IMG/VR virus record: IMGVR_UViG_3300043434_000693
Location: 32,241 to 96,240 of that record
Reading direction: 5' to 3' (one strand)
DNA length: 64,000 nucleotides
Origin: a virus
The notes under the pieces are model-generated. The model saw nothing but the letters and a program-made list of their open reading frames with translations, did no database searches and was not told the DNA's origin. Below, piece by piece: positions 1 to 64,000 of the stretch (positions within the stretch are counted from its first letter, which is position 1; each line of letters begins with the position of its first letter). A program made the translations under genes and the position numbers.

Positions 1-3000
1 CGACATCGGTGTCATATACATGTATTTTTCCAGATCCAGCTGCTATCAATTCTAAGTCTTGATCAACTGTTATTGTTTGTATTGTATTACTATTAACTGT
101 AACAACATCGTCAACATTAAGAGTGGTTACAAATAAAGTATTCCATACTTTAGGATCTAAATCTCGATGCCCTAAATCATAAGTTTGATCTAATTTTGGA
201 TTAATTGTTTGATCGAGTTTTGGTATAATAGTAATGTTGTCAAATGGAGTATCACCTAGATAAAGTGTACCTTTGATAACAACATTACCACTGATATCTT
301 GATTACCGGTAATATAAACATCGGTGTTTAGATATGTATCAGTTGATGCAGAATAAACATTTACAGGACCTGATAATGATTCGATAGTATTATCAAATAT
401 ACGAATGTTCCCTGTTTGTACTTGGGTTGCATCAATAATCGTAATGCCGTTAGGCCCTTCAAATGTAATGTTTCCTTGCGCTGATAGATTGATACTTTGA
501 GCATCAAACGATATTTGTCCGGTTTGTTGGTTAACATAGAAGATGTCGCCTATTCGATAATCGCCTTTGTGATCCATGCTATCATAATAGATCACTCCGT
601 GATTTACTGCTACTACTTCGTTAGATTGAATTACTAAACCATAGTCGTTATTTGAATCTGCACCGCATCCTATGTAGCCAAAATTATGACCAATTAAGTA
701 CGCAAGCGTATTAAAGCCATCTGCAACTGCACCGTTTAATCCGTATACATTTGCACTATTAATACTTCTCAGCTCTGCACCGAAATCACTATAATCTAAA
801 TTTATAATTCCAGTAGCAGTTGCATTTGTAAATTTTAAATTTTGTGTCGGAGGAGCACTATCAACAATAACTGTTGATCCATTTTCTCCGTCAAAGTGTA
901 ATAATAATGCAGAAGAAGAATCCGATGTAAACGGTGAAGACGGCGGTGTAAAATCTGATGAATATCGAGCAGTAAGTTTACTTACGCGAACTTCGTCGAT
1001 ATATCCATAATAGTAATCAGTATCTCCGGTTGAAAACCCAAGATTAAAAGATCCAGTGCTGTTATTAATTATTGCACCAGAACTTAATGTTAATTGTATT
1101 TTCTTAACACCACTTATATATACTGTAATTGTATCACCGACGCGAGTTAATGCAATATGTTGCCAAACATTTAAAATAATTGCAGAGTTTTCACTTATAA
1201 ATGGTTCTCCATTTTCATCTGTTAATATCTGACCATCTTCAGATAACAAATATTCTAACCCGCTTTCAGCTGATGTGTTTGCCCCGTCATTAAGATAAAC
1301 TTTTACTTCTCCAGTTGGCAATATTGTAAGTTTAAATGACTGTTCAGATGGTGATGATCCCCATTGAGAAAAAATTGTTACTTCTGTAGTTGGAAACCCT
1401 ACTGTGTAAATCCAACTTTCTACGCAAAATGGTTGATTACTAAATGTAAAATCATAACTGTCGTTAGTTTTAAAATAACTAGTGGTTCCTTCTAAATAAA
1501 GACTAGCTGTTTCAAATTTATAATTTGCAGTACTAAGTTGGGCTAAACCTTGTGTATAAAAGACCGGAGAATTGATTTCACTTAGAAGAATTAGGTTATG
1601 AACATTACCATTTAATTTATAAATGTTACTATCAATCTCATTAACCACTCCTGATGCTATAACTGTTGATTCATCGTCGCTGTAATAAGTGAAGGTATCC
1701 CCAATTTCAACAGTACCGGTAACTCCTGCAAGTTCAACATTTGTTGTACCTAATCCTGCTAGACCACCTTCGCCGGAAAAGATTTTAATTCCATTCTTTG
1801 CATAGTAAGTAAACGAATTTAACCATTCTATCCGAGTGCTGTTTGTGGCTACTAGTCCATCAGCATTTGGAACTATAAAAGTAGTCGAAAAGAACAAGCA
1901 CGACGGTAATGTTGTCATTGACGGATCAGCAACTACGCCGTCAATATATGCTCCGCCTCCTGCTGTTCCTTGATTGTATCCAAGAGGATCCGAAATAGAA
2001 TATGTTCCGCCGTACGGGTTGGATGTAATAGTTCCGCTCCATGTTGCTTGCCATGGATAGTCAGTGTCGCCAACTCCTGTTGCAATAACTCCTACGGTAT
2101 TGTTATAATATTCCCACTCTGTTCCAGTCCATGAAAGTGTTTCATCTACATATTGATAAAAGTTCTTGCCGTTAAGTGTTCCGTTTAGAGCCAATATTCT
2201 CCAACTTTGGCCGTAAACTCCAGAGTTAGGATCTCCTGGTACAACATACCATCCATCCATATACACCGATGCATCGAGAGGTATACCTTTAGTTAGAACA
2301 GTTACGTTGTAAATATATGGGCTTCGATACAAAGTTTCAAAATTTGTTGAAAGTTTAAATGCATATCCTTCGTAAAAATTTTGAACTGTTAAGAACGAGA
2401 CAGTGGTATCTCCGTTTAACAAAAATGCATCAGATCTATTTGTAGTTGCAGAAGGTTGTATTGCAACTGATCGGATACCTGCTCCACGAACCGATACTCC
2501 TTGCGGTACTGTTAACGGAAAGTCTTCAGTATATATTCCGGGAAATATAACAACTTCGTCGCCAGATTGAGCAACACTTAATGCATGTTTTATAGTTCTA
2601 AACGGACTATGAGGATGAGTTCCATCATTCGCATTAATTTCTGTTAATACCCATCTTGAAAGATCGGTAGTAGGGTATCCGCTAGTTCCAGAATCTAAAA
2701 TTCTTCTATAATAATCTCCGTCGTCTAGAACAATATCCCCAACATTATATGAGGTTATACTGCTATAGATACCTACATAATTAAATCCTATAGAGGTTAA
2801 ATCGTCGTTTCCGTTAACCGACACATAGATAGTATTACCTTGCCTTAACAATAAATCTATATCATTAATAGTAGTCGAATTAGTAGTAAGAGAATCTACA
2901 GTTACAGTATTTGAATAAACTGTTTTCCACGATTTGTTTAATGTTCCTACATCATACTCGTCGGATATATCAGGAATTAAATTGCTTGAAAGATCTGAAT

Positions 3001-3535
3001 TAAAATTAACATTATCGCTATCGTTATTTCCGATAATAATCGACGAGCCGTCCCATGTTATATCACCAGTTGCATGTAAATTACCATTAACATTAACAAC
3101 TGTTGTATAAAATTGTAATTCTCCTAAACCATTAAGATTGATATTAATATCACTGTCATTAATTAAGTTTTCGATTAATTGGTTTGTAACGCTAAGATTT
3201 GCGGTACGGAATTCAATTCCTTTTACAATTGGATCAGAGAGTTGATCAGGAATTAACGATATGCTGTTAGTTACATTTTGAATTTGATTGTTAACAAATT
3301 CGATGTTAGCAACATTTAAGTTATTATCTGAAAGTAGATAGGTAGTGTGACTAGTACCATTGACTTGCAAGTCGCGCGACGGGGAATCTGTGTTAATTCC
3401 TATAAATCCGTTTATAACATCGATGTATAATAAATCAGTTTCAAATGCTAGATTTACTTCGCCCGATGTTTGTCCGGCTCTAAGAAGATTATTAACTAAT
3501 AAAGGGCCGCTTATTCTTCCAAGTTGTTGGGCCAT
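1..3535 (-). CDS. Large virion fibre/adhesin-like protein (partial, runs off the left edge), with a DUF1565/pectin-lyase-like start motif and a LamG/concanavalin-A-like domain
   Basis: Absent from the ORF track, presumably because no stop occurs in the window. ATG at 3535 follows AAGGAG. Translation starts MAQQLGRISGPLLVNNLLR and includes YVSVNGND...HPHSPFRTIKHALSVAQSGDEVVIFPGIYTEDFP and the LamG motifs VESWIY, WQHIALTR and GYIDEVRVS. The frame was spot-checked at several points and is consistent to base 2. Confidence 0.8.
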   Translation of the reverse strand, partial: MAQQLGRISGPLLVNNLLRAGQTSGEVNLAFETDLLYIDVINGFIGINTDSPSRDLQVNGTSHTTYLLSDNNLNVANIEFVNNQIQNVTNSISLIPDQLSDPIVKGIEFRTANLSVTNQLIENLINDSDININLNGLGELQFYTTVVNVNGNLHATGDITWDGSSIIIGNNDSDNVNFNSDLSSNLIPDISDEYDVGTLNKSWKTVYSNTVTVDSLTTNSTTINDIDLLLRQGNTIYVSVNGNDDLTSIGFNYVGIYSSITSYNVGDIVLDDGDYYRRILDSGTSGYPTTDLSRWVLTEINANDGTHPHSPFRTIKHALSVAQSGDEVVIFPGIYTEDFPLTVPQGVSVRGAGIRSVAIQPSATTNRSDAFLLNGDTTVSFLTVQNFYEGYAFKLSTNFETLYRSPYIYNVTVLTKGIPLDASVYMDGWYVVPGDPNSGVYGQSWRILALNGTLNGKNFYQYVDETLSWTGTEWEYYNNTVGVIATGVGDTDYPWQATWSGTITSNPYGGTYSISDPLGYNQGTAGGGAYIDGVVADPSMTTLPSCLFFSTTFIVPNADGLVATNSTRIEWLNSFTYYAKNGIKIFSGEGGLAGLGTTNVELAGVTGTVEIGDTFTYYSDDESTVIASGVVNEIDSNIYKLNGNVHNLILLSEINSPVFYTQGLAQLSTANYKFETASLYLEGTTSYFKTNDSYDFTFSNQPFCVESWIYTVGFPTTEVTIFSQWGSSPSEQSFKLTILPTGEVKVYLNDGANTSAESGLEYLLSEDGQILTDENGEPFISENSAIILNVWQHIALTRVGDTITVYISGVKKIQLTLSSGAIINNSTGSFNLGFSTGDTDYYYGYIDEVRVSKLTARYSSDFTPPSSPFTSDSSSALLLHFDGENGSTVIVDSAPPTQNLKFTNATATGIINLDYSDFGAELRSINSANVYGLNGAVADGFNTLAYLIGHNFGYIGCGADSNNDYGLVIQSNEVVAVNHGVIYYDSMDHKGDYRIGDIFYVNQQTGQISFDAQSINLSAQGNITFEGPNGITIIDATQVQTGNIRIFDNTIESLSGPVNVYSASTDTYLNTDVYITGNQDISGNVVIKGTLYLGDTPFDNITIIPKLDQTINPKLDQTYDLGHRDLDPKVWNTLFVTTLNVDDVVTVNSNTIQTITVDQDLELIAAGSGKIHVYDTDV

Positions 3536-3544
3536 TTCACTCCT

Positions 3545-4312
3545 TTACTGGTCGAAACCGTGATATACTGTTACTATTTTTCCTAATGGTACTGGAGAAT
3601 CAAATGCAATATAGTATCCTAACGAATACGGACCTACTATTGATATAGTATTACCTTCTGTTTCTGTAACTACTGCTTCGTCAACTACTAATGTACTTGA
3701 GGTAACAGTATTAATAGTATATGTTCCGTCGTTACTTCCAGATCCTGATATAGTAATAACATTATCAGGCTGAAATTTTAAAGAAGAAAAATTAATAATT
3801 GAAGTATTACTACTAGTAATAGTCTTTGTTCCAGAATCAAACGACAAAATATTGCCCGACGTTCTAGCAGGATTTAAAATTAAAGAAAAGTTTGTACCGC
3901 TAATTTGAATCACGTTGTCTACAAGAACAATTAATTGTTTTGCTTGTTGAACAATGTTCCATGTAAGACCCGATTCTGCAATTGTAGGCGGAGCAGGGTT
4001 TAGAATGCCAAACAATACTTCCACGGCATCCCCGGGACCTAGATTTTGTTGCACGATCTCAGTTGGTTCTTTAAATCGTAAACTTCTCCAAGACTCACTG
4101 CCGACTACACCTTGATAAATTTCTACTTCATTAGTAGTTGTATTATATCGAATCATTCCTGTTAACGGAGACACTGGTCTATCCGATGTTGCTCCCTTCG
4201 GCATTAATAGGTTATTTGTAGTATTCATTACTACACCGTTTGTGATATCTACTGCAAGACGAGAGTCTGCCGGTGCTCTTCGATTTAATACTTGTTTTCT
4301 TAAATATCTCAT
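3545..4312 (-). CDS. Virion structural protein (fibre-associated)
   Basis: 255 aa. PKGATSDRP...GMIRYNTTTNEVEIY motif is typical of phage fibre/neck proteins; lies in the structural operon. Confidence 0.55.
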   Translation of the reverse strand: MRYLRKQVLNRRAPADSRLAVDITNGVVMNTTNNLLMPKGATSDRPVSPLTGMIRYNTTTNEVEIYQGVVGSESWRSLRFKEPTEIVQQNLGPGDAVEVLFGILNPAPPTIAESGLTWNIVQQAKQLIVLVDNVIQISGTNFSLILNPARTSGNILSFDSGTKTITSSNTSIINFSSLKFQPDNVITISGSGSNDGTYTINTVTSSTLVVDEAVVTETEGNTISIVGPYSLGYYIAFDSPVPLGKIVTVYHGFDQ

Positions 4313-4313
4313 G

Positions 4314-4646
4314 TTATACCGCCAATGTACTTACCGTTGATACTAAATTTGCAGGACTATCACTATTCGCAATTAATCGATCGCCGTCTGCTAACACCAT
4401 TTTTTCTTGATCAAAGCTAACGGTTTCGCCAGCTGGTATCGGCAATCCATTAACAATTAAATTAGTTGTAGATGCAGATTGTCCATATGGTACTGCATGT
4501 AGATACAAATTAGTTTGCCCTGTTAACGGGTTCAACGAATCGTAGGTTGCAGTATTACAAATAATAACAGTTGTAATGGCATTATTACCTGAACTTGTAT
4601 AAATTGTAGTATCTGAAGTTGTAATTTGTGTATTTGTAATAGCCAT
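4314..4646 (-). CDS. Small beta-rich virion structural protein
   Basis: 110 aa, Thr-rich, AAGGA RBS, tightly packed in the structural operon. Confidence 0.55.
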   Translation of the reverse strand: MAITNTQITTSDTTIYTSSGNNAITTVIICNTATYDSLNPLTGQTNLYLHAVPYGQSASTTNLIVNGLPIPAGETVSFDQEKMVLADGDRLIANSDSPANLVSTVSTLAV

Positions 4647-4655
4647 ATTTTATCC

Positions 4656-5609
4656 TTAGAATAACATACTGAATAATAACGCACGATTTTTAGCAACTAA
4701 TTCATCTGACACAGTTGAATTAGTAAAAAAGATTCCACTTTTTCCCGGACCAACTATCGATTTAGAATATATTTTGTTTTTTCCTAAAGACGATGTTGGA
4801 GTGGTTATTTGATCTGTTAAAGAAAGAACAGCGTCAACTTCGACTAAGTTATTATTCGCAGTTAAAATTAATTGAGCAGTTGAATTATTTTTAATTGTAT
4901 TGTTTAAAATGTTTACATTATTAACAGTAAGTCCTAATGTTGTTATTTCTGCTCTAAGATAACTGTTTACTATAAAGTCAATTGAACTTGCTGTTGCTTC
5001 TACTCTCGAAAGCTCTGGGGTTCCTACTAAAGGATAATGAATATTAGTTACATTAGCTGTACCGCCAGTTGCTGATACATAATCAGTAACAAATTTTCTA
5101 TTTGGGACATCATCGTCGCCGAGTACCCGAGTTTCGTAATCAGTAGAATTAACAATTGTTAAAATGCTATCAAAATTTTGCATGTCGAATAATATGTTCG
5201 ACAATCCATCTGTTGTAATAGTTGAAAGTTGAAGTGCAGACAACTTTCCATCTTCAGTTTTAAGAACAAAAGTTCCGGGTGAATCGTCTACTAGATACGG
5301 ATCATAGTGAGTAACTTGTTCGTCGAAAATAATCTGAGCATCAGATAAATTTCCTCGATCAATTTGAATTCCTGCACGATAATTTAATGTACTACCTATA
5401 CCATTCCCAGTTTGTCCAGCATTAATATAGATAATGTTGTCTTTAATAGTAGTATTAGTTGACTCAACCGTAGTTGTTGTTCCTTTGACGTCAAGATTTC
5501 CGGTAATAGTTACAAGTCCAATTGCAGTACCAGTATCTAAAATGATATTCCCGCCAGATTGAACCTGAAGTCGGTAATCGCTTTGATTAACTTTTAATAT
5601 TCTTGACAT
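4656..5609 (-). CDS. Virion structural/fibre protein
   Basis: 317 aa. ITGNLDVKGTTTTVESTNTTIKDNII...AGIQIDRG module is also found in the 49309-50976 product. Confidence 0.6.
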   Translation of the reverse strand: MSRILKVNQSDYRLQVQSGGNIILDTGTAIGLVTITGNLDVKGTTTTVESTNTTIKDNIIYINAGQTGNGIGSTLNYRAGIQIDRGNLSDAQIIFDEQVTHYDPYLVDDSPGTFVLKTEDGKLSALQLSTITTDGLSNILFDMQNFDSILTIVNSTDYETRVLGDDDVPNRKFVTDYVSATGGTANVTNIHYPLVGTPELSRVEATASSIDFIVNSYLRAEITTLGLTVNNVNILNNTIKNNSTAQLILTANNNLVEVDAVLSLTDQITTPTSSLGKNKIYSKSIVGPGKSGIFFTNSTVSDELVAKNRALLFSMLF

Positions 5610-5621
5610 TTTTAATCCTAA

Positions 5622-5646
5622 ATAAGGGGAGGGTTACTCCCCTTAT
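5622..5646 (-). terminator. Intergenic hairpin, possible terminator or processing site
   Basis: Perfect 10-bp stem ATAAGGGGAG/CTCCCCTTAT with a 5-nt loop just after the 5653-6681 stop; only a short U run follows. Confidence 0.5.
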
Positions 5647-5652
5647 GCATTA

Positions 5653-6681
5653 TTATGCGTTTTCAATTTGGACAACTGATCCACTTGCTGCTGCGAAAGA
5701 CCATTGTGCAACTTCACCGGTTGCAAATAACCAATCTAAGTCACCACCGTCGTCAACTAAGCGGGTTAACTTTGCTTTATGTGCAGTTAATTTAGTAACA
5801 TAATATGTGTTACCGTTCGCATCTGTTGCAATAATTGTTGCTTCGCCTGCTGCTGGAGTATCTGCAACTAATGTCACACGGCCTACACCTTGTGCAGTCT
5901 TAACAATATACTTCTTGCTTCCAACTTGACGAAGAATATCGCCTAATACTGCTGATGTTCCATCTCCTGAAACATTTCCTGCTGCACCTGCTGCAGGGAC
6001 CCATGCAGTAATTTGAATAGCGTTTTCTTGATTGGTTACACTACCGACATTACCTGTATCAGTAGTTAATACTGCTGTTTTAGTTGCATTACCGGTCATA
6101 GTAATTGCAGGAGCAGAAACATATCCTGAACCTTTTTCGTCAATTGCTACTGCTAACACGCCCCATGTAATGTCAACTCTTAGATTGTTACCGGTGCCGC
6201 CTGTTGTAAACATACTAGCAACTGTGCTACCTGGATCACTAACTGCTGTAGCTCCATTATATGCAAGTACAGTATATGAACCGCCGTCTACAAGTTCAAC
6301 TGTAGTAGCTGCTCCGCCACCATCAACACTTTTAATTCTAAAACTTGCACGAGTAGTATAGGTACCGTCAACTGTTCCAGTGCCACCAGGTAAAGAACCG
6401 CTTCCTAATTCTACTAGTTCTTCATCGATATAGCTTCCGCCGCCATTATCAATACTAACTGATTTAACTACCATTGTTACAGTACCAGCTGTTGCAGTTA
6501 CACCAGTAGGTAAAGTTGGTGCTGCAAAGGTTACTGAAGGAACTGCAATGTAGTTATTGTTTGTTCCACCGATAGTTACACTTGCAACTCCTTGACCGCC
6601 AATTCCATAATTGTCAGCGGTTGTGCTTGCGGAACCGACATTGCGGTTACCAAAAAATTTCTTATTTAATGGGCGTCCCAT
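5653..6681 (-). CDS. Virion structural protein (possible head decoration)
   Basis: 342 aa, Gly/Thr/Ala-rich, with I...GSGY..AP repeats. Has its own late promoter and an AAAGGAG RBS; lies immediately downstream of the capsid gene. Confidence 0.55.
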   Translation of the reverse strand: MGRPLNKKFFGNRNVGSASTTADNYGIGGQGVASVTIGGTNNNYIAVPSVTFAAPTLPTGVTATAGTVTMVVKSVSIDNGGGSYIDEELVELGSGSLPGGTGTVDGTYTTRASFRIKSVDGGGAATTVELVDGGSYTVLAYNGATAVSDPGSTVASMFTTGGTGNNLRVDITWGVLAVAIDEKGSGYVSAPAITMTGNATKTAVLTTDTGNVGSVTNQENAIQITAWVPAAGAAGNVSGDGTSAVLGDILRQVGSKKYIVKTAQGVGRVTLVADTPAAGEATIIATDANGNTYYVTKLTAHKAKLTRLVDDGGDLDWLFATGEVAQWSFAAASGSVVQIENA

Positions 6682-6744
6682 TTGTTTTCTCCTTTAAAAC
6701 GTTCTAGGTTTACGCAGAGGGATTCTGCATAATTTTAGACAAAG

Positions 6745-6752
6745 TATTTATC
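6745..6752 (-). promoter_or_regulatory. T4-type late promoter box (GATAAATA)
   Basis: 7/8 match to TATAAATA; intergenic, upstream of the 6681 start. Confidence 0.6.
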
Positions 6753-6755
6753 AGA

Positions 6756-6786
6756 TAAAAAGAAAGGACTCCGAAGAGTCCTTTCT
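6756..6786 (-). terminator. Rho-independent terminator of the major capsid gene
   Basis: On the minus strand: 11-bp stem AGAAAGGACTC/GAGTCCTTTCT, cUUCGg tetraloop and a following U tract, as in T4-type terminators. Confidence 0.9.
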
Positions 6787-6809
6787 AAACGTTCGATAAA
6801 GAACAGCTA

Positions 6810-7979
6810 TTAACTGAACTTAACGTTACCGCTAGTGATACCAACAAGACCTAAGTAGTCTGCTGCATTACCAAGAGATGATGCAGTATTTGAAAGTTCA
6901 ACATAACCATAACGTGTCATGAAGCTAACAACTGGTTCGAAAGTACTTGGATCAAGTACAACACCGCTTGACATTAACGGAATGTATGGGCAGTAGAACG
7001 CAGGTGCGTCTGATTCTGAACCACCCTTATAACCAATAAGGATAGAAGCATTGTCAGTTGCATAAGTGTTTACATAAACCTTCATTGAGTTGTTTAAAGT
7101 ACCAACAAACTTAGTGTTAGTTGGAGCTTCAAAAGTACCTTCAGTTGTACGAGCAAATGCTGAAGTAGTTGCTGATTGAAGGATAGTTAATGCAAATGGG
7201 CTAACTACAGCGTAGTTACCTGCACCACGACGAGTACGTTGTGCAATTAAGTTAGAAACACGATTGATTTGAACAGCTAATGCAGCGTGTTCGTCACCAA
7301 CAAATGTTGCTGTACCAGAAACGTTTGCTTGGTTGTAAGTTTCAATCGGTGATCCTGCAAGAGTTGTTAATGAACCGATGATTTCTTGATCGATTTCAGC
7401 GGTAATTTCTTGTGCAAGAGCAGCCATAATTTCTGCTTCAACGTCAATTCCTTGTTGTGATTGAGCATCTTGTGCAGCTTCGAAAGTCCAGCGAGCTGAT
7501 AACTTACGAGTCTTGGCTTCAACAGTTTGCTTCAAGATTTGAATTGACATTCTCTTACCAGCTGCACCTTCAAGTGTAGCTGTAGAAGCTGCCTTAGAAC
7601 CTGGATCTGCGTCGTTACCTGAGTAACCTGCTGCAATCTTGAATGGGCTAAGTGCTTCTTCACCTGCTACAACACCTGTTGCGCTATCTGCATAACGAAC
7701 ACGTAATGTATGGATTTGACCAACTGGGCCAGTCATCGGTTGAACACCAACTAATTCGTTAGCAATAACGGTTGGCATAACACGACGGATAACTGGTAAA
7801 ATAACACGATTTAATGTGGCAACGTTGCCGGCAGAAGTAGCACCAGCAGTTGGGGATTCAATCAAATACTTACGAGTATTTTCAAGGGTTACACCCATTA
7901 CTGATTTTTTTGTGCCTGATAAGCCTTCTAATAGGGCTTCTTTCGTTTCTGCCCAACGGCCAGTAAGTAGTTCTGACAT
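6810..7979 (-). CDS. gp23: Major capsid protein (T4 gp23-like)
   Basis: 389 aa. Motifs RRVMPTVIANELVGVQPMTGPVGQIHTLRVRY, VEAKTRKLSARWTFEAAQD, AFYCPYIPL and FMTRYG. Confidence 0.97.
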   Translation of the reverse strand: MSELLTGRWAETKEALLEGLSGTKKSVMGVTLENTRKYLIESPTAGATSAGNVATLNRVILPVIRRVMPTVIANELVGVQPMTGPVGQIHTLRVRYADSATGVVAGEEALSPFKIAAGYSGNDADPGSKAASTATLEGAAGKRMSIQILKQTVEAKTRKLSARWTFEAAQDAQSQQGIDVEAEIMAALAQEITAEIDQEIIGSLTTLAGSPIETYNQANVSGTATFVGDEHAALAVQINRVSNLIAQRTRRGAGNYAVVSPFALTILQSATTSAFARTTEGTFEAPTNTKFVGTLNNSMKVYVNTYATDNASILIGYKGGSESDAPAFYCPYIPLMSSGVVLDPSTFEPVVSFMTRYGYVELSNTASSLGNAADYLGLVGITSGNVKFS

Positions 7980-7990
7980 TTAAATTCTCC

Positions 7991-9085
7991 TTAAACTTTA
8001 AGTCCAGCGAGTTTACGAATTTCGATGATATTATTTTCATCCTCGCTGCTACGATTGGGGTTGGAAATCTTATTTCCGGTTATTTCTTTAGCCTCTACTA
8101 GTGCCTGTTTCTTCTGCGGAGCTTTGCCAGCAATTACTGCCGGAAGATACTTTTCAAAACTTTCATTGAGTTTTGAAGTTTTCACACTCTCCATCAATTC
8201 ATTCATGATCGAACGTTGATCTGCACTTAATGGTGCAAGTAGTTCACTCATAATTTCTTTTCTTTGTTGCGACTCTTTTAATGTCGCAATCTCTGCTTCT
8301 TTGCTTTCTAGTATTTTTTCGGCTTTTACAACTGCATTTGCAGCTTCTTTCATTGCCAAATCTTTCATGTCTATGACTTTGAGCAATTTTGCAGTTTCTG
8401 ATTTTTCATTAAGGTAACTAGCTTGATATTCAGAAGCAAACGCTTCGAATAGCTTACGACCAAATTCCATACGACGAGCTGATTCGATATCTTCTTTTAA
8501 TGAAGTAATCTCTGATCTTAGTGTCTTATTAACAACACCTTCAACCATTACCGCAGCACGTTGAACAAAATCTTGTTTTACCTTCTTGAGTTGTTCACGT
8601 CCTTCACGAACTAAGCGAACTTTAGTTGCTGCTAAGTCCTGTTTGTCTTTATAAAACTCTGTAATTTCTTGAGCTAAAGCTTCAACTACAAATTGTTCTA
8701 ATGTTCCAAATTTGCCTGCCATAGAAACTTGATCTTCGTGTAGTTCACGAACTTCAGAAGCTAATTGACGAGTAACAAACTCTTTCATTAATTTTGAATC
8801 GCTCGACATCTTCTTAGCATACTTTACTTTCATTTCTGCTAATGAATTACGATCATCTACAAACTCAACAATTTCGTCTTTGATTCCATCAGTGATCATA
8901 CGTTCAACTGCTTCAATCATTACTGACTTGTCATGTTCGTATTTTTGAGCAAATTCTTCTCGTAGTTGTTGAGAAACTTGTTCGCGATTTTCATTGATCT
9001 TCGCATCCCAAGCCTTTTCAATTGACTCTTTAATCTCTTCCGAAACCACATTGTTTTCAAATAACGTTTTTAATGCATCCAACAT
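7991..9085 (-). CDS. gp22: Prohead core scaffolding protein (gp22-like)
   Basis: 364 aa, Glu/Lys-rich coiled coil with GRKLFEAFASE motif; lies between the protease and capsid genes. Confidence 0.85.
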   Translation of the reverse strand: MLDALKTLFENNVVSEEIKESIEKAWDAKINENREQVSQQLREEFAQKYEHDKSVMIEAVERMITDGIKDEIVEFVDDRNSLAEMKVKYAKKMSSDSKLMKEFVTRQLASEVRELHEDQVSMAGKFGTLEQFVVEALAQEITEFYKDKQDLAATKVRLVREGREQLKKVKQDFVQRAAVMVEGVVNKTLRSEITSLKEDIESARRMEFGRKLFEAFASEYQASYLNEKSETAKLLKVIDMKDLAMKEAANAVVKAEKILESKEAEIATLKESQQRKEIMSELLAPLSADQRSIMNELMESVKTSKLNESFEKYLPAVIAGKAPQKKQALVEAKEITGNKISNPNRSSEDENNIIEIRKLAGLKV

Positions 9086-9098
9086 GTGATTCTCCTTA

Positions 9099-9725
9099 TT
9101 ATTGGAGTTTGCTTATTATTCCTAATAAGCTCTCTTTGAGATATTGTTGTGCTTTTGGATCGCCCTTCACCTCTTGCGCTATGCGAAGAGCATTATAACC
9201 ACCTTTTGTATTTAAAAGGTGCTCATAAATTGGTGTTGGGTATGCACCAGGAGCACTAGGTTGAGCTACCATATCTACTGTGATAATCTCAAAATCTGAA
9301 ACTTCACCTGACCCGTCTTCTCTTACGTTGCCGGATCCACGTGAACTTACGCCTAATTTCACACCACTTTCAAGCATGGTACGAATTAATTGTCCCATTG
9401 GGGTTGGTAAAATTTTTAATTTACCATAACCATTTGGACCGTCCATCCACATATTTGTTATCATGTGACTAACACGGTCCAAATTTATCTTTAAATCGTC
9501 GGGATGATCTACTTCTCCGAGGACTGAATAACCGTTCTGAATCTGATCATTGAGGGTCTTAACAGCCTTGCTAATTTCACTCACAGGATAAACACGCTGA
9601 TTAGCGTTGCGGATACCGCCTTGTATACAAATTCCACTCATATACAAGTTTTTCCCATCTCTGTCGTCAGATTCAACGACCATCTTTGCTTCGTTGAAAC
9701 TTAGATTTTCTCGGAGATGTAACAT
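9099..9725 (-). CDS. gp21: Prohead maturation protease (gp21-like)
   Basis: Motifs NANQRVYP, LGEVDHP, GVSSRGSG (catalytic His/Ser) and DMVAQPSAPGA. Confidence 0.95.
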   Translation of the reverse strand: MLHLRENLSFNEAKMVVESDDRDGKNLYMSGICIQGGIRNANQRVYPVSEISKAVKTLNDQIQNGYSVLGEVDHPDDLKINLDRVSHMITNMWMDGPNGYGKLKILPTPMGQLIRTMLESGVKLGVSSRGSGNVREDGSGEVSDFEIITVDMVAQPSAPGAYPTPIYEHLLNTKGGYNALRIAQEVKGDPKAQQYLKESLLGIISKLQ

Positions 9726-9726
9726 C

Positions 9727-10560
9727 TTACTTCTTTCCGCCGATTAAACTTTTCTTGTTATCTGCTTTTTCACTTTGGCCTTTCTTTTCAGGACCATGAC
9801 CTGGTTCCTTGTGTGTAAATGCAGACTTTGCTGCTTTTGCACCAGGAACATTAATGTTTCCAAAGTTTTCTTCCTTAGTTGCCGGATTTAAAAGACCACC
9901 TTTAGTGCCTTCTCCTTTAGCTTCTCCGCCGAACTTAGGTGCTGTTCCGCCCATGTCGTTATACTTTGGCTTATTGAATAAGCTCTTTGTATTTTGTCCG
10001 TTATCACCATGCTTCGGTTTTGCAACAGCGTTTACATATTCAAGCATTGCTGCAAGTTCGTCAACAGGTTCTTCTGGGCCAAACTCATCTCCGCCCATGT
10101 CGTCCATTCCGCCCATGTCGTCGTTGCCAAACATGTCATCATGTTCTGGTTCATCTTGCTCGTCGGCCATTAATTGGTCGAATTCTGCTCTTAAATCGTT
10201 TAATGCGTCTTCGATGTCAAGTACTCGATCTTCGAGGTCACCTTCTGGCTGTTCAGAATCAAATGACGGAGCTTCATCGCTGTCGCCTTCATCGTCGTCA
10301 CTTTCTTCTTCCTCTTCTTCCTCTTCTTCACCGAACGCTTCTTCTACTGACTCTTCTTCCTCTTCTTCTGAAGCTTCATCCATAGATTCTTCTTCTTCCT
10401 CTTCTGATTTTTCATTGAGGTCAAAGTCTTCTGATAATAATTCTTCGTAAATTTCGCGAGATTTCGCAACTACGATGTTATGAAAAATTTCTTTTGCGGT
10501 TTCTTGATCTTCGTTGATCAAAGCATCAAGCATTGCTTCAAATTGAGCACGATCAGTCAT
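9727..10560 (-). CDS. Highly acidic prohead core protein (gp67/gp68-like position)
   Basis: 277 aa with poly-Glu/Asp tracts and a basic C-terminus; lies between portal and protease. Confidence 0.65.
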   Translation of the reverse strand: MTDRAQFEAMLDALINEDQETAKEIFHNIVVAKSREIYEELLSEDFDLNEKSEEEEEESMDEASEEEEEESVEEAFGEEEEEEEEESDDDEGDSDEAPSFDSEQPEGDLEDRVLDIEDALNDLRAEFDQLMADEQDEPEHDDMFGNDDMGGMDDMGGDEFGPEEPVDELAAMLEYVNAVAKPKHGDNGQNTKSLFNKPKYNDMGGTAPKFGGEAKGEGTKGGLLNPATKEENFGNINVPGAKAAKSAFTHKEPGHGPEKKGQSEKADNKKSLIGGKK

Positions 10561-10601
10561 GTTAATTCTCCTAATTTGTTAATAATTACAAGGCTGTAAT
10601 A

Positions 10602-10609
10602 TATTTACA
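10602..10609 (-). promoter_or_regulatory. Probable late promoter (TGTAAATA) for the core/protease/scaffold/capsid genes
   Basis: TAAATA core in the intergenic gap, about 40 nt upstream of the 10560 start. Confidence 0.5.
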
Positions 10610-10671
10610 CTACTTATATCAAAATAGTGGAAATATGGTGTAAAAACACCTTGTTTTTGATCATTTTTTAT

Positions 10672-10911
10672 TTATACTGCCGGGGCAGGAGGATTAGCAT
10701 ACATTGCGTGGATAAATTCTAATTCATTCTCTTGTTCAAGTATGTGAGCTTCGCTTGCTTTTCGAAGTTCGTTTAACTGTCGAAGAGTTAAACGAGTTTT
10801 CCTAGTATCTCCGCGATGCATTGTAGTTGTATCACGAGAAGGATTGTATCTTAGATCACTCGTCTGCGATCTAGTATCCGGATCAATATAAAAAAGTTCT
10901 CTAAGAATCAT
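10672..10911 (-). CDS. Hypothetical head-module protein
   Basis: 79 aa with RKTRLTLRQLNELRK motif; directly downstream of the portal gene. Confidence 0.7.
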   Translation of the reverse strand: MILRELFYIDPDTRSQTSDLRYNPSRDTTTMHRGDTRKTRLTLRQLNELRKASEAHILEQENELEFIHAMYANPPAPAV

Positions 10912-10915
10912 ATTG

Positions 10916-10923
10916 TATTTATG
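10916..10923 (-). promoter_or_regulatory. Late promoter box (CATAAATA) overlapping the portal stop codon
   Basis: The box ends 4 nt before the ATG at 10911. Confidence 0.45.
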
Positions 10924-12667
10924 CTACTGGTGGTGGAGTTGTAGGTGGTGTTAATGGTGATGCTTCTCCGGCAACAGGATTCGTTGCTCCTATCTCGCCT
11001 TCCATGTCTTCAGGTGCAGATAAGTCGCCGGCCATTCCAAGATCCCCTTCTATCCCTGCTGCACTCAGACCTGCTGAACGTAACTCGCCGGCGGCATCTG
11101 TATGCGTCGGCATTCCTTTACCGTTCTCTTCACCCCATAAACGTTCGTTTTCGGCTACTTCTTCGTCGGTTAATCCTAAAAATCTCTTTAATGCAAATCG
11201 ATTACTAATAAAAGGAATAGCTTGAATTGTATTAAAGGTATTAATTCTTTCTGCATCTATACTTGCTTGGCGAGAACTTGCAAAGTTCATAGGAGGATTA
11301 AAGTTAATTTCAAATAAACTTGGATCGATGTTTAATCCTTTGGTATACATGAACATTTTGAATTCTGTATCAAAGACTTCTGTTAAAAGATATTGAAGTC
11401 TTTCGCAATACTTGTTAAATCTCAGTTCTTGAATATATGCTGTTCCAACACGACCGTCGTTGAAACTTGCTTGACTGTCATCTGCTCCGGTAGGCAAGTA
11501 ACTGCTTGGGATTCTTAATCCGCGGAAAAGTTTGTTTGTAAAATATTTTAAGTCGTCGATTTCACCTAAGTTTGTTCCGCCTGGCAAGGTATCTACTTTA
11601 CTTCCTCTACCGTCAGATGTTTGCGGGAAGAAGTAATCTTCATTAATAGATAATGGATTATAAGCACTATCGATAACATTTTGGCCGCCGCCAGATTGAC
11701 TCGGGATTCTTCTTTGATGTATTTCGTTTTTGATTCTTTCTACATACGCCATAGCTAAGTGGCTTGGCATGTTACCAACATCAATGTAAAATATTCTACG
11801 TTCCGGTGCTCTTTGTATTCTGTAAATTAAAATAGCATCTTCTAATAATTCTTTTTGTTTGTATACTTTAAAAACATTTTCTAATAAACTATTACCAAAC
11901 GGATAATTGTTATCTAATCCTTCTGACAGACTAAGATGAACTACATGTTCAGCATCGATTGCGCATTCGGTTTCCGATAATCCAAATCTACTGCCTGAAC
12001 TTGATGTGGGATACGGCCCACTTGTTCCCCGTTGTGTAGCATTTGCACCTAAATAACCACTAGAAGGGATAACTCCTCCGCCGTTTTGTCTCGGATTAAT
12101 GTTAGGTGTGATTTGAGTAGCAACTAAATGTTCAAAATTTGGTGCTAAATCTTTGATTATATATTGTTCAGGTCGTTTTCCGTCGCTTTCATTGACAATA
12201 ATCTTTACAATTTTGCTTGGGTCAATCCAGTGCCATTTTTGAGTTTCTGGATCTCTAATAAAAAATGAGTCACCGTACTTAAATGTGTTACGAATTATTC
12301 TAAAAATTCTAGTATCAAACTTTTGTATTTTGTTCCATTGCTGCATGTATTCGCTTAGAATTCGAACTTCTGAGTTCGTAGCTTTGCTACGCCACTTAAC
12401 AGTAAAAGGACTTTTGCCGTCTTTTAATTTTTGTGTACAAAATTCAGCAAGAATGTCCAATGCTGCATTGATTTCAGGATCGCTATCCATAACTTCATAT
12501 TGTTGATATCTTTCAATACGATTCGGACTTCCTGTATAAACATCAGGCAAGTAACTAGAATAATTTGTTTGAGCAGGGCCAGGACGAGATGTGATCGATC
12601 TTCCAGGTATAGTGCTTATTTCAGAACTTTCTGTATTAACCGGGGTAAAATATTTTTTCCATGACAT
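10919..12667 (-). CDS. gp20: Portal vertex protein (gp20-like)
   Basis: 582 aa. Motifs LLEDAILIYRIQRAPERRIFYIDVGNMP, EDYFFP..GRGSKVDTLPGG.NLGEIDDL.YF and ELRFNKY. Confidence 0.97.
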   Translation of the reverse strand: MSWKKYFTPVNTESSEISTIPGRSITSRPGPAQTNYSSYLPDVYTGSPNRIERYQQYEVMDSDPEINAALDILAEFCTQKLKDGKSPFTVKWRSKATNSEVRILSEYMQQWNKIQKFDTRIFRIIRNTFKYGDSFFIRDPETQKWHWIDPSKIVKIIVNESDGKRPEQYIIKDLAPNFEHLVATQITPNINPRQNGGGVIPSSGYLGANATQRGTSGPYPTSSSGSRFGLSETECAIDAEHVVHLSLSEGLDNNYPFGNSLLENVFKVYKQKELLEDAILIYRIQRAPERRIFYIDVGNMPSHLAMAYVERIKNEIHQRRIPSQSGGGQNVIDSAYNPLSINEDYFFPQTSDGRGSKVDTLPGGTNLGEIDDLKYFTNKLFRGLRIPSSYLPTGADDSQASFNDGRVGTAYIQELRFNKYCERLQYLLTEVFDTEFKMFMYTKGLNIDPSLFEINFNPPMNFASSRQASIDAERINTFNTIQAIPFISNRFALKRFLGLTDEEVAENERLWGEENGKGMPTHTDAAGELRSAGLSAAGIEGDLGMAGDLSAPEDMEGEIGATNPVAGEASPLTPPTTPPPVA

Positions 12668-12675
12668 AATTTTTA

Positions 12676-15120
12676 TTATCCAAATCGATTACCGGACAAC
12701 CGTTGTGTCTCTTTAATCTGTTTATTGCTCGCTTCGTTAATGGCTTCTGTGTGTTCAGTCATTCTACCAATATTGTTATTTAACTCAACTAATATATCAT
12801 ACACATCATTTAAGGAGACTGATCTTGCTACAACTTTTGGCTGTTCTTGAGGCACAGGTGTTGCTTTTTGAGTTTCTTTTGCTAATACTCCTGATTGTTC
12901 CGCTTCGTATTTTGCTTTTAATGCTGCTGCATCATCGCCTGCACCGAGAGTTGACATTGAAACTTTAGGTTCTTCGGGTTTTTTAATTTCAGCTAATGAA
13001 GATTTGATATTAGTTGTATCAATTTTTGGTGCAACTACTGATTTATCTGTTTCTACAGGCTTTTCTGCGCCAGTTAACTTATCATAAAGGTTTCCGAATT
13101 CATCTCCGATACCAAACATAGCATCTGATATCCCTGTCGGAACTAAATCACTTGCAAATGAAGTTAAGTCATCAAAGAAACTAGAATCGTCTCCGGTTTT
13201 TTCTTCTTCTAATTTTTTCTCTTCTTTAATCGAGCTTGTATCTAAAGGTATAATTTTAGATAGTTCATTTACAATAGAATTTCCGATATCATCAAATTGT
13301 GGAAGAATTTTTCGAGTACTTGCTGCTATTGATTGTGCATCTGCTGGTTTGTTTTCGCTAAATGCATCGCCTAAACTTTTAAATTGCTCAGTGAAATCAA
13401 ATTTTGAAAATAATTTTTGCATTTGGGCTTTGTTTGCTACAATTTCTTCACCGTGAAGTAATGCTGGAGTACCAGATGAGCTAAATTTTTCAAACATTCC
13501 ATTAAAATCTAACCCGCCGTCTAAGAATTTTTGAAAATTTGGAGTTCCGTCTGCATATTCTTGTTTAAATTCAGGAACTTTAAGCATGTCTTCTACACTT
13601 TGAGAAGGTTTTACTCCTAAGTAGTCTTTTATTTTACCCATAGCTTCAGGAACAATGTTCTTTTGCATTTCAGCTGCTTGCTCAGGAGATTGTCTAACAA
13701 TGCTGTCGTTTAATTGTTTTATAGTTTCATTTAATTCTTTATTTGAATTAACAAGATTATCCATGTTTACATTAAGACCAGCTGTTTGATCAAGTAGAGC
13801 CGCATTACTTTGAGCAATCGTGTGTGCTAATTCGATCGAAGTTTTATCTAAAGGACGACCTTCTCTATCTACTCCGGTCATTTCTCCAGTAACTTCTTTT
13901 TTCATTTGTGCCGCTGCTTCTTCAGGGGATAAAGGTTCTTTGCCCGCAGTTTCAATTTCTTTTACCTTTGCGCTAGTTGCCCTTAATGCTTCTTGGCTAC
14001 CGGTCATAATATCTTTAGATGCGGTGTTTAATCCGCCAGTTACTAAGGTAATTTGGTCTCTAAAGGCTTCTGTTTTTTGATATTCAAGTACAGAAACTTT
14101 AGCTCTTTCCATTGCTGCTTGTGCTTCAGCTTTTTGTTGATCAGTTACTGCATTTTTTTGCATCATGACTGCTTGCTCAAGTTCTGCCCCTGCAGGACCC
14201 AATGCTGATATTAGTTCAGTTCCTCGTTGAGTTCTTATGCCGCCTGTGAAAATTTCGTCTGTTAAATCTTTAACTGCGGGGCCTAATGCATCGAGCTCGC
14301 TGTTCATTTGACGATATCGATCTTGTGCTGCCTCGTCTAAATGCATTAATTCAGCTTGTATTTGTACATTGTCGAGTCTTGATTGCTGTTCTTTTATCTG
14401 TGCTTCACGACTAGTTCCGTATAATCTAGTATTTTGCTCCATTGATACTGCAAGTTCTTGTGCAGACTCAGTAAGTTGGCGTTGCGATCTTTCACTTGAA
14501 AGATCCATATTGTACCGTTTATATGCAGATGTAACCATAATGTTGTTAATGTCATCTGTTGACATTCCTAATTTGGTTAATTGCTGTATAACTCCTGATT
14601 CTCTAAGATTTTTGCCGAATAACAAGAAGTTTTCTTGAGATCTATTAACTGTAGACCCTAACCCTGCTAGATTTTCTGAATTGTTAGCTACAACTGATCG
14701 GTATTGTTCGAGAGACATCCCTGCACCGGTGACTTGTTTGGCCATTCCGGTTAGGTCTTGATTGAAGTTTGCGCCTGATTTTTGTAGATCTTGCTGAACA
14801 TTGTATGTTGACATTACCATGTCTTGTGCAGAGCTTCCTACACTTGATAATGCTGCTCCGATCCCAGGAACTTTCGACATTGCTTGGTTAAATGTGTCGA
14901 ATGCTGTGGATACATTTACAGATCCTTTATATAAACCAGCTAACCCTGATGATGCCTTGTCTACTGCTGTGTTAAAAACTCCTAAACCAGGTACAGAACC
15001 GCTTAACGAGCTTCCTGCACTAGGTGCCGGGGCACTTGCATTTGGTCGAACTATCGATGCTAGAGTGCTCGTTTGCTCTCTAATTAGGTCTCGCATGTCT
15101 TCTTTTGTTAGATCAGTCAT
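12676..15120 (-). CDS. Tape-measure-like tail protein
   Basis: 814 aa, Ala/Gln/Ser-rich and largely helical, with ADGT...PALLHGEEIV motif common in tape measures; adjacent to the gp26-like gene. Confidence 0.7.
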   Translation of the reverse strand: MTDLTKEDMRDLIREQTSTLASIVRPNASAPAPSAGSSLSGSVPGLGVFNTAVDKASSGLAGLYKGSVNVSTAFDTFNQAMSKVPGIGAALSSVGSSAQDMVMSTYNVQQDLQKSGANFNQDLTGMAKQVTGAGMSLEQYRSVVANNSENLAGLGSTVNRSQENFLLFGKNLRESGVIQQLTKLGMSTDDINNIMVTSAYKRYNMDLSSERSQRQLTESAQELAVSMEQNTRLYGTSREAQIKEQQSRLDNVQIQAELMHLDEAAQDRYRQMNSELDALGPAVKDLTDEIFTGGIRTQRGTELISALGPAGAELEQAVMMQKNAVTDQQKAEAQAAMERAKVSVLEYQKTEAFRDQITLVTGGLNTASKDIMTGSQEALRATSAKVKEIETAGKEPLSPEEAAAQMKKEVTGEMTGVDREGRPLDKTSIELAHTIAQSNAALLDQTAGLNVNMDNLVNSNKELNETIKQLNDSIVRQSPEQAAEMQKNIVPEAMGKIKDYLGVKPSQSVEDMLKVPEFKQEYADGTPNFQKFLDGGLDFNGMFEKFSSSGTPALLHGEEIVANKAQMQKLFSKFDFTEQFKSLGDAFSENKPADAQSIAASTRKILPQFDDIGNSIVNELSKIIPLDTSSIKEEKKLEEEKTGDDSSFFDDLTSFASDLVPTGISDAMFGIGDEFGNLYDKLTGAEKPVETDKSVVAPKIDTTNIKSSLAEIKKPEEPKVSMSTLGAGDDAAALKAKYEAEQSGVLAKETQKATPVPQEQPKVVARSVSLNDVYDILVELNNNIGRMTEHTEAINEASNKQIKETQRLSGNRFG

Positions 15121-15145
15121 AAAAAAATCTCTAAAAATATTGGTT

Positions 15146-15153
15146 TATAAATA
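15146..15153 (+). promoter_or_regulatory. Late promoter (perfect TATAAATA)
   Basis: Exact T4 late consensus, ending 24 nt upstream of the 15178 ATG; AGGAG RBS follows. Confidence 0.75.
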
Positions 15154-15159
15154 CTCTTA

Positions 15160-15167
15160 TATTTATC
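15160..15167 (-). promoter_or_regulatory. Late promoter (GATAAATA) for the tape-measure/portal genes
   Basis: Box on the minus strand about 40 nt upstream of the 15120 start. Confidence 0.6.
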
Positions 15168-15177
15168 AGGAGTTATT

Positions 15178-16005
15178 ATGGCTGAAAATCCATTACAGCA
15201 ATTTTTTCGTCAACCTAAAATTTACATTTCGCTTCCGTCAAAAGGAATCTACAATCCCCCGGGATCAATTCAAGGTGAAGTAGAGAATATTGCAATTTAT
15301 GGCATGACCGGGATGGACGAGATTGTTATTAAGACTCCTGATGCATTACTATCCGGGGAAAGTACAGTAAAAATTATCGAAAGTTGCTGTCCTTCAATTA
15401 AAGATGGGTGGTCAACTTCTGCATTAGATACCGATTTGTTATTAACTGCGATAAGAATAGCAACTTACGGAAATCAATTATCTGTAGACAAGAAATGTGC
15501 AAAATGCGGCGAAGAAAACAGCTATGATATAGATCTAAGTAACATTATTGACCATTTTAATCGTTGTAACTTCGAAAATAAAGTAGTATTAAAGGATTTT
15601 GTAATTAAATTACAACCATTAAGCTATCGTCAAACTACAAATTTTTCCATTAAAAACTTTCAAATACAACAAAGACTTGCACAATCAGATTCTATTCAAG
15701 ATGAAACTGAAAAGAAAAATATCATTACGCAATTATTTAAAGAACTTGCTGAATTACAAAATGAGATTTTTTCTGCAAGTGTAGATTCTGTTGACTTAGG
15801 AACAACAGTTGTAACTGAAAGGGTTTATATCGACGAATGGTTAAAAAACTGCGAATCTATTATTTTTGATGAAATTAAAAAAGTTTTCAATCAAAATAGA
15901 GAAACTTGGCGTATTCCGTCGGTTAAAGTTCAATGTTCTGCGTGTGAACACGAGTCTGATCTAACTATAAATCTTGATAATTCAAGTTTTTTCGCGAGAG
16001 CCTGA
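15178..16005 (+). CDS. gp26: Baseplate hub assembly / tail assembly chaperone protein (T4 gp26-like)
   Basis: 275 aa. Motifs NPLQQFFRQPKIYISLPSKG and D.DLLL.AIRIATYG, two CxxC pairs (CAKC, CSAC), and a C-terminal FF. Confidence 0.75.
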   Translation: MAENPLQQFFRQPKIYISLPSKGIYNPPGSIQGEVENIAIYGMTGMDEIVIKTPDALLSGESTVKIIESCCPSIKDGWSTSALDTDLLLTAIRIATYGNQLSVDKKCAKCGEENSYDIDLSNIIDHFNRCNFENKVVLKDFVIKLQPLSYRQTTNFSIKNFQIQQRLAQSDSIQDETEKKNIITQLFKELAELQNEIFSASVDSVDLGTTVVTERVYIDEWLKNCESIIFDEIKKVFNQNRETWRIPSVKVQCSACEHESDLTINLDNSSFFARA

Positions 16006-16226
16006 TTAGACTAGACCAATCTCAAATAGCAGATCATCTAATTGGGCTTGACAACGATGTTAAAAATTTCAAATTAGAGCTTTATCGGCTTGTTTGGTAT
16101 ATGCGCGGGGGCGTTAGTATCGATAATCTGTTGTATAATTTAAGTTATGACGACAGATCTGCGATGTACGCTGTTGTAAAAGACAACATCGAATTAACTA
16201 AAGAAACAAAAATGCCCCTTATTTAG
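15987..16226 (+). CDS. Start-less ORF in the -1 frame; probable frameshift extension of the gp26-like protein (gp51/GT-like)
   Basis: The frame opens after TAA at 15978-15980, passes the slippery T TTT TTC (15987-15993) and reads RESLIRLDQSQIADHLIGLDNDVKNFKLELYRLVWYMRGGVSIDNLLYNLSYDDRSAMYAVVKDNIELTKETKMPLI to TAG at 16224-16226. It fills the gap between neighbouring genes exactly. Confidence 0.75.
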   Translation, partial: FFRESLIRLDQSQIADHLIGLDNDVKNFKLELYRLVWYMRGGVSIDNLLYNLSYDDRSAMYAVVKDNIELTKETKMPLI

Positions 16227-17221
16227 AATGCTTTGATTCTAGTCTTCCCGGTTGCTGTATTTTTTTGAACATTTGGACTTATATCTACCCATGTTCCTTG
16301 ATCTGGGATTTGAGGAGTAGATACTTTAGGCTTTTCGCTCGGGGTAGGCGATTGTTTTGGTGCTGGTTGAGTTTTATTACTAGTCGACGGTTCAACTGAT
16401 TGATCAGTAGGTACTTCCGGTGATTGATCAGTAGATGTATCGGCTGTTTCCGAACCTTTAATTGCTGTAATTAATGCATTCTTTGCTTTATTATACAATG
16501 CACCCGAAATCTCAACACCTTCTGCTGTTATCAAAGTAGCAAGTGCTTTCCTTCCTTCTGCGGTATTAATCCATGCATAGAATGCTGCGGTAGCAGCAGG
16601 TGCTAGTGCAGACAATAACGGTCCCACAAATGGAATTGCACCTAAAACTTTAGTAATAATAGGACCACTAATTAACATTGCAGCAATGCTATCTACTAAT
16701 AAACCTTGTTCAAATAGTTTACGTTCGTTAAACGAAGCTTCTGTCATTTTATTGCTTGCTAGTTGTTGTTCGTATGCAGACATATGAACATAATATTGAT
16801 AAAAAGGTGCTATTAATCCTATTGATTTAACAAATTTTAACAACTTACCTGCACTAGACTTAAAAATTTCAAACCCTTTACCAATTTGAGATCCTATTTG
16901 AGCTGCACTTTGTGAAACTGATAATTCTCTAGCAAGTGCAGGTGCTTTTGACTGGGCAAGTTTTAATACTCGTGGATCATTAGCAAACTTCTTTCCTACA
17001 ATAGCTTCAATTTGTGCTGGATCTGTAGTTCTTATAGATCCATGATCTAAAATTTCATTAGCCCATGTTTGTGCTAAATTTTTTATAGCATCTGGCTTTG
17101 ATAAAGTATTTGCGATACTTGACATCGCCGAAGAAACACCAGGGATAGCAGAAGCCATCTTTGTAAATATTCCTGCTTCATTAAGATCATTATTTTCGGA
17201 AACAATTTCACTAATTTTCAT
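16223..17221 (-). CDS. Hypothetical late protein with hydrophobic helices (possible internal/ejected virion protein)
   Basis: 332 aa. N-terminus MKISEIVSE..DLNE, hydrophobic segments around residues 185-220 and a Pro/Thr/Ser-rich tail; preceded by a perfect late promoter. Confidence 0.6.
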   Translation of the reverse strand: MKISEIVSENNDLNEAGIFTKMASAIPGVSSAMSSIANTLSKPDAIKNLAQTWANEILDHGSIRTTDPAQIEAIVGKKFANDPRVLKLAQSKAPALARELSVSQSAAQIGSQIGKGFEIFKSSAGKLLKFVKSIGLIAPFYQYYVHMSAYEQQLASNKMTEASFNERKLFEQGLLVDSIAAMLISGPIITKVLGAIPFVGPLLSALAPAATAAFYAWINTAEGRKALATLITAEGVEISGALYNKAKNALITAIKGSETADTSTDQSPEVPTDQSVEPSTSNKTQPAPKQSPTPSEKPKVSTPQIPDQGTWVDISPNVQKNTATGKTRIKAF

Positions 17222-17242
17222 TTTTCAAAATCCTTATAGAAC

Positions 17243-17250
17243 TATTTATA
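17243..17250 (-). promoter_or_regulatory. Late promoter (perfect TATAAATA)
   Basis: Exact consensus 21 nt upstream of the 17221 ATG, abutting a hairpin. Confidence 0.75.
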
Positions 17251-17320
17251 GTTGAACTACGTTCAACTGTGTTTTCGCTATCGCTCAACACATATTGTTT
17301 CTTTTTTGAAGGGCGAAGCA
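17250..17320. repeat. Cluster of short inverted repeats with DNA-type GNA/GNNA loops
   Basis: Minus strand: AGTTGAAC-GTA-GTTCAACT (17250-17268) and TGTGTT-GA-GC-GATA-GC-GAA-AACACA (17268-17292). Plus strand: GCGAAGC (17313-17319). Confidence 0.6.
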
Positions 17321-17324
17321 TTTT

Positions 17325-17775
17325 TAAGATTATCTAGATTAATCGGCCATATTTCGCCCTGCGAGGGGCGAAAAAAATAAACTGGATATTATCTGAGTAT
17401 CACAGCCATATAGCGTTAGGACTATAATGTTACATAAAGATAGCATAAATCAATTAAATGTTATCTTTATGTAGCATTTCGTAGGCGGTCATCCGGTACC
17501 TACTCATCCCGTCTTCGTAATGACGGCGGTTTGCAAATATACGCTATAACATATATGCAAACGCGAAGGGTTTCCCTTCTCTTTTAGCCTTTATTGTTCT
17601 AGATAGTTTAAACCGGTTCTGTGAAGGCACATCCGATCATGGTCCTGTTAAGGATACTAAACTAAATCTCTGCTACAGCCCAGAAATCCCGCCTTGCGAC
17701 TTCACCAAGGGTAAGGACACCTAAATATCTTGCCGGTGTGAGCATTATCTGTAGTTAAATTGCCTAAATATGCCT
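17325..17775 (-). ncRNA. Putative large structured non-coding RNA (family not recognised)
   Basis: No ORF. About 46% GC over 17481-17740 by hand count, in an AT-rich genome. At least ten local stems plus long-range complementarities: 17409-17416/17541-17548, 17331-17338/17598-17605, 17394-17399/17501-17506 and 17587-17591/17624-17628. Strand inferred from the operon direction. Confidence 0.6.
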
Positions 17776-17778
17776 TAA

Positions 17779-18429
17779 TTATGATTTTTTATTAGATAGA
17801 AGCCTGCCACGAATAAACCCTTCGCTTGGACAATTTATAGACATTGTACAAGTAACTCCGTTATTCCACCAAACTTTACCTTTACGTTTTTCTTTAAGAA
17901 TTGCCTTTTGTTCATCAGTCCATTGGTAGTTGAACATAGAATTGTTTTCTCCTGATGTATGCGATCGAGGACCTCTACACGAATTAGAAATTTTTTGTCT
18001 ACGTTCTTCTGATATTGGACCGTATTTTTTACCTAAATGTGATTGTCTTTTCTTTTCTTTAGTTTCTTTTGAATCTTTAATGCCTAATCTGCTAGGCGGA
18101 GTTCTAGGATTCTTTTTATTATATTCACTTAGTTTAACATTTTTAAATCCGGGTGATTGCCCATCGATACCGTTTTCGATAACGCAATTTGCCCATTCTT
18201 TTGATTCTACTATCATATTTTTTACAGAAAAATCAATTGCAAACTTTTTACACTCTTCTAAATTGTCAAATTTCCAAATTTGAACAGTTTCAACATAGTT
18301 TCCATGCTGTATTACATGTCGTTTCCAATAAATCCCTGACCCTTTATATTTGTAAGGATCCTTAATAGTTTTACCAAAGTAGTTTAAACCTGTGACTAAA
18401 TGGCGTTTGTGATATAGATATGTAATCAC
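17779..18429 (-). CDS. Free-standing homing endonuclease (GIY-YIG-like N-terminus plus NUMOD3-type repeats)
   Basis: Motifs TYLYHKRH...GLNYFGKT and YKGSG.YW, then SKETKEKKRQSHLGK, SEERRQKIS, GENNSMF and KVWWNNG...GFIRGRL. GTG start overlaps the upstream TGA. Confidence 0.85.
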   Translation of the reverse strand: MITYLYHKRHLVTGLNYFGKTIKDPYKYKGSGIYWKRHVIQHGNYVETVQIWKFDNLEECKKFAIDFSVKNMIVESKEWANCVIENGIDGQSPGFKNVKLSEYNKKNPRTPPSRLGIKDSKETKEKKRQSHLGKKYGPISEERRQKISNSCRGPRSHTSGENNSMFNYQWTDEQKAILKEKRKGKVWWNNGVTCTMSINCPSEGFIRGRLLSNKKS

Positions 18430-18860
18430 CCAAATAATTTACCATTTATATGTTTCTTATGAACTCGTACTTGCACATGACCGTTGTAATAAGAATCTGA
18501 TTCTAATACTTTTCTACTAAATTGTTCTCTTGCCTCTACGTACGAACACTCTGCCTTTGATTTACAATAATAAAGTATTTCTCGTTTGAAGTTATCTTCG
18601 CCTAATTTTTTAACGTCGTTATTAAGCTCGATGTTTGATCCGTAATATTCCCGCCAGTCTGAATCTATTTTAGTTTTAATTCTTTTCTTTTTCTTCTTGC
18701 CGTTTTTTAATGTAACAACCTTATAAGAAGTTTTTGTGAATTGTGCTAGTTTTTTACCAATATACATTCGACCATTGGTTAAATTAGTGATGAGATAGAC
18801 AAAGCCTACACAATCGTCGGGAAGAGTCTCGATGATTTTTTTCTTGTAGTGCCATGACAT
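18426..18860 (-). CDS. Small GIY-YIG endonuclease (SegE-like family)
   Basis: Motifs GFVYLITNLTNGRMYIGKK, SDWREYYGS, FKREIL, YVEAREQF and YYNG. Confidence 0.85.
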   Translation of the reverse strand: MSWHYKKKIIETLPDDCVGFVYLITNLTNGRMYIGKKLAQFTKTSYKVVTLKNGKKKKKRIKTKIDSDWREYYGSNIELNNDVKKLGEDNFKREILYYCKSKAECSYVEAREQFSRKVLESDSYYNGHVQVRVHKKHINGKLFG

Positions 18861-18865
18861 ATCCT

Positions 18866-19147
18866 TTAATTATCATCGCTTAATCCGTCATTTGAGCCAT
18901 TTTGATTTTTTCGAGCCTCTATTCTTTTTAAGCCTGCTTTACTTGCCTTCATAGGAGCAAAGTTATCATATCTCCATTCTTGGATAAGTTTTCTTTGCTC
19001 CGAACATAATTTTCTAATCTTTTTTAAACTATTTCTTACCCTAATTGCTGATCTATGACTTTGATTTACTGCCCAAAGTTGATTTAGTTCGAAATATTTT
19101 CGAAACTCTTTCATTATTTCGTCATGTAATTCAGAATCTGGAATCAT
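18866..19147 (-). CDS. Small basic helical protein, possibly DNA-binding (Hc1-like pattern)
   Basis: 93 aa; SAIRVRNSLKKIRKLCSEQRKLIQE segment. Confidence 0.5.
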   Translation of the reverse strand: MIPDSELHDEIMKEFRKYFELNQLWAVNQSHRSAIRVRNSLKKIRKLCSEQRKLIQEWRYDNFAPMKASKAGLKRIEARKNQNGSNDGLSDDN

Positions 19148-20926
19148 TTATCTAATCTCTAAATCGTTTGCATACGATGTAAAACCGTTTTCTTTGATAA
19201 CCTTTAATACATTACTAACACGACCTACTAATTCGTCTTTATGACTAATTAAGAAAATATTTTTCTTACGTTCTCGACCCATCTTCTTTAGTACAGATAA
19301 CGCATTTTCAACACCGTTTGCATCCAACCCGTTATCAATAAGTTCGTCTACAAACAACAAATTAATTCCTTGATATAAACTTTCCCAAACATCTCTAAAT
19401 GCCCATGAAAGACCTAAAATTAATCGATTCCTTTCTCCTCTTGACAAGTTATCAAAGTCTAAGTCTTGCCCCAATTGTGTAATTTCAACTGTTAGATCGT
19501 TTTGGAATGTGACAAGATGCGGTAATCCCATCTTGTCTAGATAATAAGTTAACCGATTGTTCAAATAACCTAAATTTTGATCGATAATCTTTTTTCTTAT
19601 AAAACTGTCCTTACTTGTTAACAATTTTAATAGGAATTCTTGATGTTCTTTTAACTCGGTTAACGAATTTATTTCTTCCCACGAAATGTCTTGTAACGCA
19701 GTATTTCGTAAATTATCAATTTGCTCTTGATAAGGGTCTATTTCGTCAGATTTATTAATCAGTTGTGTTTCAAGAGACGCAAGATTATTTTGATGTTTTA
19801 ATGCTTCTTCGACGGTTTCATAGTACGGTTCTGGTCTTAGACCTAGTTCACCAAACGATTGAAGTTCAAGTGACACTTTGTTCAATTGAGATGATACATT
19901 GTGAAGATAGTCTTGCGATTCAGATAAGTGGCTAGTAGCAAGAGCAGTTAACTCTTCATGTTTATGATCATGCAGCTCTTGATCACACGCATGACATGTT
20001 TTATTCTTTAAACTTTCTAATTCTTTAGCATACTTGTCAGATGTTTTTTGAGCCTGTATAACTGATGATTCTAGTGTAGCTTTTTCTTTAGTAAGACTCT
20101 TAATCTTAGCTGATGCTGCATCGTATTCTTTAACGGTTGCATGTACTAATAATTCTGCTTCAATATCAATACTTTCTAATTCAACGATAGCTTTACCGAT
20201 TTTTTCTAAAGTTTGATATTTTTGTTGATTCCATGCAGACAACTTTTTCTCGAGACTATCGATACTTTCTTGTATTTTTTCGTTAGTTTTTTTAATTGCT
20301 TCGATGTTAGCAGTCTCTTGAATTATTTGATCTTTTGTGGATTTAATTTTAATTTTTAAAGATTCTGCCTTATCGGATAATTGTGTAATCCCTAACAGTT
20401 GTTCGATGATTTCTCTCTGATCTGAAGACCTCATAGATAAAAACGGTTCGGAGTAGGTATTGAGCATAAGAATATGCTTGGCCATAGTGTGGCTCATACC
20501 AATCAAATCAGTTAAATCTTTTTGAGTTTCTCGATTGTCACCTTGTGCATCATCAGTTTCTTCTTGTTCTTGTTCTTGATCGTTAACATAAAATTTAAGA
20601 ATAGACGGTTTCCTTCCTCGTTCGATGCGATAGTTGACACCGTTTTTTTCAAATGCAAGTGTTACTAACATATTTTTATTATTAATTTTATTGATCAAGT
20701 TATCTTTTTTAATGTTAGTCAAAGCAATGCCAAACAACGCATAACTTAATGCATTAACGATGGTAGTTTTTCCGGTACCGTTTCTTGATCCGCTATCGTC
20801 TCCACCTTGATCGAGATTTTCACCGAGAACTAATGTTAAGTTTTCTCGAGCGAAATCTACAGCCTGGGTTTGATTACCCACACTCATAAAATTTTTTACG
20901 GTTAAAGTTTTTAAATTAATAGACAT
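19148..20926 (-). CDS. gp46: Recombination nuclease ATPase subunit (gp46 / Rad50 / SbcC-like)
   Basis: KNFMSVGN, Walker A GTGKTT, coiled coil with CHAC zinc hook, signature LSRGE, Walker B LLFVDE and ISH. Confidence 0.95.
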   Translation of the reverse strand: MSINLKTLTVKNFMSVGNQTQAVDFARENLTLVLGENLDQGGDDSGSRNGTGKTTIVNALSYALFGIALTNIKKDNLINKINNKNMLVTLAFEKNGVNYRIERGRKPSILKFYVNDQEQEQEETDDAQGDNRETQKDLTDLIGMSHTMAKHILMLNTYSEPFLSMRSSDQREIIEQLLGITQLSDKAESLKIKIKSTKDQIIQETANIEAIKKTNEKIQESIDSLEKKLSAWNQQKYQTLEKIGKAIVELESIDIEAELLVHATVKEYDAASAKIKSLTKEKATLESSVIQAQKTSDKYAKELESLKNKTCHACDQELHDHKHEELTALATSHLSESQDYLHNVSSQLNKVSLELQSFGELGLRPEPYYETVEEALKHQNNLASLETQLINKSDEIDPYQEQIDNLRNTALQDISWEEINSLTELKEHQEFLLKLLTSKDSFIRKKIIDQNLGYLNNRLTYYLDKMGLPHLVTFQNDLTVEITQLGQDLDFDNLSRGERNRLILGLSWAFRDVWESLYQGINLLFVDELIDNGLDANGVENALSVLKKMGRERKKNIFLISHKDELVGRVSNVLKVIKENGFTSYANDLEIR

Positions 20927-21939
20927 TATAGATCGTTGTATATAGATAGTAACATATTTTTATTATATGCTTCGGAATCGATATTTACAAGCTGATTTGA
21001 TACAATCTGATCAATTGATTCAAATGCTTGTACATCAAATTCAGTATTGATAACTGAATCTTTCTTTTCTGCTATTAATGTGATCTCTCGAAGATTATAT
21101 TCTTTTATAAATTTTTCTTTAATAAAACTAGCCTCTTCAAAAGTAATATCAATATCTAACGAAACTCTAAGATGTTGTTTTGGCCTTAACATTTGGTCTG
21201 AATTATCGATCAAATTACTAAGACTAGTATTTCGAAAAGTTGGTTGTTGAGGCCACGTATGAAACTCTGGCTCTTGACCCCATTCTAAGATCATCATACC
21301 TCGATCATCGTCCCAAGAATCAGAATAGTTATGAGGGAATGCATTTCCGATGTAACAGATATTTTTGTTTCGTTGCCGTTTATGGAAATGCCCGCTAAAT
21401 GCTAGATCATAATTTTTAAAATGTCCTAATTGTATTTCTCCATGATCTGGCATTTGAATCATTGCATTCATATAAAATGTAGGTAGTTCAAAATGACCAA
21501 AAATATATTTGGAAGATTTTTTAGTAATTTGTTTCCATTCGTCGCCGACTAGCCACGGACATAGTGTTACATCACCCTCGGTAAAAGGATGATGTACAAC
21601 AGTAATTCCGGGTATATATTTTCCAAATTCTACAGAATGAATATCCCGCTTGTCTTTATAGTATAGATCATGATTGCCAGGGAAAAAATAAAAGTTATCA
21701 AACGCTTGACCGAGTTTTTCAAGGGCGCGTAAACTATAATCCATGGTAGTAATATTAAGACTGTTGCGATTATGATGCCAGTCTCCCAAGAATATTCCTG
21801 TGTCACATCCTTCCTCCTGTGCTTTTTTAATAAACCAATCAACAAAGTCTTCGCAGTCTTGATTGTGGACCGAACTATTTGACTTTAAACCAAAATGAAT
21901 GTCAGTAAAACATGCTGCTTTCTTAAAAAGATTGCTCAT
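20926..21939 (-). CDS. gp47: Recombination nuclease subunit (gp47 / Mre11 / SbcD-like)
   Basis: Metallophosphoesterase motifs TDIHFG, LGDWHH, GNHD, GHFE and SGHFH. Confidence 0.95.
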   Translation of the reverse strand: MSNLFKKAACFTDIHFGLKSNSSVHNQDCEDFVDWFIKKAQEEGCDTGIFLGDWHHNRNSLNITTMDYSLRALEKLGQAFDNFYFFPGNHDLYYKDKRDIHSVEFGKYIPGITVVHHPFTEGDVTLCPWLVGDEWKQITKKSSKYIFGHFELPTFYMNAMIQMPDHGEIQLGHFKNYDLAFSGHFHKRQRNKNICYIGNAFPHNYSDSWDDDRGMMILEWGQEPEFHTWPQQPTFRNTSLSNLIDNSDQMLRPKQHLRVSLDIDITFEEASFIKEKFIKEYNLREITLIAEKKDSVINTEFDVQAFESIDQIVSNQLVNIDSEAYNKNMLLSIYNDL

Positions 21940-22163
21940 TTACCTTCCCCAAATTGCAACACGAACCAATTAGAATATTTCTCTTCTGAAATATCTAAGT
22001 AACCGAGGCTTAAACAAAATGGATCCTCGGGATCAGAAAAAATTTTACAATGATATTGTTCTTCGAAAAATTCATAAAATTCTTTATCTGCAGGCAAATT
22101 ATGATTGTTCTTAACAAAATCGATTGCTTCATTAACCCTAGGGTCTTTTAAATCAATTCTCAT
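21936..22163 (-). CDS. Hypothetical protein
   Basis: 75 aa; overlaps both neighbours by 4 nt (ATGA coupling). Confidence 0.7.
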   Translation of the reverse strand: MRIDLKDPRVNEAIDFVKNNHNLPADKEFYEFFEEQYHCKIFSDPEDPFCLSLGYLDISEEKYSNWFVLQFGEGK

Positions 22164-22990
22164 TCGTGATCCTCATTATAACGTTTTACTGAAGCTTCGT
22201 ACTCTCCAGCACTAGTTCTAGTGTAGCTCGGGTTCATTCCGTTCATTTCAAGTATATCGTCTCTAATGTTTTGATTTCGTTTTTCAATGTTAATCACTCT
22301 TACAAAACTGTTTGTAACAGCAGCGGTAAAATATGCAAATGGGTTGTCTGATTTAGACTCGTCGAATTGTAATCCAATTTGAGTAAGTTGTAAAATTGCT
22401 TGGCCTCGCATTTCGTCATTGTAAGTATATCCTCGAACGTTTCCTCGAGTTGCGTATCTCTCACACAATTTTAACATCATACGAGCTAAAGTATCAGTTA
22501 TTTGTCCTGCGTTTTTATCGAAATGACCAGTATCTAACGGGCCTTTCCAGTGACTCTTTCCGACGCAGACAAGTTCGTCGCTTTCATTAAATTTCCAGTG
22601 TTGGAAAGGGGGGAAATTAACTTTTTCGTGTCGATCTGCGGTGTTTTTTGGATTTTTTTTGCGAGTAGAATTAAGGGGGATATGACTAAAGGACATAATT
22701 CTAAAAACCAAATCTAATTTATTAATTTTTTTATAATCAACTTCGCAATCAGCTTGTTTAATTTTTTCGCCTTCGGATTTTCTTCTAATATATTCAGCGT
22801 CAGCTAATCTCTTAGCTCTATTTCTTTTTGCTTCCGCAACAGTTCTAATATTAACCTTATCAATACCTTGTAAAATAATGTCGTATTGATGATATTCTGG
22901 TTTTTCAAACACACAGTAAGAACTTTTTGATCTGTGTATTTCTAATAACATGTCCTTGTTGTTAAGATAATTTATTTTTGATGGTACCAC
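22160..22990 (-). CDS. gp55: Late-transcription sigma factor (gp55-like)
   Basis: Motifs NYLNNKDML, GYTYNDEM and FDESKSDNPFAYFT...SFVRVINIEKR. Upstream of gp47/gp46 as in T4; GTG start with AGGAG RBS. Confidence 0.85.
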   Translation of the reverse strand: MVPSKINYLNNKDMLLEIHRSKSSYCVFEKPEYHQYDIILQGIDKVNIRTVAEAKRNRAKRLADAEYIRRKSEGEKIKQADCEVDYKKINKLDLVFRIMSFSHIPLNSTRKKNPKNTADRHEKVNFPPFQHWKFNESDELVCVGKSHWKGPLDTGHFDKNAGQITDTLARMMLKLCERYATRGNVRGYTYNDEMRGQAILQLTQIGLQFDESKSDNPFAYFTAAVTNSFVRVINIEKRNQNIRDDILEMNGMNPSYTRTSAGEYEASVKRYNEDHE

Positions 22991-23012
22991 GTATAAAACT
23001 CCTATTACTAAT

Positions 23013-23041
23013 AATATAAACTACGCACTTTAAAAAGTCAA
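23013..23041 (-). promoter_or_regulatory. Sigma70-type promoter for the gp55-gp47-gp46-endonuclease operon
   Basis: TTGACT (23041-23036), 17-nt spacer, TATATT (23018-23013). Confidence 0.65.
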
Positions 23042-23048
23042 ATAAATA
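23041..23048 (+). promoter_or_regulatory. Late promoter (AATAAATA) for the baseplate operon
   Basis: Box ends 23 nt upstream of the 23072 ATG. Confidence 0.6.
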
Positions 23049-23071
23049 ATATACCAAAATAGGATATAATT

Positions 23072-23968
23072 ATGACTTCAATACCAAATTACATTAGTGA
23101 TGTTGGAAATGTAATTTCATCTCTCAGCCGCCCTAAAATTAATACGGAAACAGTTGGGGATGTTTTAAGTGCAGTTGCAGTTTTTTCTGATAAAGATTCA
23201 AATGACTGGCGAGCTAGATTAAGTTTACCTCCATGGATTAGTTTTAGAACTAGTCCCGCATTAAAGCCGTTAATTGATGCAGGCGGATTAGTTTTTCCGT
23301 ATACTCCCACGATCCAACTTGAAAGTTCTGCAAACTATCAACAGATAAGTCCGGTGCATTCAAACAATGTATTTCAAGCATATCAAAGCAGTAATCCGGG
23401 AAAAATAACAGTTACAGCACCTATGAATGTTGAAGATACTTCTCAAGCATTATATTGGATCGGTGTATTACATTTTTTAAGATCGCTTACTAAGATGTTT
23501 TCTGGTAATGATCCTAAAGCAGGTAATCCTCCTCCGATAGTATATTTCAATGCATACGGAGGTTATGTATTTAAGAATGTTCCTGTGGTAGTGACAAATT
23601 TTAATACTATGTTGCCCAAAGATTGTGATTATATTCCTGTGAATGTATCTGGAAGTTTAGCTGGTGAAGTATCGACTATTGCTGGAGGTATAGGAGGTTT
23701 AGCAAATTCTGTAGGCCAAACTATATCAGGCACCGGTACGTTAGCATCGTCGATTGCTGGTTTAGCCGGGGGTGTGCAACCAGCAGCAAGTTTATTAGGT
23801 ACATTCGGTCTTGGTGGTACAGTTAGCGGCGGAACTGCATATGTTCCGTCAAAAAGTGAATTTTCGATTACTTTACAACCTGTTTACAGTAGAACAAACG
23901 TAAGAAACTTTAGCCTAGATACATTTGTTACAGGCGGTTATCTTAATAATTATTTTGGATATATTTAA
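23072..23968 (+). CDS. Baseplate/tail-tube initiator-like protein (gp48/gp54-like)
   Basis: 298 aa. Motifs DWRARL, GLVFPYTP.I, GNPPPIV...AYG.YVFKNVPVVV.NF and YVP; first gene of the baseplate operon. Confidence 0.6.
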   Translation: MTSIPNYISDVGNVISSLSRPKINTETVGDVLSAVAVFSDKDSNDWRARLSLPPWISFRTSPALKPLIDAGGLVFPYTPTIQLESSANYQQISPVHSNNVFQAYQSSNPGKITVTAPMNVEDTSQALYWIGVLHFLRSLTKMFSGNDPKAGNPPPIVYFNAYGGYVFKNVPVVVTNFNTMLPKDCDYIPVNVSGSLAGEVSTIAGGIGGLANSVGQTISGTGTLASSIAGLAGGVQPAASLLGTFGLGGTVSGGTAYVPSKSEFSITLQPVYSRTNVRNFSLDTFVTGGYLNNYFGYI

Positions 23969-23970
23969 AA

Positions 23971-24273
23971 ATGGCTGCAAGATACACAAATACAAGTCCT
24001 TGGTATAAAACTCCTATTCAACAAGACTATTTAGATATACTAACAATTAGACCAGTGAGTGCAGAGGTAGACGATGTGTTGTTTACTATCACACCGCAAT
24101 ATGCATATAGACCGGATTTGTTAGCATATGATGCATACGGTGAAGCAAGTTTATGGTGGGTGTTTGTTCAACGGAATTTAGATGTGTTGCAAGATCCGAT
24201 ATTTGATTTTACCCCGGGTAAACAAATTTATTTGCCGAAGAGTAGTAAACTAAAAGAAGTATTAGGAATTTAA
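23971..24273 (+). CDS. gp53: Baseplate wedge protein (gp53-like, LysM-like)
   Basis: Motif YRPDLLAYDAYG..SLWWVF..RN...DPIFDF..G..IYLP. Confidence 0.8.
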   Translation: MAARYTNTSPWYKTPIQQDYLDILTIRPVSAEVDDVLFTITPQYAYRPDLLAYDAYGEASLWWVFVQRNLDVLQDPIFDFTPGKQIYLPKSSKLKEVLGI

Positions 24274-24274
24274 A

Positions 24275-26473
24275 ATGGCAATATTAGATTCAGCAACTAC
24301 AATTACTTCGACAGCATCTAATGTAATTAGTGCTGCCGGATCAGCAATTAACTTGTCCGCAATAGGTGAGTTTTTTACAACAATACCTAATTTAAAGTTA
24401 CCCCTAGCTAACCCGTTAAGTGAGTTTGCGTCGTACACTTATATTTTAAGTATTGGTGTTTTGCGTGATGACGAATTAAATTTTCCCGATACAACATATC
24501 GTGCCGGAAAAAAGTTAAAGTTGATTTGTAAATCGGCAAATGCTGATCCAAACAATAGAATTAATACTTCATATGGAAAGTTTGACTTTTTTATCGACAA
24601 CTTAACGTTATCGAGTATTATTGGCCATGAAAAGAATAATAATACTAATGTAACAAAATTTACTTTTGATATTACAGAACCCTACAGCATGGGAATATTC
24701 CCTATAGCTTGCCAACAAGCGGCATATGAAGCTGGACACAAAAACTGGAGATCAGCTCCGTTTATTCTAACGATTGAATTTAAAGGTAATAGAGAAAATG
24801 GAACGATGGTATCGATACCAAATACTGATAGATACATTCCATTTAAGTTTACTGAGTTATCTATGACAGTAAATCACACTGGTAGCAAATATACTTGTAA
24901 TGCAATCGCTTATAATCAAACTGCTCTAACTTCTAAACATGCACAATTAAAACATGAAGTTTCGGTAAAAGGAAAAACAGTACAAGAAGTTCTCCAAACT
25001 GGAGAAAAGAGCTTACAAGCCGTTATTAATCAGCGATTGCAACAATTAGCAAAAGATGGAATTGTTCCAGTTCCTGATGAAGTTGTTATACTTTTCCCTA
25101 AAGATATTTCATCATCAGCAGGCGCAGCAGGTGCATCAACTCCTTCACAAGGAGCAACTACAGGATCAGGTGCAGGCGGTTCGGTCATTCAAAAATTAGG
25201 ATTAACCCGTAGTAAAATTAATCAGACGTTAGTACAAGATATAAAACAAGTTAATGAATTAGGGTCATCAATTATTACAACTGGAGAATCGTCTATTGGC
25301 AAGGATAATGCAGTTTATGACAAAGATAAAAATGTATATATTCGTGCAAATAATACATTAGAAATTGACGGCGGAGAATTAAAGTTTAATCAAGATACTG
25401 ACATTATCAATGTTATCAATCAAGTTCTAATAAAAAGCGAATATCCTAAGGCTGCACTTGGAGCTAAGACTGTTACTAAAGAAGGATTTAGAAAGTGGTG
25501 GAAAATTGACACTCAGGTGTTTAATATATCATCGGACGAAAATTTAAAGTCGACCGGTGTAAAACCTCAAATTATTGTGTATCGTGTTATACCTTCTAAC
25601 CATCATTTAAGCTCAGGTCCGATGCCCCCGAATGTAAAACCGCCTGGTTTTCAAGACCTTGCTAAACAAGCTGTTAAGGTATACGACTACATTTATACTG
25701 GAAAAAATACTGAAGTTTTGAAGTTTGATATTACGTTTAAAAATTCGTTTTCCACAATGTTATCGGCTGATGCAGGGCAATTTAATCAAGATATTCAAAA
25801 CCCAGGATCAGTTCAGTTCATCGAAAAGGCAGTGAATAAACTATTAATGATTGGTAATGAGCCTGACAAAACATTGGGAGTAACACCGACACAAGCGACC
25901 TATGTAGCGACAAAATCGACAACAGATCATAAAGGAGGCGGCGGCCCTGAAACAGCAGCATCAAGAGCTGCAAGAACATTCCACGATCAAATTAACTCAG
26001 GGAATGATATGATTATGCTTGATATGACAATAATAGGAGATCCTTATTTTATTGCTCAAAGTGGTACAGGTAATTATACAGCAAAATCGTCGCAATTTGT
26101 AAATTTAAACACTGACGGATCGGTAAACTATCAAAATGGTGAAGTTGATATTGTAGTAAATTTTAGAACTCCTGTTGATATTAATCAGGTGTCGGGATTA
26201 TACGATTTTGGGGGAGCGTCAAAAACATCACCGGTGATGCAATTTAGCGGACTGTATCGAGTTACAACAGTTACTAGCAGATTTTCAAACGGTGAGTTTA
26301 AACAAGACCTAAAAGGAATGAGACGCAGACAACAAGAATCTACACAAGAGTCGTCGTTATCAGTTGGGTTTAATATTGATAATATTGTACAGGGATTAAC
26401 TGACACTGGCCAATCATTATTAAGTGGTGCAGCAGATTCGATATCAAATTTTGTAGGCAAAATAATCAAATAA
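24275..26473 (+). CDS. Baseplate hub protein (gp27/gpD-like)
   Basis: 732 aa, between the gp53-like and gp5-like genes. C-terminal motifs MTIIGDPYF and FSGLYRVTTVTSRFSNGEFKQ.L. Confidence 0.65.
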   Translation: MAILDSATTITSTASNVISAAGSAINLSAIGEFFTTIPNLKLPLANPLSEFASYTYILSIGVLRDDELNFPDTTYRAGKKLKLICKSANADPNNRINTSYGKFDFFIDNLTLSSIIGHEKNNNTNVTKFTFDITEPYSMGIFPIACQQAAYEAGHKNWRSAPFILTIEFKGNRENGTMVSIPNTDRYIPFKFTELSMTVNHTGSKYTCNAIAYNQTALTSKHAQLKHEVSVKGKTVQEVLQTGEKSLQAVINQRLQQLAKDGIVPVPDEVVILFPKDISSSAGAAGASTPSQGATTGSGAGGSVIQKLGLTRSKINQTLVQDIKQVNELGSSIITTGESSIGKDNAVYDKDKNVYIRANNTLEIDGGELKFNQDTDIINVINQVLIKSEYPKAALGAKTVTKEGFRKWWKIDTQVFNISSDENLKSTGVKPQIIVYRVIPSNHHLSSGPMPPNVKPPGFQDLAKQAVKVYDYIYTGKNTEVLKFDITFKNSFSTMLSADAGQFNQDIQNPGSVQFIEKAVNKLLMIGNEPDKTLGVTPTQATYVATKSTTDHKGGGGPETAASRAARTFHDQINSGNDMIMLDMTIIGDPYFIAQSGTGNYTAKSSQFVNLNTDGSVNYQNGEVDIVVNFRTPVDINQVSGLYDFGGASKTSPVMQFSGLYRVTTVTSRFSNGEFKQDLKGMRRRQQESTQESSLSVGFNIDNIVQGLTDTGQSLLSGAADSISNFVGKIIK

Positions 26474-26482
26474 GAGAATAAT

Positions 26483-28066
26483 ATGGAAGCAAATAATGAT
26501 GATTTTTCCCCCAGTCAACCTGGCGGAGAATCAAAATCAGGGCCATTTTTAGCCAAAGTAGTAAGCCATTTAGATCCTTCATACATGGGAACATTAGAGG
26601 TTACTATTTTAAGACCTGTAGGAAATACCGCATCTGAAGGACAATTGCATCATGTAAGTTATATGAGCCCGTTTTATGGAGTTACTGGTATTGATCACGT
26701 AGGCGCTGATCCCAACGATTATAACAATACACAAAAAAGTTATGGTATGTGGATGATTCCGCCTGACCCTGGATCAGTTGTAGTTGTGTTCTTTATTGAT
26801 GGAGATCCAAGAAGAGGATATTGGATCGGGTGTGTTCCTGATGAAAACATGAATTTTATGGTCCCGGGGTTAGCAGCCGCTGAAAGTGTAGTTGATGGGA
26901 AATCAATCGATGGTCAAACAGTTAGATATCCAGCTGCTGAATACAATAAAAAAATAAACGGTTCTGCAAAGGATCCTACACAACTTAAAAAGCCAAAGCA
27001 TCCGATCGCTGAAGCAATTGAAGCTCAAGGATTATTATTAGATGATACGAGAGGTATTACTACTAGTAGTGCCCGCCGTGATACACCGAGCATGGTTTTT
27101 GGTATATCGACACCTGGTCCGATCGATAAAAGATCTGGTGCAAAACAAGGAGCAATTGGAAAAAAAGAACATCGAATACCTAATGCGTTTGTTAGTCGTC
27201 TTGGCGGAACAACCTTTGTTATGGATGATGGAGATGACAAATTTTTAAGGAAAGGATCTCCTGCAACTACAGCACCAGAGTACGCTGCAATAGAACAAGG
27301 TGAAAAAGCACCTGCAGATCCTACTAGGTTACACAACGAATTGTTTAGAATTCGTACTCGAACAGGGCATCAAATTTTATTACATAATTCTGAAGATTTA
27401 ATCTATATTGGAAACTCGCGAGGCACAGCTTGGGTAGAGTTGACTAGCAATGGTAAAATTGATATTTTCTCTGAAGATTCGATTAGTGTACATACAAACC
27501 AAGATTTTAATTTTTATGCCGGGAGAGATATTAATTTCGAAGCAGTAAGAAATATCAATATGCGGGCCAATCAAGAACTACAAATAGAAACAGTTACCGA
27601 CATGAATTTAGTTATTGGGCGAGAAGGAAGAATCACAACCAAACAAAATTTAAATGTAAAAACAACTCAATCTAATTTCTTTTCAGCAGGGCAAACAACT
27701 GAAATTAAGTCAGGTGGAAATCATATTGAAACCGCTGCAAAAATTCACATGAACGGACCAGCTGCAAAAGAAGCAGTTCCTGTAACACCGTTAGTATCAC
27801 ATATTTTGCCAACAACTGTTGATAAGCAAACTATTCGGTCTATAATGCGTCGAATCCCTACACATGAGCCTTATCCGCAGCATGAAAATTTACAACCTGC
27901 AGATTATACCCCGGAAAAAACAAATAGAGACCTAGATGGTAGAACAATCACAGGTGACGAATCGAAAGATAATGACACGTTAAAAGCGCCCGCAACTGTG
28001 TGGAAAAAATATGCTACAAAAACTGACACATTTGCAAAAGTTAAAGGCGAGGAGAAAAAATCATGA
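26483..28066 (+). CDS. gp5: Baseplate central spike (gp5/VgrG-like OB fold plus beta-helix)
   Basis: Motifs DPSYMGTLEV, SYGMWMIPPD.G..VVV.F..GD...GYWIGC and RIRTRTGHQILLH, beta-helix repeats, and C-terminal PTHEPYPQHE. Confidence 0.8.
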   Translation: MEANNDDFSPSQPGGESKSGPFLAKVVSHLDPSYMGTLEVTILRPVGNTASEGQLHHVSYMSPFYGVTGIDHVGADPNDYNNTQKSYGMWMIPPDPGSVVVVFFIDGDPRRGYWIGCVPDENMNFMVPGLAAAESVVDGKSIDGQTVRYPAAEYNKKINGSAKDPTQLKKPKHPIAEAIEAQGLLLDDTRGITTSSARRDTPSMVFGISTPGPIDKRSGAKQGAIGKKEHRIPNAFVSRLGGTTFVMDDGDDKFLRKGSPATTAPEYAAIEQGEKAPADPTRLHNELFRIRTRTGHQILLHNSEDLIYIGNSRGTAWVELTSNGKIDIFSEDSISVHTNQDFNFYAGRDINFEAVRNINMRANQELQIETVTDMNLVIGREGRITTKQNLNVKTTQSNFFSAGQTTEIKSGGNHIETAAKIHMNGPAAKEAVPVTPLVSHILPTTVDKQTIRSIMRRIPTHEPYPQHENLQPADYTPEKTNRDLDGRTITGDESKDNDTLKAPATVWKKYATKTDTFAKVKGEEKKS

Positions 28067-28494
28067 GTTCAGAATTATACGATAGAATTACACTTCCGGC
28101 AGCTCCGGTTTCAAAAGATATAAAAACTAAAATGTATCGTGGATTCGGTTCTAATGCCGAGAACTTTAGTCTTTACGATTTTGAGTTAATAAAGCAAGAC
28201 ATCTTAAATCATTTTAACATTCGTCAAGGCGAAAAGCTAATGAATCCAGAATTTGGTTGTGTTTTATGGGACATACTTTTTGAGCCTTTAACTGAGCAAG
28301 TTAAAAGTATTATTTTGCAAAATGTAAGTCAGATCATTAATTATGACCCCAGAGTTACAGCTGACGAAATTGTAGTAACTGCATATGAAACAGGCATACA
28401 AATAAGTTGTTCGTTAACTTACCTCCCATATAACATCTCTCAAAAACTACAGTTAAGATTTGATCAAGCCAACGGGTTGCTAATACAGCAATAA
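28063..28494 (+). CDS. gp25: Baseplate wedge / sheath initiator (gp25-like)
   Basis: Motif LIKQDILNHFNIRQGEKLMNPEFGC.LWD.LFEP...YDPRV. Confidence 0.9.
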   Translation: MSSELYDRITLPAAPVSKDIKTKMYRGFGSNAENFSLYDFELIKQDILNHFNIRQGEKLMNPEFGCVLWDILFEPLTEQVKSIILQNVSQIINYDPRVTADEIVVTAYETGIQISCSLTYLPYNISQKLQLRFDQANGLLIQQ

Positions 28495-28515
28495 ACTGCA
28501 TAGTTAATTTTATTC

Positions 28516-28523
28516 AATAAATA
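28516..28523 (+). promoter_or_regulatory. Late promoter (AATAAATA)
   Basis: Intergenic box ending 18 nt before the 28542 ATG. Confidence 0.55.
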
Positions 28524-28541
28524 TACATATTAGGACAAGAT

Positions 28542-31500
28542 ATGAGTGCAACAGACAGACAAAATAGGCTACTTCTAGCTGAAGATTGGAAAAAAGTTTA
28601 TCAATCATTCCGAAATGCAGATTTCCAAAGTTATGATTTTGAAAATCTTCGTCGTACAATGATTGATTATATTCGTCAAAATTATCCAGAAGATTTTAAT
28701 GATTATATTGAAAGTTCTGAATATCTTGCACTTATTGATTTAATTGCATTTTTAGGGCAAAGTATTGCATTTAGAGTTGATTTAAATGCACGAGAAAACT
28801 TTTTAGAACTAGCAGAACGTAGAGAAAGTGTTTTAAGATTAGCTAGACTCATTAGCTACAATGCCAAAAGAACAATTGCAGCTAGCGGTCTTTTAAAATT
28901 CTCTACGGTACAAACTACTGAGAATATTCTTGATAGTAATGGTCGAAACTTATCAGGACAGGTTATTAGTTGGAATGATCCTTCTAATCCAAACTGGTAC
29001 GATCAATTTATTAAGGTAATGAATGGAGCAATGTCGACTAGCCAACAATTTGGAAACCCGTCAGATAAAGCTACAATCTATGATATTCCTACTGAACAAT
29101 ATAGATTAGAAAGCTCGAATAGCGGAGTCCCAATTTTTTCTTTTTCTAAAGTAGTTGCAGGAAGATCAACACCTTTTGAAATTTGTAGTACTACATTTAC
29201 TGAACAAGAATACGTTTATGAAGAGGCTCCTAAAGTAGGTAATAAACTTGCATGTATATTTAGAAATGACGGAAGAGGTTATGGAAGTGCCGGCACTGGG
29301 TTTTTTCTTTATTTCACACAAGGAACTACTAATACAGGAACATTTTCTATAACACAACCGAGTACAACAGAAACAGTTGATATTGATTCTGCAGGAATCA
29401 ATGACTCCGATGTATGGCTATATCGATTAGATAAAGACGGAAACGAATCAGAAAGTTGGACAAAAGTTTCGAGTTTAGAAGGCAACAACATTATCTATAA
29501 CAGCCTTAATAAAAATATTAGAAATATATATGCAGTTATTACTCGCAATAATGATACTGTTAGTTTAACATTTGGAGATGGTACATTCGGAAATATCCCA
29601 CTCGGCACTTTTAAAGTGTATTATAGAGTGAGCAACGGATTATCTTATACTATTAATACACAAGATATAAGAAATGTATCAATTAGCATACCTTATATTT
29701 CAAATTTAGGACAGCAAGAAACATTAACAGTTACATTAGGGTTAGTTTCTTCAGTTTCGAATGCCGAAACATCTGAAACAAACATTAGCATAAAAAATAA
29801 TGCTCCTGCTACATATTACACACAAAATCGTATGATTACAGGAGAAGATTATAATATTAGTCCGTTAAGTGTCAGCCAACAGATTATTAAAGTTAAGTCA
29901 GTTAACAGATCTTCTAGCGGGATCAGCAGATATTTTGACTTAGTAGATCCTACCGGAAAGTACAGTTCTACGAGGTTATATGCAAATGACGGGGCATTAT
30001 ATAAAGAAAATTACGAATCATATACACGATTCTCTTATTCAAATAGAACAGATATTGAAGGTGTAATATACAATGATATCTATTCGATATTGAAAAAAAC
30101 AGAATTAAGAAACTACTATTATTCTAAATATTCTTACAAAGTAGCATCGAGTTTAAATGTTACATGGGAGCCGGTAACTGTTGATTCGAATTACACAACT
30201 GGGTATGTAAAAAGTCCGGTTGACAATGTCATTTATAAAGTTGGGTCTTTTACTGCAACAGATCTAAAATATTTCAAAGTAGGATCGTTGGTAAGATTTT
30301 CTGCTCCAACTGGTCAATATTTTGATACAATAAATGACAACGTCCTTAAAGATGGTGACGGAACAGCAGCAGGTGCAGCAACATACATTTGGGCCGAAGT
30401 AGTGTCAATTACCGACGACGGAACGGCATTAGGGACTGGTAGATTATCTACTGGATTTGGACCAATAGCATTGAATCGAGTAGTTCCTAGATACGCTATT
30501 ATTTCGCAAATTATTCCTAAATTTAGAACTACGATCGAAACCGATACAATTACTACTATGAACGACTTAATTTTTTCAAACAAGCCGTTCGGTCTAAGGT
30601 ACGATTCTGTGACACAAACATGGAAAATTATCTTCGAATCAAACTTAAACACTTCGAATAATTTTACATTAGGAAACCAAGGAGATGTGACAAATAAACA
30701 ACGAGATTCTAGTTGGTTGTTATTGTTTACAACTGATAATGAATTTTATACAGTAACAAGCAGAGAGTTAAGATTTATTTTTGAAAGCGATCAACAATTA
30801 AGATTTTATTTTGACACATCATCAAAGATTTACGATACTAGATCCAATTCCTTAGTTAAGGACACTATAAAAATTTTAAGTGTTAACACCCGACCTGACA
30901 ACACAATTTCTTTCTCGTCAGACTTTTCGTGGGATGTTACTTCGAATTTTATCGGTCTTGATGGATATGTTGATAACAAAAAAATTATAGTGTCATTCTC
31001 TGACGCTGATGAAAACGGTGTAGTTGATGATCCGGAATTGTTTGACACAATTATTGATCCAACAACATCTATAACTACCAAGTATATTATACAAGAAAAA
31101 TATACTATTTCGCAAGGCCAAGAAGATTACAAATATGTTTCGAATAGTGATGGAAAGGTGTTAATTTTTAATTCGGAATCAGATATTACTTCTTTATTAG
31201 CATATAATGATTCGTCAAAGACCTATTATTTTTATTTTATTGATAAGGATGTTGTTAAAAAGTTAACTACTACCGGAAAACTAGTTCCTACACTTGATTA
31301 CAAAGTTTATGTTGGGCGAGACAATTTAAAATTTGAGTACGTTCATAGTGCAGATGCAGAATCTAGAATTGATCCGGGTGCAAGCAATATTATTGACATT
31401 TATGTATTAACTAAAAATTATGATATTGAATTTAGACAATGGGTAGTAGGAGCAAGGAGTGATAAACCGTTACCTCCAAGCTCAGACGAGATTTATAATA

Positions 31501-32003
31501 CTGTTTCTCCGTCGCTTAACCTAATTAAATCGATATCAGATGAGATTATATATCATCCAGTTGAATACAAAGTTTTATTTGGTCAGTCTGCGCCTTTAGA
31601 ATTACAAGCAATATTCAAAGTTACAAAGACTCCGGATCAAACTATATCTGATAATGATATCAAATCGAAAGTTATTAATTTAATAAATGAATTTTTTGCA
31701 TTAGAGAATTGGGATTTTGGTGATACATTTTATTTTACAGAGCTAGCTACATATGTAGTCAGCAAGTCGGCACCATACATTTCTAACTTTGTGATTGTTC
31801 CGAGAAAGAGCGGATTAAACTTTGGTAGTTTATTTGAAATTAAGGCATCTAATAATCAATTGTTTATTAGTGGAGCTACTGTTAATGATATTGAAATTAT
31901 ATCAGGAATTACTATGAGTAATATTAAATCAGTTAGCGGAACTACAACTGACATGACACAAAATTCACAACAACTTACTAGCTCAACTTATGGGAGTATA
32001 TAA
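28542..32003 (+). CDS. gp6: Baseplate wedge protein (gp6-like, extended)
   Basis: 1153 aa. Motifs DFENLRR, ENFLELAERRESVLRLARLISYNAKR, FGDG.FG.IP and QNRMITGEDY. Confidence 0.85.
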   Translation: MSATDRQNRLLLAEDWKKVYQSFRNADFQSYDFENLRRTMIDYIRQNYPEDFNDYIESSEYLALIDLIAFLGQSIAFRVDLNARENFLELAERRESVLRLARLISYNAKRTIAASGLLKFSTVQTTENILDSNGRNLSGQVISWNDPSNPNWYDQFIKVMNGAMSTSQQFGNPSDKATIYDIPTEQYRLESSNSGVPIFSFSKVVAGRSTPFEICSTTFTEQEYVYEEAPKVGNKLACIFRNDGRGYGSAGTGFFLYFTQGTTNTGTFSITQPSTTETVDIDSAGINDSDVWLYRLDKDGNESESWTKVSSLEGNNIIYNSLNKNIRNIYAVITRNNDTVSLTFGDGTFGNIPLGTFKVYYRVSNGLSYTINTQDIRNVSISIPYISNLGQQETLTVTLGLVSSVSNAETSETNISIKNNAPATYYTQNRMITGEDYNISPLSVSQQIIKVKSVNRSSSGISRYFDLVDPTGKYSSTRLYANDGALYKENYESYTRFSYSNRTDIEGVIYNDIYSILKKTELRNYYYSKYSYKVASSLNVTWEPVTVDSNYTTGYVKSPVDNVIYKVGSFTATDLKYFKVGSLVRFSAPTGQYFDTINDNVLKDGDGTAAGAATYIWAEVVSITDDGTALGTGRLSTGFGPIALNRVVPRYAIISQIIPKFRTTIETDTITTMNDLIFSNKPFGLRYDSVTQTWKIIFESNLNTSNNFTLGNQGDVTNKQRDSSWLLLFTTDNEFYTVTSRELRFIFESDQQLRFYFDTSSKIYDTRSNSLVKDTIKILSVNTRPDNTISFSSDFSWDVTSNFIGLDGYVDNKKIIVSFSDADENGVVDDPELFDTIIDPTTSITTKYIIQEKYTISQGQEDYKYVSNSDGKVLIFNSESDITSLLAYNDSSKTYYFYFIDKDVVKKLTTTGKLVPTLDYKVYVGRDNLKFEYVHSADAESRIDPGASNIIDIYVLTKNYDIEFRQWVVGARSDKPLPPSSDEIYNTVSPSLNLIKSISDEIIYHPVEYKVLFGQSAPLELQAIFKVTKTPDQTISDNDIKSKVINLINEFFALENWDFGDTFYFTELATYVVSKSAPYISNFVIVPRKSGLNFGSLFEIKASNNQLFISGATVNDIEIISGITMSNIKSVSGTTTDMTQNSQQLTSSTYGSI

Positions 32004-35000
32004 TGGCTGAAAATATCAATCCAACTGGAAATAACAATCTTTCTCAAAATTTTTTACCTAAAAATTTTAGAACAGATTCGAATAAAAAATTCTTACAGGC
32101 AACGATTGAGCAGCTAATAAAGCCAGGTTCTGTTAAAAAAATTAATGGATTTGTTGGTAGAGAAAATGCAAAATCTGTTATCAAATCAGATGTATTTGTT
32201 GATGCTCCTTCTCAAGAAAGAAGAAACTATCAGTTAGAACCTAGTTTTACTGTTAATGATACTTTAGACAATGTAACATTCTTTAAGGATTATCAGGATT
32301 ATATTCATCAGCTTTCGGTGTTCGGTGGCGATGTTACGAATCATTCAAGATTAAATTCTCAAGAATTTTATAGTTGGGACCCTCATATCGATTGGGATAA
32401 GTTTGTTAATTTTCAAAATTATTATTGGCTTCCTAACGGTCCTAGTGAAATTAAAATTTATGGACAAGCTGAAAACATCATAAGCAGGTATTCGGTAAAA
32501 GTTCAAAATAACGGTGATAATAATGTATTTGTTTTTACCCCAAATGGTTTAACACAAAATCCTATATTAACATTATATCGAGGCCAAACGTACGAATTTG
32601 ATATAAAAACGGATGGTCATCCGTTTAGTATCAAAACCGAAAGGCAACCAGTTGGGTATGATTTATCTGGTGTTCCTGTAGAGCAAGGAATATTAACATT
32701 TACAGTTCCGAATAATTCTCCAGATGTAATTTATTATCAAAGTTCTACCGATATCGATGTTGGGGGTGTTATACATGTTTTAAATGTGAATGAAAACAGT
32801 TCGATTAATGTAGAAACTGAAATTCTAGGAAAAAAACAATATCAAACCTCCAGCGGAATTAAATTAAGCAACGGCATGAAAGTATCGTTTGGAGGAAAGG
32901 TAGTACCTGAAGAATATTCAAATAAAACATTTTATGTCGAAGGAGTTGGGTCAGCGATTCAGTTAGTGGACGAAACGGTGTTAGAACTAGTTGCTCAATA
33001 TTCTATATCTGAATCAATCTTATTTGATTCGAGTCCTTTTGATAAGCAACCGTTCAGTGAAGCAACTTCATACGCAGGAACTCCTGACTACATTGTGATT
33101 AATCGGGCAAGTAACGATAGAAATCCTTGGAGTCGATATAATAGATGGTTCCATAAAGATGTTATTGAAACTAGTGCAGCAGAAAATAACACTATTGCAG
33201 AATTAGATCAAACATATCGTGCAGTCAGACCTATTATAGAGTTTGAACCGAATTTAAAATTAGAAAACTTTGGTACTATATCGATTGACGAAATTGATTT
33301 AATCGACACATATACAACTGACGCATTTTCGATGATAGAAGGGTCGTTCGGTTATAATGTCGACGGCATTGACTTAGTAAATGGGCATAAGATTATTTTT
33401 ACTAATGACTCCGATGTGTTAGTTAAGAACAAAGTCTTTGAAGTAGAAATGGTAGATGTCATTCGTGCTACTCAAACTAAAAAATTAACTGTTCCGGTTA
33501 CAGGAACAACTATGTTAGGAAATACAGTCATAGTTAGTTCTACTCAAAATATGGAAGTTGGTCAACCTATTAGATTCTCTGGTATTGCTTTTGGTAATAT
33601 TATTCCGGATAAAACTTATTATATTTTAGGAATTCTTAATAGTACATCTATTACTATTTCTGGATCAGTGAACGGTGAAATTTTACAGCAGATCGATGCA
33701 TTAGGATCAATGACTGCATTTTCAGTTTATGAAACAACAAGTAGACAAATTCATTTAGTTGAAGTTGTTAATCCAGCGTACGGACATGTAGCATTAATTC
33801 ACGCGGGCAAAGAAAATCAAGGATTGTCTTATTGGTTCAATGGCTCAGCGTGGATCAAAACTCAACAAAAGTTAACGTTAAATCAACCGCCAAAGTTTGA
33901 TATTTTTGATAGTAACGGCGATAGTTATTCTGATGAAATAGCATATCCTGGTACCACATTTAATGGTACAGAAATATTTTCGTATAAAGTCGGAACTGGA
34001 ACAAATGATTCTATATTAGGATTTCCACTATCATATCGAACAATCAATAACGTTGGGGACATAGTTTTTAACTTTACCCTTGCTACTGATACAATGGAAT
34101 ACGAAGAAGCATCGGTTATAAAAAATAAAAAGATAAGTGTTGGGTATTTGTTAAGAACAGTTCAATTAGGACAAGTTGAATATGTAAACGGTTGGCAAAA
34201 AAATAATCTTACACGTACTCAAGCGGCTATTCGTATCTATAAAGACTCCCAAATTCTTAACAATTTTACCTTAGATATTTTTGATAATTTAGATGATCTT
34301 GATGATCTTGTAGTAAAGGCGTATGTTAATGGAAAGAGATTATCGGACGAGTTATGGTACATTGCAACTGAAACAACTGTTGATACTTTACTACCGATAA
34401 GAAAGATTATCATTCTTGAAACTGATCTTAGTGCTGAAGATGTATTATCGATCAAAGCGTATGCCAAGCAACCTATTAATTCAAAAGGTCATTATGAGAT
34501 TCCGATCAATCTTCAAAATAATCCGTTAAACGGAACAATAAACGATTTTACATTAGGGGAAGTTATTGATCACGTTTCAACAATTGTTGACGCTACAGAG
34601 TTAGAATTTACAGGTACTTATCCAGGTAATGGAAATTTAAGAGACCTAGGAAATGCAACTCAATATGGAACTAGATTTGTTCAACACAGTGGACCAGCTA
34701 GTTTATCTTTATATCATATTACTTCTAAAACTCATAATATTGTTCGAGCAATAGAAAAATCAAGAGAAGATTATAATATTTTTAAGAAGAATTTCATTAC
34801 AGTTGCAAATTCTCTAGGAGTAGATACTGACACAGTAACGCATGTTGACTTAATATTACATGAAATTAATAAAAATAAGCCAACTAACGCACCTTATTAT
34901 TTTAGTGATATGGTTCCGTTTAGTGCTAAACAAAAGACTACATTCACGGTTATAGACTATCGAAACATCTATTATCCGTTAAAGACAGTTTTTGATTTAT

Positions 35001-38000
35001 CAAAATTATCAACTAATGCTGTTGGCGTATATTTAAATGACACGCAATTATTGCATGGAAGAGATTATACTTTTAATAATCAAGGATTTGTAGTTATATC
35101 CGCTACCCTTAAAAATGACGATAAAATTGTTATATATGAATATGAAAGTACTGATGGTTCTTTTGTTCCTGAAACACCGACAAAGTTAGGTATTTGGCCA
35201 AAGTATGAACCAAAGACTTATCTCGATACATCTTATGTAACCCCTCAAATTATGATACAAGGTCATGATGGTAGCCAAGTATTAGCATACGGTGATTATC
35301 GAGATGAATTAATTTTAGAATTAGAAAAACGAATTTACAACAATATTAAAGTAGAATATAATCCAGACATATATGATATTAATGACGTAATACCTAGTTA
35401 TAATCGAACAACTCCTTATAGCTTATCAGAATTTAATAAGGTATTATCACCGAGTTTTTACAAGTGGTTAGGGCTAATTGATCGAGATTTTACTAAACCG
35501 CTAAGTTATGACGAGAACAATTCATTTACTTTTAATTATCGAGGTCAAGCTGCACCGAACGGTACTGAAACACCCGGTTATTGGAGAGGAATTTATCGAT
35601 GGCTTTTAGACTCGGACAGACCAAATGTATGTCCTTGGGAAATGCTAGGATTTACTGAAGAACCAATTTGGTGGACAGAAGTATATGGTATTGCTCCATA
35701 TACTAGCGACAATTTAATTCTGTGGAATGATATTAAAGATGGTATAATTCGAGAACCGAATAAGCCTATTATAAAAAATGAAAAATACGCTAAGCCGTTT
35801 ATTATTGATAGAATTCCAGTCGATAATGATGGCAACTTATTAAGCCCGAGAGACTCTGGACTTGCAATCGGTATTATTACCGGAGTTGTTGAGAATGATT
35901 TTGTATTCGGTGATGTATCTCCGGTTGAATCTTCATGGAGACGCAGCTCTTTCTATCCGTTTAGTGTATTAATTGCATCAATTCTATTAACGCCAAGTAA
36001 AACATTTGGAGTATTATTAGATAGATCTCGCATTGTTCGTGACTTAACCGGGCAGTTAGTGTATAAAGATACTAATTTAAGAATAACACCAAAAGATATA
36101 CAACTTCCGAGTATATATTCGAGTGATACTAGACTGCAAACATCGGGCATAATAAATTATATTGTAAATTATATTCTAAGTGATAATTTAAAATCATATT
36201 CTCAGTACAAATATGATTTAACTAATATTGCAAGTTGTTTAAGTTATCGTGTTGGATCGTTTACTAGTAAAGAAAAGTTTAATTTATTACTTGATTCTAA
36301 AAATCCAACATCTTCAGGAAGCGTATTTGTACCTCAAGAGAACTATAAGATAATTGTTAATCGATCATCTCCGATTAAGAAGATCGATTATAGTGGTGTC
36401 ATCATTACAAAACTTTCAACCGGTTTTGAAGTTAAAGGATACAATCGAACATCACCATTTTTTACAAGGTATGAATATCTTCCGTTTAGTCCGGGAGTTA
36501 CAGTTAATGTAGGCGGAATCTCTGAAAGCTATACAACTTGGGCTCCGAGACAACAGTATGCAGAACAAAAAATTGTATTTTTTAATCAAAAATATTACAG
36601 AGTAAAAACAACACATACTGCAAAAGATGAGTTTGAGCCATTGTATTTTACTGTATTAAATTCTTTACCGATAATAGGCGGAGTATCTGCATTATTTAGA
36701 AGACAGTGGAATAAAACTTTTAACTCTATTGTTCCATATGGTACTGTATTTGAAACAGTACAAGATGTTGTTGATTTCTTATTAGGATACGGGGAATGGT
36801 TATCGGACCAAGGATTTGAATTTGATGAATTTAGCGGCATATCTGAAACTGTAAAAAACTGGGATTCGAGTGCGAAAGAGTTTATGTTCTGGACCACACA
36901 AAAGTGGTCTGCAGGACAAGACAAGTGGGAAGAATGGGATTCTAATTTAGTAGTAAGATTTGGATCTATTGTGCGATACAATGGTGATTATTATCGAGCT
37001 ATTAGAACAGTTCCACCGTCTGCTACTTTTGATTATGATGCATATGTAAAAATTGACGGGTTGAGTTCAGTAGGAAGCTCGGTTATATCATTGAGTCCGG
37101 CAGCAGCTAAGATTACCTTTGATCTTAATTTAACAGTAGTCGATGATATAAATGATGCATTTAATGGATATGAAATATTTAGAGTCGATGGAACCCCAAT
37201 ATCGTCTCAATTCTTAAATTCTTATAGAGAAGATAATTCGGTATCATATATTCCTTCAACAGAAGACGGAATTTATGGAGCAAGTTTCTTCTTAGTACAA
37301 GATGAACATGTAGTAATTTTAGATAACACTACTATGTTTAACGATGTTATTTACAGTCCAGTAACTGGGTATAAACAAGATCGTATTAAGGTTGCAGGTT
37401 ATGTAAGTAACAGTTGGAATGGCTCGTTCAATGTGCCAGGTTTTATATTCGATCAAGCAAAAGTCAACGATTGGCAATCATGGACATCTTATGCGTTAGG
37501 AGATATTGTTAAATTTAAACAATTCTACTACAGTTCGTTAACTGCAACAGCCGGATCTCAAACTTTTAATCCTTCGGATTGGGTTAAGTTAGATGAAAAA
37601 CCAACACCGAGCTTATTACCAAATTGGTCATATAAAGCAGCACAATTTACTGACTTTTATGATTTAGACAGTGATAATTTTGATATCGGCCAACAAAAAA
37701 TGGCTCAGCATCTTATAGGATATCAAAAGAGACAATATTTAGAAAATATTATACAAAATGATGTGAGTGAGTTTAAGTTCTATCAAGGAATGATTACAGA
37801 AAAAGGAACAACTAACGTACTAAACAAGTTATTTGATGTATTAAGTTCAGATGGACAAGAAAGCATAGATTTTTATGAAGAATGGGCTCTAAGAGTTGGA
37901 CAGTACGGAGCTAGTGCAGCATTTGAAACTATTGAATTTAATTTAGACGAGTCGTTATTTAAAAATAATCCTCAAGGTTTTGAATTAGTGACAGTAGTTG

Positions 38001-41000
38001 ATACTACAAAAACTGATTTTATTATTAGACAAAATCCAAGCCAGATTTATTTAAAACCATTAGGGTACAATTCTAATCCTTGGCCGATACTAGAAAAAGA
38101 AAATGTATTTTTAAGATCTTCTGGGTATGTTAGAACTGACGAAGTCTTACTTACTTTAAAAAGTATCGATGACATTGTTAATTACAATGTTGATGAATTT
38201 ACTGATGGCGATTATGTTTGGTGTACATTTGAATCTTTTAGATGGAATGTTTATAGATATACAAACATTAATTTAAATATAACCAATGTCATAGTAGCTA
38301 ATGGCCAAATGACTATCACCACAGATTCATTAGTTCAAATTAACGAAGGGTCGTACATTGGAATTGACCAAACTACTGATTTAAATGGATTCTATAAAGT
38401 TATTTCTGTAGAACTAAACACCGTTATAGTTTCGGCTCCTGACCTACAAGATCAAGAAGATTTTTCTGAGTATAATACTATTATTGTTTATAACTTTAAA
38501 TCTCAAAGAGCGATATCAATTAATACAATTAACGGAGTACTTCCGAGAAAATTAAAAGATTCTGAATTAGTGTGGACTGACGATGACGGGCAAGGGAGAA
38601 CATCGAGTTGGGTGTACTCACCTGTTTACACTGGTGACGAAATTGTTAATTTTGATCCGTTGCCGAACGGATATTATGGACGAGATATTAGTGTTAATAT
38701 TAGAGGTAATTTAATTGCAATCTCTACAGCAGCAGGTGAAGTTTTAATTTTCGATAAGGCGTCGTTAACAAGGCCGTGGACTCAACGACAAGTAATATTA
38801 CCTCCTTATCTTTGCAGCGACATTGAAGGCAACTCATTGAATCCGCTATCGTCTATTGCTAAAGTTGTTGCTATTTCGCCTGACGAACGTTGGTTAGCAA
38901 CCGGCTCTCCGGAAGTAGGTAATGTTGAAAGTAAATTTAACGGCGATTACAATCCAAATATTGAGTATTTAGAAGATGATATTGTAGTATTAGAGTTAAC
39001 CTATTATAGAGCATTAACCGATGTACCAAGATTTACTAGCCCGGACGCTAATACAAGTTTTTGGGAAAAAATTCCTTATATTCCTGTGGAGGATACCGGG
39101 TTTGCATCATCTCTTTATAACCAAGGTGTAATTTCTATATACGAAAAAGATATCAATAACATTTACACATTAGTTAATACTATTATTAGTCCCGTACCGT
39201 CAAACAACGAACAATTTGGATCGTCAATATCGTTTGGTAATAATGAATTATTTGTTACAGCTACAACTGAAAATAATGCCGGAAAAGTATATAATTTAGT
39301 TTATGCTGATACAGTACAAGTAACTGCGTTCTATAATCCAAACGGTAGTACAGGAACAACATTAAAAGTATCTAATACTGACAAGATTAAAGTTGGGATG
39401 AAACTGTCGGGTGTTGGATTTATCTCATCACAAACTGTAATTAATATTGTAGATGATACAACCCTATTAATTAGTAACAACCCAGATAGCCAACCGGACG
39501 GGATTATAGAATTTATAACAACTGGGTGGAAATATAATCGATCTTTTGAATTAGAAGGAACCGAAGAAAATAGTTATTTTGGAAAAGACGTAGTAATTAG
39601 TTCTGATTATTCGACATTGGTTATCACTTCTCCTAGCCAAGATGGAAGAGTGTTTGTTTATAAGAAATCTAATGGTGTTTATTCTTTAATACAAGAAATC
39701 ACTGGCTCAAGGGTACATCCGTATTTTGGTAGAGGCGTAGCAGTTTCTAATACCGGTGATTACATTGCAATTTCTGATGTAAAAGCGCAAGGAGAGTTTT
39801 TAGCAGAAGGGGTTGTTTACGTTTATAGTTACGATAGTACGCTTAACGAATACCAACAATATCAAAGAATTGCAAACAGAGCTCCAGAACCTTCGCAAGA
39901 CTTTGGAAATAAGTTATTTTTTGCTAACGATTCAAAGACATTAATCATCTTTAGTTCTAATGCAGATAGTGTTATACCTTTAACATTTGATTCTAATACT
40001 ACAACCTTTGATAATAATTCAACCGCATTTGTTACAAATTATATCGATAGTGGTAGAGTTGATGTTTACGATCGTTACGATGTTTTATGGGTATACAGCG
40101 AAAGCCTTAAAAATTCTAACGTTGAACGTGATAGCTATGGAGCTAGCATTGCGGTATGTGATAATAGCATATTCGTAGGAGCTCCATATGTATCAAATCA
40201 ATATTCAAACGAAGGAAAAGTTTATCAATATATCAAGACTCCGGGACAATACAGCTGGACAATTAATCATACAATTATAGATAAACCGGATGTTTATAAA
40301 ATTAAACAAGCATTTTTATATAACAAAAAGACGAATGATCTAATTACATATCTTGATGTAATTGATCCTTCTCAAGGAAAATACCCGGGAATTGCTGATC
40401 AAGAAATCAAGTACAAGTCATTTTATGATCCGGCTACTTATTCAACTGGTAACTCTCAAGTTAATGTTGACGAGGGTGTAGCATGGTCAACTGATCAAGT
40501 CGGTGCATTATGGTGGGATTTAAGAACAGTTAAATTTATCAATAGTTATGATAATGATATTGTATATAGAAATAGCAATTGGAATACTTTAGCAATAGGT
40601 GCATCGGTTGATATTTACGAATGGGTTGAAACTTCACTACTTCCATCAGAATGGGATGCTGACGCTGATACTGAAGTAGGATTATCTTTAGGTATTAGTG
40701 GTACTTCGTTGTACGGTGATACTGTTTATAGTTTAAGACGTCGATATGACAATATAAGTCGAACATTTAGAAATACCTATTATTATTGGGTAAAGAACAA
40801 AAAGACGATCCCGAATGTTATCGGAAGAAAGCTCGCTGCAAGTTCGGTTGCAAATTTAATCGCTAATCCGAGAGGAGAAGGGTATCAGTATCTTGCATTG
40901 ACTGGAAGCAACTCATTTAGTTTAGTTAATGTCAAGAATTTATTAAGTTCTACAGATGTTGTTCTTTCAGTTGAATACTGGACTGTTGATGCAAAAGAAC

Positions 41001-44000
41001 AAAATATACATTCTCAATGGAAATTAATTAGCAATAGCATATCGACGAATATACCGAACGAAGTTGAATCTAAATGGATTGATAGTTTATGCGGGAAAGA
41101 TATTGAAGGTCGAAAAGTTCCGGACCTAAGCATTCCGTTCAAACTAAGATACGGTATTGAAAACAGACCTATGCAAACTATGTTTGTTAACAGATTTGAA
41201 GCATTGAAACAACTAATTGAACAAGCAAACATTGTTTTAAAGAACAATATGATTGCTAAAATTCGAGATATCTCTTCATTAAAGTCATTTGATCCTGAAC
41301 CGAATATTATTAGAGGATTATATGATACTGTAAGAGATACTGAAAAAGAATTAAGATTTGAAGTATTAAATTTATATTCAAAGCCTGTACTAACTCCGAT
41401 TATTGTAGATGGAAGAGTGACCGGTGTTAACATTGTATCATCGGGAAGAGGATATGTAACTGCTCCGTATATCGAAGTTTATGGATCGGGTAAAGGAGCA
41501 AGTATTCGGTCTAAAATTGACTCCTTAGGCAGATTTATCGGATATGAGGTCATATCTTCAGGCCAGGGTTATGACGATAATACCGTTCTAACTGTAAGAA
41601 ATTATTCAGTATTAGTTCATAGCGATTCAGAAGCAGGAAATGTGTGGAGTATATACTCTTTTGATAAAGAAACTAGAACTTGGTCAAGATCAACATCTCA
41701 GACATATAATACAACAAAATATTGGAATTATATTGATTGGTATGCTACCGATGTTAATCAGTTTAGTATAATTAATCATGCAGTTGACACATATTCTGAT
41801 CTTGTTAATTTAGAAGATGAAATTGGAGAATTAATAAAAGTTCGGGTTGCTGATCAAGGTAATTGGACATTACTTAGAAAATATGCAGAATCGTCTTCAT
41901 ATGATTGGACACAATCGTATAAAGTTGTTGGTATACAAAACGGTACAATACAATTAAGTTCGACATTATATGAGTTTACTAATTCAGTTGTAGGGTACGA
42001 CGGATTGTTATACGACGGCGGAGTATTTGATAATGGCGCCTCAAATGAATTGAGAATTATACTTAATTCTTTAAAAGACAAAATTTTCGTAGACGATTTA
42101 AAATTAGATTATTTAAATCTATTCTTTACTAGTGTAAGATATGCGTTGAGCGAACAAGTATATGTAGATTGGATTTTTAAAACTAGTTTTGTCAAAGCTC
42201 AACATAATGTAGGACAATTACATCAAGCAGTAACGTATAAAAATGACAATCTTCAAAATTTTGAAGATTATATTTCCGAAGTTAAGCCTTATAGAACACA
42301 AATTAGAGAATACGTAAGTTCTTATCTTAACACCGATGTAACATCGACCGCAGTAACTGACTTTGACTTACCGCCTATCGATGACGAAAATATAATATCA
42401 GCGATAGTTACAAATGATGTATTCAACATCAGTAATCCAGAAGTTCAACAATACCCTTGGAAATTTTGGCTAGATAATGTAGGTTTCTCAGTAACAGCAA
42501 TTAAGATTATTGACGGCGGATCTGGATATATTAATCGTCCGGTAGTTAGAGTTGTTGGAAAGTGTAGTGAAACAGCAACAGTTTCTGCATTTATTACTAA
42601 TGGTAAATTAAGCAGAATTGTAATAATTAATCCTGGAAAAGGATATCTTTCAGCACCTACAATCTATATTGAAGGAGGGATATCTGCAGAGGGATCTCCG
42701 GCAAGGGCTGTTTCTATTATTGGAGACAGTTTAGTTAGAACTAACACGATAAAAATGAAATTTGATCGAATTTCAAATACTCCTTTAATTGCTCAGCTTG
42801 AAGAAACCGAAACTTTTATTAGTAACGGAAATGTTCAGTATGCATTAACTTGGGGCCCGGATATTAGAATAGGGTTATCTAGTGTTTCGATTGATGGAGT
42901 TGATGTACTACGTGATTTATACACATTAAAGACAACTAAAAATAAAGTTAATGGCGAAACAAAATATTTTGGAACAGTAACTTTTTCTGAAGCTCCGAAG
43001 AATGGAAGTACTATAATAGTAAAGTATAGGAAAGATTGGGACCTTTTATCTGCGGCAGATAGAATTCAATATTATTACACACCGGAATCTGGCGGGTTAG
43101 GCAACGATTTATCACAGTTAATGACTGGAGTAGATTATGGCGGAGTAATTGTCACTGGATTAGGTTTTGAATCAACTGGTGGATGGGGCTCATCGTTATA
43201 TTCATCAGAATCTTGGGATAATTATGATTCTGAGTTTGACGACTATATTGTTAAAGTTGCAGGAAACACTCATGATTTTACTTTACCGTATACACCTGAT
43301 CAAGGCACTAAATTAAATGTTTATTATGCAGAAAAAGAAATAACATCTTATGTGTCTGACGGCCAACAGACAGAATATGATTTTAACTTATATGCAGAAA
43401 CTCCGTCAGTGTCTATTAGTAAAATTGCTAGCATTGTTACACCGATAAATGTCTCTGCAAATATTGCCGGATCGAATTTGTTGTACATTGACGATACAAC
43501 AAATATACAAGTTGGTGATGTTGTTACAGACATGACTAATTTTGGTTCAGTAGGTAGAATATTAATAACCGGAACGAACAAGGATAGTAACTATATTACA
43601 GTTACAGAAACCACTAATCTTAAAGAAGATATGCCGATATATGTGCATGGTGCAAGTATTGGCGGTCTAGTTGAAGGTATGTATTATATTTTAACTATTG
43701 AAAATAACACAACAATAACCGTAAGCCAGACTACAGGTGGTTCAGTTTTTGATATTATAAAAACAGAAACTGGCATTCAAACAATTGTTTATGGTATCTT
43801 TAATTTCAATACAACGGTATTAGAAGTAGTTAGCACTAACATTGTAAAATTAAATCAACCTATATATTCAGATATTTCATTAGGAGATGAGGTTAAATTT
43901 TCGAGACAACTAGACAAATTCAATGGAATCAGCTCGTTCTCTCCGAAAAAAGTTGTTTTAACTCAACCGATACCGACAGGAATGACTATTGAAGTTGACG

Positions 44001-46507
44001 GCTATTTGCAAACTATAAGATTAGATGATCTTGATTATGGCACACCAGAACAGACTAATGATGATGCAATTATGGCAACAGTGATAGCAAATGGTACTTC
44101 GAATCAAGTGTCTATCCCTCTTACATTTACTATTAACAATGGCGATATTATTACTATTCGTAAAAGCACAAGTGACGGATCAAGGAATCCGGTCGAAAGT
44201 GAATATGATACTGCTCTTAGTGGCGGCGACTTAACATATTCTACTGCATTAGGTATAGCTGCTGATGATATTATTATCGATGGTGACGATTTTGTTACTG
44301 CTACAACAAGCCCTGCTACTGAAGAAGTAGTTCCGGGACAAGTAGTTGATGCAGTAGGGATTAAAGTATTTGATAGGGCATTAAATGTACAAGCTAATGT
44401 AAAAGTTGACAATTTTGTGTCAAACGGCACTCAACTTGATTATGTAATGTCGATACCAATGAATAGTAGTCAATCTACGATAGTAAAAGTTATCGATGGT
44501 AGTAGTCAGTTGATATTATCAATTAACGAAGATTATATAGCAGACATTCAAACTAATTCGATTAAATTCATTACTGCTCCTGCTTTAGGTAGCATTATTT
44601 CGATTTTTACATTTGGATATAACGGGTATGGAATTTTAGAACTTAATAGTATAATTTCTAACGGAGTTGACACGGTATTTGTGTCCGATGTAGCATATGA
44701 TTCAACTTTTAGTGGAATAGTATATGTAGATGGAACCCCAACGGATGCGTCGATATTTGATAACGGCGATTATCTTTCATTTAGAGTTTCTTCTCCGCCT
44801 GTAGAAGGATCGATTATAACTTATATCGTAACAAATGTTATCGAACAAACAGTTTCGATTACTAAGACACAGCGTATATTAGCAAATGGTTCCGATACCT
44901 ATACATTAACTAATATATCAGGTACATCATTGCCTATTGAAAATAGCATGTTAATTAGAATTAACGATTCTTTCTTAACAGGACCAAATAACAGTTACTT
45001 TGATATTAAAAGTAATAGATTAAATTATAGTTTAAATCAATCAAAGGTCCCTCCATATTCTGCTAGTATTTCTGATTTTATAGTGTATGCAGATGGAGAC
45101 GAATTAGTATTAGGGTTAGATTATACAGTAGATCTTTCTGGAGTTGTAATTAAAATTACACGAAATGTATACAACAAGTATTCTGGAAATGTATTAACAG
45201 TTACATTAAAGAATGGTTACACATATAGTGAGCCGGCAGGAATTCCAACTATTGTATTCGATCAAACATATAGTTCTCCTGATGTAATCGAAGTAATAAC
45301 TTCATATAACCACACATCATTAGATATGCATAGAACAACTGTTAAAGTAGCAGAAAATAAAGTTGAATACTTTAACGAAGCAGGAAATTATAGTAATGAA
45401 ATTATATTAGACAGAGCTGTGCTAAATGACAGCTATGTTTGGGTAACAAAAAATGGAAGCATTCTAACACCGAGTGTTGATTTTAAACTTAAAACTGATA
45501 GAAAAACTATTACATTATTGGAAGATAGAACATTAGCTGACAACTACGAAGTAATAACTTTTGGCAGTAATCTTGAATTCCAAACAATATCATATATGCA
45601 ATTTAAAGACATGTTGAATCGCGTTCATTATAAGAGATTGAATCAAAATAAAATTACTAAGTTAACTAAGGATCTTAAGTTTAGTGATACAACAATTGAA
45701 GTTGAAGATGCATCGATATTAGAATTGCCTCAGCCAGGAAAAAATAAACCCGGCATTATCGAAATTCGTGGAGAAAGAATAGAGTTCTTCAAAATTGAAG
45801 GAAATACGTTAGGTCAATTAAGAAGAAGCACGTTAGGAACAGGCTGCCCTACAGTTCATAAAACTGGTGCTATTGTTCAAGATATCGGGCCTAGTGAAAC
45901 ATTACCTTATCTAGACAAAACTGTAGTTTCACAACATGTTGCTGATGGCACACATTTTGTTGATATTAATTTTGTACCAGTTAAGGTAGCAGGTAATTGG
46001 GAATTTGATACATCATTTAATAGCACTATACCGCAGTTCTATGACCAATCTGATGAAATAGAAGTATTCGTTGGGGGATACAATGATAGTGTTGCATGGT
46101 CTTCGAGTACCCCTTATAAAGAAAATGATATTGTTAAGGTGGGATCTTACACATACAGATGTGCGGAAGATCATACAAGCAGTTCGTTATTCAAAGATGA
46201 CATGACAAAATGGAAATTCTTTGTCGGAAATATCAGATTAAAGAAAGCGCCGTACAAGATACATGATGTTAACAAACATCCATATAGTACAACTGGTGAT
46301 GTCCAATTTGATCCTGACTTTTCGGTAAATGGATACTCAAAGCAAATTCGATTAACGAATGTTTTAGATCCGGGAACACTAGTTACGGTAGTAAAAAGAA
46401 CAGGAGTAGAATGGGGCAGCTCGACAAACATAAGAGAAAATCCATCTAAAGTAGCAGAATTTATAAGATCTGTTCCAGGATCTTGGTATTCTATAATAAA
46501 ACAATAG
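32003..46507 (+). CDS. Giant multidomain baseplate wedge protein (gp7-like position), 4834 aa
   Basis: Follows gp6. Contains EVKPYRT.IR, G.GY..AP repeats, FG-GAP-like propeller repeats (QFGSSIS, YFGRGVAVS, IFVGAP), CBM5/12-like repeats and a cupredoxin-like LYRGQTYEF...HPF segment. Confidence 0.75.
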   Translation: MAENINPTGNNNLSQNFLPKNFRTDSNKKFLQATIEQLIKPGSVKKINGFVGRENAKSVIKSDVFVDAPSQERRNYQLEPSFTVNDTLDNVTFFKDYQDYIHQLSVFGGDVTNHSRLNSQEFYSWDPHIDWDKFVNFQNYYWLPNGPSEIKIYGQAENIISRYSVKVQNNGDNNVFVFTPNGLTQNPILTLYRGQTYEFDIKTDGHPFSIKTERQPVGYDLSGVPVEQGILTFTVPNNSPDVIYYQSSTDIDVGGVIHVLNVNENSSINVETEILGKKQYQTSSGIKLSNGMKVSFGGKVVPEEYSNKTFYVEGVGSAIQLVDETVLELVAQYSISESILFDSSPFDKQPFSEATSYAGTPDYIVINRASNDRNPWSRYNRWFHKDVIETSAAENNTIAELDQTYRAVRPIIEFEPNLKLENFGTISIDEIDLIDTYTTDAFSMIEGSFGYNVDGIDLVNGHKIIFTNDSDVLVKNKVFEVEMVDVIRATQTKKLTVPVTGTTMLGNTVIVSSTQNMEVGQPIRFSGIAFGNIIPDKTYYILGILNSTSITISGSVNGEILQQIDALGSMTAFSVYETTSRQIHLVEVVNPAYGHVALIHAGKENQGLSYWFNGSAWIKTQQKLTLNQPPKFDIFDSNGDSYSDEIAYPGTTFNGTEIFSYKVGTGTNDSILGFPLSYRTINNVGDIVFNFTLATDTMEYEEASVIKNKKISVGYLLRTVQLGQVEYVNGWQKNNLTRTQAAIRIYKDSQILNNFTLDIFDNLDDLDDLVVKAYVNGKRLSDELWYIATETTVDTLLPIRKIIILETDLSAEDVLSIKAYAKQPINSKGHYEIPINLQNNPLNGTINDFTLGEVIDHVSTIVDATELEFTGTYPGNGNLRDLGNATQYGTRFVQHSGPASLSLYHITSKTHNIVRAIEKSREDYNIFKKNFITVANSLGVDTDTVTHVDLILHEINKNKPTNAPYYFSDMVPFSAKQKTTFTVIDYRNIYYPLKTVFDLSKLSTNAVGVYLNDTQLLHGRDYTFNNQGFVVISATLKNDDKIVIYEYESTDGSFVPETPTKLGIWPKYEPKTYLDTSYVTPQIMIQGHDGSQVLAYGDYRDELILELEKRIYNNIKVEYNPDIYDINDVIPSYNRTTPYSLSEFNKVLSPSFYKWLGLIDRDFTKPLSYDENNSFTFNYRGQAAPNGTETPGYWRGIYRWLLDSDRPNVCPWEMLGFTEEPIWWTEVYGIAPYTSDNLILWNDIKDGIIREPNKPIIKNEKYAKPFIIDRIPVDNDGNLLSPRDSGLAIGIITGVVENDFVFGDVSPVESSWRRSSFYPFSVLIASILLTPSKTFGVLLDRSRIVRDLTGQLVYKDTNLRITPKDIQLPSIYSSDTRLQTSGIINYIVNYILSDNLKSYSQYKYDLTNIASCLSYRVGSFTSKEKFNLLLDSKNPTSSGSVFVPQENYKIIVNRSSPIKKIDYSGVIITKLSTGFEVKGYNRTSPFFTRYEYLPFSPGVTVNVGGISESYTTWAPRQQYAEQKIVFFNQKYYRVKTTHTAKDEFEPLYFTVLNSLPIIGGVSALFRRQWNKTFNSIVPYGTVFETVQDVVDFLLGYGEWLSDQGFEFDEFSGISETVKNWDSSAKEFMFWTTQKWSAGQDKWEEWDSNLVVRFGSIVRYNGDYYRAIRTVPPSATFDYDAYVKIDGLSSVGSSVISLSPAAAKITFDLNLTVVDDINDAFNGYEIFRVDGTPISSQFLNSYREDNSVSYIPSTEDGIYGASFFLVQDEHVVILDNTTMFNDVIYSPVTGYKQDRIKVAGYVSNSWNGSFNVPGFIFDQAKVNDWQSWTSYALGDIVKFKQFYYSSLTATAGSQTFNPSDWVKLDEKPTPSLLPNWSYKAAQFTDFYDLDSDNFDIGQQKMAQHLIGYQKRQYLENIIQNDVSEFKFYQGMITEKGTTNVLNKLFDVLSSDGQESIDFYEEWALRVGQYGASAAFETIEFNLDESLFKNNPQGFELVTVVDTTKTDFIIRQNPSQIYLKPLGYNSNPWPILEKENVFLRSSGYVRTDEVLLTLKSIDDIVNYNVDEFTDGDYVWCTFESFRWNVYRYTNINLNITNVIVANGQMTITTDSLVQINEGSYIGIDQTTDLNGFYKVISVELNTVIVSAPDLQDQEDFSEYNTIIVYNFKSQRAISINTINGVLPRKLKDSELVWTDDDGQGRTSSWVYSPVYTGDEIVNFDPLPNGYYGRDISVNIRGNLIAISTAAGEVLIFDKASLTRPWTQRQVILPPYLCSDIEGNSLNPLSSIAKVVAISPDERWLATGSPEVGNVESKFNGDYNPNIEYLEDDIVVLELTYYRALTDVPRFTSPDANTSFWEKIPYIPVEDTGFASSLYNQGVISIYEKDINNIYTLVNTIISPVPSNNEQFGSSISFGNNELFVTATTENNAGKVYNLVYADTVQVTAFYNPNGSTGTTLKVSNTDKIKVGMKLSGVGFISSQTVINIVDDTTLLISNNPDSQPDGIIEFITTGWKYNRSFELEGTEENSYFGKDVVISSDYSTLVITSPSQDGRVFVYKKSNGVYSLIQEITGSRVHPYFGRGVAVSNTGDYIAISDVKAQGEFLAEGVVYVYSYDSTLNEYQQYQRIANRAPEPSQDFGNKLFFANDSKTLIIFSSNADSVIPLTFDSNTTTFDNNSTAFVTNYIDSGRVDVYDRYDVLWVYSESLKNSNVERDSYGASIAVCDNSIFVGAPYVSNQYSNEGKVYQYIKTPGQYSWTINHTIIDKPDVYKIKQAFLYNKKTNDLITYLDVIDPSQGKYPGIADQEIKYKSFYDPATYSTGNSQVNVDEGVAWSTDQVGALWWDLRTVKFINSYDNDIVYRNSNWNTLAIGASVDIYEWVETSLLPSEWDADADTEVGLSLGISGTSLYGDTVYSLRRRYDNISRTFRNTYYYWVKNKKTIPNVIGRKLAASSVANLIANPRGEGYQYLALTGSNSFSLVNVKNLLSSTDVVLSVEYWTVDAKEQNIHSQWKLISNSISTNIPNEVESKWIDSLCGKDIEGRKVPDLSIPFKLRYGIENRPMQTMFVNRFEALKQLIEQANIVLKNNMIAKIRDISSLKSFDPEPNIIRGLYDTVRDTEKELRFEVLNLYSKPVLTPIIVDGRVTGVNIVSSGRGYVTAPYIEVYGSGKGASIRSKIDSLGRFIGYEVISSGQGYDDNTVLTVRNYSVLVHSDSEAGNVWSIYSFDKETRTWSRSTSQTYNTTKYWNYIDWYATDVNQFSIINHAVDTYSDLVNLEDEIGELIKVRVADQGNWTLLRKYAESSSYDWTQSYKVVGIQNGTIQLSSTLYEFTNSVVGYDGLLYDGGVFDNGASNELRIILNSLKDKIFVDDLKLDYLNLFFTSVRYALSEQVYVDWIFKTSFVKAQHNVGQLHQAVTYKNDNLQNFEDYISEVKPYRTQIREYVSSYLNTDVTSTAVTDFDLPPIDDENIISAIVTNDVFNISNPEVQQYPWKFWLDNVGFSVTAIKIIDGGSGYINRPVVRVVGKCSETATVSAFITNGKLSRIVIINPGKGYLSAPTIYIEGGISAEGSPARAVSIIGDSLVRTNTIKMKFDRISNTPLIAQLEETETFISNGNVQYALTWGPDIRIGLSSVSIDGVDVLRDLYTLKTTKNKVNGETKYFGTVTFSEAPKNGSTIIVKYRKDWDLLSAADRIQYYYTPESGGLGNDLSQLMTGVDYGGVIVTGLGFESTGGWGSSLYSSESWDNYDSEFDDYIVKVAGNTHDFTLPYTPDQGTKLNVYYAEKEITSYVSDGQQTEYDFNLYAETPSVSISKIASIVTPINVSANIAGSNLLYIDDTTNIQVGDVVTDMTNFGSVGRILITGTNKDSNYITVTETTNLKEDMPIYVHGASIGGLVEGMYYILTIENNTTITVSQTTGGSVFDIIKTETGIQTIVYGIFNFNTTVLEVVSTNIVKLNQPIYSDISLGDEVKFSRQLDKFNGISSFSPKKVVLTQPIPTGMTIEVDGYLQTIRLDDLDYGTPEQTNDDAIMATVIANGTSNQVSIPLTFTINNGDIITIRKSTSDGSRNPVESEYDTALSGGDLTYSTALGIAADDIIIDGDDFVTATTSPATEEVVPGQVVDAVGIKVFDRALNVQANVKVDNFVSNGTQLDYVMSIPMNSSQSTIVKVIDGSSQLILSINEDYIADIQTNSIKFITAPALGSIISIFTFGYNGYGILELNSIISNGVDTVFVSDVAYDSTFSGIVYVDGTPTDASIFDNGDYLSFRVSSPPVEGSIITYIVTNVIEQTVSITKTQRILANGSDTYTLTNISGTSLPIENSMLIRINDSFLTGPNNSYFDIKSNRLNYSLNQSKVPPYSASISDFIVYADGDELVLGLDYTVDLSGVVIKITRNVYNKYSGNVLTVTLKNGYTYSEPAGIPTIVFDQTYSSPDVIEVITSYNHTSLDMHRTTVKVAENKVEYFNEAGNYSNEIILDRAVLNDSYVWVTKNGSILTPSVDFKLKTDRKTITLLEDRTLADNYEVITFGSNLEFQTISYMQFKDMLNRVHYKRLNQNKITKLTKDLKFSDTTIEVEDASILELPQPGKNKPGIIEIRGERIEFFKIEGNTLGQLRRSTLGTGCPTVHKTGAIVQDIGPSETLPYLDKTVVSQHVADGTHFVDINFVPVKVAGNWEFDTSFNSTIPQFYDQSDEIEVFVGGYNDSVAWSSSTPYKENDIVKVGSYTYRCAEDHTSSSLFKDDMTKWKFFVGNIRLKKAPYKIHDVNKHPYSTTGDVQFDPDFSVNGYSKQIRLTNVLDPGTLVTVVKRTGVEWGSSTNIRENPSKVAEFIRSVPGSWYSIIKQ

Positions 46508-46531
46508 TTAAACTAGTACTTAATAACACTT

Positions 46532-46539
46532 GATAAATA
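46532..46539 (+). promoter_or_regulatory. Late promoter (GATAAATA)
   Basis: Intergenic box ending 21 nt before the 46561 ATG. Confidence 0.6.
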
Positions 46540-46560
46540 TAAAGATACAGAGAGAGCATT

Positions 46561-47166
46561 ATGAACTATAAAGACATAACAGGAGTTCACATCGAAGGGC
46601 ATATTAAAATTTATGACCCTGTTGAACAGATAGAATATGTTAACAAACGGAATGCAATTCATTATGAAAATATGAGCATTGCGTTAGCCCAAAGCATTAG
46701 CAATAGCGGTCAAGGATTTGTAAATCAAATGGTTTTTGGTAACGGAGGAACAACAATTGATCCTACCGGAATTATTACTTATTTGACTCCGAACAGTTCA
46801 GGATCTAATGCAAGTTTATATAATGAAACCTACTCTAAAGTAGTTGACGATCGATCGAGTAATACCGATCCAACTAGAAATTTTATTGAAACTCGACATG
46901 TTACAGGAACAAACTATACTGACATTTTTGTAACATGCTTACTAGATTATGGCGAACCTTCCGGGCAAAATGCATACGATACTACAAACAATAGTGAATC
47001 AGCATATGTCTTTGATGAATTAGGATTGAGATCATTTAGCTCAACCGGAACAGGATTATTGTTAACTCATGTAGTGTTCCATCCAGTACAAAAATCTCTT
47101 AATCGATTAATACAAATTGATTATACAGTTCGTATTCAAACATTAACTGGTTTAGTAGGAGTATAA
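46561..47166 (+). CDS. Baseplate/tail-associated structural protein
   Basis: 201 aa. Motifs GHIKIYD, MVFGNGG and FDELGL...LLTHVVFHPVQKS.NR.IQIDYT, resembling fibre-proximal/baseplate domains. Confidence 0.6.
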   Translation: MNYKDITGVHIEGHIKIYDPVEQIEYVNKRNAIHYENMSIALAQSISNSGQGFVNQMVFGNGGTTIDPTGIITYLTPNSSGSNASLYNETYSKVVDDRSSNTDPTRNFIETRHVTGTNYTDIFVTCLLDYGEPSGQNAYDTTNNSESAYVFDELGLRSFSSTGTGLLLTHVVFHPVQKSLNRLIQIDYTVRIQTLTGLVGV

Positions 47167-47167
47167 T

Positions 47168-49309
47168 ATGTCGTATCAAGTTAAATTTACAGAATTTACA
47201 GATCCTTCAAAACCTGCTATTACAGTTGAAGATTTGACTTTAAATCAGCAAACATCTCTAACATTCGTCGGTAAAAATTATTCAGGATGGGCGCCTGTTG
47301 TTGCAGAAAACTTTTTACATCTTCTTGAAAATTTTGCAAAAAACTTACCTCCATCTAATCCAGTCGAAGGCCAATTATGGTATGATAATACTACAAATGT
47401 TAATTTGCTTAAGGTATTCGACGGAACAACATGGATTCCTACAGGATCGATTAAAAAAGCAACAGTAGCACCGTTAGTATCAAATAGCTTAACTGGTGAT
47501 TTATGGGTAGATACCGACAATCAACAGCTTTATATTTTTTCAGGGTCGACTTGGATTTTAATAGGACCTCAATTTAGCGAAGGATTAAAGACTGGGCCCG
47601 AAGTTGAAGTACTAACAGATATTAGTAATAACGACCATCCAGTTGTAGTACTTTATGCAAACAATGAACGAATAACAATTGTTAGTGATTCTGAATTCAC
47701 ACCAAAAACTACTATTCCGGGGTTTAGTGTTGTTCGCCGAGGAGTAAATTTAACATCAAGAACTTCAGTTCCGGACTTATTCTCCCCAAAATTTTGGGGA
47801 ACATCAAGCGGCGCAGATTCGTTAATTATTAATGGATCCTCGGTAGTATCTTCTAATTTTTTAAGATCAGATGCAACCGTTCCGATGAACGTTCCGTTAA
47901 TTATTAGATCTGAAACTGGTCTTAGTATCGGCAGTGATTTAAGTTTTAACATTAGCATTGGGGAAACTACTACTAATTTTAATTCAAAAACCGCTGGAAA
48001 AAGTTTTGAATTCATTGTTACAAACGACAATGGCACTTCAACGGTAATGCATATAGATGCATTGTCTAAAGTTGGTATTGGTAATAACAATACAAATCCT
48101 CAAGCAGAACTTGATGTGTTAGGAAATGTGATTGCATCTGGTTCAGCTACTATCGGCGGAGACTTAGAGTTAACAGGAACTATTACGGTTGGATCTAGTG
48201 CAGATTTTAACGGCGCAGTATCATTTAACGAAACAATTGTAATTAATAATTTAGATTCTAATACGTTATTACCAACTGCTGGAAGCGTAATATTGCCTGG
48301 ATATACAACTAGTTTAACAAATCCTCCTTTATACGACATTGGATCAGAAACTAAAACATTTAGAAATGTTTATGCAGAATCATTTAAAGGTAGTTTTACT
48401 GGAACAGTAATTGGTAATTTAGTAGGTGATATTACTGGATCAGCTGCAAAACTTGCTAGTCCTACAACATTTAGTTTAATTGGAGATGTAACTAGTAATT
48501 CAGTTGCATTTAACGGTCAAACACAAGACGGAACACTAATTCTTGAAACATCAATTAGTCAAGACTTAATCACTAGTAAAACACTAGTAACTGATTCGTT
48601 GTTAGACGATCAATTTTTAATATATCGTTCTTCAAATGTTGGTACTGGTGTTAGAAGGATTTCTAAACAAACAATTATTTCAAATATTCCAACTGTTCCT
48701 GTCGGTGCAATTTTTCCTTATGCAGGAAGATCGGCTCCGACTGGTTATTTGTTATGTGACGGTAGTGAAGTATTAATATCAACTTATGTTGAACTATTTA
48801 ATATTATAGGATATACATATAGAGACGTTACATTGTTAGTTGGAATTGGAACTTTTGCACTACCAGATTTAAGAGGTAGGTTCCCGTTAGGTAAAGACAG
48901 TATGGACAATGAGTTAACTGTGGTAACAGGTGACGGAAATATTGTTAATGCGGGAGGAAATAGAAACGGGTCTAATCCAAGCAGTAGCCCGGCAAACAGA
49001 GTTACTGATGTAACAGCAGACAATGTAGGATCAGCAAACGGATCTGAATATCAAACATTGAGTTTATCAAATCTTCCTGATCACAACCACAGCTTTGCAA
49101 CAGAACAAGCAGAATATTATGCAGGTAGTTTGCCAAACCCAGCAGCAGATCCGAATTCAACTAGCCAAGCAGGATTTAGTGCAGGAGCAACAACTAGTCA
49201 AGGAATTCCAAGAACTGGCGGTGTAAGATCCCCAGTTCTTGGCCAAGCATTCACAACTATGAATCCTTACCAGACTATCAATTATATCATATTTACTGGT
49301 GTATTATAA
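47168..49309 (+). CDS. Tail fibre / baseplate-attached protein with phage tail collar domain
   Basis: Shared N-terminal domain GKNYSG...ENFLHLLENFA..P.NP.EGQLWYD; collar motif VPVGAIFPYAG..APTGYLLCDG...LF.IIGY.Y...FALPDLRGRFPLG; ends NPYQTINYII. Confidence 0.85.
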   Translation: MSYQVKFTEFTDPSKPAITVEDLTLNQQTSLTFVGKNYSGWAPVVAENFLHLLENFAKNLPPSNPVEGQLWYDNTTNVNLLKVFDGTTWIPTGSIKKATVAPLVSNSLTGDLWVDTDNQQLYIFSGSTWILIGPQFSEGLKTGPEVEVLTDISNNDHPVVVLYANNERITIVSDSEFTPKTTIPGFSVVRRGVNLTSRTSVPDLFSPKFWGTSSGADSLIINGSSVVSSNFLRSDATVPMNVPLIIRSETGLSIGSDLSFNISIGETTTNFNSKTAGKSFEFIVTNDNGTSTVMHIDALSKVGIGNNNTNPQAELDVLGNVIASGSATIGGDLELTGTITVGSSADFNGAVSFNETIVINNLDSNTLLPTAGSVILPGYTTSLTNPPLYDIGSETKTFRNVYAESFKGSFTGTVIGNLVGDITGSAAKLASPTTFSLIGDVTSNSVAFNGQTQDGTLILETSISQDLITSKTLVTDSLLDDQFLIYRSSNVGTGVRRISKQTIISNIPTVPVGAIFPYAGRSAPTGYLLCDGSEVLISTYVELFNIIGYTYRDVTLLVGIGTFALPDLRGRFPLGKDSMDNELTVVTGDGNIVNAGGNRNGSNPSSSPANRVTDVTADNVGSANGSEYQTLSLSNLPDHNHSFATEQAEYYAGSLPNPAADPNSTSQAGFSAGATTSQGIPRTGGVRSPVLGQAFTTMNPYQTINYIIFTGVL

Positions 49310-50976
49310 TGAGTTATATCATAAACAGAACAGATGGGTCAATTTTAACAGAAGTAGTCGATGGTACAATAGATCAAACATCTACCGATATTACATTAAT
49401 TGGGAAGAACTCAAGTTCATTTGGAGAGTTCCTAAATGAAAATATGGTTAAACTTCTTGAAAACTTTGCAAATACTAATCAACCACAAAATCCTATTTTA
49501 GGTCAACTATGGTATGATACAAGCGAAGGCAGATTAAAAGTATATGACGGAACTGGATTTAAAGTGAGCGGTGGAACAATACTTTCGCCGGTTGTTCCTA
49601 GTTCTATTTCTCAAGGTGATTTATGGATCGATAGTAGACGGCGCCAGTTATACTTTAATGACGGCTTGTCTACAATGCTAGTAGGACCAGTTTATACAGA
49701 AGATCAAGGATTATCAGGGTTTCAGACGACTACTATATTAGATACTAATGGAATTAGTAGAAATGTTGTATCTTTATATGTAGCAAAAACCTTAATTGGA
49801 ATTTTTAGTAAAGACGCTTTTACTCCTGCCACTGCAATTGCTGGATTCAGCGGAACAATTGAAGTTGGGTTTAACGTAGGAACCCATTCCGGAATTAAAT
49901 TCCATGTTCCGGTAGAATCTGCGTCGGCATTGATTGATTCGTATATGAATCTTCGAACAGCGGAAGATTTTTTATATTCAACTGACAACTCGGCTACTAC
50001 TGGAACAATTACAATTCAAAATGAAAAGCCTTTAATTTTAGGTGCTAATAGCGAAAATGAGATACGCATTGACTCGTTAGCATTCGAATTAAACGCCAAC
50101 AGAGCAGACCAGAACGTTAAAATCAATGTATTACATAATGGACAGTTATTACCGAGTATTTTTGTTAATACTACAAATCAATATGTAGGTATTTTTACTA
50201 ATGCACCTACTGCAACATTAGATGTTAATGGAGATGCTGTTATTCAAGGTAGTCTAACAGTAAAGGGAACGTTAACAAGTATTAATACTACTAATTTAGA
50301 AATTAAAGATAAGTTAATTGAATTATCAAAAGTTGATGTTCCGTTAAATGATACAGCAAATGGTGGCGGAATTCGAGTATTAGGCGGAGTCGAAGGAGAT
50401 AAGGATTTTAAATGGGACCTTTCATCACTAAGTTGGAATTCTTCAGAATCCATTAATTTAGCATCTGCTAAATCATACAAAATTAACGGGTTCGAAGTAT
50501 TAAGTTATACTAGCCTTGGCAGTTCTGTTGAATCAGCACCTGGGCTATCGAGCATCGGAACATTATTAAATCTTCAAGTTGATAATATCAACATTAACGA
50601 TAATACTATTAGTTTTCAAAATATTGCACAAACTAATGGGGATATTTATCTCAAACCAAAAGGCACTGGATCAGTTGATGTTGTATCATCGAGAATTACA
50701 AGTTTGTCGGATCCGATAGCCGATACTGACGCAGTTAATTTTTACAAACTAAAACAACAGATTCAAGAAAAACCGTTAGCGATTTCTTTAGATATAACAG
50801 GGTTGTCAAATAGTGATATTGCTACGGTCTATCTAAATAAAATATTTCCTCCGGCAGAACTTACATTATCTTCTCCAGTTTGTAGAGTAGTTTGTACAGA
50901 TACAAGTACAAGCATAGTTTCTATTAGAGAATTTTCATTGTTATCCGGAGTATGGACTTACCAGCTCACTTTATAA
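49309..50976 (+). CDS. Tail fibre / baseplate-attached protein (paralog 2)
   Basis: Same N-terminal domain (LIGKN...NENMVKLLENFA...GQLWYD); fibre-like beta repeats and a DP..DTDAVN motif. Confidence 0.75.
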   Translation: MSYIINRTDGSILTEVVDGTIDQTSTDITLIGKNSSSFGEFLNENMVKLLENFANTNQPQNPILGQLWYDTSEGRLKVYDGTGFKVSGGTILSPVVPSSISQGDLWIDSRRRQLYFNDGLSTMLVGPVYTEDQGLSGFQTTTILDTNGISRNVVSLYVAKTLIGIFSKDAFTPATAIAGFSGTIEVGFNVGTHSGIKFHVPVESASALIDSYMNLRTAEDFLYSTDNSATTGTITIQNEKPLILGANSENEIRIDSLAFELNANRADQNVKINVLHNGQLLPSIFVNTTNQYVGIFTNAPTATLDVNGDAVIQGSLTVKGTLTSINTTNLEIKDKLIELSKVDVPLNDTANGGGIRVLGGVEGDKDFKWDLSSLSWNSSESINLASAKSYKINGFEVLSYTSLGSSVESAPGLSSIGTLLNLQVDNININDNTISFQNIAQTNGDIYLKPKGTGSVDVVSSRITSLSDPIADTDAVNFYKLKQQIQEKPLAISLDITGLSNSDIATVYLNKIFPPAELTLSSPVCRVVCTDTSTSIVSIREFSLLSGVWTYQLTL

Positions 50977-50986
50977 TTTAAAACAG

Positions 50987-50994
50987 CATAAATA
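50987..50994 (+). promoter_or_regulatory. Late promoter (CATAAATA)
   Basis: Intergenic box ending 24 nt before the 51019 ATG. Confidence 0.55.
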
Positions 50995-51018
50995 CACTAG
51001 AACTAAGGAATTACCAAG

Positions 51019-52530
51019 ATGTCATATATTATTAACAAATATAATGGAGATCAACTAACAGTAGTTGAAGATGGAACCATCAATACTACTCTAGATATCA
51101 AATTAATCGGAAAAAATTATGCCGGTTATGGTGAAGCACAAAATGAAAATTTAGTGTATTTGCTAGAAAATTTTGCAAGTATTAGCCAACCAGACCGTCC
51201 TATTGCAGGGCAGATTTGGTTTGATAGCGGAAACAGCAAATTAAAATTCTTTGATGGAGATCAATTTAGAACTACCGGAGGAGCCGAAATTGGCTCAGAA
51301 CCGCCTTCAGGTTTAACAGAAGGCGATTTTTGGTGGGATACTGTAAGCAAGCAACTAAGTGCATGGGATGGAACAAAGTTTGTTGTCATCGGACCAGAAA
51401 CAGCTGGTTCCGGTATTACACAAATGAGATCACGAACAGTTAAAGCTACAATTGCAACAGGAGGCGGTACTCACTCTATTATTGAAGCTATTGTAAACAG
51501 TGACACTATTTTTGTTATTAGCAAAGATGCAATGTTTGAGCTTGATAGTTCAGTAAATGCAATTGCTGGTTTTACAAAGGTTCAGCAAGGTATTACATTA
51601 AGAAACACTAATAACGATGCTGATTTAGGAGTAACACAAACTAATCATAGATTTTGGGGAACAGCATCAAATTCTGATAGATTAGGTGGATTAGAAGTTG
51701 GCGACTTTATCCGATCTGATAATGCTAACTTTAGTACTTTAGTTAATTTTGCAGATGTTGGGTTTTCTGTCGGTAATCCTAATCAAAGATTATGGGTTTA
51801 TAACGAAAGTAGTTTAATCCCAACAATTCATAATAAAATTAATGATCAAATTGTTTTTAAAACAACTAGCGGATCAGTTACTAAAACTCCGTTAAAGTTA
51901 GTAGGATCGGATATTTTACCGGGCGACAATTTAATTACAAATTTAGGATCTACAAGTTTACGATTTGCAACAATTTTTACAACTGTTGTTGACGGAACCG
52001 CTACACAAGCTGACAAATTGAATGTAGGAGGAACTTACAGAACTGCATCAACTTCTTCGAGTCCTAGCACAATTGTATGTAGAACAACCTCTGATGAAAC
52101 AATAAGCGGAATTAACGTAACAGCTGGGTCGATTAAGGCAGAGTATTTTGTAGGAACTGCAACAACTGCTTATTATGCTGACTTAGCAGAAAAATATTTA
52201 CCTGATGCAGATTACGAAGTTGGAACAGTTATGGTAATCGGCGGTGAAAAAGAAGTTACTGCAAGTTCGTATGGAAAAAGAGCAATTGGAGTTATTTCCG
52301 AAAATCCTGCATATATGATGAATTCGGATTTAGAAGGCGGAGTATATGTTGCATTAAAAGGACGAGTTCCTGTTAAGGTTTCCGGTCCAGTTAATAAAGG
52401 TGATTCATTAGTAGCAGCATCAAATGGAACTGCTAGTATTGTTAATACTGTAGATAGTAGAGTGTTCGCTATTGCATTAGAATCAAATAATTCTCATGAT
52501 GTTAAATTAGTTGAATGCGTGATACTCTAA
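51019..52530 (+). CDS. Tail fibre / baseplate-attached protein (paralog 3) with intramolecular-chaperone-like C-terminus
   Basis: Same N-terminal domain; C-terminal YADLAEKY...GVISENPAYMMN...VALKGRVPVKV.G.V.KGD.LV module. Confidence 0.75.
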   Translation: MSYIINKYNGDQLTVVEDGTINTTLDIKLIGKNYAGYGEAQNENLVYLLENFASISQPDRPIAGQIWFDSGNSKLKFFDGDQFRTTGGAEIGSEPPSGLTEGDFWWDTVSKQLSAWDGTKFVVIGPETAGSGITQMRSRTVKATIATGGGTHSIIEAIVNSDTIFVISKDAMFELDSSVNAIAGFTKVQQGITLRNTNNDADLGVTQTNHRFWGTASNSDRLGGLEVGDFIRSDNANFSTLVNFADVGFSVGNPNQRLWVYNESSLIPTIHNKINDQIVFKTTSGSVTKTPLKLVGSDILPGDNLITNLGSTSLRFATIFTTVVDGTATQADKLNVGGTYRTASTSSSPSTIVCRTTSDETISGINVTAGSIKAEYFVGTATTAYYADLAEKYLPDADYEVGTVMVIGGEKEVTASSYGKRAIGVISENPAYMMNSDLEGGVYVALKGRVPVKVSGPVNKGDSLVAASNGTASIVNTVDSRVFAIALESNNSHDVKLVECVIL

Positions 52531-52551
52531 AATTAATAACAGAGGATTTAC

Positions 52552-55500
52552 ATGGCCGGTCAAAGAACACCCATTGTCTCAAACGACTTTAATAATTTAC
52601 AAGGAAGGATCTCTCGTGTTTTAGGTATAGGTGACGGGGATTACGGGTACGGACAACAAGTTTCGAGTATTTCTACTATTCCAAAGACTACTATATCTGC
52701 AAGTCAATGGAATGAATTAAGAACAGATATCTTAAAATCAAGACAGCATCAAACAGGGCTTGATGAAAGTTCATCTTTAAATTTAGTCGTAGCTAAAACA
52801 GAAATTTCGAATGCTATATATGATGCATTCTCTAGTCTGTTAACTATTGTTGAAACTGATAGGCTAGTTACACCGCCGAGTACACAAGCAACGAGAGAAA
52901 ATTTAGCAGTTGGTACTAGAACAACCCCATGGAATGCGGTAGTTACTCATACCGTTACTACTGAGTTTGATACTGAAGATAGTTTAAGATGTTTTTTCAA
53001 TGCCGGTGGAGCTATTGAAATAAGTGCCAGCAGAACTGGCGGAATCGCATCGATTAAAAACAATACATGGTCAACCTTGTTGACTAATATGGGAACTATT
53101 AAATTTACTCGTTCTCAAACAACTTCGACTGGTTCTGGTACTGGTTCTCAAATAGGATATGATGGATTAACACAAGTAAATCAATTAGTATTTCAGAAAC
53201 TTGCAGGAAATGGATCTTATTATTCATTAAACGAATATAACATATATGCAAGACTTGGTGTAATCGAATCTGAAATTGTATTTACAATAGAATTTAATGA
53301 TGTTTTTGACGATTCAGTAGGGGATAACATTGACGGTACACTAACTAGCACCGTACAGATTTATCGATCATCTGGGTCAAATGTTTCTAATCGTCGCCCT
53401 TCAGTTGCATCCGAAATGGACGGCGGTACAGTTGTAGTAACACCAGTTGATCCGCCAGTTAATGTTACATATTTAATTACACCTAATACTGTAACAATAG
53501 GCGAAGCAAGTACGGCGGTTATATTTACAATTACAACCACTAATGTGCCTGACAACACTACATTGTATTGGACAACAAACGGCGGATTACAACTATTGGC
53601 GAACGATTTTGTAGACAACATAATGTCTGGATCAGTTGTAATTAATAATAATACCGCTTCGGTAATTCGTGCAGCGAAAGAAGACTCATTAACTGAAGGA
53701 TTAGAATCTTTCTTTTTAGAACTTAGAACTACTTCGATAGCTGGTCCGGTTGTAGCGACATCTTCCGTAATTGCAATACAAGATTTATCAGTCTCACCGA
53801 CACCTCTACCTGCTACATATGCAATTTCTTCTGTTGCATCAATCATGGCTGAAGGCGGAGTTAATGTGACATTTAACATTGTTACAACTAACATTCCGAA
53901 CGGTACTGTTCTATATTGGACCACTGTAGGAAGTGCAGGAATTTCGTCAGCAGACTTTGTTGATAGTACAACGACTGGATCTTTTGTTATAAACAATAAT
54001 ACAGGAACTATTAATCGAATCGCACGAGCAGATAATTATACAGAAGGATTAGAATATTTTAATATTGAACTTAGATCAATTTCTATATCAGGCCCAGTTC
54101 TTGCAGTTTCGAATAATGTTAGCATTATTGATGCATCTTTAACTCCGGCATTGTCGTTATCAGTTTTACCAACAGTAATTGACGAAGGCGCAACATTAAC
54201 TATTACCTTAAATGCTTCAAATATCGAATCAGGTAGGACGTTGTACTTAACATATACAGGAACAATATCAGATCAAGATTTATTAATACAAAATGGGCCA
54301 TCGGTTAATGTAACTACTAGAGAATTTACTTATACGACATCACCGACCGTGTGGACTTATCAAATTTTAGCTGATCAATTAACTGAAGGAACAGAAACTG
54401 GAACATGGCAGATCAGAGAAAATTCAAAAACAGGAACGGTATTAGCAACTAGCAGTACAGTTACAATTGGCGATAGTTCTCAGACAATAACACCTGCTTA
54501 TTCTATTGTAAATTCGACAAATGTTACTAACGAAGGAACCTCAGTAAACTTTACATTTATAACTACAACAGCAGATGGTACATATGAATGGGAAAATATC
54601 GGCACTTCTACAGCTAGCGATTTTACTGACAATATTAATTTAGGAACTTTTACTGTTGCAAGTGGAACCGGAGTAATCCAACGTATAGTTAAAGCAGATA
54701 AAACGACAGAAAATTTAGAAAGTATAATTATACAAGTCAAAAAAGACGGAGTTCCGGTAGTTACAAGCACACCGGTTACTATTAATGATACTTCTATAAC
54801 CCCGGCATATTCTATTATTAGTTCTGCATCGCTCGTTGATGAAAATTCAGCTGCGTTTACATTCACGTTTACAACTACTGATGCAAATGGAACTTACTAT
54901 TGGGAGAATATCGGAACCTCGACAGCAGCAGATTTTGTTGACAATTTAAATTCGGGGTCATTCGTTGTAACAAGCGGAGTCGGTACAATTCAAAGATCAG
55001 CAAGAGCTGATTTAATAACTGAATCTAACGAAACAGTAATTCTTCGAATTAGAGCAACTGAATCTGGTGAAGTATTAGCAACAAGTAATGCAGTTACTAT
55101 TAATGATACCTCAAGAACTCCTCCAGGAAGCATTAGTTATGCTGCTGGTCAACATGCATTCACAGTTCCAGCAAATGTTTATGCTTTACGATTCAATGTG
55201 TCAGGTGCTGGCGGTGGAAATGGCGGTCAAGATGCATCTAATATTCCGGGACAAGGATCGACTGGATCAAGAGTTACCGGAGAAATGGCAGTTATACCTG
55301 GGACAGTTGTTATGGTTTACGTTGGATCTGCCGGTCAAACTGGTGCAACAGGAGCATCAGCAATTGGCGGAGCCGGCGGATATTCATATGGCATCGGTTA
55401 TGATGGCGGTCGAGGCGGATCATCGGGTTGGAAAGGAACATCGGGGGCCGGCGGAGGCGGTGGAGCTGCATCAGTCTTACAATATAATGGCGTTATAAGA

Positions 55501-55836
55501 GTAGTTGCCGGCGGAGGCGGAGGCGGAGGCGGATCCGGCCAATACGGTGCAGGATCGCCGGGTATATATAGTCCTCCGGGCGGATTGCCATATTCTGGAT
55601 CTGGAAGTGCAGGAAAAAATTGTGGCTGGGCCGATGGAGGCGGTGGCGGAGCCGGAGGCGGTGGTCGAGGAGCAGGAGCTGGAGCATCAGTTGATCCTCC
55701 GGCCTACGATACAGGCGGGAGAGGAGGCCAAGCTGGCGGATCTTGGTTTGATGGCGAACTTGTAGCCGACGGATCTTACAGCATAGGATCATTAAAGGGA
55801 TCACCTGGGACAGTATCATTCTCATGGGGCGGATAA
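52552..55836 (+). CDS. Fibre/adhesin: shared MAGQ N-terminal domain, five Calx-beta-like repeats and a glycine-rich C-terminal domain
   Basis: 1094 aa; repeats carry the D..TEG.E signature; polyglycine runs at the C-terminus. Confidence 0.75.
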   Translation: MAGQRTPIVSNDFNNLQGRISRVLGIGDGDYGYGQQVSSISTIPKTTISASQWNELRTDILKSRQHQTGLDESSSLNLVVAKTEISNAIYDAFSSLLTIVETDRLVTPPSTQATRENLAVGTRTTPWNAVVTHTVTTEFDTEDSLRCFFNAGGAIEISASRTGGIASIKNNTWSTLLTNMGTIKFTRSQTTSTGSGTGSQIGYDGLTQVNQLVFQKLAGNGSYYSLNEYNIYARLGVIESEIVFTIEFNDVFDDSVGDNIDGTLTSTVQIYRSSGSNVSNRRPSVASEMDGGTVVVTPVDPPVNVTYLITPNTVTIGEASTAVIFTITTTNVPDNTTLYWTTNGGLQLLANDFVDNIMSGSVVINNNTASVIRAAKEDSLTEGLESFFLELRTTSIAGPVVATSSVIAIQDLSVSPTPLPATYAISSVASIMAEGGVNVTFNIVTTNIPNGTVLYWTTVGSAGISSADFVDSTTTGSFVINNNTGTINRIARADNYTEGLEYFNIELRSISISGPVLAVSNNVSIIDASLTPALSLSVLPTVIDEGATLTITLNASNIESGRTLYLTYTGTISDQDLLIQNGPSVNVTTREFTYTTSPTVWTYQILADQLTEGTETGTWQIRENSKTGTVLATSSTVTIGDSSQTITPAYSIVNSTNVTNEGTSVNFTFITTTADGTYEWENIGTSTASDFTDNINLGTFTVASGTGVIQRIVKADKTTENLESIIIQVKKDGVPVVTSTPVTINDTSITPAYSIISSASLVDENSAAFTFTFTTTDANGTYYWENIGTSTAADFVDNLNSGSFVVTSGVGTIQRSARADLITESNETVILRIRATESGEVLATSNAVTINDTSRTPPGSISYAAGQHAFTVPANVYALRFNVSGAGGGNGGQDASNIPGQGSTGSRVTGEMAVIPGTVVMVYVGSAGQTGATGASAIGGAGGYSYGIGYDGGRGGSSGWKGTSGAGGGGGAASVLQYNGVIRVVAGGGGGGGGSGQYGAGSPGIYSPPGGLPYSGSGSAGKNCGWADGGGGGAGGGGRGAGAGASVDPPAYDTGGRGGQAGGSWFDGELVADGSYSIGSLKGSPGTVSFSWGG

Positions 55837-55848
55837 TAGAGGAACGTA

Positions 55849-58800
55849 ATGACTGGTCAATATACACCGATTATTTCAATTGATTACAATTCACTGCAAT
55901 CGAGAATAGCACAAGTCTTAGGTGTAGGTTCGGGAAATTATGGTTACGGACAAAATTTAAAAAGTTCACAAAGTAGACCTCGTAGTGCTATTACTCGCAC
56001 TCAGTGGAACAATTTAAGAGAAGACGTATTAAAAGCTCGCCAACATCAAACAGGTGTTGATGAATCGGGTAATGTACCGCCTATTATTCCTGCTCCAAAT
56101 TATACAGCCACCCCTCCAGTCCTTCCTACAAGATTGATAACTAGCGATATTCAAAAATTTGCAGATATTATTACATTAATAGAAAATGATCGACTAGTTA
56201 CGCCTCCTAGTAATCAAGCAACTCGAGAAAACATTTCGGTTATTACTAGAACAGTACCTTGGAATAATGTTTTAACTTATACAGTTGATGTACAATATGC
56301 AAGTGAAGAAGCAGCAAGATGGTATTTTAATACTGGAAGTACTATAGAATTTAGTGCTATCAGAGTTGGCGGTACTGTAAATGTTAAGAATCAAAATTGG
56401 TCCGATTTATTGTCGAGCATGGGTACAATAACATTTGATTTAAATTCGACTTCTGCATCCGGTACAGGCACAGGTTCAGCATTTGGTTACTACAATTTAC
56501 CAACGACTGACGAGTTGATTTTTAGAAAAACTGCGGATTCAGGGACATATAGTGCTAACAGGTATTCTATATATGCTCGAATCGGCAATGATAGGTCCGC
56601 TATTATTTTTACTATTGAAATTGCCGATAATGATACTGGTATAACAGATGAAAATATTGATGGAACATTAACAAATACGGTTCAAGTTTACAGAGCATCG
56701 GGGACTAATGTTTCAGTTCCTCGCCCTGGAGCTCCATTACCACTCAATCCAGATTATTATATTGCACCTCAGATTACATCAATCGGTGAAGGCCAGATAG
56801 CAGTAGATTTCATTGTAACTACACAAGATGTACCGAATGGTACGTTATTATATTGGACAACATCAACCACTTTAGGTATTTCCTCAGCAGATTTTACAGA
56901 TAATGTATTGTCTGGTTCTGTACTAATTTATAGTGATACAGCAACAATACCTCGTGCCGCAATCGCTGATCAAAAAACTGAAGGGACTGAGTCATTTTAT
57001 TTGGAATTAAGAGCAGATTCGATTGGCGGACCTGTGTTAGCAGTTAGCGATCCGGTTCAAATTTTAGATTTGTCAACTGATCCTATACCGCCAGGCGCTA
57101 CTTACGAAATCACCCCAGACGCAACAATACTAGTTGAAGGCGCACCAGAAGGCGTGACCTTTTTTGTTAATACTACAGGAGTTCCGGACGGAACTACACT
57201 ATTTTGGTCTACATCAGCTACAGCCGGTATTTCAGCAGCAGATTTTACAGATAACACGTTAGTCGGTACTGTAACAATAAAAAATAATACAGGTTCTTTT
57301 AAGAGGGTTACTACTGCTGATCTTACAACAGAAGGTTCCGAAGTATTTTTCATGGAGTTACGAACAGGGTCAACTTCGGGTACAGTTGTTGCATCTAGTA
57401 TAACATTATTAATTTTAGATATTTCATTAACTCCGTCGTTGAGTTTAGATTCATATCCGTTGTATGTTGATGAAGGCGGAGCATTAACAGTTGAGTTAAA
57501 TGCTTTCTTTATACCAACAAACAAAAAATTATATCTTACATTCTCTGGAAGTGCTACTGAAACTGATTTAAATCAGTTGTCTGGCCCTACAATTAACAGT
57601 TCTACAAGAGAATTTGTTTATACAGAATCGCCTACTTTGTGGACATTTGAAGTGCTAGCAGACAGGACAACAGAAGGCACCGAAAACATAGTTTGGCAAG
57701 TAAGATCAGATTCGAAAACAGGTACCGTACTAGCCGAAAGTCCGAGTATTACGATTAACGATACATCAAGAACACCGATATATACGTTGCAAGTTAATCC
57801 GTCGACAATAAACGAAGGTGGCACAGTTACAACAACCCTAACTATGCAAAATGTGTCAGTTGGTACTACGTTGTATTTAAAACTTGATACGTCGTCTCAA
57901 GCAACGAGTTTAGATTTAACACAAGCATCAGGACCTTCGATTAGTGGAGATTATTCATTCTCAGTTACTTCGACTAGTTTAGAGTGGACGCATACGATAG
58001 TTGCAGATTCTTTAACAGAAGGAACAGAACTTTTTAATTGGGTTCTTGCAACTGATGCAGCATTTTCAAAGGTAGTTGCAACTAGCAATACTGTAACAAT
58101 TCAAGATACTTCGTTAAGTCCGACAGAATATCAAATTGTGCCATTCCCTGTCGAAGTTGTTGAAGGTGAATTAGTAACTGGTAATACAACATATAGTATA
58201 ATGGATTCCCCAATTGGATCATTAGTTGCTTGTTGGGCTATGGACGAAGCTGACGGAATAACATTAAATGATAAAGTTGATAGTGGCAATCAAGTAGCAA
58301 CCGGCGGAACTTTTGGGTGGGCTACTATTAACGGAAAATCCGCTGCATCGTTTAACGGTAACGCAGCAAGTTTTGCACAAGTTAAACAAGATTCAGAAGG
58401 ATTAAAACTTACATCAAAACCAGGCAGTTCTTATACAATAGAAGCATGGATTTATCCGACCGGTCCAGGACAAGATTCGGTGTACGGCGGAGAGATTATT
58501 AACCATGACAGAGATTTTGAAGTCGCAAGAAGACCTAATGGACAAATTATGGTTGCTTCTGACTGGGGAATAGGTACGGATATTAATTTACCCGGAGGAG
58601 GATGGATTATTCCTCCGGCAGGAGTTGCAGTAGCACCTTTAAATACTGCAACACATGTTGCTGTAGTGATTGAAAATACTGTTTTAAAGATTTATATAAA
58701 CGGTGCGCTTGTGTGGACTAAAACAGGTCTTAATAGATTAAGATCGAATAGTATCAATAATAAAACTTTTATTGGTAACAGAAGGGGTAAAACAGCCGGT

Positions 58801-60294
58801 TTTAAAGGTTATATCAATAGTTTAAGAGTATGGAATATAGCGAGAACTGCGACTCAAATACAGACTTGGTACAATACAATTGGATGTGCCGGAGTTCAAG
58901 CAATACCGACAGTATTATCATCTGCAGGTAATTCAGTTCAATTTAACATTTCGAGTAAAAATGTTCCGAACAATACTAAGGTATATTGGAGCACATTGGG
59001 CGTTGAGCCCGGACTTAATTCTTTTGATTTCACTGATAATTTATTAGACGGTGAAGTAATTATTAATGATAATAAAGGTGTTATCACTCGAACAATGACT
59101 GCTGATGCAACATTAGAAGGTGAAGAACATTTTACAATATCACTATATTCAGATGAAGCTCTTGAAAATATACTAGCAACTAGTCCTTCAGTTACTGTTC
59201 TTGATTCGTCCGTTAAAGCAGCAGCATCGATAGAATATACTAGACCTGGCCCAAATGCTTATGCACCATTTACTGTACCGTCAGGAGTTACAAGTTTACT
59301 AATTGAAATGGCTGGCGGTGGCGGATCTGGTGGATACTCGTGGAGAGACAATCCACAATGTGGTGGTGGTGGTGGCGGTTCCGGCGGATTCATCACAAGA
59401 ACCATCAATGTAACTCCTGGACAACCTATACATATAAATGTAGGAGCGGGCGGAGCAGCGTCTTTGAATGAAGTAGAATACAATAGAAATGGACAAACAA
59501 CTAGTATAACAATCGCAGATATTATAGGAACAGTTACATATGGAGGGACTCCGTATCCTCCTATTAAAAATCCGTGGCCGAATTCCCTCATGAAATCATA
59601 TGCTGTTTGGTTATCTGGTTTATATCAAAGAAATATAATGAGATGGGATTTGTATATTACTACTACTGGAAATTATACAATTAAAGGTGTCGGTGATGAT
59701 CAAATGACAATGTGGATTGACGGTAATGTTATATTCAATGCAGTTAGCGGATTTAAATCAAGTTCGACTCCTACCGTAGTTAAGCAATTAACTGCCGGAT
59801 TACATACTATTATTATTTCAGGAAAAGATACTGTTGGCGGAGTTTCGGGTGTTGCTGCAACAATTCAAACAGGAACAAATATTATCTGGCATACTAGAAT
59901 GGGACCAGATGCATCAATCAGTGCCGGAACAATTCATGTTAGTGGTGGATTACAAGGTAATGACGGCATGAAAACTGGTAATGTGTCAACAGCAGGAAGA
60001 GGTGGACTTCGCGGAATGCCCGCAGGTCAAGACGGAACTATTGGTGAGCGTGTTGCAAACAACGCTAATGCCCATCCGGGACAAACACCGGCAGGAACTG
60101 CGTGGGGAGGAACAGCAGGTACCTCTCATTATGGGCCCGGTGGAGAAGGCGGAAAAGGCACACAAGGGCAAGATGGCCGTGGCTATGGAGCCGGCGGCGG
60201 CGGCGCAGGAGCCCCACAAAAGATTGGGTCGACACAGAAAGTATATACGGGCGGAAACGGAATCGGCGGCTATATTAAAATTAGTTGGGGATAA
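55849..60294 (+). CDS. Fibre/adhesin: shared N-terminal domain, five Calx-beta-like repeats, LamG domain, PA14-like domain and glycine-rich domain
   Basis: 1481 aa. LamG motifs YTIEAWIYP, HVAVV and FKGYINSLRVWN; PA14-like GNYTIKGVGDD..TMWIDG...LTAGLHTI. Confidence 0.75.
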   Translation: MTGQYTPIISIDYNSLQSRIAQVLGVGSGNYGYGQNLKSSQSRPRSAITRTQWNNLREDVLKARQHQTGVDESGNVPPIIPAPNYTATPPVLPTRLITSDIQKFADIITLIENDRLVTPPSNQATRENISVITRTVPWNNVLTYTVDVQYASEEAARWYFNTGSTIEFSAIRVGGTVNVKNQNWSDLLSSMGTITFDLNSTSASGTGTGSAFGYYNLPTTDELIFRKTADSGTYSANRYSIYARIGNDRSAIIFTIEIADNDTGITDENIDGTLTNTVQVYRASGTNVSVPRPGAPLPLNPDYYIAPQITSIGEGQIAVDFIVTTQDVPNGTLLYWTTSTTLGISSADFTDNVLSGSVLIYSDTATIPRAAIADQKTEGTESFYLELRADSIGGPVLAVSDPVQILDLSTDPIPPGATYEITPDATILVEGAPEGVTFFVNTTGVPDGTTLFWSTSATAGISAADFTDNTLVGTVTIKNNTGSFKRVTTADLTTEGSEVFFMELRTGSTSGTVVASSITLLILDISLTPSLSLDSYPLYVDEGGALTVELNAFFIPTNKKLYLTFSGSATETDLNQLSGPTINSSTREFVYTESPTLWTFEVLADRTTEGTENIVWQVRSDSKTGTVLAESPSITINDTSRTPIYTLQVNPSTINEGGTVTTTLTMQNVSVGTTLYLKLDTSSQATSLDLTQASGPSISGDYSFSVTSTSLEWTHTIVADSLTEGTELFNWVLATDAAFSKVVATSNTVTIQDTSLSPTEYQIVPFPVEVVEGELVTGNTTYSIMDSPIGSLVACWAMDEADGITLNDKVDSGNQVATGGTFGWATINGKSAASFNGNAASFAQVKQDSEGLKLTSKPGSSYTIEAWIYPTGPGQDSVYGGEIINHDRDFEVARRPNGQIMVASDWGIGTDINLPGGGWIIPPAGVAVAPLNTATHVAVVIENTVLKIYINGALVWTKTGLNRLRSNSINNKTFIGNRRGKTAGFKGYINSLRVWNIARTATQIQTWYNTIGCAGVQAIPTVLSSAGNSVQFNISSKNVPNNTKVYWSTLGVEPGLNSFDFTDNLLDGEVIINDNKGVITRTMTADATLEGEEHFTISLYSDEALENILATSPSVTVLDSSVKAAASIEYTRPGPNAYAPFTVPSGVTSLLIEMAGGGGSGGYSWRDNPQCGGGGGGSGGFITRTINVTPGQPIHINVGAGGAASLNEVEYNRNGQTTSITIADIIGTVTYGGTPYPPIKNPWPNSLMKSYAVWLSGLYQRNIMRWDLYITTTGNYTIKGVGDDQMTMWIDGNVIFNAVSGFKSSSTPTVVKQLTAGLHTIIISGKDTVGGVSGVAATIQTGTNIIWHTRMGPDASISAGTIHVSGGLQGNDGMKTGNVSTAGRGGLRGMPAGQDGTIGERVANNANAHPGQTPAGTAWGGTAGTSHYGPGGEGGKGTQGQDGRGYGAGGGGAGAPQKIGSTQKVYTGGNGIGGYIKISWG

Positions 60295-60303
60295 GTTAGA
60301 TAC

Positions 60304-60311
60304 AATAAATA
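60304..60311 (+). promoter_or_regulatory. Late promoter (AATAAATA)
   Basis: Intergenic box ending 21 nt before the 60333 ATG. Confidence 0.55.
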
Positions 60312-60332
60312 TATCGGAAAATAGGGGAACAT

Positions 60333-61271
60333 ATGGCCGGTCAAGGAACGTTAGTTGTTGCAACTGATTATAATACAATTCAATCTAAAATTCAAGCAGT
60401 ATTCGGTGATGGAGGAACAAATCCTAATACTGGATTGCCTGACGGGTCTTTTGGGTACGGGCAAACTTTAGTTAGTATCCCTGTTTCTGCAAATGCAAAA
60501 GTTTCAGTAACACAATGGAATAATTTAAGAACGGATTTAGTAAAAGCTAGACAACATCAATTAGGAATTACTGTAGGAACAAAAGAATCATCGGACCCTT
60601 TGTATGTGCCTGGTCAAGATTTAAAAATCCCTACTACTGCAAACAAAGTTACAGAAACTGATCGAGCATCTTTTAATCAAATGGCTGACTATGTTATTTC
60701 GGATCGATTAGTAGCAGCAGCTGGTCAATTATCTCGAGATACAGTATCAAATTTAACATATTCATCAAATTGGAGTGCAACAATTACCCATTCTGTGACT
60801 ATGACATTTTCTACTACTAACAGACCTAGAAATTTTTTTAACGCAGGCGGATATGTTGATATAACAGCAAGCCAACTAATTACTGGAACTAATACTAAGA
60901 ATGATGCATGGAAAAATCTTATTAATACAATCGGAGTTGTAACATTTTCTAGGACTACAACTACTACTACCGGCTCTGGAACTGCATCTGCAATTGGGTT
61001 TACTCAGTTAACCACATCTGATCAATTGATTTATCAAAAACTTAGTTCAGCATATTCTCCTAATGTATATAGAATATATGCAAGAATCGGTGCAACGGCT
61101 AATATTTTAATATTCACTATTCAATTTGCTGATTTAAATACTCCTGCCGATCCTACATGGGGAATTGACGAGGTTATAACTGGTTCAGTTACTAGCAAAG
61201 TGGAAACTGTTCGTGCAACAGGCACAAATGTGTCTTCAGCATTACCGACAATTACTGCATCGTTTACATAA
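60333..61271 (+). CDS. Virion structural protein consisting only of the shared MAGQ domain
   Basis: 312 aa; DYN.IQ, GYGQ, QWNNLR.D..KARQHQ and FFNAGG align with the N-termini of the two preceding proteins. Confidence 0.75.
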   Translation: MAGQGTLVVATDYNTIQSKIQAVFGDGGTNPNTGLPDGSFGYGQTLVSIPVSANAKVSVTQWNNLRTDLVKARQHQLGITVGTKESSDPLYVPGQDLKIPTTANKVTETDRASFNQMADYVISDRLVAAAGQLSRDTVSNLTYSSNWSATITHSVTMTFSTTNRPRNFFNAGGYVDITASQLITGTNTKNDAWKNLINTIGVVTFSRTTTTTTGSGTASAIGFTQLTTSDQLIYQKLSSAYSPNVYRIYARIGATANILIFTIQFADLNTPADPTWGIDEVITGSVTSKVETVRATGTNVSSALPTITASFT

Positions 61272-61330
61272 TCAAAAAAAATATTGATGTTTTTTTAAAT
61301 TGCTAATTAATTAGTAGTTTAGGAGAACGT

Positions 61331-61681
61331 ATGGACGAACGAATTGAAAAAGCGTTTGAAGTTGCAAATTATATGGCAACATTATCAAATCAACGAAGAA
61401 TAATTCTCGAAGAATTAGATCAAAAATTAACATATTATGTTAACGGAGCTACATTCAAAATCGATTCTCAGTTGATATCTTTTGTAAAATCGGTTATTGA
61501 CCTAGGACATACACAAAACATTCCTTTTCTCGATTCAAACAAGTTTCCAGTTATAATCGATGATGTTCAAGGATTTTTCGATGAAATTACATCTATATAT
61601 TTTGAGTCAATTAATGACTATTCTGTAAAATATGCTGACCTATCTAAAAAACGAAGAGTTGAGGATATTGTTAGTTTATGA
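61331..61681 (+). CDS. Hypothetical protein (possible fibre assembly chaperone)
   Basis: 116 aa, AGGAG RBS; first gene of a translationally coupled cluster. Confidence 0.65.
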   Translation: MDERIEKAFEVANYMATLSNQRRIILEELDQKLTYYVNGATFKIDSQLISFVKSVIDLGHTQNIPFLDSNKFPVIIDDVQGFFDEITSIYFESINDYSVKYADLSKKRRVEDIVSL

Positions 61682-62526
61682 GTACTGGTGCTGTTATATT
61701 TGCACAAAATAATAAAAATGTTGATTATGTTAAACTAGCAATATATTGTGCAGAACGAATTAAACAATATTTAGAAATTCCAGTTTCGATTATTACAGAT
61801 TCGACTAACTGGTTGTTAGATTCGTATCCTAATCATCCGTTTGATCAAATTATATCAGTAAATTATTATGAGCTGTCTCAAAATAAACGATTTTATGATA
61901 GTACATTATCGTCTAAAGTACTAGAATGGAAAAATTTCTCTCGATGTCAAGTATACAACCTAACACCATATGATAATACACTAGTTGTCGATAGTGATTT
62001 TATCATAAATTCTTCAATTTTAAAAAAAGCATTTAATAGAGAATCAAATTTTCAAATATACAAGCAAGGGTTTGATTTAGCAGGATGGCGATCGACTTTA
62101 GAATTTGAAAGAATTAATCAATTTTCGATACCTTTTTATTGGGCAACTGTTATATTTTTTAGAAAATCGGAGCTTGTTGAATCAGTTTTTAATTTAGTTT
62201 CGTATATTAAAGATAATTGGGAATATTTTAGGGTGTTGTATAATATTGATACGGCTCTATACAGAAACGATTATGCATTTAGTATTGCAATTCATATAAT
62301 GAATGGTAAAACGAACGGACAGTTTGTATCAGAGCTTCCGGGAAAAATGACATATATTTTAGACCGTGACATATTAGTTGAACACAAAAACGAAAGTATG
62401 TGTTTTTTAGTTGAAAAACAAGATTATCTAGGTGAATATATAGCAGTTAAAACAACAGGTATTGATGTACATGCAATGAATAAATTTAGTTTGTTAAGAT
62501 TAATCGACGGAGGTACCGGTGTCTAA
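61678..62526 (+). CDS. GT-A fold glycosyltransferase-like protein
   Basis: Motifs GAVIFAQN...DYVKLA, TPYDNTLVVDSD (DxD), YWATVIFF and RNDYAFSIA. Confidence 0.65.
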   Translation: MSTGAVIFAQNNKNVDYVKLAIYCAERIKQYLEIPVSIITDSTNWLLDSYPNHPFDQIISVNYYELSQNKRFYDSTLSSKVLEWKNFSRCQVYNLTPYDNTLVVDSDFIINSSILKKAFNRESNFQIYKQGFDLAGWRSTLEFERINQFSIPFYWATVIFFRKSELVESVFNLVSYIKDNWEYFRVLYNIDTALYRNDYAFSIAIHIMNGKTNGQFVSELPGKMTYILDRDILVEHKNESMCFLVEKQDYLGEYIAVKTTGIDVHAMNKFSLLRLIDGGTGV

Positions 62527-63355
62527 AGGATTTGTAATATTAGCACAGAATACCGGATCGTGTAATTATGTGCAACAAGCATATGCATTGGCATTATCTA
62601 TTAAATGTACTCAACTTAAAATTTCGTCGGTATCTTTAATTACAAACGATAAGGTACCGGAAAAGTATTTTAGTGTATTTGACGAAATTATTCAAATTCC
62701 GTGGGATGATAGCGCAAAGTATTCTGAATGGAAAGTTGAAAATCGTTGGAAAATTTATCATTGTACACCTTACGAGGAAACAATAGTTTTAGATGCAGAT
62801 ATGTTGATGTTAGAAGACATATCTCTTTGGTGGGATTATTGCAGTAATTATGATCTTAAATTTTGTTCTCAAATTAAGAACTACAAACTTGACATTGTAC
62901 ACGATACTGTTCATCGAAAAGCATTTATAGAAAATCAATTACCTAATGTATACTTTGCTCTACATTATTTTAAAAAAAGTGATTTAGCATTTAAATTTTA
63001 TAAAGTATTAGAGTTTGTATCTAATAATTGGGAATGGTGTTATACAAAATTTGCTCCTAACGAATATCAAAATTGGTTAAGCATGGATTTAGCATCTGCC
63101 ATTTCAGTTGAAATGTTAGGGTTAAGTGATACTGTCGTTGATATTACATCTCCTTTAGAATTCATTCACATGAAACCGGCTATTCAAGGATGGTCGGTAA
63201 GTGTTTCGAGTTGGCAAGATGTAATTCATAGTTCTTTAAGGTCGCCTAGTGATTTAACAGTTGGCAACATTAAGCAGTCTAAGTTGTTTCATTATGTAGA
63301 ACCGAGTTTTTTAACAGCAGAGATAATCAACCGATTAGAAAGTTTTTATGAATGA
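62519..63355 (+). CDS. GT-A fold glycosyltransferase-like protein (paralog)
   Basis: Motifs GFVILAQN...YVQQAYALA, TPYEETIVLDADML (DxD), FIHMKP and FHYV. Confidence 0.7.
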   Translation: MSKGFVILAQNTGSCNYVQQAYALALSIKCTQLKISSVSLITNDKVPEKYFSVFDEIIQIPWDDSAKYSEWKVENRWKIYHCTPYEETIVLDADMLMLEDISLWWDYCSNYDLKFCSQIKNYKLDIVHDTVHRKAFIENQLPNVYFALHYFKKSDLAFKFYKVLEFVSNNWEWCYTKFAPNEYQNWLSMDLASAISVEMLGLSDTVVDITSPLEFIHMKPAIQGWSVSVSSWQDVIHSSLRSPSDLTVGNIKQSKLFHYVEPSFLTAEIINRLESFYE

Positions 63356-63902
63356 TATATTAGAAACAAATTACTTTGTATATTACGATAAAAAGACCAA
63401 TCATATTTTGTCTGTAACAAACGAAATTCATGCGGTGTTTGAGGATAAGATTACCGTATCTCCTGAAACATATGAAAGATTGGTGACAGGGGTGGACAAG
63501 TTTAGCGACTATCGAGTTGGACAAACAGCTGACGGTGCAACCGAGTTAGTGTCAATAATTAAAGAGCAATATTGTTTTAATTACAAATTACTAACGATGA
63601 TCAAAGATACGCCGGATATCAATACTAATCTAGTTGTTGAGTGGCACGAAAAAACTAAAGTTTGGAAATTTTGTTTATCAAAATTTCCTCAAGGTGAATT
63701 GCCGCATATGCTTATGATTTTTGCAACGTTAAATAATGATTATGATTTTTTAATAAGAAAATTTGAGATTGATGTTGATCAACTCATCAAAGGACCGATG
63801 TATATACCTTTCGATAATAAGTTCGAGTTACAAATAGAAAATGTTAGTATTTTTACAAAAACTAATGCGTTATCTTATGGATTAAGAGTTATACATGAGT
63901 AA
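63348..63902 (+). CDS. Hypothetical protein
   Basis: 184 aa, overlapping both neighbours within the cluster. Confidence 0.65.
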   Translation: MNDILETNYFVYYDKKTNHILSVTNEIHAVFEDKITVSPETYERLVTGVDKFSDYRVGQTADGATELVSIIKEQYCFNYKLLTMIKDTPDINTNLVVEWHEKTKVWKFCLSKFPQGELPHMLMIFATLNNDYDFLIRKFEIDVDQLIKGPMYIPFDNKFELQIENVSIFTKTNALSYGLRVIHE

Positions 63903-64000
63903 AATAAACATTATCGATCAAGACGTTATATTCTTAAGTTATGACGAACCGAACGCTGAGAAGAATTATGCTGATTTATTATCTAAAATACCTTGGGCTA
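63895..64000 (+). CDS. Partial CDS (runs off the right edge), possibly another glycosyltransferase-like protein
   Basis: ATG at 63895 overlaps the previous gene's end; reads MSKINIIDQDVIFLSYDEPNAEKNYADLLSKIPWA. Confidence 0.6.
   Translation, partial: MSKINIIDQDVIFLSYDEPNAEKNYADLLSKIPWA

Follow-up and report, generated by a model that had tools for sequence, protein, structure and literature searches.

Conserved stem-loops 3' of the Polynucleobacter-1 domain in giant freshwater T4-like phages: candidate tail of a ~500-nt non-coding RNA

In its published description, Polynucleobacter-1 (Rfam RF01718) comprises the first 141 nt of the element and lies downstream of a PSSM2_218-like gene (cyanophage P-SSM2); purified phages that had been sequenced yielded no example (Weinberg et al. 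2010; PMC2864571). The element analysed here agrees with that description in its 5' domain, which matches RF01718 at positions 17601-17744 (71 bits), and in its location 3' of a small PSSM2_218-related gene. It departs from the 2010 examples in residing in contigs of T4-like giant phages, and from the 141-nt Rfam model in a set of hairpins that are located 230-490 nt further 3' and are found in no catalogue. Like GOLLD and ROOL, it would be a large structured RNA of several domains that is carried by phages and has no assigned function; it has no Rfam match to either of them, and its architecture of twin boxes and a hairpin tail is different.

The hairpins themselves resemble DNA mini-hairpins. 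These follow the sequence rule GCGNAGC/GCGNNAGC, with two G-C pairs, a sheared G-A pair, a loop of 3-4 and a free N, and their natural sites are the complementary-strand origins of G4, St-1 and alpha3, RSF1010 ssiA and the N4 virion-polymerase promoters (review, PMC13037366). According to the same review, r(GCGAAAGC) has a far lower stability than its DNA counterpart. Loops of the G..A type closed by C-G as well as tandem G.A in 5'-CGAG-3' contexts are stable in RNA too (see also PMC13037366). With these sites the present locus shares, as exact sequence matches, a GCGNNAGC apex in hairpin H2, C-GNA-G in H3 and GCGAAGC on the strand opposite to H1, with N free and C-G as the closing pair. The described sites act in single-stranded phage or plasmid DNA or together with a dedicated polymerase, whereas the hairpins reported here have longer covarying stems and stand at the end of a structured RNA gene in a double-stranded T4-like giant phage.

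The window, i.e. the entire analysed stretch of 64,000 nucleotides, is part of a 96-kb IMG/VR virus record of a T4-like myophage. Its minus strand encodes gp55, gp47 and gp46 (SbcCD-like), a 144-aa GIY-YIG protein of the SegE type and two ORFs of 216 and 332 aa; a gp26-like baseplate hub gene is encoded on the plus strand. A gene-free gap of 557 nt (17222-17778) separates the 216-aa and 332-aa genes and folds as a whole far better than shuffled sequences (z = -4.6). The hairpin region (17243-17375) forms its 3' part. A pattern search for relatives of the downstream 332-aa protein returned none. The features are, in the direction of the minus strand:

22160-22990, minus: gene of the late sigma factor gp55
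17601..17744, minus: 5' domain of the candidate RNA, Rfam Polynucleobacter-1 (RF01718; 71.4 bits, gathering score 37, E = 2.8e-14)
17410..17600, minus: pseudoknotted middle of the RNA body, with covariation-supported stacks including two pseudoknots
17388..17397, minus: twin box 1, CTC-AGATAAT; 7-letter box the same as in box 2 in 83 of 83 distinct homologues, found with a search pattern that allowed any letter at two positions per copy
17352..17373, minus: hairpin H0 between the twin boxes, UUUCGCCC / GGGCGAAA; 7 pairs, 99.7% paired, 5 pairs changed on both sides
17329..17338, minus: twin box 2, TCT-AGATAAT; same basis as twin box 1
17313..17319: relic of hairpin H1, GC-UUC-GC on minus, which is GCGAAGC on plus; only 2 bp left in the window
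17293..17312, minus: A-rich single-stranded spacer between H1 and H2; 13 of 20 purines on the sense strand
17269..17292, minus: hairpin H2; 5-bp outer stem, GA / GAA internal loop, 2-bp GC stem, GAUA loop
17250..17268, minus: hairpin H3, AGTTGAAC-GTA-GTTCAACT; 8-bp stem, loop GUA closed by C-G
17243..17250, minus: T4-type late promoter box TATAAATA, read directly; overlaps the last base of H3
17219..17221, minus: start codon of the downstream 332-aa gene (16223-17221), from the ORF list; relatives begin MKV/MKI at the same place

An earlier note on this DNA had described a c-GTA-g hairpin with an 8-bp stem (17250-17268) and a hairpin TGTGTT-GA-GC-GATA-GC-GAA-AACACA (17268-17292) on the minus strand as well as GCGAAGC on the plus strand (17313-17319). 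Direct reading confirmed all three, the last of which is what remains of H1. Judged from the window alone, the sequence evidence for hairpins is modest and the motifs occur at frequencies near chance: GCGAAGC is present in 4 copies (2.6 expected) and GAGCGNNAGCGA in one (0.7 expected), and H2 and H3 together fold with z = -3.5 as RNA and z = -4.1 as DNA. The GCGAAGC stretch, in which only 2 bp flank the loop, does not fold in the RNA or the DNA energy model, and the value of 0 kcal/mol from nearest-neighbour DNA folding was obtained with a parameter set from which the special stability of mini-hairpins is missing.

The signal comes from comparison. A homologous gap is carried at the same place by 80 contigs with gp46 identities of 65-76%, and 53 tails were aligned, from which RNAalifold recovered the three hairpins. 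Across these relatives 92% of the cells pair, and 125 double-change cells compare with 30 in shuffles (0/500) and a pairing of 32-40% in slid controls. A pattern scan added ~80 more loci, and a tail covariance model aligned 83 distinct sequences. This larger set contains 421 double-change cells vs 113 in shuffles (0/500), with 31-45% pairing in slid controls; covariation is seen in H0, in H1, in the outer stem and the two apex pairs of H2, and in H3. Chance palindromes in an AT-rich gap, without function, would agree with the near-expected motif counts of the single window. The excess of double changes, reached in none of the shuffles, and the poor pairing of the slid controls refute such an origin of the hairpins, which we regard as extremely improbable. 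Homologs had been expected to keep GNA/GNNA loops while their stems change, and both the 53- and the 83-sequence sets bear this out: H2 and H3 retain G-N(-N)-A, and H1 retains UUC, for which the plus strand reads GAA.

The tail runs from box 1 through H0, box 2 and H1 to a linker that is A-rich and differs in length between sequences, and ends with H2 and H3. Among the 83 distinct sequences the box reads AGATAAT in 36, GGATAAT in 21, GGATGAT in 13, AGATGAT in 12 and ACATGAA in one; the last, locus L069, has several letters altered in both twin boxes at once. The possibility that box 1 pairs with the letters preceding box 2 (AGAU/AUCU) was rejected, since ACAUGAA of L069 breaks it without compensation and the boxes change as direct repeats. 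No complementary partner of the boxes was found at a consistent place within +/-10 kb. Neither the box nor GCGAAGC is a genome-wide promoter or terminator motif: AGATAAT is intergenic in 10% of cases against a background of 6%, and the copies of GCGAAGC elsewhere lack a hairpin context. The loops of H0 are mostly G-Y-N-A closed by C-G, those of four bases mostly G-Y-Y-A.

Hairpin H1 is reduced in the window and in its closest relative L018, both of which have lost the outer stem. In other relatives it forms covarying stems of 4-6 bp (AACGC, AAGUGC, AACUGC, AAUGC, AACUAC, UCGUC and others) around a loop that reads UUC in 50 of 53 sequences, UCC in two and UUU in one, so that the plus strand has GAA or GGA in 52 of 53. 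Only in the window (17305-17373, minus) and in L018, complementarity exists between the altered H1 region UUCGCCCU and AGGGCGAA, which is the 3' arm of H0; the UUCGCCC copy at H1 can pair with GGGCGAA of this arm, a pairing used by the minimum-energy fold of the window's tail. The spacer between H1 and H2 ranges from 0 to ~45 nt in relatives and is A-rich throughout. Hairpin H2, whose outer and inner stems both covary, has the apex GCGATAGC in the window; in 42 of the 53 sequences the apex conforms precisely to GCGNNAGC, with GCGAAAGC and GCGTTAGC among the variants. The two sides of its internal loop read GA in 49 and GAA in 41 of these 53 sequences. In H3 all 8 pairs covary, with 98.6% pairing and 174 double-change cells vs one wobble cell in the 83 sequences, whose loops are GTA (33), GCA (16) and assorted G-N-N-A. 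Two further pairings were discarded: a contact of the H1 loop (CUUCG) with the H2 internal loop (CGAAG), of which the variants GAU, GCA, UCC and UUU are uncompensated, and an alternative pairing of H2 and H3 arms, whose stems show no correlated change.

The local stem-loops of the tail (17397-17250) are preceded by a pseudoknotted body (17744-17410). In pseudoknot 1, positions 17541-17547 pair with 17410-17416 (7 bp, 26 double-change cells); pseudoknot 2, a stack of 5 bp, has 39 such cells. When the full-length alignment was screened for covariation, the screen confirmed the helices of the body, in which G.U pairs make up 11%, placed the end of the last pseudoknot strand at 17410, just before twin box 1, and detected no long-range covariation of H1-H3 with the body. 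A long AT-rich hairpin is inserted in the body of the window (17423-17475, minus); it occurs otherwise only in L018 and, in another form, in L042. This lineage-specific insert contains the lowest-GC 40-mer of the gap (17423-17462).

RF01718 scored above its cut-off in the records of 46 of 50 relatives, with one copy each. The tail model likewise matched once per record, always directly 3' of the Polynucleobacter-1 domain and in the same orientation, and a single copy is also present in a 356-kb relative rated 96% complete. The site, one per genome, is located downstream of gp55-gp47-gp46 and the small GIY-YIG gene. In relatives the RNA directly follows a GIY-YIG-like ORF of 141-150 aa and thus keeps the context 3' of a small PSSM2_218-like gene; in the window the 216-aa ORF is interposed. 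This ORF (17779-18429, minus), wedged between the GIY-YIG gene and the RNA, is missing in relatives and has no Pfam or PHROG match; its halves (residues 2-93 and 114-210) each resemble ~94-aa products of other viral contigs. Two divergent members of the family, L069 (4373-4890) and L087 (11978-12590), differ in their 5' head, which escapes recognition by RF01718. The boxes (ACATGAA) and the hairpins H1, H2 and H3 are all present in L069; in L087 only H2-H3 were recognised.

At the level of sequence, the alignments demonstrate that it is the gene-sense strand on which the stem-loops of the tail fold, that selection on them is strong and that they invariably accompany the body. With a probability of about one half, we propose that these hairpins make up the 3' tail of a single orphan non-coding RNA of giant freshwater T4-like phages, the extended Polynucleobacter-1 or twin-box RNA of ~500 nt, which in the window would run on the minus strand from ~17744 to 17250, its ends being those that we infer. 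Several observations argue for a tail made of RNA: the stable fold of the gap, the catalogued family in the 5' domain and the covariation-supported pseudoknots in the middle; the single tail per record, directly 3' of that domain and co-oriented with it, with covariation in H0-H3; and the orientation of the element, which is that of the flanking genes, with no terminator between body and tail. On the gene-sense strand G.U exceeds A.C, with 24 vs 2 in the tail and 71 vs 22 over the whole element (strict filter). RNA linkers are usually A-rich, and the linker between H1 and H2 is A-rich on the sense strand. Loops of the G..A type closed by C-G and tandem G.A in 5'-CGAG-3' contexts are also familiar as stable elements of RNA.

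This RNA-tail reading needs the fewest assumptions. The stem-loops would be compact, very stable caps in the transcript, closing and protecting the 3' end of the RNA, and would stop or insulate early read-through just before the late promoter of the next gene; a protein or RNA partner would be presented with the G..A loops and, in H2, with the GA/GAA internal loop. Such caps would share with RNA hairpins that have GNRA or UUCG loops, and with the intrinsic terminators of T4-type phages, their short and stable form and their place where a transcription unit ends; C-G-closed G..A loops and tandem G.A are RNA motifs as well. The tail hairpins differ from these in having a pyrimidine at the third position in about half of the H2 tetraloops, no U-tract and nearly no wobble pairs.

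The downstream boundary of the tail is marked by TATAAATA at 17243-17250 (minus), 22 nt before the ATG, which qualifies as a T4-type late promoter. ATAAATA follows H3 within 0-23 nt in most of ~58 loci, and in the 356-kb relative TATAAATA is intergenic in 67% of its copies, only 15 in number, against a background of 6%. In the loci L010-L089, the late box 0-25 nt after H3 is often part of a longer word, GATAAATATC or GTGATAAATATCAC, which may represent an extended late-promoter consensus for this phage group. Since the 332-aa gene has its own late promoter after H3, its late transcripts would lack the hairpins. In three loci (L023, L025 and L075) a convergent baseplate-hub gene takes the place of the downstream gene; H2-H3 are kept, and H3 is found exactly at the junction. 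The retention of H2-H3 with the RNA at these loci indicates that the tail is part of the RNA element rather than the leader of the downstream gene. A leader function or a sequestration of the ribosome-binding site for the 332-aa gene was rejected on the same ground and on account of the late promoter that lies between H3 and the RBS.

The position of H3, abutting the late promoter box in most loci and the exact junction with the convergent gene in three, would also suit a device acting solely as a transcription or mRNA boundary, independent of the RNA body, that ends or protects the early gp55-gp47-gp46-GIY-YIG transcript and blocks read-through into the late gene at TATAAATA; L087, which retains H2-H3 although its twin boxes were not recognised, points the same way. 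However, nearly all of the ~58 loci have at most 2-4 U in the 8 nt after H3 (the window reads AUAAAUAG), and the stem of H3 is A/U-rich, unlike the G+C-rich hairpin and U-tract of an intrinsic terminator. The U-run of H0 is on its 5' side, and a match of the terminator scan at 17247-17271 falls on the plus strand, where no gene ends; a canonical intrinsic terminator was hence rejected. Moreover, twin boxes, a UUC loop, G..A loops and an internal loop that is invariably GA/GAA would be superfluous in a plain terminator, and the presumed terminator hairpins elsewhere in this phage type have UUCG loops. A mere boundary device is thus quite doubtful.

The tail follows sequence rules other than those of the body. 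Its loops obey C-GN(N)A-G with a free third base. In H2 the tetraloops divide into 26 GNRA vs 25 GNYA, i.e. the third-position purine rule of RNA GNRA tetraloops does not apply, and in H3 52 G-N-A triloops interchange with tetraloops (9 GNRA vs 6 GNYA). This free third base, the exchange of triloops and tetraloops and the dissimilarity of tail and body all argue against a tail of RNA. One-sided (wobble) and double changes stand at 5:92 in H1-H3 (1:174 in H3) vs 121:307 in the body (Fisher p ~1e-7, from non-independent cells), and this near-absence of wobble argues in the same direction. For the invariant UUC loop of H1 there is no explanation at the level of RNA; read on the opposite strand, it is GAA. 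Further points against RNA are the preference of the phage type's other hairpins for C-UUCG-G, the lack of covariation between H1-H3 and the body, the missing U-tract after H3 and the low stability of r(GCGAAAGC) relative to its DNA form (PMC13037366). The term DNA-type, which the earlier note had applied to the hairpins, therefore holds statistically for the free third loop base, the GCGNNAGC apex of H2, the GAA loop on the opposite strand of H1 and the scarcity of wobble. These loop rules, the opposite-strand H1 loop and the avoidance of wobble are real and are without a good explanation at the RNA level.

On their account a tail that acts at the DNA level is kept as a rival reading, though an unlikely one. 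The RNA body would position the 3' part as a persistent R-loop, serving as an RNA-primed origin or a single-strand initiation signal; the displaced gene-sense strand would fold into SSB-resistant H0, H2 and H3, with GCGAAGC (H1) on the template strand, and the mini-hairpins would hold the bubble open or mark a loading site for primase or helicase. The DNA mini-hairpin rule with its free N, which suits the tail better than the GNRA rule of RNA, is followed by GCGATAGC at the H2 apex and by GCGAAGC at 17313-17319 on the plus strand, H2 apices of relatives include GCGAAAGC as in G4 and GCGTTAGC as in St-1/alpha3, and H1 has GCGAAGC on plus in 50 of 53 sequences and GGA in two. Wobble is avoided, contrary to the RNA body; G..A loops are unusual among the other intergenic hairpins of the phage type (3 of 35 in the 356-kb relative, which favour C-UUCG-G); and the single-copy element adjoins recombination and replication genes. 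The asymmetry of gene-sense folding fits a transcript and, equally well, the displaced non-template DNA strand of an R-loop. Conversely, the strand bias of the A-rich linker points to RNA, and the tail has only two short repeats, which are not enriched elsewhere.

The evidence for an origin proper was sought in skew, base composition and gene content. The earlier note had likened the region to an RNA-primed origin or primosome site, a comparison of which the structural part, a long structured transcript followed by C-G-closed GNA/GNNA mini-hairpins, stands; the proposed role gained no direct support from skew or AT content. Over the 96-kb contig the cumulative GC and AT skew minima fall at 21.8-22.8 kb of the window, ~5 kb from the hairpins, at the divergence of gp55 and the structural genes, which is a switch of gene orientation. 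Skew in the 356-kb relative tracks the coding strand; its global minimum is at 338 kb and the element at 90.3-90.8 kb (~250 kb apart). In such phages skew mostly tracks transcription, and minima away from the element are therefore weak evidence against an origin. There is no AT-rich unwinding element, as 17243-17375 has 37.6% GC compared with 35.5% for the window, and the only very AT-rich stretch nearby is the hairpin inserted in the body (17423-17462). The MotA activation domain (PF09114) was found neither in the 96%-complete relative nor in the own contig, in a search without positive control; on that result a T4-type middle promoter would not be expected. ColE1 RNA II and the T4 origins oriF/oriG could, by inference only, be likened to this locus, as its transcript might stay hybridised in its 3' part near conserved signals; of the features of such R-loop origins, no unwinding element, MotA-type promoter, skew or copy-number signal or RNase H site could be demonstrated here.

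Cultured phages provided no further example of the tail. A blastn search with the gap returned nothing among them, and the tail model had no match in Melnitz-3, the closest cultured phage by the GIY-YIG protein, or near gp46 of Pseudomonas phage PA5oct, the closest by gp46; the tail would hence not be a general requirement. In PA5oct (L109, NC_071039.1, 75.7-77.2 kb; gp46 identity 48.5%) the order gp55-gp47-gp46 is kept, and a RusA-like resolvase occupies the GIY-YIG slot, followed by ~1.5 kb in which the annotated ORFs are all tiny and a gap of 660 nt carries no annotation. This region (75.7-77.2 kb) matched neither the tail model nor Rfam. The results on skew, AT content, MotA and relatives neither exclude nor support an origin, and action of the tail at the DNA level appears unlikely to us on the whole of the evidence. 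More speculatively, and with rather low odds, the twin-box RNA could be the primer precursor of a giant T4-like phage origin, in which the body positions the transcript, the mini-hairpins of the tail hold the R-loop open and recruit primase or helicase, and the boxes are iteron-like sites for a co-evolving initiator.

If the proposed single RNA is correct, Polynucleobacter-1, an orphan motif since 2010, would be the head of a ~500-nt RNA kept once per genome, at a fixed place, in giant freshwater T4-like phages. What is new is a tail with sequence rules other than those of the body, namely DNA mini-hairpin loops, almost no wobble and, in one of the hairpins, a stable loop that belongs to the opposite strand. 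If it acts only as RNA, it marks the true 3' boundary of the family and belongs in the family model; a role at the DNA level would make it the first sequence-defined origin type for a large group of uncultured phages. The window contains one more match to a catalogued RNA, Rfam freshwater-2 (RF02980), at 6679-6753 on the minus strand (52.5 bits vs a gathering score of 49.9), directly upstream of a 342-aa gene (5653-6681).

What the first reader, a model, noticed from the sequence alone, without database searches (positions are those of the whole stretch)
17325..18860. Candidate new system: a large ornate non-coding RNA directly downstream of two GIY-YIG nuclease genes
Seen in sequence: the 557-nt gap 17222-17778 is by far the largest non-coding stretch in an otherwise gene-packed window, and it is GC-enriched (about 46% over 17481-17740, hand count). 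Local stems tile it almost continuously: 17717-21/17735-39, 17692-96/17706-10, 17668-72/17681-85, 17643-46/17651-54, 17611-16/17633-38, 17565-70/17574-79, 17529-35/17556-62, 17509-13/17522-26, 17481-85/17499-503, a 21-bp stem 17426-46/17458-78, and 17352-59/17366-73. There are also long-range or pseudoknot complementarities: 8 bp at 17409-16/17541-48, 8 bp at 17331-38/17598-605, 6 bp at 17394-99/17501-06 and 5 bp at 17587-91/17624-28. AGATAAT recurs three times on the minus strand (17744-50, 17388-94, 17329-35). The element starts right after the endonuclease stop with no terminator, at the end of the sigma70-driven gp55-gp47-gp46 operon. The SegE-like GIY-YIG protein is essentially a bare catalytic domain with a very basic insert (KNGKKKKKRIKTK). 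Established: large ornate ncRNAs occur in phages (GOLLD, ROOL), and nuclease genes with adjacent structured RNAs define HEARO/OMEGA systems, which use HNH/RuvC nucleases rather than GIY-YIG. Inference: this is a functional RNA of about 450 nt, possibly a scaffold or guide for the GIY-YIG protein, a ribozyme, or a replication pre-primer. I could not assign it to a known family. Strand evidence is mixed: several stems have G-U pairs on the minus strand, but the 21-bp stem has them on the plus strand.
Basis: partly seen in the sequence, partly recalled or inferred. Interest (0 to 1): 0.9.

Follow-up and report, generated by a model that had tools for sequence, protein, structure and literature searches.

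The report
Extended Polynucleobacter-1 RNA beside nuclease genes
The gene-free gap encodes a real, intricately folded RNA of about 500 bases whose first third is an already catalogued motif; it lies next to small DNA-cutting enzyme genes in many freshwater phages but also occurs without them in bacteria, so it is probably not their guide, and its job is still unknown.

Summary
Window 17745-17251 (minus strand) encodes a structured RNA of about 495 nt.

It is not unassignable. Its 5' 144 nt match Rfam Polynucleobacter-1 (RF01718) at 71 bits, E 1e-14. The other two thirds are in no Rfam family, but they are conserved in more than 150 related freshwater T4-like phage contigs and in Polynucleobacter genomic islands.

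An 80-pair, 16-helix model with two pseudoknots is 94% paired. 45 pairs show compensatory changes, and no shuffle reached this (0 of 500).

Two 11-nt boxes, 17398-17388 and 17339-17329, carry the same 7-mer in 110 of 114 distinct phage sequences. There are 12 variants and about 34 joint changes on a tree. I found no complementary partner.

A catalytic-domain-only SegE-type GIY-YIG gene usually precedes the RNA, but the link is not obligate:
- five phage contigs have a PD-(D/E)XK nuclease gene there instead;
- bacterial copies lie between DUF6641 and integrase genes;
- SegE-like homologues in Melnitz, phiM12 and P-HM1 have no RNA.

The 216-aa ORF is an insertion unique to this window and looks like a homing endonuclease.

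A guide or scaffold role is unsupported. This scan has met the same RNA family on other DNA.

The parts
17251..17745 (-). Full structured RNA of about 495 nt: an extended Polynucleobacter-1 RNA, called 'twin-box' RNA in this scan
   Evidence: nhmmer finds nearly the whole gap in about 60 gp46-anchored loci and in 115 further viral loci. An 80-pair model is 94.3% paired with 45 compensatory pairs.
17601..17744 (-). 5' domain, equal to Rfam RF01718 Polynucleobacter-1
   Evidence: cmscan gives 71.4 bits (gathering score 37), E 1.2e-14, model positions 1-141 of 141.
17587..17628 (-). Pseudoknot A: hairpin loop GCCU (17628-17625) pairs with AGGC (17590-17587)
   Evidence: Kept in most sequences, with a few double changes (helix 5).
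17529..17562 (-). Long hairpin P8; its loop 17547-17541 forms pseudoknot B
   Evidence: All 11 pairs show compensatory changes (helix 7).
17410..17416 (-). 3' strand of pseudoknot B (ACGCUAU); pairs with 17547-17541
   Evidence: 6 of 7 pairs are compensatory and 99.1% of cells are paired (helix 8).
17484..17500 (-). Nearly invariant core GGUACCGGAUGACCGCC (helices P10 and P10b)
   Evidence: Invariant columns in A1. The flanking pairs covary (helix 10).
17429..17475 (-). 21-bp hairpin, a variable expansion segment
   Evidence: Shared only with L010. Other lineages have inserts of other lengths at the same site.
17388..17398 (-). Twin box 1: ACUC + AGAUAAU
   Evidence: Its 7-mer is identical to that of box 2 in 110 of 114 distinct viral sequences.
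17352..17373 (-). GC-rich hairpin P14 between the two boxes
   Evidence: Conserved, with compensatory changes (helix 13).
17329..17339 (-). Twin box 2: AUCU + AGAUAAU
   Evidence: Same evidence as box 1. The spacing between the boxes is 55-60 nt.
17269..17291 (-). Hairpin P16 with a GA/GAA internal loop and a GNRA-type tetraloop (GUGUU GA GC GAUA GC GAA AACAC)
   Evidence: The outer stem covaries (GUUC/GAAC, GUGUU/AACAC, GCUUC/GAAGC). The same motif is present in the bacterial copies.
17251..17267 (-). Terminal hairpin; marks the 3' end of the conserved element
   Evidence: Forms in 48 of 49 sequences, with 26 distinct sequences.
17243..17250 (-). T4-type late promoter motif TATAAATA for the downstream gene
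   Evidence: Read directly from the sequence. ATAAATA is conserved upstream of the next ATG in the relatives.
16223..17221 (-). Downstream 332-aa gene; variable among relatives and of no known family
   Evidence: No Pfam or PHROG family. tblastn relatives in only 2 of 80 loci.
17779..18429 (-). 216-aa ORF, probably a homing endonuclease, inserted between the SegE-like gene and the RNA
   Evidence: Absent from all 80 gp46-anchored related loci. Its C-terminal part matches the I-TevI DNA-binding domain, PDB 1i3j, E 0.003. NUMOD3 is weak. Its nearest Atlas clusters carry NUMOD3 and SegE_GIY-YIG.
18426..18860 (-). 144-aa SegE-type GIY-YIG nuclease, catalytic domain only
   Evidence: PF19835, E 7e-33. 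The motif residues are at least 95% conserved in 64 distinct homologues of 141-150 aa.
18866..19147 (-). 93-aa basic protein of unknown family, conserved between gp46 and the SegE-like gene
   Evidence: tblastn finds it in most of the related loci. No Pfam or PHROG hit.
19148..20926 (-). gp46-like SbcC/Rad50-type ATPase; used as the anchor for related loci
   Evidence: AAA_23 and SMC_N hits. 597 relatives in IMG/VR.

Best explanation
The gap encodes an autonomous, highly structured non-coding RNA of about 495 nt (window 17745 to 17251, minus strand). It is a full-length member of a family of which only the 5' 141 nt are catalogued, as Polynucleobacter-1, RF01718.

Shown:
- It folds into three domains with at least 16 helices and two pseudoknots.
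- It ends in a conserved hairpin directly before the T4-type late promoter of the next gene.
- It carries two boxes 55-60 nt apart whose 7-nt cores are always identical to each other and change together between lineages.

Inferred:
- It is made as the 3' extension of the gp46 / 93-aa / SegE-like transcript. Only 20-45 nt separate the upstream stop codon from the first helix, and no terminator lies between them.
- It works on its own or with host factors, not as a partner of the neighbouring nuclease. The RNA is the only element that the phages and the Polynucleobacter islands share.
- The nuclease genes next to it (GIY-YIG, PD-(D/E)XK, and in this window a second endonuclease-like ORF) are best read as free-standing, homing-type genes that settle beside a very conserved target.
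- The twin boxes most likely present one short 'address' twice to a trans partner, probably a nucleic acid. That would make them a specificity tag that differs between competing elements.
For: Identity and conservation:
- Rfam hit on the minus strand.
- Whole-length conservation in about 60 gp46-anchored loci and 115 more viral loci.
- RNAalifold predicts 57 pairs, 33 of them compensatory.
- The 80-pair model is 94.3% paired against 81.2% in shuffles. Covariation is 0.380 against 0.144 (0 of 500 shuffles reach it) and 0.04-0.08 when the partners are slid.
- Pairing is 94.3% in sense and 89.4% in antisense.

Twin boxes:
- Identical in 50 of 50, 67 of 67 and 110 of 114 sequences, with 12 variants and about 34 parsimony changes.
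- The two RNA copies in one Polynucleobacter genome carry different box words, AGCGAAA and AGAGAAA. Each copy has the same word in both of its boxes.

Independence from the nuclease:
- 12 of 12 bacterial copies lie between a DUF6641 gene and a 188-aa Phage_integrase gene, with no GIY-YIG gene among the ORFs within about 6 kb.
- No neighbour protein of the islands has a homologue in the phage loci.
- Five phage contigs have a PDDEXK_15 gene in the place of the GIY-YIG gene.
- L313 has another context altogether.
- SegE-like homologues in Melnitz (53% identity), phiM12 and P-HM1 have no RNA behind them.
- No SegE protein column tracks the boxes; mutual information is at most 0.39.

Landing-pad reading:
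- The 216-aa ORF is present only in this window, between the SegE-like stop and the intact leader of the RNA.
Against: - In 85% of 108 true viral loci the SegE-like gene ends within 150 nt of the RNA start, and in another 9% it lies just upstream of an inserted ORF.
- When it is missing, another small nuclease gene often takes its place. A functional nuclease-RNA pairing would also predict this pattern.
- The SegE-like protein has no DNA-binding domain and is as well conserved as gp46, which is unlike a decaying selfish gene.
- No transcript data could be obtained, so co-transcription and the RNA ends are inferred.
- No partner of the boxes was found, so the 'address' idea rests only on the identity pattern.
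Confidence: 0.6

Rival explanations
1. Nuclease-RNA particle. The RNA is a scaffold, regulator or guide for the small catalytic-domain-only nuclease encoded just upstream, and the two identical boxes dock a nuclease dimer or specify its target.
For: - The nuclease gene is adjacent in 92 of 108 viral loci, and in 10 more with an insert between.
- In five loci an unrelated PD-(D/E)XK nuclease gene occupies the same place.
- The GIY-YIG protein lacks a DNA-binding domain, carries a basic insert, and keeps its catalytic residues.
- The RNA starts 20-45 nt after the stop codon.
Against: - Bacterial copies have no nuclease neighbour and share no protein with the phage loci.
- L313 has no recognisable nuclease next to the RNA.
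- The SegE-like family is widespread without the RNA: 528 phage records, of which three were checked.
- The box words changed about 34 times, yet no protein column follows them.
- No matching or complementary 7-mer sits at a fixed place within 6-8 kb.
Confidence: 0.18
2. Cis-acting element of the operon. The RNA is a 3' UTR or processing and stability module, or a read-through control (termination or antitermination) between the early/middle gp46 operon and the downstream late gene.
For: - It lies at the end of a transcription unit.
- A conserved terminal hairpin is followed directly by a late promoter.
- Weinberg et al. marked the motif as possibly cis-regulatory.
Against: - About 500 nt with two pseudoknots and invariant junctions is far more than such roles need.
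- The downstream gene has its own promoter and varies between relatives.
- In bacteria the RNA stands alone, transcribed divergently from DUF6641, and a variable gene may lie between it and the integrase gene.
Confidence: 0.1
3. Ribozyme or self-processing RNA, for example one that cuts or joins at the two identical boxes.
For: - The size, the pseudoknots and the invariant unpaired nucleotides resemble large ribozymes.
- Two identical sites could be two substrates of one active site.
Against: - No match to any ribozyme or intron model in Rfam at E up to 1 or up to 5.
- No internal sequence complementary to the boxes covaries with them.
- There are no flanking exons.
Confidence: 0.05
4. DNA-level element: an origin, a recombination site or a nuclease target whose symmetry only mimics RNA structure.
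For: - The plus strand folds even better in silico.
- Nuclease and recombinase genes lie next to it.
- The boxes are direct repeats.
Against: - 243 G-U cells favour one strand.
- The pseudoknots covary.
- It matches a curated RNA family.
Confidence: 0.03

Closest known systems
Polynucleobacter-1 RNA motif (Rfam RF01718; Weinberg et al. 2010, Genome Biol 11:R31, PMC2864571)
   Same: The 5' 144 nt match the whole model well above the gathering score. The habitat (fresh water, Polynucleobacter) is the same. The 2010 supplement already placed most examples downstream of one gene family, which has a possible cyanophage homologue, and sketched a 3' 'tail' with a pseudoknot.
   Different: The catalogued model is 141 nt, built from 16 mostly short metagenome reads, and no purified phage was known to carry it. 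Here the RNA is about 470-580 nt. It has a middle and a 3' domain, twin boxes and a terminal hairpin, and it is clearly carried by T4-like phages and by integrase-bearing bacterial islands.
HEARO / omega RNAs of IscB and TnpB (OMEGA systems)
   Same: A nuclease ORF is followed on the same strand by a large structured RNA that begins at the end of the ORF.
   Different: No HEARO hit in Rfam. The nuclease is GIY-YIG or PD-(D/E)XK, not RuvC/HNH. There are no transposon ends and no terminal guide segment. RNA and nuclease each occur without the other.
GOLLD and ROOL large ornate RNAs of phages and prophages
   Same: Several hundred nucleotides, many helices and pseudoknots, carried by phages and by integrated elements of bacteria, function unknown.
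   Different: No sequence or model match. The genomic setting is different. No twin-box feature is known to me in those families.
RNA-based immunity systems of P1/P7 (c4 RNA) and P4 (CI RNA)
   Same: Short repeated boxes that differ between related elements and must match for the system to work. This part rests on my own knowledge of those systems.
   Different: In those systems the complementary boxes lie nearby in cis. Here no complementary word was found in the RNA or within 6-8 kb.
Free-standing homing endonuclease genes of T4-like phages (Seg and Mob genes)
   Same: Small GIY-YIG-type genes inserted between conserved genes. The 216-aa ORF of this window behaves like such an insertion.
   Different: The 144-aa SegE-like gene has only the catalytic domain, is present in most relatives, and is under purifying selection. 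It is no longer an obviously mobile gene.

Membership tests
Polynucleobacter-1 RNA (RF01718) | Covariance-model score at or above the curated gathering score (37 bits) | tested here: met
   71.4 bits, E 1.2e-14, at 17601-17744 on the minus strand.
Polynucleobacter-1 RNA (RF01718) | Match over the whole model, with its helices kept | tested here: met
   Model positions 1-141 of 141 are matched. Helices P1, P4 and P6 show compensatory changes in relatives (helices 1, 2, 4).
Polynucleobacter-1 RNA (RF01718) | Location downstream of genes of GOS family 11034 (2010 supplement) | not testable with these tools
   The upstream gene in relatives is the SegE-like gene. The GOS family itself could not be looked up.
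HEARO / OMEGA RNA-guided nuclease systems | RNA matches the HEARO or omega RNA models | tested here: not met
   cmscan with E up to 1 finds only RF01718.
HEARO / OMEGA RNA-guided nuclease systems | Adjacent IscB/TnpB-type (RuvC, HNH) nuclease | tested here: not met
   The neighbours are SegE_GIY-YIG or PDDEXK_15.
HEARO / OMEGA RNA-guided nuclease systems | RNA and nuclease always travel together | tested here: not met
   Bacterial copies have no nuclease neighbour. The protein occurs without the RNA.
HEARO / OMEGA RNA-guided nuclease systems | Variable guide segment with matches to targets | tested here: inconclusive
   The only hypervariable constrained words are the 7-nt twin boxes. No fixed match lies within 6-8 kb, and hits in the 96-kb genome record are no more than chance would give. 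Seven nucleotides are too few for a genome-wide test.
GOLLD / ROOL / other catalogued large RNAs | Match to the family covariance model | tested here: not met
   No hit at the gathering score in the window, at E up to 1 in the region, or at E up to 5 in a bacterial copy.
Group I intron with an intron-encoded GIY-YIG endonuclease | Intron model match and a host gene split into two exons | tested here: not met
   No Intron_gpI hit. The upstream genes end in stop codons and the downstream gene has its own late promoter and ATG.
GIY-YIG nucleases, SegE type (the 144-aa protein) | Profile match and conserved motif residues (GIY, YIG, Arg, Glu, Asn) | tested here: met
   PF19835, E 7e-33, profile positions 1-122 of 123. 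The residues are at least 95% conserved in 64 homologues.
GIY-YIG nucleases, SegE type (the 144-aa protein) | C-terminal DNA-binding region, as in the T4 Seg proteins | tested here: not met
   The homologues are 141-150 aa long and the domain fills the protein.
GIY-YIG homing endonucleases (the 216-aa ORF) | GIY-YIG catalytic domain | tested here: inconclusive
   No Pfam or PHROG hit. The motif region aligns with the 144-aa protein only at E 0.65. The nearest Atlas clusters carry SegE_GIY-YIG in 15-38% of their members.
GIY-YIG homing endonucleases (the 216-aa ORF) | I-TevI-like / NUMOD3 DNA-binding region | tested here: inconclusive
   PDB 1i3j at E 0.003 over residues 148-194. NUMOD3 at E 0.029, below its cut-off.

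The most novel reading that the evidence does not exclude
The two always-identical 7-nt boxes are a programmable identity tag. Either they pair with a trans nucleic acid that co-evolves with them, or they contact each other in a way that needs identical bases, such as parallel homo-pairing. The RNA would then be a self/non-self or incompatibility device used by competing T4-like phages and Polynucleobacter islands, possibly licensing or blocking whichever nuclease or recombinase gene lies next to it.
Probability: 0.12. Interest if true: 0.85.

Novelty: new variant of a known kind. Interest (0 to 1): 0.6.

Why it matters
Large, ornate bacterial and phage RNAs of unknown function are rare, and each has proved informative. 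Here a 141-nt catalogue entry turns out to be one third of a 500-nt RNA with two pseudoknots, shared by abundant freshwater T4-like phages and by mobile islands of Polynucleobacter, a bacterium that can be grown in culture.

The twin boxes are the strange part. Two words stay identical, not complementary, through about 34 joint changes, and ordinary base-pairing within the RNA does not explain this. Finding what reads the boxes would probably reveal the function. The cultured strains that carry the RNA make this testable.

The attractive idea of an RNA-guided GIY-YIG nuclease is not supported.

Tried and rejected
- Close DNA relatives among isolated phages: none found by blastn.
- Relatives of the downstream 332-aa protein as anchors: none in IMG/VR.
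- tRNA or tmRNA reading: ARAGORN finds none in the window.
- A 16-mer pattern scan of bacterial genomes gave mostly chance hits. Only the six Polynucleobacter / betaproteobacterial loci were real.
- Helix between box 1 and the sequence upstream of box 2 (17397-17392 with 17338-17332). It is invariant in the phages and cannot form in the bacterial copies, so it is neither supported nor excluded.
- Palindrome explanation of the boxes (AUCURGAU). It fails for variants such as GCAUAAU, whose prefix does not change.
- Internal anti-box: no alignment column has mutual information above 0.35 with any box position.
- Nearby complementary or third copy: no fixed position within 6-8 kb. In the 96-kb record of this phage, hits are no more than chance would give.
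- Third box in the DUF6641 leader: the apparent matches are the Shine-Dalgarno sequence or a conserved motif that does not follow the boxes.
- Complementarity of the freshwater-2 RNA of this window to the boxes: none.
- Short 3-bp stems closing each box into a 9-nt loop are plausible, with C-G at box 1 and U-A at box 2. They are too weak to decide, and at box 1 they compete with helix P9.
- No covariance model of my own was built. The MAFFT alignment misaligns P2, P3, P11 and the outer P16 stem, so these helices were left out of the formal count.
Full report
**What is in the sequence.** 17222-17778 is the largest internal ORF-free stretch of the window at 557 nt; the next is 217 nt. GC is 45.8% over 17481-17740 against 35.5% for the window. 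The gap lies between a 216-aa ORF (17779-18429) and a 332-aa ORF (16223-17221), and all genes here are on the minus strand. Both strands fold much better than shuffles, with z -4.96 for minus and -7.64 for plus.

**It belongs to a known family.** cmscan against Rfam 15 places Polynucleobacter-1 (RF01718) at 17601-17744 on the minus strand. The score is 71.4 bits against a gathering score of 37, E 1e-14, over the whole 141-position model. Nothing else in the gap matches at E up to 1. The motif comes from Weinberg et al. 2010 (PMC2864571), who built it from 16 sequences of fresh-water and estuary metagenomes plus Polynucleobacter. Their supplement says that most examples lie downstream of genes of one GOS family with a possible cyanophage homologue, that no purified phage carried the motif, and that a 3' part is not always detected. 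Their alignment file carries a 'tail' with a pseudoknot.

**The RNA is much longer than the catalogue entry.** Using gp46 as an anchor I fetched 80 related IMG/VR loci with gp46 at 65-76% identity. nhmmer with the gap sequence finds nearly its whole length in about 60 of them. A pattern scan brought 118 more viral loci, and 115 of these match a profile of the element. In the window the conserved element runs from about 17745 to 17251, which is 495 nt. It ends in a hairpin (17267-17251) that forms in 48 of 49 sequences with 26 different sequences. The T4-type late promoter motif TATAAATA (17250-17243) follows directly, 22 nt before the ATG of the next gene.

**Structure.**
- On a 49-sequence alignment (A1), RNAalifold predicts 57 pairs, 33 of them with compensatory changes.
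- My own model has 80 pairs in 16 helices, including two pseudoknots. It is 94.3% paired against 81.2% in shuffles.
- 45 pairs have changes on both sides, and the covariation score is 0.380 against 0.144. None of 500 shuffles reaches any of these values, and sliding the partners gives 0.04-0.08.
- Pseudoknot B (loop 17547-17541 with 17416-17410) has 6 compensatory pairs out of 7.
- 243 G-U cells make the window's minus strand the RNA strand, with 94.3% pairing against 89.4% on the other strand. This agrees with the Rfam hit.

- Most local stems are kept, and six of them covary.
- The 8-bp long-range pair 17409-16/17541-48 and the 5-bp pair 17587-91/17624-28 are the two pseudoknots.
- The pairs 17331-38/17598-605 and 17394-99/17501-06 are not conserved.
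- The 21-bp stem (17429-17475) is shared only with L010. It sits where other lineages have inserts of other lengths, so it is a variable expansion segment.

**Twin boxes.**
- Located independently of each other, their 7-mers are identical in 50 of 50, 67 of 67 and 110 of 114 distinct viral sequences. Three of the four exceptions are slips of my search pattern and one is a single-base difference.
- Twelve words occur, among them AGAUAAU, GGAUAAU, GGAUGAA, GGAUGAU, GCAUAAU and GAAUAAU. On a tree built with the boxes masked, the word changes about 34 times.
- The change is to the same base in both boxes, not to a complementary one.
- Nothing I searched follows the boxes. This covers every column of the RNA, fixed positions within 6-8 kb, the 96 kb held of this phage and the SegE-like protein.
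- I have no structural explanation. A partner in trans, or a contact that needs identical bases, remains open.

**Neighbours in phages.**
- In the gp46-anchored loci the order is gp46, a 93-aa basic protein, a 141-150-aa SegE-type GIY-YIG protein, then the RNA, which starts 20-45 nt after the stop codon.
- The protein is about 70% identical across the set, and its GIY, YIG, Arg, Glu and Asn residues are at least 95% conserved. It consists of the catalytic domain only.
- Among 108 true loci of the second set, 92 have this gene within 150 nt of the RNA and 10 have it upstream of an inserted ORF.
- Five (L238, L242, L272, L274, L303) have a 173-188-aa PDDEXK_15 endonuclease gene instead. L313 has an unrelated context.
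- The 216-aa ORF of this window is found in none of the 80 gp46-anchored related loci. It lies exactly between the SegE-like stop codon and the intact leader of the RNA.
- The tail of the 216-aa ORF resembles the I-TevI DNA-binding domain (PDB 1i3j, E 0.003), and its nearest Atlas clusters carry NUMOD3 and SegE_GIY-YIG. I read it as a recently inserted homing endonuclease gene. 'Two GIY-YIG genes' is thus solid for one gene and probable for the other.

**Bacterial copies.**
- RF01718 is found in 13 of 121 Polynucleobacter species genomes, sometimes twice.
- The bacterial RNAs are about 540-590 nt. They share the whole architecture: the 5' domain, a related core (GGAGACAGCGAAACCGCC), twin boxes, the GA/GNRA hairpin and the terminal hairpin.
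- In all 12 loci examined, the RNA lies between a divergently transcribed DUF6641 gene and a 188-aa Phage_integrase gene. Two unknown genes, an AAA ATPase gene and, in most loci, a 424-aa integrase gene follow, so this is an integrated mobile island.
- There is no GIY-YIG gene, and none of the island proteins has a homologue in any phage locus.
- Their box words (AGCGAAA, GGAGAAA, AGAGAAA, AACAAAA, AUCAAAA) are identical within an RNA in 9 of 12 cases.
- The two copies in one genome carry different words.

**The protein without the RNA.** tblastn finds the SegE-like protein in 528 phage records, mostly cyanophages. In Melnitz (53% identity), phiM12 and P-HM1 the gene is followed by other genes. 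There is no Rfam hit, no profile hit and no twin-box pattern.

**Reading.**
- The RNA is real, is transcribed from the minus strand, and is the only part common to the phage and island settings. It most likely acts by itself or with host factors.
- Three kinds of endonuclease gene pile up at its 5' edge. The simplest explanation is free-standing homing-type genes settling beside a very conserved sequence.
- The rival reading, that the RNA works with whichever small nuclease precedes it, is kept at about 0.18. The adjacency is strong and the replacement by PD-(D/E)XK is striking.
- A cis-regulatory role, a ribozyme and a DNA-level element are less likely, for the reasons given under the rivals.
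- Co-transcription with the operon is an inference. No terminator-like site lies between the genes and the RNA, promoter-like hits are at chance level, and read data could not be obtained.

**Novelty.** The family is known, but as a fragment. The full length, the middle and 3' domains, the phage carriage, the island context and the concerted twin boxes appear in no paper the library search could find. Earlier reports of this scan reached the same family, and the same twin-box feature, on other DNA. I checked their main claims independently here.

Noticed in passing
window 6679-6753 (minus strand): Second Rfam hit: freshwater-2 RNA (RF02980), 52.5 bits against a gathering score of 49.9. It lies in the 5' leader of a gene, just after a terminator-like hairpin and a TGATAAATA late-promoter-like motif. 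It has no complementarity to the twin boxes.
   Followed up: partly
L212 and L213 (genome G001, contig 1, about 401 kb and 419 kb): One Polynucleobacter genome carries two copies of the RNA 18 kb apart on the same strand. Each has the same set of neighbour genes, which suggests tandem islands. Their box words differ: AGCGAAA against AGAGAAA.
   Followed up: partly
L212 and L215 against the ten other bacterial loci (L213-L214, L216-L223): The three-gene block next to the 188-aa catalytic-domain-only tyrosine recombinase (two unknown genes plus an AAA ATPase) is inverted in 2 of 12 genomes. This could be a recombinase-driven invertible segment.
   Followed up: no
L238, L242 (same contig as L062), L272, L274, L303: In these related phages a PDDEXK_15 (PF24608) endonuclease gene of 173-188 aa replaces the GIY-YIG gene directly upstream of the RNA.
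   Followed up: partly
L239:10375-11148 and the same position in L245, L281, L286, L295, L311, L327: In a sub-lineage, a roughly 800-900-nt insert separates the SegE-like gene from the RNA. In L239 it holds a 257-aa ORF with no Pfam family.
   Followed up: no
L313:8982-9543 (minus strand): A full-length copy of the RNA (nhmmer E 3e-65) in a phage contig that has none of the window's neighbour genes. The ORFs on either side have no family.
   Followed up: partly
window 17243-17267 and the same place in relatives: A covarying hairpin followed at once by a T4 late promoter motif forms a composite unit in front of a variable gene. It recalls the promoter-stem-loop modules described for T4-like hyperplastic regions (title of PMC4122927, not read).
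   Followed up: no
phage records behind (for example NC_027204.1 gp201, NC_015280.1 PHM1_182): The SegE-type GIY-YIG domain protein is widely annotated as 'NAD synthetase' in phage records and in PHROG 447. This looks like a propagated misnomer.
   Followed up: no
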